A DNA stretch of 64,000 nucleotides from NCBI RefSeq assembly GCF_002113885.1, contig NW_018407075.1, positions 699,784-763,783 of the forward strand, read 5' to 3'. The first letter of the stretch is position 1. Every line of letters begins with the position of its first letter. Below the pieces are notes generated by a model. That model ran no database searches. It was not told where the DNA came from and saw only the letters and a program-made list of their open reading frames with translations. This DNA comes from Mizuhopecten yessoensis. Lineage: Eukaryota. Position numbers and translations under genes: made by a program. Of the stretch, positions 1 to 64,000 are shown one piece after another.

Positions 1-28851: not shown

Positions 28852-31689
28852 ACAATAAAAGATAACCAGACATTATTTATGAATTGTGCTTAAGATTTAA
28901 ACATATTATGATATTGTCTCGTCGTTATCAAGAATAATATCTTTTCAGACATTTAAGTTCATTATAACTCGTCCTGATATTAAAAGTCCTTATGACATCT
29001 ATCTTTTATAACATTTCTGATTTAAAAAAAAAGATGTTCTCAGATCAGAAATATTTTCTTATTGGAGAGAATGACTGTAAAATGTTTGCTAAATGAGTGA
29101 GCAATAGGTTACATTATTATAAGAAATAGAAGAAAACGGGTAAATTCTGTCCTAGTTTAGAACACGCATACCTTTATCAGTACAGGTAGTCCTTTGATCC
29201 TAGGAGACCAAGATCTAAGAATGACCTTTCTTGTTTATTATGTACTGTGAATGAAACGTTTTTGATTTATTTCATCAAAAGTGTTGTGTGTTCTTCATTT
29301 GGTTTCTAATTACTATTAAGTGTATCTAGTTTATTGTAATGATCGTAGAATGGTTTAAAACCAAAAACGGACGGAGCATGGAGTTTCCAACTTCTAGTAT
29401 TTATAGATTAAGTTAATAGTATCATGATTGCTTAATATATAATTAGTCCTCTCATGATTTGGACAATTTCCTGCATTTTTATTTCGCTCCAAATTCAAAT
29501 AATTTATTGCCTGGAAATCTTAATCTATGGTATTTGATGTTACTATTTTTGGAAATGGGGGTTACTGTTAATATTTTCAGAGTTTTCAGTTTTTGTCAGG
29601 CTTTCTCATGAGAAATAGCAAAGGTTGGAAAATATGTAGTTTCTATTTGGTAAGATATATTTGTGTAGATCTATTATGTTTACTTGCTGTCAAAGTGCAT
29701 GTATGTTTCTTTAAGTTTAATGTTATAGATCTGAAACATTTATATTTAAGACTTTAACTTATAGTTCAAAATTATGTAAATTTCTTCGTTATAGTTTCTA
29801 CAGCAGTGTGACGGGTTGGTGTTTATACATGTAGTAGATGTATTTATAAATAATGGGAACTCAGTTTTATAAACTTAATCTAATATTAACCTTATACATT
29901 TCTGTAGATTTCTTTCATTTTGTCATTTGGCCTTCCTTTACTTATTCTCAAGGATATTAATTTGTGTTCAATCACATTATGTGTTTTACTACATGTATGT
30001 TATGAAAAGAACTTCTACAGGTAATTGTTCATGTGATACTCTATTTGATCTTCTTCAGTTAACGAGAATATAAGAAGCACAACATGCTTTGACCACTTTT
30101 AATGCTCCTCATTGCAGTGATTTCATCATTAACTGAACTAAGTAAGAGACCAACTGTGTTAAGAGACCATTCTTTAGCCTCTTAATACAGGTTCTACTGT
30201 ATCACACGGAATTTATCAATCCATATTGATAATAAAAGAATTTATCAATTCTACACAAATTTCATATATATTTTGGTAAAGGGTGAAACGGAGCAAAATG
30301 TACTAATCGTTTAAATTTCCCAACTGTTGGATATGATTTGCTTAACTTTGAATTCACAACACCAAGTAATAAGTGCTTTTGTTTTTTTCTTAAATTAGAA
30401 AAAAAAAAAATACTTGATGTCTGTTGGAAATATTTTCATTTTTCAATTTTCTTTTGATTGATAGTTTCGTGTCCCAGACTAGCTTGTTTTGAATATGTTC
30501 TTAACAACTCTTTAACTTGTGCAACCAAAACGATTAACTCTAATGTGAGAAGAGCAAGAAGTTATTTGAAGTTCTTTATGTCCAATATAACTTATAAATA
30601 TATATATCACAAATATATATCGCGTCACAGTTTAAAGATGTGTTCAAAATGCATAATATATATACACAATTACTGTTCATGTATCTGTAAAACATTTTAC
30701 TAAACTACATTGTAATGTTATGCAGTAATTTCAGTTATAAAGGAACTTAATGAAACACATTGAAATGTAACATCTGTCTGATCACTAAAAAAGGATAATG
30801 TATTTTTGTGAATATAAAGGATTCAGACTTATTTTACCAATTAATTTGATTTTGAAAATCACAAAACAGTATAGGTTCAAAAGTAGGATTCAGTGTGAAA
30901 TACAGAAAATGTTGCCATATCTTGATGTCCTCCATCAGCGTCTCCAACTCTGCCAGAGTGAGAAGAAAAGGAGGAGTTATATATGTTGATGTAGATGTAG
31001 CCACAAAGTCTGGTTATGTCCTTATATATGGGAAAGTTATTTTATTGTGTTGGTATTGCATATGATTTTACCGTATGTGTATCCGTTCTTGTAAAGTTCA
31101 TTTGCAATATTTTTACAAGTTAAACATGTTTGTTAGATCTCCTCTTGAATAAAATCCTTGGTAGCCAAACCTTTTTGTGTTGTATTTAAAACAAAATCCA
31201 CAAAATTATGTCTAGTAGATTTTTTGTATAGGACATTTTTTTTCAATGTCTAATCAGGTTGTCTGCCTGAAACAAGACATTTGTGCCAACAAACCAGATC
31301 GTCGCAACACTTTCAAATAAAGTCCCTGACATCACGCATAACAGGAGGTAACTCCAAATATTGAACTCCTATCAGCACAATGCTTTTAAAGATCAAAGTC
31401 ACAGAATAAAAGTAGCAAATATACTTTTCTTTCTATTTATAACCAGAACCAATAGATACCTATAGTTAAAGGTCATATTTTAATGATAGAAAATTACATC
31501 AAATCTTGTATCACATTTACTGTGATTTTAGTCAATGGTCTGTACATCATTAACGTTTCTATATTTGTCATCTCATTGTATGGGTTAGTCACTATAAACC
31601 AAAAGGTCAGATGTCAAGGTCATACATGTATAAAATTAAAAAACAAAATTACCGTTTCTGTATTTGATGCAATCTTTGCAGCAATGTTG

Positions 31690-32801
31690 TTTTTAGCTCA
31701 CCTGGTCCAAAGGACCATGGTGAGCTTATGTCATACCACGTCTTCCGTCTGTCAACTTTTCCTTTAAAATGCTATTAGTCCTGAACGGCCAAGTAGATTT
31801 TGACTAAATTTTGTCTGGAGCATCCTTAGGCCAAGGGGACTCCTTGTTGTATAAAGGGTGGGTGTGGCCTCCCTGGGGGCAGAGGGGCGGGTCAAATAGG
31901 GGAAATAGAGGTAAAAATTTTAAAATTCTTCTACTGTAGGGAATAAGGGATTTTGTCCCAATTTAGTCTGAAGCATCCTTGGGCCAAGAGGACTCAATTT
32001 TGTATAAACAGGGGGTGTGGCACCCCTGGGGGCAGAGCTGAATAGGGAAAATAGAGGTAAAACCTTAAAAATCCTTCTTCTACCATAGGGATTAAAGGAT
32101 TTCATCCCAATGTAGTCTGGAGCATCCTGGGGCAAAAGGGACTCAATTTTGTATAAATGGTTGGTCTGACCCCCCTTGGGCCCAATAGGGGTAATTTAGC
32201 AAATTCTTTAAATTCTTTTTCTGTAAGAATGACAGGATTTTGTCCATGTTGGTCTAAAGCATCCTTAAGTGAAAGGGACTCAATTTTGTATAAACATTGG
32301 GTCTGACCCCCCTGGGGACAGAGCCCAATAGGAGAAACATAGCAAATTCTTCAAAATCCTTCTTCATTTGTAGAAATGACAGGATTTTATCCAAATTTGG
32401 GACGTAGCACCCTTAGGTTAAGGGGGACAAATTTTGTATAAACTGGGGCAGAGACGTGGGGTCAAATAGGGAAACTAGCTTTAAAATCCTTCTACTTCTA
32501 TAGGAATGACAGGAATATGTCCATATTTTGTCTAAAGCATCCTTGGTGAAGGGGAACTAATTTTGTATCAACGGTGGGTCTGACCCCCTGGGGGCAGATG
32601 GGCCAGGCCCAATAGTGGAAAAATAGCAAATTCTTCAAATTCCTCCTTTTCCTGTAGGAATGATAGGATTTTGTCCAAATTGCACATAAATATAACCCCC
32701 GACTAACCATGCAATACATGTAGGGCAACATCTGCCTATTTTGAACTTCAATTTTGCTAACATTTCCAGGTGAGCGATACAGGCCCTCTGGGCCTCTTGT
32801 T
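31690..32801 (-). mobile_element. Helentron/HINE-type element with ~150-bp satellite array (same family as 4788-6890)
   Basis: Terminal hairpin TTTTTAGCTCACCTGGTCC-AAA-GGACCATGGTGAGCT at left; CAGGTGAGCGATACAGGCCCTCTGGGCCTCTTGTT at right, reverse complement of the 4788 head; internal AATTTTGTATAAA repeats. Confidence 0.85.
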
Positions 32802-34507
32802 ATTGTGTACTATTTGTTTAGTCCAACTTATGAACTTGACCTTATAGTGCCGACCTTGAAATCTCCACTTGGTTACAATGATTGATCTATCAATTAATTG
32901 CAGTGACCTTCAAAGAATGTGAAAATCAAATTAATTTACTCAAACTTTGATAGACACTATCTTCAAATGCTATGGGCAATTATTCAGAAAAAGGGTATTA
33001 AATATCATCACCCTGGGTTTCTTGGTTATACAAAAAAAGTATTTCAAAGGTTTTACCCTATGACTTTAAAAGTAGGTAAAGGCCAAATACAATAAACTGT
33101 ACCATCATCAAAAGTCTCTTGCTTATCCAGAAGTCATTTTATCTTGTATACGCTCCAATCTTCGGGTGAATACAAGTTTCTCGATCAAATGAAGCAAGTA
33201 TGTATGGCTAAGTGTAGAAATATCCAGGTCATTCTAAAAACAAACACCTGCAATACAATAGTTAACGTGAGGATAAGAATTTCTTTTGGAGAACCAACAT
33301 GCCAACAAATATGTTCATTGATAATCATTCATTTTCTGCAACAGAAAAGTAATACACTGTCAGATCAAGTGGATGAAACCGAAACAATTAATATAGAATT
33401 GGGGAGATAGAAATTGTGTATATATATTCGAGTTTGTCGCTCTGATGTGGGTTTCTAACTAGCAATACTTCCAACAACTAAGGAAAGTTACTTGAGCATT
33501 TGATAAGCCAACACAGTCCTGTATCAGAAAATGAAACAGTTATAATATGAAGAAAAAAACAAAAGCCAAAATAATGACCACAAACAATTGTTTTATTAAA
33601 TTGTTAAAATTATAAAAAATATTTCACATGTTTGAACTGTGAAATGAAACATGACAATGAAGAAAATAACCTGTCATGATGATGTGTGTGATGAATAGTG
33701 ATGTTTCAGATTTGAAAATATCAAAATTGTAAAGAAAGTTTACCTCTTGGAAAAGACCAAGCATATCCTAAACATAGAAAAAAAAGAGAAAAAAGGTTAA
33801 GATTATTTTCATACAATTACATGTATCAAAGTTTTACTTATACACAAACAATGTATGTGTTCAACGTGTCACAAAGTTTATAGACTGACTGGTCCCTTTG
33901 TCAAGCTATGACTCGTGTCAAGTCTTAGCTTGACATACAGGCACTGGTTGGATCTGAAAGATTGGGACACGTTTAACATATACATCTTATTGACATATTT
34001 TCCATACATTTTTGTAACATTCCTCGTCAGCCCTAAAGCTGAATGCAACCATAGGTCTCGATGCATACATAGACTGAATCCATGTTGACAATAGAATCAA
34101 TTTCCTGACATCGGATGAGCTAATGTTACTTAAGCATTTAGCCTAAGACACATCGTCCATTATCAAATTCACAACAGTTCGTGTTTTTTTCCAAGTCCAA
34201 ATTCCTATCAAGAAAAGTGTCCTTTTCCTTGTTATCTGCCTCTATGCATTCTGCCATGTAATGATGGCAATTTTTAGATACGTTTTCTCAAAATCGCAGT
34301 TGTCTCCCTCGCTCCCTTTTGCATTTTTTTTGTAATGGTTCCGAGCACTTTTTTTGAAATATAAAAAATCACAGCTGTCTTCCTTCCTGTGATTTCCTCT
34401 AGCCTGCAAATTCAGCATACAGCTTCCATATTATTTTACACAATATATCAACTCATATTCCAGCAAATCCACTCTCACTTTCTCACAACTAGCTCTCCCT
34501 CGGATAT

Positions 34508-35973
34508 TCATACCCTCCTCTTCTGCGTACTGATGTATAATACTGAAAAGAAAGAGAAGAATTTCATTGCTAAAAGTGATTTCCCTATATGCATTGAACC
34601 AATAAATAAGAACATCTATATAATTATTTTTCATGTTTCATATAGATTAACATTTCGTCAATTTTATTGTTTTTGGGTAATTTTTGCTGTGTCCATTTTA
34701 AAGTAATTTGTCATTTTGGAAATAATAAGATATTATTTAAACCACCTAGCAAACAAATGTGTGTCAGACTATTTCTGATGCACAATCAAATAAATCAGGA
34801 CAAGTCGATGTTATTTCAACTTCTTTGGAAACAATCAATATACTTTACAATCGCAGCAAAAGTTATTTTCTTGATACCGACGCGATCGACACTACTGACT
34901 CAAATTTGTTATTGGTTAAGCATTTTGTCTGGTGCATTCCTAGTCTGTTTTGAGGGCTGTTTCATTATTAATTGTATCAGGGAGGTAGGCCACATCTGGA
35001 TCAACATATTATGAGTGGCACAGTTAAATCCAGATTCATCTACAGTTGTTGACATGTTTTAAATCATTTTCAATATTAGATGTGTGGTGAAGCCAAGCCT
35101 TTGAAAAATACCTCGCTTAGTCTAAACTTCTACTTCAGTAGTCTAGCATTCAGATATTACATTCAATAAAATAACTTAAGTACTGGAGAAAAGTAAAACT
35201 TCAATTTTGCAATTCACCTTTTCAAAATTGCATCATTCAAGCTCTGCCAGGCTTGGTTTCATATATACACACCCATTAGCTTCCCTAACTGTCATTATAG
35301 CTTTCCTATGGAAAGTGTTATGTCAAGGAATGTTTGTGAAATATATGCCGTTCATAGAATTTATATACCTACCATTGTTCCCTCTGATGAAAGCATCGCC
35401 ATATTTGTTTTTTAGTTGGCCATTTACATATTCCTCTGTCTGCTCCAAAGCAATGTTCATGTACCCATCCAAACAGGCTAGCACACCTTCAGATACAAGC
35501 GAATCAAGTGATTAGAGCAATTTTTATTCCAATTGTCTAATGATTCCATTTCTCAAGCAGATAAAGTCTGCCCTAATTCAATACAATTTGTTTTCCCCGG
35601 TAAAATTAGCAGGTCTGTGGTCCAAGGAACCAGGAATCCAACAGTACACAACATACTAACATCAGTTTTTTTTTTAAAATTTAACTTGTTGCAACTTTCA
35701 ACAACGACAACATATTAATTTTTATTGAAGTTCTAAAATTTAGAAATTTTGCTTATCTTTTGCAATGAATTAATAAAACATAAGACGGGCAGAGGAAAAT
35801 ACCAAAATGGATGTCTTTTTCATAAGAAATGCTTACAAATGCCACAATAAGGAAGACACAACATAAGGTAAATATACCTTACCTCTGTAATCCACACCTG
35901 AGTTCAGCTTCACTACTACAGGGCGCCCAATAATTTGCTTCAAAAATTCACTCGGTGTCTGTTTTCTACTCAT
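34508..35973 (-). CDS. LSM6: U6 snRNA-associated Sm-like protein LSm6; 3 coding exons, 79 aa
   Basis: Exons 35973-35883, 35486-35373, 34542-34508 give MSRKQTPSEFLKQIIGRPVVVKLNSGVDYRGVLACLDGYMNIALEQTEEYVNGQLKNKYGDAFIRGNNVLYISTQKRRV*; acceptor at 35976 just before the ATG implies a 5' UTR exon, candidate donor GTAAGT at 39700-39695; minus-strand AATAAA near 33592. Not in the ORF track. Confidence 0.96.
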
Positions 35974-37110
35974 TTCTGAAATACAATAAAAATATTGTTA
36001 AAATATTATTAAGGATCACTATCCCACGGCACTGGTTTTTCATACGATATACAGTAACCTCTCTTTATTTGTTTCTGGATAACTGTTTGGGCCAATGAAG
36101 ACACTTCCCGATCCATTGACTACCTGGTAAGTGGCTCAGTCGCTTAGAGAAATACAGCATAACAATATCAATTCCAGGGTTCCAGTCCCAGTCTAGCCCC
36201 TTTGATAACAATTTTCATATAAAAAAAAAGTACTCATATAAAATTTTCATAAAAGTCCAATAAAGTATGGTTCCTTTCAGGAATTATTTATCAAAGCTAT
36301 ATTCATGTCGGTAAAAACAGTTTTCAATGCATAGTGTAGCAGGAACACTTTTATTCCTGCTAGGTATACTCTCAGTTCTGTCTTGTGAGACAGCCACATC
36401 GTAGCGTTTGTATGTAATAGCGCCGCCTAGTGGTAGGTTGTCAATTGGGAATTCCCCTGTGCTATTTTTGGCACCGGTGGTAGGTGTCCCACGATTTTGG
36501 TAAGGTTCATGGTTTGGACTGGCCAAACAGGTTGGACTAGGGTCAAACTAGGTGGGTCCAGGGTCAGAAGGCAGGGCTAGGTCCAGTATGTAAGGGAATG
36601 TGCAGGTGTGTGGTTAGTTCTGGCGAAATTTTGGATTGGGAACTGGCCAGAGCTTCCATTCGGCTTGGGTCACTAAATCTATGTTTCGGTTTTTTCAGCG
36701 GCCTCTGTTGACTCCTGGGTTCAAGTTTAGCCTGGGAACTGGCCATGGCCGAGAGTCGACAGATACTGGCTTTATAGCTATAGCCTTTATTCTAAATTAT
36801 TCGTCGTCTAGCATAGGCGAGTTGTCTAATTCGTCAGAGTATGTCTATTATGAGTATTGCTTGTTGTATATAATGCTGGAGGAGGGGGGGGCGTCATTTC
36901 GAAGGGTATCTTGTGTAAATAAATTTGTACTGTATATAATTATGATAATTATTAATAATGATATTGGAGTTGAGATAATCACTCAAGTGTGACCACTGAT
37001 GGCCATATGACCAAATGACAGTAAACTGCGAGCTGGCCCTGCTGTGTACAACAGTTACATGTAGTCACCCAAGCATGACTGATGATGTGTATGAATGAGG
37101 CTGTGCCCTT

Positions 37111-37719
37111 AGGTAGCAGTATACAGTAGAGGGTTGTGGCCATGGGTGATATTTTTGTTGAATGGCTAACCCCTGTATAATGATATGTAAAAAAAATATA
37201 AAAATAAAACTGTACTAAAATTGGTATAAGCATGATGAAGTGGGCTGTGTGAGCTTCACATTTGTAAAAAAGCGAGAATAAAAATTTTGCCATAATTCAA
37301 AAGGGTGCCTACAGATGAAAAGCTAGCTTTACAGGAGGTAAAATTTTGACAACACACGACGCAAAATTGCAAAAAATCAAGTTTAACAACTTTACTGGGA
37401 CCCAGATAATTCTGCAACCAGGTAGGTAATCTTTAATTTCAGACAGAACTCAGGAAAAAAATTACTAGTTGCGAGGGTCAAATTTTGGTTCAAAAATAGC
37501 AATTTTTGGCATTTTTTGATGTGGTAACCATGGTTTTCACACAAGTGATATACATAGAAAAAAGAGGTTTATACACTTCTCAGTACTTTATATGTATTAT
37601 AAATAAAATGCAGTTTACAAATATATATACATGTATAGGGTAAATGCGCTGTGTTTACATTTCCTTGACATGTGCCTTGTTTATCAGAGTCGGGCCATTT
37701 CTACTGTATACTGCTACCT
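37111..37719. mobile_element. Non-autonomous DNA transposon with 20-bp perfect TIR (Kolobok-like ends)
   Basis: AGGTAGCAGTATACAGTAGA (37111-37130) / TCTACTGTATACTGCTACCT (37700-37719); flanks resemble a decayed TTAA. Confidence 0.75.
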
Positions 37720-37740
37720 TATGGGTAAAATAAAAAAAAA

Positions 37741-38220
37741 AAACACACTGCCAACCCGGTTAGACATCACTGCAATATTTGCTTCAAATCATACTGCCGC
37801 CTAGACGTTGCGAAAAACCATGTACGTAAAATACATCCAGACTCGGACCCTAAAGAGACCGTATCTTCTGCCCTTTACAATCCGCAATCTGAAGCTAAGA
37901 AACCAAAAGCATGGACCCCACCACCAGAGGCCCGTACCATCAACAAACTGAGCAAACCTACCTTCCGTATTGTACAAGATACTACTGATTATACCAGGAG
38001 TTCTACCACCACTTTAGAAGAAGACCTGGCTCTGAGTGACACGGACTCAGAGTCGGACACCAACAGTAATGAACCTATGTCGTCGAGTTTTGAAGACTAT
38101 AATTATGTACACGAGGGTTCCACCTCTGTTCTGGACTCTACCTTTTGTCTAGATGAACTACCATATTATTTAAGAGATAGAACTGTATCTGTATATAGTG
38201 TATATGGCATCTATAATTGA
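37741..38220 (+). pseudogene. Start-less 159-codon ORF with C2H2 zinc finger (probably 5'-truncated mobile-element cargo)
   Basis: KHTANPVRHHCNICFKSYCRLDVAKNHVRKIHPDSDPKE...KPKAWTPPPEART...LEEDLALSDTDSESD...VYGIYN*; C-x2-C-x12-H-x4-H at 37771-37836; in-frame stop upstream at 37726-37728. Confidence 0.7.
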
Positions 38221-38405
38221 CTCTGCAATTACTACAAACATTCTATGAGAAAGCGGTTAACTTTATTAATCTATCAGTAAACACGTTCAACTACTATTAC
38301 CATAATTTAGCGGGTAAATTACCACAATATTGTATATCACGTGACGAGAACAATCAATTTCTTGAACCGTAATTTACACCTTAGCTTTATTTTTCTCGAT
38401 GCAAA

Positions 38406-38453
38406 ATTGTTCTGATGACGGTTGGCCTAGCCAACCGAAACATGTAAACTAAT
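38406..38453 (+). ncRNA. Minimal type I hammerhead ribozyme motif (Penelope-like)
   Basis: Stem I GTT/AAC (extends ATTGTT/AACTAAT with a bulge); CTGATGA 38412-38418 plus extra C; 7-bp stem II GGTTGGC/GCCAACC; GAAA 38437-38440; palindromic stem III ACATGT; GUA site (cleavage after 38446); AATAAA 38451-38456. Confidence 0.8.
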
Positions 38454-38825
38454 AAATTCTAAACCTACGGAATCCTTGGTGTTGATGCTCCATCCTTTAT
38501 CAAGTTGTTAAAAAAAATAAGAGTTAAATAAAAAAAATAGGAGTAAAATGAAACATCAGGGAGTAATTTAACTTGTCAGGGATTAACTTTCTTATGAGTA
38601 AAATAATACATACATGGTAGAGAATTACTCATTGCTGGGTTTTTCACCCCACATTCTTTATATTGCTACTTTCCCTTTTCCTTTGCCCAAACCTGAGAAT
38701 TTTACTCCTTTGTCTAGTCACCAGTGGGGTGCAATACCTAGAAATATATAAGTTCAGGAGCCCAATTGTTTTAATAGTATAGCTGGCTGAGCTATTAGCG
38801 GAACTGGACTGGGTCGATAGTCGGC

Positions 38826-38897
38826 GACCAGATAGCTCAATTGGTAGAGCATCCGTCTAGAGTTCGGAAAGTACCAGGTTCGAACCCCGGTATGGTG
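38826..38897 (+). pseudogene. tRNA-like sequence (AGA anticodon loop, short variable arm); likely tRNA-derived LTR or SINE head
   Basis: GACCAGA-TAGCTCAATTGGTAGAGC-A-TCCGT-CTAGAGT-TCGGA-AAGTA-CCAGGTTCGAACCCCGG-TATGGTG; mismatches in acceptor, anticodon and T stems. Confidence 0.65.
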
Positions 38898-38899
38898 TC

Positions 38900-39605
38900 A
38901 GGTCGTTTCGGTAACAAGACGAAAACTGTTTCGGGACTTTTTTTGGGTCGTTTCGGGACATGTCAAAAGTCGTTTCAGGATTTTTCATTTCTTTCTTCTT
39001 CTGAAGACCATTACCTAATTATATGTGCCAAACAGGTACCGACATTCTTCTTCACAGAGACGTGTATACAATTCCAAAGCAACGATCAAGTTATAGATAT
39101 CAATGTTCATGCATACCGGTTTGATGTAGTTGACTAATGTATTTTATTTACTTATTTGAAAGAGGACTTTAGTGGTCCTGAACCAGAAATAAACTTCATA
39201 ACTGATATGAGGTAAGCAAACAAAAATTCATATAAAATTTCACCTATTATTTATTTTCTTTGTTATGAATAGGACTTCTAATAAATAATCTTAATATATT
39301 TAAGTGAATTAATTAATGTAAATGTGTTGATTTACACATGCCCTCGCATCACGGATAGACGTAATTATTACCAGTATGAAAAAATGTTGTTAGTGTTTAA
39401 TCAATCCATTGTTCTCGTGACTGCATTTATAACATCAGATATATAATATGACCAGGAATCACGAAAGGATTTATCAACACAGGTCATAGACTAAAACCAT
39501 ACTTATGTATTTGCAGGAATCGATATGAAACGGGAGCGAAATGTAATTTATAAGTGAAAACTGTATATGTCCCGAAACATCTTGTGCTATGTCCCGAAAC
39601 GACTA
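38900..39605. mobile_element. Non-autonomous DNA transposon with inverted subterminal GTCGTTTCGGGAC repeats
   Basis: GTCGTTTCGG/GTTTCGGGAC x4 at 38902-38980 and GTCCCGAAAC(GAC) x2 at 39569-39603. Confidence 0.6.
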
Positions 39606-39694
39606 GCATACGATATTTTTAACCGTTTGTAAGCCATATCTACCACACGGTGTGTCGCTTGAAGTCTGGTATTCAGTCTGAGAAATCGAGACAT

Positions 39695-39808
39695 ACTTAC
39701 TGCTGGTCGACAGATGCACGAAAATTTAATGAATTATCGCGAGACTTACAATTCTTACACAAGGCTGAAAGAGACATCACGTGGTAAAATCTCGCGGGAA
39801 TCAAGATG
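39695..39808. promoter_or_regulatory. Compact bidirectional promoter of LSM6 and HSCB
   Basis: Minus-strand donor GTAAGT at 39700-39695 and HSCB ATG at 39806; between them TATCGCGAGA (39735-39744), CACGTG (39778-39783), TCTCGCGGGA (39790-39799). Confidence 0.65.
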
Positions 39809-41116
39809 TCTGCGCCCTTCCGAGTCATGCGACCCCGGTACATCATAGAGACATTGAAAACTATTGGAAAAACACGTTTAAGCGAGAAACAAATTTGTGC
39901 TTCACATTCAGGTTTACTAAATGAATGTGTGCTTGCAAGAAGATTTTGCGGAATTACTTTTGTTAAGTCAAACCCACTTGGAGTCTCATCTGTAGCTGTA
40001 CCGCCGATAGTTCGACGTGGAACACAAGACAAGCCTACTTTCACTTTGTCGCGATGTGGTGGGATCAGAGTTATGTCCACGCTGACAGAGAGAACTTGTT
40101 GGAAATGTGGTAAAACAAAACATGGAAGATCGGAGTTGTTTATTTGTGTATGTGGTGTAGTACAGGAGGTGTCTGATTTAACATATTTCCAAGTTTTGGA
40201 TATTAAGGAGATGTTTGATGTGGATCTGAATGTGTTGGCGTTCAAATACAAAGAGCTGCAGAAGATGTTGCATCCAGACAAATACAGTCAGAAGACGGAG
40301 GTGAGGAATTCGACATTTATTGGAGATCTGGAACTAATTTACTTTGTTAAACAGTCTATAATACTGTACTGCAGTTATCATGCAGTTTCAGAGCTGCTAA
40401 TACAAAATAATGGACTGTCTTCTTTTTAAAATTTATAAAAGATTCTGCAGTAAATCTTGACTTTATGCGAGTCCATATAATTGGTTCATATCATTTCACA
40501 ATATTATATCAATCTTTCTGTGTCTCTAATTTTGCATAAACAAAAACAAATTTAGGTGTAAAAGTTGTGCATTGATTAGGTTGTCTTATAAGCGTCAGCT
40601 GTAGGGAATTTCCCTTTAGCTCAGCGGTAGAGCATCAGGCTGGAAAGCCAAGGGGCGCGGGTTCGAGCCCCAGCAACAGCACTTTCTTTTAATATCACTA
40701 TTCCTCGTCCTACAACATAGTTTTCAAATCTATTTCAGAAAGAAAGAGACCTTGCAGCCATACAATCATCTCTTGTCAACAAGGCATATGCAACTTTAAC
40801 AAAACCTCTTCCTAGAGCTCTTTATCTCCTGGAGCTCAACAACCTTCCAGTAGAAGAAGCGAACAGTGATGTGGACCCAGACTTTCTAATGGAGGTCATG
40901 GAAATAAATGAAGAACTGGCAGAAGTTGATTCTCCAGAGGCCTTGCAGGGAATGCAGACAGAAAACGACCAACGTGTGAAAGATTGCTTTTTGGAAATTT
41001 CAAAAGCCTTTCAAGACGGAAATATGGTTCTTGCCAAAGAACACGTGATTAAATTAACCTATTACATAAATGTTGAAGAGAAAATCAAAGAAACTCATCG
41101 TAAAAGTTTTGAATGA
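39806..41116 (+). CDS. HSCB: Iron-sulfur cluster co-chaperone HscB/Hsc20 (J-domain protein); 2 exons, up to 290 aa
   Basis: Exons 39806-40300 (donor GTGAGG) and 40739-41116; CWKC metal-binding motif, YFQVL..F..YKELQKMLHPDKY, SSLVNKAYATLTKPLPRALYLL, DPDFLMEVMEINEEL. Start codon choice uncertain. Confidence 0.94.
40600..40714 (+). mobile_element. Solo tRNA-derived LTR in the HSCB intron
   Basis: TGTAGG...CCTACA inverted termini; GGGAATTTCCCTTTAGCTCAG identical to the TRIM LTR near 15510; B box GGTTCGAGCC. No TSD seen. Confidence 0.65.
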
Positions 41117-42416
41117 TTTAATTAGTTTAGTTTAAGAGATTATTTATTCTCTTTGGAGTTATTCACCAGATTTTAATTTGTGTAATGAACAGGGGTACTG
41201 ACAAGTATCCAGTTTTTGAATATATATGAACTGATATTGACAAAGTATTCTTTGTCACAATTGACGATAATCGTAAATTTATGTGGAAATAAGTTCTTGC
41301 AGAATGCATTATTGATTCAACAAGAAAAACTTTAAGAAACTGGACACTTCAAGAAGTCAAGATGAATTTGTGTCAAAGTTTTATAAATTTGTTTCCATTA
41401 GTCCATAAAGTACATATGAATAGGTATATAAATATCAAAGAACAGATATGTTTTGGAGGATTTTTTGCCCTTCTCTGGTAAAATCCATTTTTACAAAGTG
41501 TTATTTTTGCCCTTGACATCTTATAACTGCCTATGTACATAGAATGTAGGTGTACTAATTTTCACTGTCATGATAAATTTGACCTCGTTACAAACTTTGA
41601 AGATTCAAATTTCTCTATGTGTTAATGTTCGCCTTTAAATGACACTTCTAATAATCATTAGTTGATTTATTCACGAATCAAACATTTTGAGTCAATTATT
41701 TTGTGGTTTCAAAGTATAATCCAGGTTTGTTATTATGGAAACATTGAAAATTACAACTAATAAATCGAATTGGAATGAAATTATCTATACATTAACACAG
41801 GCACTGGCTTTGTAAATTTAATTGATAAACAAAGAAATGTTGAATTTGATAAGATCACTGTACAAACTACAGTATAAAGATAAACATGCTCTTCTTATTA
41901 CTGCAAATCCAAGTTTTATAGATTTTGAATCAAATTCCTTTGCTCATAATTATTTTGTCATTTAGGAATCACATACGGTCTTATGTACAGTGACAGGACC
42001 TCAATGATATTTGACTTTATACATGTCGTCAAAGTCCAAATGTTTGGAATTTTTCCTGATGGTTCCAAAAAAGTTTGAAACATCAAAGTTTGACTGTGTT
42101 TGTAAATAGTAAAAAATATTTATCTGGATTTTATAATTTTTGTATTTATGAAGGATTTTCAATCTATTGAAGATGTATATTTATTGTCCATTGAATGAAT
42201 CTTGAGATAATTTTACCTTTTGATATCATTATATATATACATTGTTCTGTTTAAGGCACCGTATATTTATTCAATAAGATCAAAGGGTTAGTGCATAGAT
42301 CTCCGGCTCAAAACTAGGAGCTGGGAGTGGTGATGATAGAACAATGAAATAGCATTCATTGGCATTTCTACTGAACTGCAACAGGTATGGGTGGGCTTAC
42401 TACCAGACATGGGCTT

Positions 42417-42507
42417 ATAACTCATTCACCCCTGAAGACACATTTGAGTCCTTCCAATTCAGAGGTTGGAATAGTTCATTATGTAATTTCAGGGGTGAAT
42501 GAGTTGA
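42417..42507. mobile_element. TTAA-type MITE (copy 4, opposite orientation)
   Basis: TAACTCATTCACCCCTGAAGACACATTTG...TTCAGGGGTGAATGAGTT. Confidence 0.75.
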
Positions 42508-42642
42508 TGTTGGATAAATATGTTTTGGTTTATTTGTGTTTTAGTTAACAGCTATGGTGATAAAAAAAGAATACCTATGTACATGCAAACCTGGGGCACA
42601 ATAGTTTACAAGGAATGTTTGTGGGATGAGGGAATCCAATAA

Positions 42643-43040
42643 CCGGGTTTTTGCTAGGTGTTTATAGGGTCCGGTACAGGGACCCATTCCCAATTGAAAA
42701 AATGACCCTGCATTTTCCCAATTTCAGTCTTTATTTTCTCAATTGGATCAAAAAGCATGTTAAAATACAAATGTCCAGTCATTATATGTACAAGGAGCAA
42801 CAAAAAAATACGTAAATAATGAAAACTTGTGAAACTGAATAAACAAAAACACTGAAAATGTATGTGTTTGTTTATTGCTATACATTTTACTATAAGAGAC
42901 AGCTAAAGGAAAACTTTTTACTAATCACACATTTGTATGTGGAAAAATTGATGATATTTCCCAGTTTTAGCCAAATGTGGATGATATTTTCCCAATTCCT
43001 GCTCAGGGGCCCTTTCCCAAAATAGCTGGCAAAAACCCTG
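42643..43040. mobile_element. hAT-like MITE (degenerate)
   Basis: CCGGGTTTTTGCTAG / CTGGCAAAAACCCTG imperfect TIR with subterminal TTCCCAA repeats; no clear 8-bp TSD. Confidence 0.45.
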
Positions 43041-44364
43041 CATAATTAATGATGCTTTAATTGTTGATCATTAATAAACATTCATTAAATATCCATTACC
43101 TAATGCTTTATTAAGTAACCTTTCCACCAACACATTTTTAATGGGAGATTAACTAATCAATTAATAGCGATTTGATGTATCTGATACTGTAATGATGGCT
43201 TAATTTAATTATCGTTTGAACAACCAAACCCTGGTCAGCTGTTTTAAGTCTGGAGAAGTTACAGTCACACAACATCAGAATCTTAATATTCGTATGAGTA
43301 ATTAATCTGTAACTGTTTGTATATTACACTGCCCGTGCAATATCTGTCCCCTTCCCTCTAACATGTCTATAAACTCGGTGTTGAACTGTTGACACTTCCC
43401 CAGCATCAATTTAATTGGTCAGCGAACCATGATAGAGACGTTTGTACCTGTAAGGTCACTGATCCGTAGTAGTAACAGGGCACACGTGTTAAAGTTAAAG
43501 AAGGTTTTATGAAATATGATTGCAAGAAGGACAATTAATATCACATTTTAATGCCTTCAAATCAGGAACCATTGCGAGACATCTATATCAGTTACAGCTG
43601 TAACACATTAAAAAAATGAATGTAAATTAAAATTTGATCCAAGGATTTTGGAGCGTTCACAATTCATGCTACTTTATCATTTTTACGCAAGTTACATTTT
43701 CCTTTAAAAAAATGCAAGAAAGAAAGAAAGAAGTTAGGAAAGTACAAGGTGGTTAGCAAAGACAGGTATCTGACTTAATTTTGTGCAACACTATATGGTT
43801 TAGATTACATGCGTAGCAAAACAAACTGGAATGGTGACACCTTCCGAAAAAATTCTGGATCTGCCCCTGACCAAGTCTAAAGAAAACATAGTAAAAATTG
43901 TTGAACATGGAATAAACATGACTAATAAAAAAGACTGTAAAATATTATATAAAATGATAAACTTTGTAACAATGAAAACAACCAAAAAATTAAATGATGC
44001 AGTTGCTGATATATGCAATGGTATTGTCATCAGCATAATTGTACAAAACGCAGTATTTTAGAAACGTAAAAATGTCATTAAGAAAACAGTCTCATCCAGC
44101 CTATAGGCTCGCAGCTTCTCCAGTAGCAGATTGTGTGGGATCTGTACTGATCATTAAGACGACAAAATGAAATCTTCTCGACTTTTGTAATTATGGCAGC
44201 ACATAAATATTTAGAGAAGATGTGAATAAATCCAAAGAGGCTGCAATTATCAATAACAACTGGGATTGAAACTGAAGATATTATTATCTGCAATAAAAAA
44301 ATAATACGTGATCATTAAATGAACTGCATGATTGCCAGACATCGTATACCTGCTTTGCAGTTAA

Positions 44365-45325
44365 TATAAACTTTATTTCATTCCAAATTAAGTTGCATTA
44401 CATCACATAACATACAAAGTACAGAGGAATGGGATCCGGAAACAAGTTGAAATAACTTATATAAATCCGTTTCCGAGAATGTATCTCATTAATTTAGGGC
44501 ATGATGGTATAGTTACTGAATTCTATGGAAAGAAATATAAACACTTAAAACAGTAGCTTACTTTTAAACGTAGTTCAAGGGATATTTGAAATGAGAGTAA
44601 AAGAAAAGGGGTACAGGGTGNNNNNNNNNNNNNNNNNNNNNNNNNNNNNNNNNNNNNNNNNNNNNNNNNNNNNNNNNNNNNNNNNNNNNNNNNNNNNNNN
44701 NNNNNNNNNNNNNNNNNNNNNNNNNNNNNNNNNNNNNNNNNNNNNNNNNNNNNNNNNNNNNNNNNNNNNNNNNNNNNNNNNNNNNNNNNNNNNNNNNNNN
44801 NNNNNNNNNNNNNNNNNNNNNNNNNNNNNNNNNNNNNNNNNNNNNNNNNNNNNNNNNNNNNNNNNNNNNNNNNNNNNNNNNNNNNNNNNNNNNNNNNNNN
44901 NNNNNNNNNNNNNNNNNNNNNNNNNNNNATAGGTTTTAAGTTTATAGATTGAAGGGTCGTTCTTGACATAGTCAGGCAAGGAGTTCCAGATACTGATGAC
45001 AGATGGCAAAAAAGATTTATTATAGAGACTCGTATGACTAACTAGTGGACGAAAATTATTTCCCGTGCGAGTATCATGGTTGTGGTAATTACGGTTACGC
45101 TGAGGTAGAATATCTAGAAGATATTGAGGAGCCAGACCATGAACCATTTTGTGGAAAAGAATAAGCTTGTGCTGTTTACGTCTTTCCTCGAGGGGAAGCC
45201 AACCTGTTTCAGTATACAGTTTAATTCTACTTGTGAGTCTAGTGCCGCCAGTGACTATGCGTGCTGCTTCTAATTGAAGATTTTCTAATAATTCAGATTG
45301 AGCTTTAGTAAGGCAGTTGTGGCCC
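44365..45325 (-). mobile_element. 5'-truncated CR1-type LINE (spans gap)
   Basis: LENLQLEAARIVTG..LYTETGWLPLEERRKQHKLILFHKM..SFLPSVISIWNSLP; minus-strand 3' tail with TAAGTTATTTCAACTTG hairpin and AATAAA near 44370-44460. Confidence 0.85.
44621..44928. other. Assembly gap (308 N)
   Basis: Run of N. Confidence 1.
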
Positions 45326-47080
45326 AATATGGCCCATATGTCGAAGAAAGTCATTTTATCCCATATAATTGTTTTAGATACACTGGGGATATATGATCTC
45401 TCAAAAAAACCTCAAAACTTTCCTTGAGGGAGACCTCCCTTCTAGTTGAGGCCATAGCTCCCTCACATATCCTCACCACCTAGTCACTTTCCTCATTGGC
45501 TGTTGCATTTTGATATTTTGATGCAACAGTCCATGGGGCCCCCTCTATGGATGTCGAGCCTCGTATTGGATGTCCTGGAATCAGAACTATATATACTATA
45601 TTTTAGGTTACAATCAATATTAAAATCCAAATATGTAATTTGTTAAAGTTGAAATTTGCCACCTATTTGAAGACATATCTAAATGAGGACAGTTATGAAG
45701 GAGGGGGGACTTCTAAACATTTCTGTGAGATGTATTTGCTGAGGAGAGCCCCCACCCTGGTCTTAACTGCCCAAGACCACTGGCATAACTGTGTGTCTAT
45801 TAAATACTTTTATGAATACACATACACGCAACACGCCAGTGTAGTCCCATGAACATACTCTTGTGTAACTTACAGAGCAGTATTAAACCACTACAGACTT
45901 GAAAATCTGTATATAATATGATAACACAGCATGTAACTGTCTATGGAACTTTACCTGGCAAGTCTAGTACATTTCAAATGATGTAAAATTAGCAAGCAAT
46001 GGTTTAGCTTAATTGACCCACAACTTGGAAAATTCTGGGGTTTGTGATAAACTGTTGCCTCATCAGCACATTTCACGATAGCACACAAAACACTTGACTG
46101 GCTAATTGTAGAATGGATCCCATGCTATACCCCTAGTTTACATACGGAAGAAAACACTAGTTTGAATGTCAGAACAAAATATTAACTCTTAATAACTTTC
46201 ACAAGCCTACTCTAATTTTTGCGTTAAAACTGATCACTGATGTTTGATGTGATTCATGTATTACAAGATTTATTTACAGTGTGATTGTTATTTTATGCCG
46301 CAATGTTAGTTAGTTCCCCGCCGGTCCCGGAGGGGGGATATAGGAATTGATTTAAGTTTCATGCTGTTACCATTAACATAATCATACGAAGAAGTGTATA
46401 CTGACATATGACCCATGGCAAAACCCTAGTTGACCTAAAGACATTTGTGACACATGTGCACTGCTGCTGGTCTGTAGGAAATATATGTTTCACCCTCTAC
46501 CAATAGGCACTAAGTGGATATTGCTAGTCATATAATTATGCATTCGGAAGTCTACTGTTTGTTAATGGCAGAAGTAGAGCCAAAAGCTTCTTGAAGCAGT
46601 ACTTGTGGTTGGTCCTCGGAGGGAAAAATAAATTTTAGACTATTGCCAACACAGACATAAGATAAGAGTGAATATCCGCTCACATCAGTTTCAGCAAATT
46701 GAAAGGTGTTTATACTGCATCTCAGCTGACTGTACTGCGTTCGTTTTTCCTAGATATTGCAACATCAAGAAAGCATGTGTCTGGAGTACTTTCAGTATTT
46801 TGATTTTTTAATTGTGAAATAATTTTAAATGAACAATCAGATTGAAATGACCATTCATGTTGACCTTACATGGAAAACTCAAATTGGGAAATTGCGCTCA
46901 AATGATTTTAAGTTATGTCAACTTCTTCATTGAGTATCGTTTACACACTTCAGAAAACCATGAATGTTCCACTTGAATCTTGAGTGACTACTTTCTCTGT
47001 AAACAGGAGATAAGCATGTGCTTCTTATATTAATGATATTGTCTTGTTATCAACGTTACAGGAAAGGAAAACTCTGCAGC

Positions 47081-47390
47081 CATCCTCGATATCCAGGGGT
47101 TAAGCTCACTTTCGCTCTCTACACCCCTGGATTGGTGTCAGGTAAAACAAACCTGACAAATCACTAGTCTTGTACTTGTCCTTTGAAGATTACAAAAGAG
47201 CGACGCCCGACTTCAAAGCTTGTCATTTTTTTACCATTATGCGACCGCACGATTCTTTTGATGTGCATTAAAGGACCAAACGAGTCTTCTCGTCTCATTC
47301 ACAAGGTGTTGCACACTGAGCCTTCAATTTTGCTATGACATATATATATTCCAGGGGTAAAGTGAGCGTAACCCCTGGATATCGAGGATG
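47081..47390. mobile_element. 310-bp MITE with ~32-bp TIR
   Basis: CATCCTCGATATCCAGGGGTTAAGCTCACTTT / AAAGTGAGCGTAACCCCTGGATATCGAGGATG. Confidence 0.8.
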
Positions 47391-47757
47391 GGTTGCTGGC
47401 GATTGACCCAGTCTAGCTCTGCTATATCAATAACATGTATTATGGTAATTAACCAGAGGTTAACACAACAAGTACGTGTGGTATAGTTGTGTTGATGTTG
47501 CTGGGTATACGTGTATTTTTATTTAGTTATAACTACTTGAGTGTAAACAGGGTTAATGTGCTAGTCTTAAACATTTCTGTAGCAGGCATTGATTTTTATA
47601 TCAACAAATATTTGAAATATCCTCAAAGTCACGGAATTGAAAGTTTCCTCTTTATGGATGGAATATATAGTACTTCGCTGCTTATCAATTAGTTAATTTC
47701 ATTACCCCAGGTCATCCTTTCCCTTTTGGGGAGGGGGTTAAGTTTACTTTACTTTAA

Positions 47758-50700
47758 AGGGCCTGTTTCCAGTAATGTTAATTCTCCATAGGAACCTGCC
47801 CCCGTATAATTTTTTATCTAGCTCAACTACTGTTTTTTTCTTTTCCGAAGAATAATTTTACACCTTTCCGACACCCAAATTTCATAATTACAGTGAAAAT
47901 GTATTTTTATAAAGTTGTCAATTTGAGCATCAAAGACATAAGTTCGTAAATAAAAGAAGGTTATCTCGAAATTGTAATTCGCAACATAGTATAAATTTCT
48001 TTTGATAAATATTTCCAAAACATCGTGTTTATTCATAAAACATAAAAAAAAATTTTCTCGGATGAAAATGCACTTGCAGAGACACAATTATGAAGAAAAA
48101 TGCCATAAAATTGCAATTTTCTCCCGTTATATAGTTTTGGATGCAAATTTCCATCAGAAAATCGGATAGAGCTTTACTTGTTTCATATGTGTACCAAAAA
48201 TCAGCTAATTCCATGTGGTGGAACGTTCTCATATCGCCGCCTGAATGTGGTTGTAAATTGAAAGAAAAGGGGAAATGAGTAACAACCTTGTCTGAAACCC
48301 TATTATATAGCTTATTATATACAAACTTTTATATTGAATATCAGAGCGGATATTTTCATGACAGTTTTATGATGTGTAACGACTAAATAAACAGTATCGA
48401 TATAAAGATTTACACTGAGGACACCCTGATACATGAATACTGTTCTATCTCAAGTTGTCCTCTTCTGAATTTTCTGATCGTGTGGCCTTGTACATTTATC
48501 CGTATCTTCTTGTCTTTGTCTATACGTTTACGGAATCATTGACTCGACGCTAGCTATTCTTGTCTCACTTTCCTTGTTTTATTGTCCCATCTCCAAAGCG
48601 TTGTGGCTCTGTCAGGGTTGGGACCCTGACTTGTCTCACTTTCTTTGTGCCTGCCGACCACGCCACATCGAATAGATAGATTATCCATATGAAATACTTT
48701 ATTTTGTTCTAAGTAATCAATCAATTCTGCGCTTCTTGGAGGTATTGAATGTGATTTATTATATTGTCTTGTTATTTTGTGTAATTAGTTGTTCGTTATT
48801 TATCACACATTTTCGCATAATTGTACCAAACTACTAAGTATTAGCTGTTTACAGCAATCATCGGTGGCTTGCTATTTTGTTACTTTATCGACGCTTCATA
48901 AACCAATCGTTATTGTTTCAAGATGGAGGGTAAATGTGTTGGAGAAGGGTGTCAAGTATACTTCAAGAAACGTAGTGGCAATAAGAACAGAAGTGCACGC
49001 AATGTAAATAGTCCACAATATAAATGGCTCCTAGATACGCTGGTGCAACAAGGATTGATGTCAGCAAAGGAACAAGCACTTATTTGCCAGAAGTGCTACA
49101 TGAAGTATCTTCGGAACAAAAATCAGCCTGAACCTGAACCCGAGCAGAACCAGGAAATAGAGGAAGAAGACGACTCCCCGTCCCATATCCTGCCGTTGCT
49201 GACCCTTCATGATCTTTTGAATGGATCATCTTCACACAAAAAATGCTGTCTCTGTCTTGTTACCTTTGCAAGAAATGGAACAAAATCATCAGTCTTACCA
49301 AAACGTGCAAGACATCACCTGATCTATTCACACAAACTGTGGTGTCCCACCTCATCCCGCGTCTGCTCCATTCACCTTATTGGTAACGACTTAGATCCGT
49401 CTACAGAGGTTGTCCTTGATGGTAGAGGTTCCTTGGAATCTCAGTTACCATCAAAATCGTCCGAAATCATTAATGACCTCCTAGAGGTGTCGCACGTCCT
49501 TTCACAGAACCAGTCTGCGTTTACAATAAGCTTTTCTTCTCTTGATGACTCGGCATGCATGGCCTGGACAGGTTGGTCCAAAGATCAGTTCCTCGAAATC
49601 CACTCGCACTGTTCCCCATATCTTTCATCTGGTATATATACCAAGACTACACACGATGCTCTATTACTGTTCTGGGTAAAACTGAAAACCGACATTTCCT
49701 GGAGTCAGTGTTCTTCTCTTTTTGGAATTTCCAAGTCAAGTGTGTCCAAAACTTTCCACTCCATAGTACAGGCATTAGACACATCGATAGTCCCACAATT
49801 TCTAGGTCCGGATCACTTGACAAGAGAACAGTTGCTCGGGCACAATACTGTCTTTTCAGAAGCATTTTTTGGAGATAAAGCCACTGCCATATTAGATGGC
49901 ACCTATATTTATATCCAGAAAAGCTCCGACCACAAGCTCCAGAGAATGTCCTACTGTGGCCAGAAGAAGAGAAACTATCTCAAATTCATGAGCATCGCCT
50001 TACCAGATGGCTACATTCTGGACACAGTAGGACCATTCACTGGCAGCGAAAATGATGCTACAATTACAAAAAAAGTCATGGACAAGCTAGTTACTTGGCT
50101 ACAACCAGACGACAACGTTGTCGTTGACCGAGGTTTTAGAGATGTCCTACCAGTTCTCGAAGCCTCTGGCCTCAATGCTAGCATGCCGTCATACCTGAAA
50201 CCCGGTCAAAGTCAACATTCTGACGTCCAAGCAAATCTTGACAGAACTATCACCAAATCGAGGTGGATTGTGGAATCCTATCATGGTCGTCTGAAACACT
50301 GGACGTTCTTCCGAACGCAATTGGTGTCTAACAGCTTTATCAATGTCATCGAGGCTTTGCTTCGAACCGTCACAGCCTGTCTGAATGGTATTAGAGGACC
50401 GATCTACCAGAGATCTCCAGAGAGAGATGCCAAAGATAGGCTAATGGCTGAACGTATGAAGGACCGTTTGACAACACCGAATGGTTTAGCTCAGAGAGTC
50501 AAGACAGATCCGGATCTATCTAGACGGGCAAGGTCCGAGTTTGTCAAGATGGATGCATCTTCCGTACTGTTTCCCCGTCTCGATCTTGATTACTTGAGAA
50601 CCATTACGTGTGGAACGTATCAGATATCTCTGGCTCCTGGTTACATCGCCGAACATTTAAGTGATGACGGAGACTATGAGGTGTGGCTTTACCAGCACTC

Positions 50701-51831
50701 CCCAGACCTTCTCCGATGTCAAATACATTCTCGACACAAAAGCCAAACGAAATATAACGTTTGGATACGGTTCACCGTTTCACCCGATGTTGAGGCCCCA
50801 ATAAAGGACTACTACTGCCAGTGCCCAGTTGGAGAGAGAACGATGGGAATGTGTGCGCACATCTCCAGTATCTTGTACTACCTTGGGTATTACAGGACGC
50901 TGGAAAACCCTCGACCATTACAACCACAGGTAAAGAAATTCCGACAAAACTTGAAATAGTTTTCCATGCGGCAACGGAGTGCATATGTCGAAAGTATGTT
51001 TGGGGCTCGATATGAAAGATCCCCGTTACCATGTGACTAACCAAACTTATAAATATAGGTATTATACAATCGCCCGTAGCTATGAACACTCCCGTAAATG
51101 CGAAAACCAACCAAAATCATAAGGAACACGTTTTGTTTGTTGTTCTGTCTATTTGTCAGCCAATGTCTTCAACCACGGGGACTTGTGAAGTAGCCATCTT
51201 GGATTTTTTTTATGAAAAAGTGTTTCTCTCACTTTTTTTCATATCTGTGTACATATTCTCAACATACCGAGCAAATACTCTCGTTTTTTTGTTAATTATC
51301 TAAAGAAAGTCGAAAATCGGCAATTCAACCATAGGCTAATTCAACCCAACATTTGAAAATGTTCCACCACTTACATTTTGATGATTTTTCCTCTCATCAA
51401 TAGCATATTACGTACTGTTTAATAGGATAAAAATTGGTTTGCATCCAACGCCCATAAAAGGGTGTATTCTCTAAAAAACACAGTTTTTGTGTCTAAAATG
51501 TTATCATCGAAAATGGCATTTTTGAGATTGTTTCTTCCATAAAACAGCCAAATGGCGCGATGGAAACATGATTTTTTGTCACAATCATGCCATGAATGTA
51601 TTCTTTACGGTGACCATCATTTGATTAGATTTTCATTAATATTTTACATAACATGCACATTTTATCAACACTTAGACAGCTTCTGAAAGGTACAACTTTG
51701 AGGAGCCATAAAAAACAAACCAAGTGACCTAAATCTTTATACTTTATAGATTTGTGACCACAACGGCATGGGCAATGCACCACCAACAGGAAATTTGAAT
51801 CAGAGAAGGGGCCGTTTTGGAAACCGGCCCT
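47758..51831 (+). mobile_element. Kolobok-type DNA transposon, ~4.07 kb, putatively autonomous
   Basis: TTAA (47754-47757) then AGGGCCTGTTTCCA; right end TGGAAACCGGCCCT (51818-51831) followed by TTGG; symmetric subterminal motifs; encloses the transposase ORF. Confidence 0.75.
48923..50959 (+). CDS. DDE transposase (DDE_Tnp_4-like core, C-terminal SWIM zinc finger), Kolobok type, 678 aa, intronless
   Basis: N-terminal Cys/His motifs (CQKC, CCLC, RVCSIH), HTH (LFWVKLKT..SLFGISKSSVSK), ILDGTYIYIQKS, VVDRGFRD, RWIVESYHGRLK, CQC-x9-CAHISSILYYLG. Confidence 0.92.
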   Translation: MEGKCVGEGCQVYFKKRSGNKNRSARNVNSPQYKWLLDTLVQQGLMSAKEQALICQKCYMKYLRNKNQPEPEPEQNQEIEEEDDSPSHILPLLTLHDLLNGSSSHKKCCLCLVTFARNGTKSSVLPKRARHHLIYSHKLWCPTSSRVCSIHLIGNDLDPSTEVVLDGRGSLESQLPSKSSEIINDLLEVSHVLSQNQSAFTISFSSLDDSACMAWTGWSKDQFLEIHSHCSPYLSSGIYTKTTHDALLLFWVKLKTDISWSQCSSLFGISKSSVSKTFHSIVQALDTSIVPQFLGPDHLTREQLLGHNTVFSEAFFGDKATAILDGTYIYIQKSSDHKLQRMSYCGQKKRNYLKFMSIALPDGYILDTVGPFTGSENDATITKKVMDKLVTWLQPDDNVVVDRGFRDVLPVLEASGLNASMPSYLKPGQSQHSDVQANLDRTITKSRWIVESYHGRLKHWTFFRTQLVSNSFINVIEALLRTVTACLNGIRGPIYQRSPERDAKDRLMAERMKDRLTTPNGLAQRVKTDPDLSRRARSEFVKMDASSVLFPRLDLDYLRTITCGTYQISLAPGYIAEHLSDDGDYEVWLYQHSPDLLRCQIHSRHKSQTKYNVWIRFTVSPDVEAPIKDYYCQCPVGERTMGMCAHISSILYYLGYYRTLENPRPLQPQVKKFRQNLK

Positions 51832-52832
51832 TTGGGAAATGGCACCTCGGGCAGAAACGTTTATTATACTGCTGGCTTGATACGTCTCTGCTTTAGGGTA
51901 GTGTTTGTTTACTTTCAGGAGGAAATACTTCAAAGGCAGGAGTTATAAGTGTAGCATGACAGTATTGTAACCCAATGCACTATTGTAATCGGTTACACTT
52001 ACGGGTGCAAATGCACAGGGACCTGAGAATTCGTTACAGCTATATGTTTGGACCTAAACTGAGATTTTCAGTTTGTTTTAGTTAACAAATTCAATCCCAA
52101 CGATGGCATATACTCTTATGGGGTGGTGTTATTACCAAAACTTGATATAAACCCATTAAACGTGTAAAACTAATCTGAATATCTCAGGTCAGGTCCAAAA
52201 ATAGCTGTAAGACATTCTTAGATCCATGTGCGAAGCTTGTCACATCTAAGATACCACATGTCCTTATGAATTGGGTTTAACAGCAATTGCTCAAAATGTT
52301 ATTGATACTATCTGATAGACTGTTCTGAAATTTCATATGCAGGTTCCCTGTGGTCTTTAAATTAATAATCATAAAATAAATATGGAAGACAACACAAGTG
52401 TGTGGTCTTGCTGTTATCACATTCCTTCCGTATTTGGTAGAGAACGATACAAAGATTTTATAAACTTTGATATTTTTTGCAAATACCCGGAACTTTTCAG
52501 TTCGCCATGACAAGAGGATTCCCATAAATAACAGTTCCGGCTATTTAGTATGATGATACAACATCTTGTATTACACATGTGTGATACAAACCGACAGAAA
52601 ACATCAACAGAAAATTGTTGTATTACTACTGTAAGATTACATAGGTATGTGATACAAACAATCAACACTTCACTGGTTGCGATCTTACATTTTTACATTT
52701 TATTTCTATTACAGCTATAGCCCAATAAGTATTATTTCACATAAATAACATGGATAGAGTGCCATTGGTCATTTGTTGTGCATGTTTCCTTTTGAAGCTA
52801 ATAAAAAAAACACGATGGCTGCCATCTTGGAT

Positions 52833-53040
52833 TTTGACAGTTCAAGTTTTCTCAAGAAGTACTTGACAGATCTCTGAAATGCCATATGAAGATTTTCCTT
52901 GTATAAGACAGTTCTTCCTGTTCGCTAGTTTGACAGCTTAAGTTTGTTATCATTTTTCTCAAGAAGTACTTGACAGATTTCCCAAATGCCATATGAAGAT
53001 TTTCCTTGTATAAGACAGTTCTTCCTGTTCGCTAGTTTGT
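52833..53040. repeat. Local ~100-bp tandem duplication
   Basis: TTTTCTCAAGAAGTACTTGACAGAT..AAATGCCATATGAAGATTTTCCTTGTATAAGACAGTTCTTCCTGTTCGCTAGTTTG occurs twice. Confidence 0.85.
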
Positions 53041-53610
53041 ATATTTGTTTTGTGCTTCAATTAGAAGTTTGATCAAGAGGAAAATATGGCTGCCAGGAAA
53101 GGTAACTCTCGTTTGTTAAATATAAATATATTTTTACACTTAACTATTTTAGGTAATAGCAGGCTTAACTTAGAAAGGACACTGTCAAACCCAGCCATAT
53201 GAAATTTTAATCAAAAGTTACCACACAATGCATTTCCTTTTGACAAGACTATCAATCTAATGGATAAAAGAAGAGAAAAGATCAAACTTACATAAATCTA
53301 ATGACTATTGTACGATGGTGGGTGCCAAGGCCCCTGTGAGGTCTTTAATTTTGTAGTGAATCACTAAAAAATTTGATTTTTGATGTGAATTTAGGAGTGG
53401 AGTCTATATTTCAACATTTTTAGAGTTTAAGATTGTAGAACTTTTTTGTTATGCAATGTTTTGTTACATATTTGAGTTCATAATTTGCAGCAGATCCTAC
53501 TTTAAACAATAAAAAATATTTGATAGCGTAAAAATTTGGACAAAAAGGTGAACCCTGTCGTACATCTTTAGAGGGCGGCACTAAATAGGTCATATCAAAG
53601 GTCCGGGGAC

Positions 53611-53699
53611 CAATCTGATTAAAATCATCTGTTACATGGCTCCTTCAGGCGTAGTACGAAGTTAACGAAGCCATGTAACATATGCTTTTAATCAGATTG
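53611..53699. mobile_element. 89-bp foldback MITE (CAATCTGATTAAAA termini), ~10-bp TSD
   Basis: CAATCTGATTAAAA.CAT.TGTTACATGGCT / AGCCATGTAACA.ATG.TTTTAATCAGATTG; flanks GTCCGGGGAC / GTCCGGGAAC. Confidence 0.8.
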
Positions 53700-54369
53700 G
53701 TCCGGGAACCTTTTTAATTAAAAAAAATATCATTGGTCGTGTCTTAGGGAGCTGCAAATATAACCCAGTTATGGTTAAATTGCTTTGTGGGCAAACTTCT
53801 TTTGTTCCTGTAACAGGTCCTTTGTTCAGATGAACCCAATTTACTCACTTTCAAGGCCACTAGAATCAAATGATAACAAATATTCAAACAACTCCTTCGC
53901 CTCCAGGGTGATGATATTCAGCGAGTAGTATGCAGGGATGAGTGGCTATCAAGTTTGTGCAATTTAATCACCATGATCCATTTTCAAGATCACTGGGTTC
54001 AAATGTTTAAAAAATCTCCAAACTATTTCTTCTCATCTTTGGCCAGTAGCATGCTGGGTTGAAGGGTTACCAAGTTTGTTCAAATAAATGACCTTGAACC
54101 ATTTTCAAATTTACAGAGGTCAAATGCTTAGGAAAATTTTTGAAACGAATTCTTCATAACCTAATGGTTTGAAATGTATACCAGGTGAATTGGGACTCTT
54201 GTTTATTTGAAAACCGTTAGATTTCATTCATAATTTCACTTAGGTGATTGTTCTTGTAGACCTTTGACTTTCAACTTCACCTTCATTCTTTTCCTTTGAC
54301 CTGGTAAGCATGCAAACCACTTACTCTGTCAATATCTTTAATACACTGACAAGTTTCTTGTATAACATC

Positions 54370-54793
54370 ACTGTATCGAACACGGGACAGTACCCAAAAC
54401 GGGACACTTGTGGGAAAACGGGCCAAGAAACTGCCATGCAATGCAAAGAGGAACTTTCATGTTTGCAGTTTTCACTTGATGATACTGTTATGACAACTTA
54501 ACTGTATATAACCTTTATTGGCTGCTGATTATCGTTGGGTGGATAATTTAGAAATAAGAATAACTACCAACACACACAAACACTTGTTCAAGGGCCAACG
54601 TAATTAACCCTGATAGTAGTATTTCGCGTTTCTATTTATAAAACCACGCGCCGGAAATACCAACTTGTAATAAAAATGAAAAGTGGATGGTATCTATTTA
54701 GGAAAAATGAACAAACATTTTTGAAATTGCATGTTAGTATGGTATAAAGTTCGTTGATATTTATCTAAAAAGTCTCCCGTTTTGGGTACAGTG
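54370..54793. mobile_element. MITE-like element
   Basis: GTACCCAAAACGGGA (~54390) and TCCCGTTTTGGGTAC (~54775) inverted pair. Confidence 0.5.
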
Positions 54794-56038
54794 ACGTTAC
54801 TCTCTATACAGATGCATTTCTCTCATTCTTAACACTGTTGCAACTATGGTGACACTATAAACAATATGCGTTCGTCAAATGCCAATATCATATACTTTTT
54901 TTAGAAAAAAACCTTGTGATGCATTATTGTCTTTAAATGTATGATGATATGGAAATATGAGAAGAAACAACACTTGTACTGTTTTACTCATTCAAGTTGA
55001 GAACTATTTCTGAAAAGTAGTGAATGGAGGAAGTAAACAGAGTTTTTTTTTATAGGAATTGTCTTATTGGTTGTGTCGTTGGTGTGTGCCGACACGCGCA
55101 CGTGTTTGGTCTGATGTTGCATCTGTATAAAGATCTTAAGTAATTATTTTTTTTAAACAAATAACACATTTAATTAATAAATGATATGAGAAAGTAGATA
55201 TATGTGTCAAAGATTCGTGTCGGAAGTCATTTTTCCGGTATTTTTTCGGTATTTTCAGCCCAAAAACGTACCTGCGCAAATTACACGAGTTTTTACGGTA
55301 TATTTCAAACCATGCATGAAAATAGAAATTGAAATTGACCTGTTTTGCCAATAATCGATTCATCTAACACCATTAAACCCAAAGATATTTCTGTTGTTCA
55401 TTAATTACCGGCATATTTCGCTATGAGACAAAGTGTAAATATTGACCAAGTCTCGTCAGAATACTGTCATATGTGACTAAGTTATAGTGCGGAATCCATC
55501 GACCAATCAGATAGCAGTATGACCACACAAGTCTTCCCGCCGTCAAATCTGTGTACTCCATTAAAAAAATAAGTGACAGATTGGTGCTTTACAGACTCGC
55601 ATGCGAGATTTCTGACTAACTATTGCATTGATATTATTGTAAGTGGGTGGGGATAGTTCTTTCAAGTGATTTCTCTCAAAAAAAATTCCTCAAAAGAAAG
55701 GGATTCTGACCTCATTGTCTATGAGGTAACGAGACTTCATCATGAGAATGGCTGACATACAACACCCATGGATAAGAGTTCTTCAAACATTCTTTAGACC
55801 ATAAGGTATATTAACACAGGGTATTGCAAATGGACCGAAAAATATGCCACCAAGAGACACTTCGCCTATTGAGTACTTACAGAACATACAAGTATCTCGC
55901 ACCAACGTCTTGCCAAGACCTTTTGGAAGTATTATTGTTGAAAAAGTTAATTTGAAATTTTCCAACATAAATATCCATGCATGCATTATGATAGCATACA
56001 CCTCTTTCTTTAATCAGGACTACATATGTCATTGAGTC

Positions 56039-58970
56039 TAGTCCTGTAATTGTCACACTGTACAGTCCCGTCCTGTAATTGTCTTACTGTATAGTCACGT
56101 CCTGTAATCGTCACACTATACAGTCCCGTCCTTTAATCGTCACACAGTACAGTCACGTCCTGTAATTGTCTTACTGTATAGTTCCGTCCTGTAATCTCCA
56201 CTGTACAGTCCCGTCCTGTAATTGTCTTACTGTATAGTTCCGTCCTGTAATCACCACACTGTACAGTCCCGTCCTGTAATTGTCTTACTGTATAGTTGCG
56301 TCCTGTAATCGTCACATTGTACAATCCCGTCCTGTAAATGTCTTACTGTATAGTTCCGTCCTAGCTGTAATCGTCACACGGTACAGTCCCGTCCTGTAAT
56401 TGTCTTACTGTATAGTTCCGTCCTGTACTCGTCACACTGTACAGTCCCGTCCTTTAATCGTCACACAGTACCGTCACGTCATGTAATTGTCTTACTGTAT
56501 AGTTCCGTCCTAGCTGTAATCGTCATACTGTACAGTCCCGTCCTGTAATTGTCTTACTGTATTGTTCCGTCCTGTAATCGTCACACTATACAGTCCCGTC
56601 CTGTAATCGTCACACTGCTGTAATTGTCTAACTGTATAGTTCCGTGTATAGTTCCGTCCTGTAATCGTCACACTGTACAGTCCCGTCCTTTAATCGTCAC
56701 ACAGTACAGTCCCGTCATGTTATTATCTTACTGTATAGTTCCGTCCTGTAATCATCACACTGTACAGTTCCGTCCTGTAATTGTCTTACTGTATTGTTCC
56801 GTCCTGTAATCGTCACACTGTACAATCCCGTCCTATAATTGTCTTACTGTATAGTTCCGTCCTAGCTGTAATCGTCACACTGTACAGTCCCGTCCTGTAA
56901 TTGTCTTACTGTATAGTTCCGCCCTGTAATCGTCACACTATACAGTCCCGTCCTGTAATCGTCACACTGTACAGTTACATCCTGTAATTGTTTTACTGTA
57001 TAGTTCCGTCCTGTAATCGCAACTGTACAGTCCCGTCCTGTAATTGTCTAACTGTATAGTTCCGCCCTGTAATCGCAACTGTACAGTCCCGTCCTGTAAT
57101 TGTCTAACTGTATAGTTCCGCCCTGTAATCGTCACACTATACAGTCCCATCCTGTAATCGTCACACTGTACAATCCCGTCCTATAATTGTCTTACTGTAT
57201 AGTTCCGGCCTGTAATCGCAACTGTACAGTCCCGTCCTGTAATTGTCTATCTGTATAGTTCCGCCCTGTAATCGCAACTGTACAGTCCCGTCCTGTAATT
57301 GTCTTTCTGTATAGTTCCGTCCTGTAATCGACACACTGTACAATCCCGTCCTGTAATTGTCTTACTGTATAGTTGCGTCCTGTAATCGTCACATTGTACA
57401 GTCACGTCCTGTAATTGTCTTAATGTATAGTTCCGTCCTGTAATCGTCACACTATACAGTCCCGTCCTTTAATCGTCACACAGTTCAGTCACGTCCTGTA
57501 ATTGTCTTACTGTATAGTTCCGTCCTGTAATCATCACACTGTACAGTCCCGTCCTGTAATTGTCTTACTGTATTGTTCCGTCCTGTAATCGTCACACTGA
57601 ACAATCCCGTCCTGTAATTGTCTTACTGTATAGTTCCGTCCTAGCTGTAATCGTCACCCTGTACAGTCCCGTCCTGTAATTGTCTTACTGTATAGTTCCG
57701 CCCTGTAATCGTCACACTATACAGTCCCGTCCTGTAATCGTCACACTGTACAGTCACGTCCTGTAATTGTCTTACTGTATAGTTCCGTCCTGTAATCGCC
57801 ACTGTACAGTCCCGTCCTGTAATTGTTTTACTGTATATTTCCGTCCTGTAATCGTCACACTGTATACAGTCCCGTCCTGTAATTGTCTTACTGTATATAG
57901 TTCCCTCCTGTAATCGTCACAATATACAATCCCGTCATGTAATCGTCACACTGACACTGTACAGCCCTGTCCTGTTACCGTCACACTGTACAGTCCCGTC
58001 ATGTAATCGTTACACTGACACTGTACAGCCCCGATCTGTAATCCTCACACTGTACAGGTGAGGCCCGTCATGTAATTGTCACACTATACAGTCCCGTCAT
58101 GTAATCGTCATACTGTAGGCCCCTACAGTCCCGTCATGTAATCGTCACACTGACACTGTACAGTCCCGTCCTGTAATCGTCACACTATACAGTATGGTCC
58201 TGTAATCGTCACACTGTACAGGTGAGGCCCGTCATGTAATCGTCACATTGACACTGTACAGCCCTGTCCTGTAACCGTCACGCTGTACAGTCCCGTCATG
58301 TAATCGTTACACTGACACTGTACAGCCCCGTCCTGTAATCCTCACACTGTACAGGTGAAGCCCGTCATGTAATTGTCACACTATACAATCCCGTCATGTA
58401 ATCGTCATACTGTAGGCCCCTACAGTCCCGTCATGTAATCGTCACACTGACACTGTACAGTCCCGTCCTGTAATCGTCACACTGTACAGTATGGTCCTGT
58501 AATCGTCACACTGTACAGGTGAGGCCCGTCATGTAATAGTCACACTGTCACTGTACAGTACCGTCCTGTAATCGTCACACTGTACAGTATGGACCTGTAA
58601 TCGTCACACTGTACAGTATGGACCTGTAATCGTCACACTGTACAGTCCCGTCCTGTAGTCGTCACACATTTTTTATTCTTTAATCTTTATTTTCAAGAGC
58701 CATCCGACTCATAGGTTGAATATCAAACAATTACATCATATAGTACATGTACAAGCGATTTGTATACAAATTTAAATTGATAAAGTGGAGAGTTAGCTTA
58801 CAAAGTACGCAAATTATGAGACAGTACAGTCCCGTCTTGTTATCGCCATACTATACAATCCCGTCTTGTGATCGTCACAATATACATGTACAGTCCCGTC
58901 CTGTAATTGTCTTGTAAACTGTAAAGTCCAGTCCTGCAATCGCCACTCTGTACAGTCCCGCCCTGTAATC
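56039..58970. repeat. ~2.9-kb 29-bp minisatellite with 58-bp dimeric structure
   Basis: Alternating CCTGTAATCGTCACACTGTACAGTCCCGT and CCTGTAATTGTCTTACTGTATAGTTCCGT; interrupted ~58669-58820 by unrelated sequence beginning with a T-rich tract. Confidence 0.97.
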
Positions 58971-59524
58971 TGCATACGGAATAGTCCCTAATAATATGTT
59001 CTTATGGTGTTGAGAATATAATTTTATTCCTAAAATATTCACATGTAATCTTACGGTAAACCATGAAGATACGGTACAGTGATCACATTGCGGATGAAAT
59101 ACATACATTATCAAAAATAAAAGACACCAAGTGAGTCACATATTAAAAATGTATGTTTGCCAGTTTTATATTTAGAATGGTAGATCTTTCTATGATTATT
59201 TCATTAAAAAAATTTACAAATTGAAGCTGAACATGTCTAAATTTACTGAAATGAGTCCAGGGGATAACTTCATATTTTCCCGCAATAATAAGTAGTGTCC
59301 CATAAAAACATGAGAATATGTATAAAAGATCGATAAGAAAGGTACGTATCTTGAACGTTTATAATTTTTACAATATGAAAAACAAAGGCGGGGAAGGGAG
59401 GGAGGGGACGTAGGTGTAAGATGAAAACAAAAACGTTTGGTTAGAGGGTTACATTTCATTTCGGAACATCTTGAGTGTTTTGGTGTCTTTAAAATATAAA
59501 ATCAATATTCCGAAAGTCCATTGT

Positions 59525-59990
59525 TTACTTCCGCCTCCACGTCATAGGCGGTGTGTCTTGGATGATGACACCGACGCTAAATTTAGAACAAATTCCTCGA
59601 CGAAATCGGCCAACGATGGTAAAGAGGGGAACGTTGAAACTTTGACATTGATTTTACATACATGACACATTTGTTACGGCACCACTGGACATATTTTGAT
59701 AATATTTAAACGTTTAAAACTTGTTGTTTTGCAAATGTTTTCCTAAAGTACATTGGCAACCGACGTAAACAGCGTTGTATTTCCTGGTCGATAGGCTAAA
59801 TGCATACGTATTGCACAAGAGGACTGGCAGTGCTTTATATACACCGATACACGTGGAGATTTTGACGAATGAAGTTTCTGTTTTGATCGGTGACGTGTTC
59901 TCATGTGACGATAGATTATCCACGACGGCGAAATTGTATGTACAGCATTTACGTATTACAATAACACCGTAAACAAGAAAGATGGCGGTC
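59525..59990 (+). promoter_or_regulatory. CpG-richer promoter of the CREB3-like gene with bZIP-type sites
   Basis: CCACGTCA 59537-59544, CACGTG 59850-59855, TGACGTGT 59891-59898, YY1-type AAGATGGCGG overlapping the ATG at 59982. Confidence 0.55.
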
Positions 59991-61687
59991 AGATCTGACC
60001 CAGATCAAGTTTTGGACTTGCTTTTTAATGACAGTGATGGACTGTTGAAATCCGAAGTTCAAGGGATACAAACAGTCGATTTCGTAAGTTTGATTTGACC
60101 GCTTCATGTCAGTATTTAATGGCTTTAGATTACTAGTATTTCCAATAGAAGTCCATATCAAATTAATAAAAAAAATCACTTCCCTCTGGCTGTAAAAGCT
60201 ACCATTTTCATAAATCAATGCAAACCAGCTGCTGCTAAGGTATATTTTGCACGAATGGAGCATCTAGCATTACTATTTTGTCACAATGTTTGACACCAGC
60301 TGTAGTAGATGGATTTATTCTACAAAGTGTTTATATTTCATTGTGAATCAGTTATGGTCATGACTCATGCCTGTAAGGATAATGTGTAGTCAGGGACTCG
60401 CACAGTGACATTTCATCATGCCCGAGTCAATGGATTTGTTACACATCATCATTCAGGAAATGTATCAATCATAGCACAGACTTAGATAGCAATTTAATTC
60501 CGTGATCATAGGAATTACCACACACAGCCTTTACTTCAGGGGCTCCGAATTGGAGCTTTTCATTTAAATTTCTAAAACATACTAGCTGTGTATGCACTGC
60601 CATGGATCTTTAATTTGTGTACATAACTGCTTTAATGAGAGAAAAAAAATTTGTGTAAATCTGAACAGAAGTGCTACTTCATCATAAAAGATAACATAAA
60701 ATTAATTTTCAATTATGGCATTGGAAAGTTGTATTCTGGATAACTATTGCCCGACTGATGATTTTATGATATCTCAAAAACTCAGTGGGGATGAGAACGA
60801 TTCATTGAGTTTTTACGACTCCAATGTGTCTGATTCGGACAGTGAAATGTCAAATTCTTCTATGAAAGCTGATGACTGGAACTTGTTCACTCACAATGTC
60901 CTGGTACTGATTGATTTTATATTACAAATTAAATTTGATTTAAATTCTATTTCGCCTGGACATGTACAATTTTGTAACTTTGATATTATTCAGAGGAAGC
61001 TAATACCTCATTACATGTCATAGCTTATTCAATATTCAAATCTAGTTGGAGCTTTCTAACATTACTAAGTGAACATGTGAGAAATTTAAATATATGCGTA
61101 CCGATTTTATCTATTCAAGAATAGTGCATTGTAATTTGTGGAGAAAACACATTTAGAAATGTTGACATTTTTGTTTACAGTCTGATCTTGGACTTTTCTC
61201 GGAGGGAGATGGTGACCTGCTGGAAAGTGTCCTTAAGGAAGCAAACCTGGGAGACTTGGACACTGATATAGATATTGACCAACCTCAACAGAAAACATTT
61301 ACCACCCATACAGACCATGACTATTTTGCCCAGCGATCCCCAACAAATAGTGACAGTGGCGTGTCATTAGAATCCAGCGCGTACTCGCCACAAAGCTTTG
61401 GCGATGAACAATTACAGAATAGTCCGAAAGAGTATTATTTATCAGACTCGTCAACAAATATTTCAACAGTAGACTACATGGATAAATTATCAGAACACAG
61501 TCCTCTTGCACTGGAGGACTTTAACATGAAAGACTTTGACATGGAAGGTGTTGATGGTTTAAATACATCTGACCTCCTCAGTGAAGAAGATTTTTTAACC
61601 TGTATGAATCGTAGTTCACAGACAAAAGACAGCGCAGCAGTAACTATCAGTTTAGGTAAGTACTGCAAGACTTCATGCCCCCCCCCC

Positions 61688-61722
<35 letters not shown>

Positions 61723-63855
61723 GTGGAAATTTACCTATTGTGAGCTTCACGTTATTCAGAATGAGGTTCAAATTGGATAAGTGAATTGATGCATATATAT
61801 ATCTACAGTGCAAATACTTTCCGCTTCCATATTGCTCAGTAAGCCATACCTAGCTCACAAAGTTATTTTATAACAAACTTATTTCATTTTCTCTCTCTGA
61901 ATTTTAACATTGATGCTGCACTTATGACTTTTATGCCTCCATTAGTGCACAATGTTCATACACCACAGATATTTTCATTCTAGTGGATTTAATTTACATT
62001 AACTTGAAAGAAGTAATGGTGAACAAATATTTCACCTACATAGATATTAGATGGAGTTGCTTTGTGGCATGCAAACCGGATTTTTAACATTAGTTTTTAT
62101 TTTGTAATTTCTACACAAACATGTCACTTTAATAGAATAGAACTATTTGGAAGGAATATGTACATTTATAGAAACAGTCAATTTTTTTCATGCCATGTGA
62201 AGAGGATTTTCAAATTATTGAGTCTGTTTACACATATATAGCTATTTGAAAACCTTATTCTACTTTGACAAATGCAAGATTTGAAGTTGCCTTTTGAAAA
62301 CAAATTACAGAAGTTTTGTGATGTACAATGTAGAATATACATGTACAATTGTATGTAATTACATGTACAATTGTATGTAATTACATGTACAATTGTATGT
62401 AATTACATGTACAGTTGTATATAATTACATGTACAATTGTATGTAATTACATGTATAATTGTATGTAATTACGGGGGGGGGTTACATGTACAATTGTATG
62501 TAATTACATGTACAATTGTATGTAATTACATGTACAGTTGTATATAATTACATGTACAATTGTATGTTATTACATGTACATTTGTATGTAATTACATGAA
62601 CCTTTAAACTGTTTGTTGCAGACGATAATCAGCTGAACAGTTCAGATGAAGGGTCAGATGTGGCCAATACTATCCGTATCATTAAGGTCACTTCTCACCT
62701 CACAGACGGCCTTCCCTTCACTATGAAGGACATCAGTACCAAAACAGGAAAGGTAAGAGTACATGTACCCTATCCTATTTTACCGGTGATAAGCCTTGGG
62801 AGCCTGTGCATAAAACATGTCAATAGTAGCTGGGGGGGCGGGGGGGGGATACGCGCCTGTGTTTTACCGGTCATAGGCCCAGACTTGACATATTGGTCTA
62901 GCCATTTTGATTCCAGATGTCACAGCTTACCAAATTGGAACTGGAAGTAGATTTATTTATAAATATATATGGTACATAAATGTTACGTTTCATATTGCAT
63001 ATAAAACAAAAAAACCTGAAAATGTACCTATAGGTACTTGGAATGAAATTATAGGAAACAAAGTGAAGCGGTTAAAAAAATGTAACACTGATATCAAAAG
63101 TTAGGTCTGCACTTACCTTGTATCGAATCACACAAATCCATAGTTTTGAACATTGAAAATAATGTTATATTATTAGCCACTCTGCAGAATTAGATTTATC
63201 GATGTCCATGAACGTGGTATGCCTTAAACTTTAAACTTCGGCTGCATCACATATTTTATGTAAATCGTTGAGCACTTATCATGTATATATACTCCAAAGT
63301 TTCTGAAAGACACTGATAAGTAATGTAAAAAGAGCCATTTCCATGGCCTTATCATGAGTTTTCAAGGATTGGACAAATAGGCATCTAGACCTTCAACAAG
63401 ATGTAAACTGTATCTCTTTTTCTGTGTGGAGATATCAGCCTTGTTGATGTCTGGGACCAATTAATATAGACTGTTCTGTATTGGTCCCAAAGTATGTTCA
63501 ATTTTAACAGATTTCAATACACTGGTCCCTGTGTGTTTGGTCAAGTGAGGTGGTATATGAACTGAGGATCATCATATTAACCCTTTCACCACTCTAGACC
63601 ATAATAGACTCATCCAGATCAATGAATGGTAGAGTCTACTCAAGTTACCTAGGGGTGAAACGATCAAAATTTCTACTTTTAAGATACAACAATGTATAAA
63701 GAAAGTTACTCTTTGTGTAGTTTCCAGATCTGCGACTAACAGACGAGGAAAAAGACTTGCTGGCCAGGGAAGGGGTCCAGCTTCCAACAGATATGCCTCT
63801 GACGAAGGAGGAAGAGAAGGTACTCAAAGCGGTCCGCAGGAAAATTAGAAACAAG
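59982..63855 (+). CDS. CREB3: CREB3-family (CREB3/CREB3L3/CREB3L4-like) bZIP transcription factor; first 4 exons, continues beyond right edge
   Basis: Exons 59982-60083 ([22 protein letters not shown]), 61181-61655 (DHDY, DSGVS), 62622-62752, 63721-63855 ([42 protein letters not shown] = ATB domain plus start of basic region); phases 0/1/0 consistent. Exact vertebrate paralogue cannot be assigned. Confidence 0.9.
61678..61718. repeat. Poly-C plus (AC)n microsatellite
   Basis: C run followed by ~14 AC units just after the exon 2 donor. Confidence 0.95.
62338..62598. repeat. 22-bp quasi-palindromic tandem repeat
   Basis: Unit TACATGTACAATTGTATGTAAT, ~11 copies, one G-run interruption near 62473-62481. 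Confidence 0.92.
63577..63667. mobile_element. Diverged relative of the TTAA MITE family
   Basis: TTAACCCTTTCACCACT...AGGGGTGAAACGATCAA with similar length and internal layout. Confidence 0.5.
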
Positions 63856-64000
63856 GTGAGAGTCTACCTATGACTGTATTACTTGGCATTACTACACTAC
63901 TGTATATAGTGGATGCCATGAGATTAGAAATGGATGAGGTAGTGACCTAAAATTTTATCTATATGGGATTGGTTACGGTAGAAAATGAAAATACAAGTTG

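What the first reader, a model, noticed from the sequence alone, without database searches (positions are those of the whole stretch)
37732..38510. Zinc-finger ORF followed by a hammerhead ribozyme: candidate protein-coding retrozyme / non-autonomous Penelope-like element
Seen: antisense inside the first LSM6 intron lies an uninterrupted 159-codon frame (37741-38220) with no upstream start (hence absent from the ORF track). It encodes a C2H2 finger (CNIC-x12-H-x4-H), a WTPPPEAR motif and an acidic LEEDLALSDTDSESD segment. 191 nt after the stop, on the same strand, is a well-formed minimal hammerhead (38412-38446) followed by AATAAA, and the cassette is flanked on both sides by TAAAAAAAA-like tracts (possible TSD). 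Established: minimal type I hammerheads with palindromic stem III mark the terminal repeats of Penelope-like elements, whose ORF is normally RT plus GIY-YIG, and retrozymes are normally non-coding. Inference: this is a 5'-truncated copy of an element that uses a Penelope-type ribozyme end but carries a small zinc-finger protein instead; the leading KH may be the tail of a lost upstream finger. I do not know of a described family like this.
Basis: partly seen in the sequence, partly recalled or inferred. Interest (0 to 1): 0.85.

Follow-up and report, generated by a model that had tools for sequence, protein, structure and literature searches.

The report
Penelope retrotransposon with H3-mimic zinc-finger gene
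This is the dead tail end of an autonomous Penelope-type retrotransposon from a clade that carries an extra, conserved gene I could not find described, whose protein has two zinc fingers and starts like the tail of histone H3, so it may let the element tamper with host chromatin silencing.

Summary
The ORF and the hammerhead are real, but this is not a retrozyme. Window 37741-38510 is a 5'-truncated copy of an autonomous Neptune/Nematis-type Penelope-like element (PLE); its closest genomic kin carry RT and GIY-YIG directly upstream. The zinc-finger frame is a separate third gene (ORF3) inside the pseudo-LTR: ORF1, RT/GIY-YIG, stop-start junction, ORF3, hammerhead. The layout recurs on 19 contigs of this genome, in Ylistrum, Pecten, Mytilus and metagenome contigs. 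The 19 ORF3-bearing elements tested sit on one side of a 99%-supported RT branch, apart from 7 without ORF3. ORF3 is under purifying selection (dN/dS 0.06-0.11 between scallops). Intact ORF3 has two C2H2 fingers and an N-terminus matching histone H3 residues 1-9 in register (up to 8/9). A degenerate pattern for it hits 8 places in 988 Mb: two H3 starts, five ORF3 starts, one unassigned. The papers I read describe single-ORF EN+ PLEs or an upstream ORF1, not this gene. Histone mimicry as a function is inferred, not shown. The window copy lacks the start, the H3-like tail and finger 1. Earlier scan notes saw only PLE hammerheads.

The parts
37741..38510 (+). 5'-truncated copy of an autonomous Penelope-like element (3' 770 bp: most of ORF3, 3' UTR, hammerhead, tail)
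   Evidence: DNA homology to other copies starts at 37741 and ends at 38503-38512; RNA-like contigs of a sibling copy match exactly 37741-38510
37741..38220 (+). ORF3, last 159 codons plus stop; the first 44 codons (ATG, H3-like tail, most of finger 1) are missing here
   Evidence: L033 and L032 hold the missing start; dN/dS
37744..37746 (+). Last histidine of zinc finger 1
   Evidence: L033 reading frame
37771..37836 (+). C2H2 zinc finger 2
   Evidence: AlphaFold model of homologue L065 has two beta-beta-alpha fingers at pLDDT 85-93
37912..37971 (+). Conserved W-x-P-P-x-E ... F-R-I motif
   Evidence: alignments A2, A3
38014..38040 (+). Conserved L-x-E-D-L-x-L-S-D motif
   Evidence: nearly invariant columns in A3
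38140..38157 (+). Conserved T-x-C-x-D-E motif
   Evidence: invariant T, D, E in A3
38409..38449 (+). Minimal type I hammerhead: stem I 38409-11/38447-49, core 38412-18, stem II 38420-26/38430-36, palindromic stem III 38441-44; predicted cut after 38446
   Evidence: (98.6% of cells paired, 36 compensatory cells)
38447..38510 (+). Tail past the cleavage site (start of the next unit), including AATAAA 38451-38456
   Evidence: sibling copies end here or run on into the element's 5' region
37731..37739 (.). Probable 9-bp target-site duplication, left copy (T+A8)
   Evidence: sequence; low complexity; an independent DNA-like run has one A fewer here, which makes the fit exact
38509..38517 (.). Probable target-site duplication, right copy (overlaps the element end by 2 nt)

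Best explanation
SHOWN: the cassette is the 3' end of an autonomous EN+ Penelope-like retrotransposon with three frames: ORF1 (about 185 aa, separate frame), ORF2 (RT + GIY-YIG, about 745 aa), ORF3 (180-250 aa in the core group, up to about 600 in divergent members), then a minimal hammerhead. ORF3 and the ribozyme lie in the pseudo-LTR. ORF3 is a selected protein-coding gene inherited with the RT. Its intact product has an N-terminus resembling histone H3 residues 1-9, two C2H2 fingers and short conserved motifs in a disordered tail. The window copy lost everything upstream of finger 2 and is inert. FROM KNOWN PLE BIOLOGY: the element moves by target-primed reverse transcription starting in the tail; two ribozyme copies in a tandem transcript cut as a dimer and release a unit-length RNA. 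INFERRED: ORF3 is translated by stop-start reinitiation after ORF2, or as the first ORF of the upstream pLTR. After Met removal its tail acts as an H3 mimic that binds or decoys H3K4/H3K9 readers, writers or erasers, while the fingers bind nucleic acid, most likely the element's own pLTR, to keep the element expressed. Confidence is about 0.95 for the architecture and about 0.5 for a chromatin role through H3 mimicry.
For: RT/GIY-YIG upstream in family members. 1,069-bp identical pLTR containing all of ORF3 in L054. GIY-YIG hit directly upstream of ORF3 on 19 contigs of this genome (cross-read). Same layout in L063, L064, L065, L067, L069-L073, L075, L076, L077, L079-L082, L086, L088, L097, L102, L104. 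One label change on the RT tree, support 99. ORF3 tree recovers two ORF2 pairs with 97% support. dN/dS 0.107 (p=4e-21) and 0.06 between scallops, 0.17-0.39 among window-family pairs. H3 match: mean 3.9 of 9 identities in register against 0.2-1.3 for shifted registers and 1.0 for shuffles; 16 of 24 sequences have 4 or more identities against 1 of 198 background proteins. Genome-wide pattern: 8 hits, 0 in the control. RNA-like contigs from three studies cover the cassette and not the adjacent unique flank.
Against: No experiment shows an ORF3 protein or its binding partners. The H3 likeness was noticed after the fact and the sequences are related, so the shuffle statistics overstate independence. 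The window family has K, not R, at position 2, and 8 of 24 sequences (L069-L073, L076, L088, L102) have 2 or fewer identities. phmmer of the N-terminus against PDB found no histone. The RNA status of the runs is a guess and contigs cannot show strand or ends. No conserved reinitiation structure was seen upstream of ORF3. One window-family pair (L031/L032) has dN/dS 0.72, not significant.
Confidence: 0.55

Rival explanations
1. Same three-ORF element, but the basic N-terminus is only a nuclear localisation signal and ORF3 is an RNP chaperone or target-site factor whose fingers bind element RNA or target DNA.
For: The tail is K/R-rich; one ORF2 start also scores 4 of 9 against H3; several divergent members lack the tail; retroelements commonly carry nucleic-acid chaperones (own knowledge).
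Against: A1, T3 and T6 are kept at fixed distance from the initiator Met across families with different ORF2/ORF3 spacing (-14 to +105 nt), which an NLS does not need; one genome copy matches H3 at 8 of 9.
Confidence: 0.25
2. ORF3 is an H3 mimic that represses rather than protects the element: a self-limiting repressor that recruits NuRD or LSD1 to the pLTR promoter.
For: Unmethylated H3 N-terminal mimics bind NuRD (PMC8166343); the clade's families appear low-copy in this genome, though counts are lower bounds.
Against: No direct evidence either way; sibling copies appear transcribed.
Confidence: 0.15
3. One reading: a non-autonomous, protein-coding retrozyme carrying a zinc-finger ORF instead of RT.
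For: Many ORF3-hammerhead fragments without RT exist.
Against: Those fragments have staggered 5' ends inside ORF3; nearest kin carry RT/GIY-YIG; no ORF3-hammerhead tandem array without ORF2 was seen. A circle from the pLTR alone would need a second cut site.
Confidence: 0.03
4. Chance juxtaposition of two insertions, or an exon of a single-copy host gene.
For: Public annotations name homologues PRDM16-like, EVI1-like or KRAB.
Against: Four of the five such annotated genes checked sit directly after a GIY-YIG end and all five are next to hammerheads; ORF3 and the ribozyme are 142-482 nt apart in 14 elements.
Confidence: 0.01

Closest known systems
Canonical C-terminal EN+ PLEs of the Neptune/Nematis clades (Craig et al. 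2021, PMC8557442)
   Same: RT followed by GIY-YIG with CX2-5CxxC linker finger and CCHH motif, pLTR partial tandems, inverted 5' pieces, tail, minimal hammerhead.
   Different: Described as single-ORF, or with an ORF1 separated by a frameshift. A separate downstream two-finger C2H2 gene inside the pLTR is not mentioned in the passages I read.
[quoted passage not shown]
   Same: Long stem II, extra nucleotide before stem II, short stem I, palindromic stem III suited to dimers.
   Different: No difference; the ribozyme is ordinary.
Non-LTR retrozymes (bioRxiv 10.64898/2026.07.22.740005)
   Same: Type I hammerhead, PLE pLTR ancestry.
   Different: Retrozymes are non-coding tandem repeats; this is a single truncated copy of a coding autonomous element.
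Terminons/Athena and esterase-bearing Neptune PLEs (PMC6431247, PMC5408684)
   Same: PLEs with extra ORFs.
   Different: Their listed cargo is exonuclease, esterase, coiled-coil, Rep or stand-alone EN; Terminons are telomeric. No C2H2 or H3-like ORF was found in those texts.
Histone H3 N-terminal mimics (H3TMs, PMC8166343; viral mimics, PMC6028506)
   Same: iMet-small residue-[R/K]-x-K start; ORF3 also matches T3, T6, R8, K9.
   Different: Those are host or viral proteins with tested binding; none cited is retrotransposon-encoded, and ORF3 binding is untested.

Membership tests
Penelope-like elements (EN+) | RT followed by C-terminal GIY-YIG | tested here: met
   Pfam RVT_1 and GIY-YIG in L054, L032, L033; absent from the window copy through truncation
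Penelope-like elements (EN+) | pLTR partial tandem, inverted 5' pieces, tail | tested here: met
   L054 1,069-bp direct repeat; inverted pieces in L063, L064, L075, L012, L014, L020
Penelope-like elements (EN+) | Minimal hammerhead in the pLTR | tested here: met
Penelope-like elements (EN+) | Single ORF (optionally an upstream ORF1) | tested here: not met
   three frames in L054, L065, L067, L069; this is why it is filed as a variant
Neptune/Nematis clades | CX2-5CxxC linker finger and CCHH motif | tested here: met
   invariant C129, C133, C136, C173, C176, H195, H211 in A5
Neptune versus Nematis | RT tree placement against reference elements | not testable with these tools
   no Repbase reference sequences or paper supplements were available
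Non-LTR retrozymes | Non-coding tandem repeat with a hammerhead in each unit | tested here: not met
   coding under selection; no such array seen for this cassette
Non-LTR retrozymes | Circular RNA | not testable with these tools
   only contigs were available; no back-joint across the cassette
H3 N-terminal mimics (strict iM-Z-R-X-K) | Sequence motif in clade members | tested here: met
   L082, L077, L078, L081, L104, P0223; genome hits C4037, C5228, C68524
H3 N-terminal mimics (strict iM-Z-R-X-K) | Sequence motif in the window's own family | tested here: not met
   K instead of R at position 2, though 7 of 9 identical overall
H3 N-terminal mimics (strict iM-Z-R-X-K) | Binding to H3 readers or modification by H3 enzymes | not testable with these tools
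   needs biochemistry

The most novel reading that the evidence does not exclude
A widespread, apparently undescribed clade of three-ORF Penelope-like elements encodes, in its pseudo-LTR, a sequence-specific zinc-finger protein with a functional histone H3 tail mimic that counters host chromatin silencing: a retrotransposon counterpart of viral histone mimicry.
Probability: 0.4. Interest if true: 0.9.

Novelty: new variant of a known kind. Interest (0 to 1): 0.72.

Why it matters
EN+ Penelope elements are described as RT-endonuclease elements with at most an upstream ORF1. A conserved third gene changes that picture for a whole clade and shows that some bivalve 'PRDM16-like', 'EVI1-like' or 'KRAB' gene models are retroelement genes. 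If the H3-like tail works as a mimic, it gives a small, directly testable case of how an animal retrotransposon may fight silencing. Even without mimicry, the three-ORF layout raises the question of how three proteins are made from one ribozyme-cut RNA.

Tried and rejected
Rfam: no hammerhead hit; a custom model was needed. Pfam on the truncated window ORF: nothing significant. PDB search with N-termini: no histone hit, the motif is too short. An RNA-like contig ending at 38446 looked like cleavage evidence; rejected because a T/A polymorphism at 38416 among copies would break a 31-mer contig at exactly that place, and two other contigs read through. The L054 pLTR/body junction as a spliced intron: rejected, no GT-AG fit against the L063 homologue. 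Conserved structure before the ORF3 start: none. The first RT tree had a frame error in L032 and was redone. The full-library phmmer search was swamped by multi-finger proteins. The viral contig scan found nothing. The ESM Atlas gave only generic C2H2 clusters. The empty insertion site was not seen.

Full report
Observation. Both junctions are present in an independent large, DNA-like run. The LSM6 coding start is at 35973 on the minus strand, so 'first intron' depends on an unverified non-coding exon. The genome is a scallop by its closest named relatives; its size matches Mizuhopecten yessoensis from memory, which I did not verify.

What it is. A DNA search of the genome gave 53 matches, mostly short 3' ends and many as inverted pairs. 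Two close copies settle the question. L033 (95-100% identical where it overlaps) and L032 (80-85%) carry RT and/or GIY-YIG sequence directly upstream, and the zinc-finger frame starts at its own ATG, which overlaps the ORF2 stop by 8 nt. The 44 missing codons contain a first C2H2 finger ending in the window's leading KH. A more distant family (L054) is a complete partial tandem whose identical 1,069-bp pseudo-LTRs each hold the GIY-YIG end, a whole 199-aa zinc-finger ORF and the hammerhead. Cross-reading the ORF3 and GIY-YIG searches puts ORF3 directly behind GIY-YIG on 19 contigs; other PLE families in the list have no such hit. Siblings have 12-bp TSDs and 3' ends about 50-65 nt past the predicted cut, the usual PLE tail (PMC11167929).

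Spread. The same order occurs in Ylistrum balloti and Pecten maximus, where ORF3 is annotated as a host gene, in Mytilus coruscus, and in contigs of unnamed hosts. Complete copies show three frames: ORF1 of 184-200 aa, ORF2, ORF3. ORF1 weakly matches the fused N-terminus of an outgroup PLE protein (P0018, E about 1e-4). On a quick RT/EN tree, 19 ORF3-bearing elements are separated from 7 without ORF3 by one branch with 99% SH-aLRT support (midpoint root, no bootstrap, three short rows). The ORF3 tree groups L054 with L073 and the window family with L065, as ORF2 does. The hammerhead covaries across 14 elements: 98.6% of cells paired, with the stem III palindrome kept through 8 compensatory changes.

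ORF3 is a gene. dN/dS is 0.107 (L054/L063) and about 0.06 (L054/L064, near saturation), similar to ORF2 (0.14); window-family pairs give 0.17-0.39, except one non-significant pair at 0.72. Pfam finds C2H2 fingers. AlphaFold gives two confident fingers in an otherwise low-confidence chain. Three RNA-like runs from different studies hold a sibling copy about 98.5% identical over the cassette, two with at least 1,061 further nt upstream, and have no depth on the unique flank at 38540-38770. Their RNA status is a guess and the upstream letters were not shown.

The H3-like N-terminus. Intact ORF3 proteins mostly begin M-A-[K/R]-T-K-x-T-x-R-K, in register with histone H3 residues 1-9. Across 24 sequences the mean identity is 3.9 of 9, against 0.2-1.3 for shifted registers and 1.0 (maximum 1.75) for shuffles; 16 of 24 reach 4 or more, against 1 of 198 other proteins. 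A degenerate DNA pattern for this start matches 8 places in 988 Mb and the reversed control none: two encode the H3 start (one overlaps a Pfam histone hit), five lie at the end of a GIY-YIG hit, and one with an in-frame stop is unassigned. One ORF3 start differs from H3 at a single position. Caveats: I noticed the motif after the fact and built the pattern from it, the sequences are kin, a third of them lack it, and an NLS is a simpler rival.

How it most likely works. Mobility follows known PLE biology: TPRT by ORF2 from the tail, and dimeric ribozyme cleavage of tandem transcripts (PMC4209133, PMC11167929). One genomic hint of real cleavage is that the upstream pLTR of L054 ends exactly at the predicted cut and joins a body lacking about 150 nt, as expected if RT jumped onto a ribozyme-cut RNA end (a single case). 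In the core group the ORF3 start lies within -14 to +10 nt of the ORF2 stop, which suggests stop-start reinitiation (inference). I infer that ORF3 is a chromatin-acting accessory factor: Met removal exposes an H3-like tail, and the fingers give nucleic-acid specificity. Anti-silencing is my first choice, NLS plus RNP or targeting factor second, self-repression third. The window copy has no start codon, tail or first finger and is inert.

Comparison with what is known. It is a C-terminal EN+ PLE with the linker finger of Neptune/Nematis (PMC8557442). It is not a retrozyme. The papers read describe a single ORF, an optional frameshifted ORF1, or esterase and Terminon cargo. Seven paper searches on PLEs or transposon histone mimicry found no downstream C2H2 or H3-like ORF. 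Repbase, Dfam and subscription papers were not searchable, so prior annotation cannot be excluded. Earlier scan notes on this genome report PLE hammerheads and an esterase ORF1, not ORF3.

Verdict. New variant of a known kind, interest 0.72.

Noticed in passing
window 23895-23948 (+): Second PLE-type minimal hammerhead of another family (50.5 bits with model R1), with T at core position 3, downstream of a short tandem repeat.
   Followed up: partly
window 38796-38898 and 15516-15585 (+): tRNA-like hits; very high depth and many loose ends at 38796 suggest a tRNA-derived SINE.
   Followed up: no
window about 37110-37721: High-copy repeat ending about 20 bp before the insertion.
   Followed up: no
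L054:4094/4095: Upstream pLTR ends exactly at the predicted hammerhead cut and joins a body lacking about 150 nt; possible genomic trace of ribozyme cleavage.
   Followed up: partly
L077, L079, L080 downstream of ORF2: The H3-like start lies in a 95-aa frame separated by about 300 nt from a roughly 600-aa two-finger frame; possibly an intron in ORF3.
   Followed up: no
joint 38414/38467: A foldback hammerhead fragment of this family is far deeper in three RNA-like runs (63-109) than in the DNA-like run (13); probably inside an abundant host transcript.
   Followed up: no
L033 and L054: Both insertions sit in short-unit satellite arrays.
   Followed up: no
P0001, P0048, P0220: Public gene models named PRDM16-like, EVI1-like and KRAB in Ylistrum and Mytilus are PLE ORF3 copies.
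   Followed up: yes
L057 and L061 ORF3: A PIDLS sequence precedes the conserved EDL motif, resembling a CtBP-binding PxDLS motif (own knowledge); not conserved across the clade.
   Followed up: no
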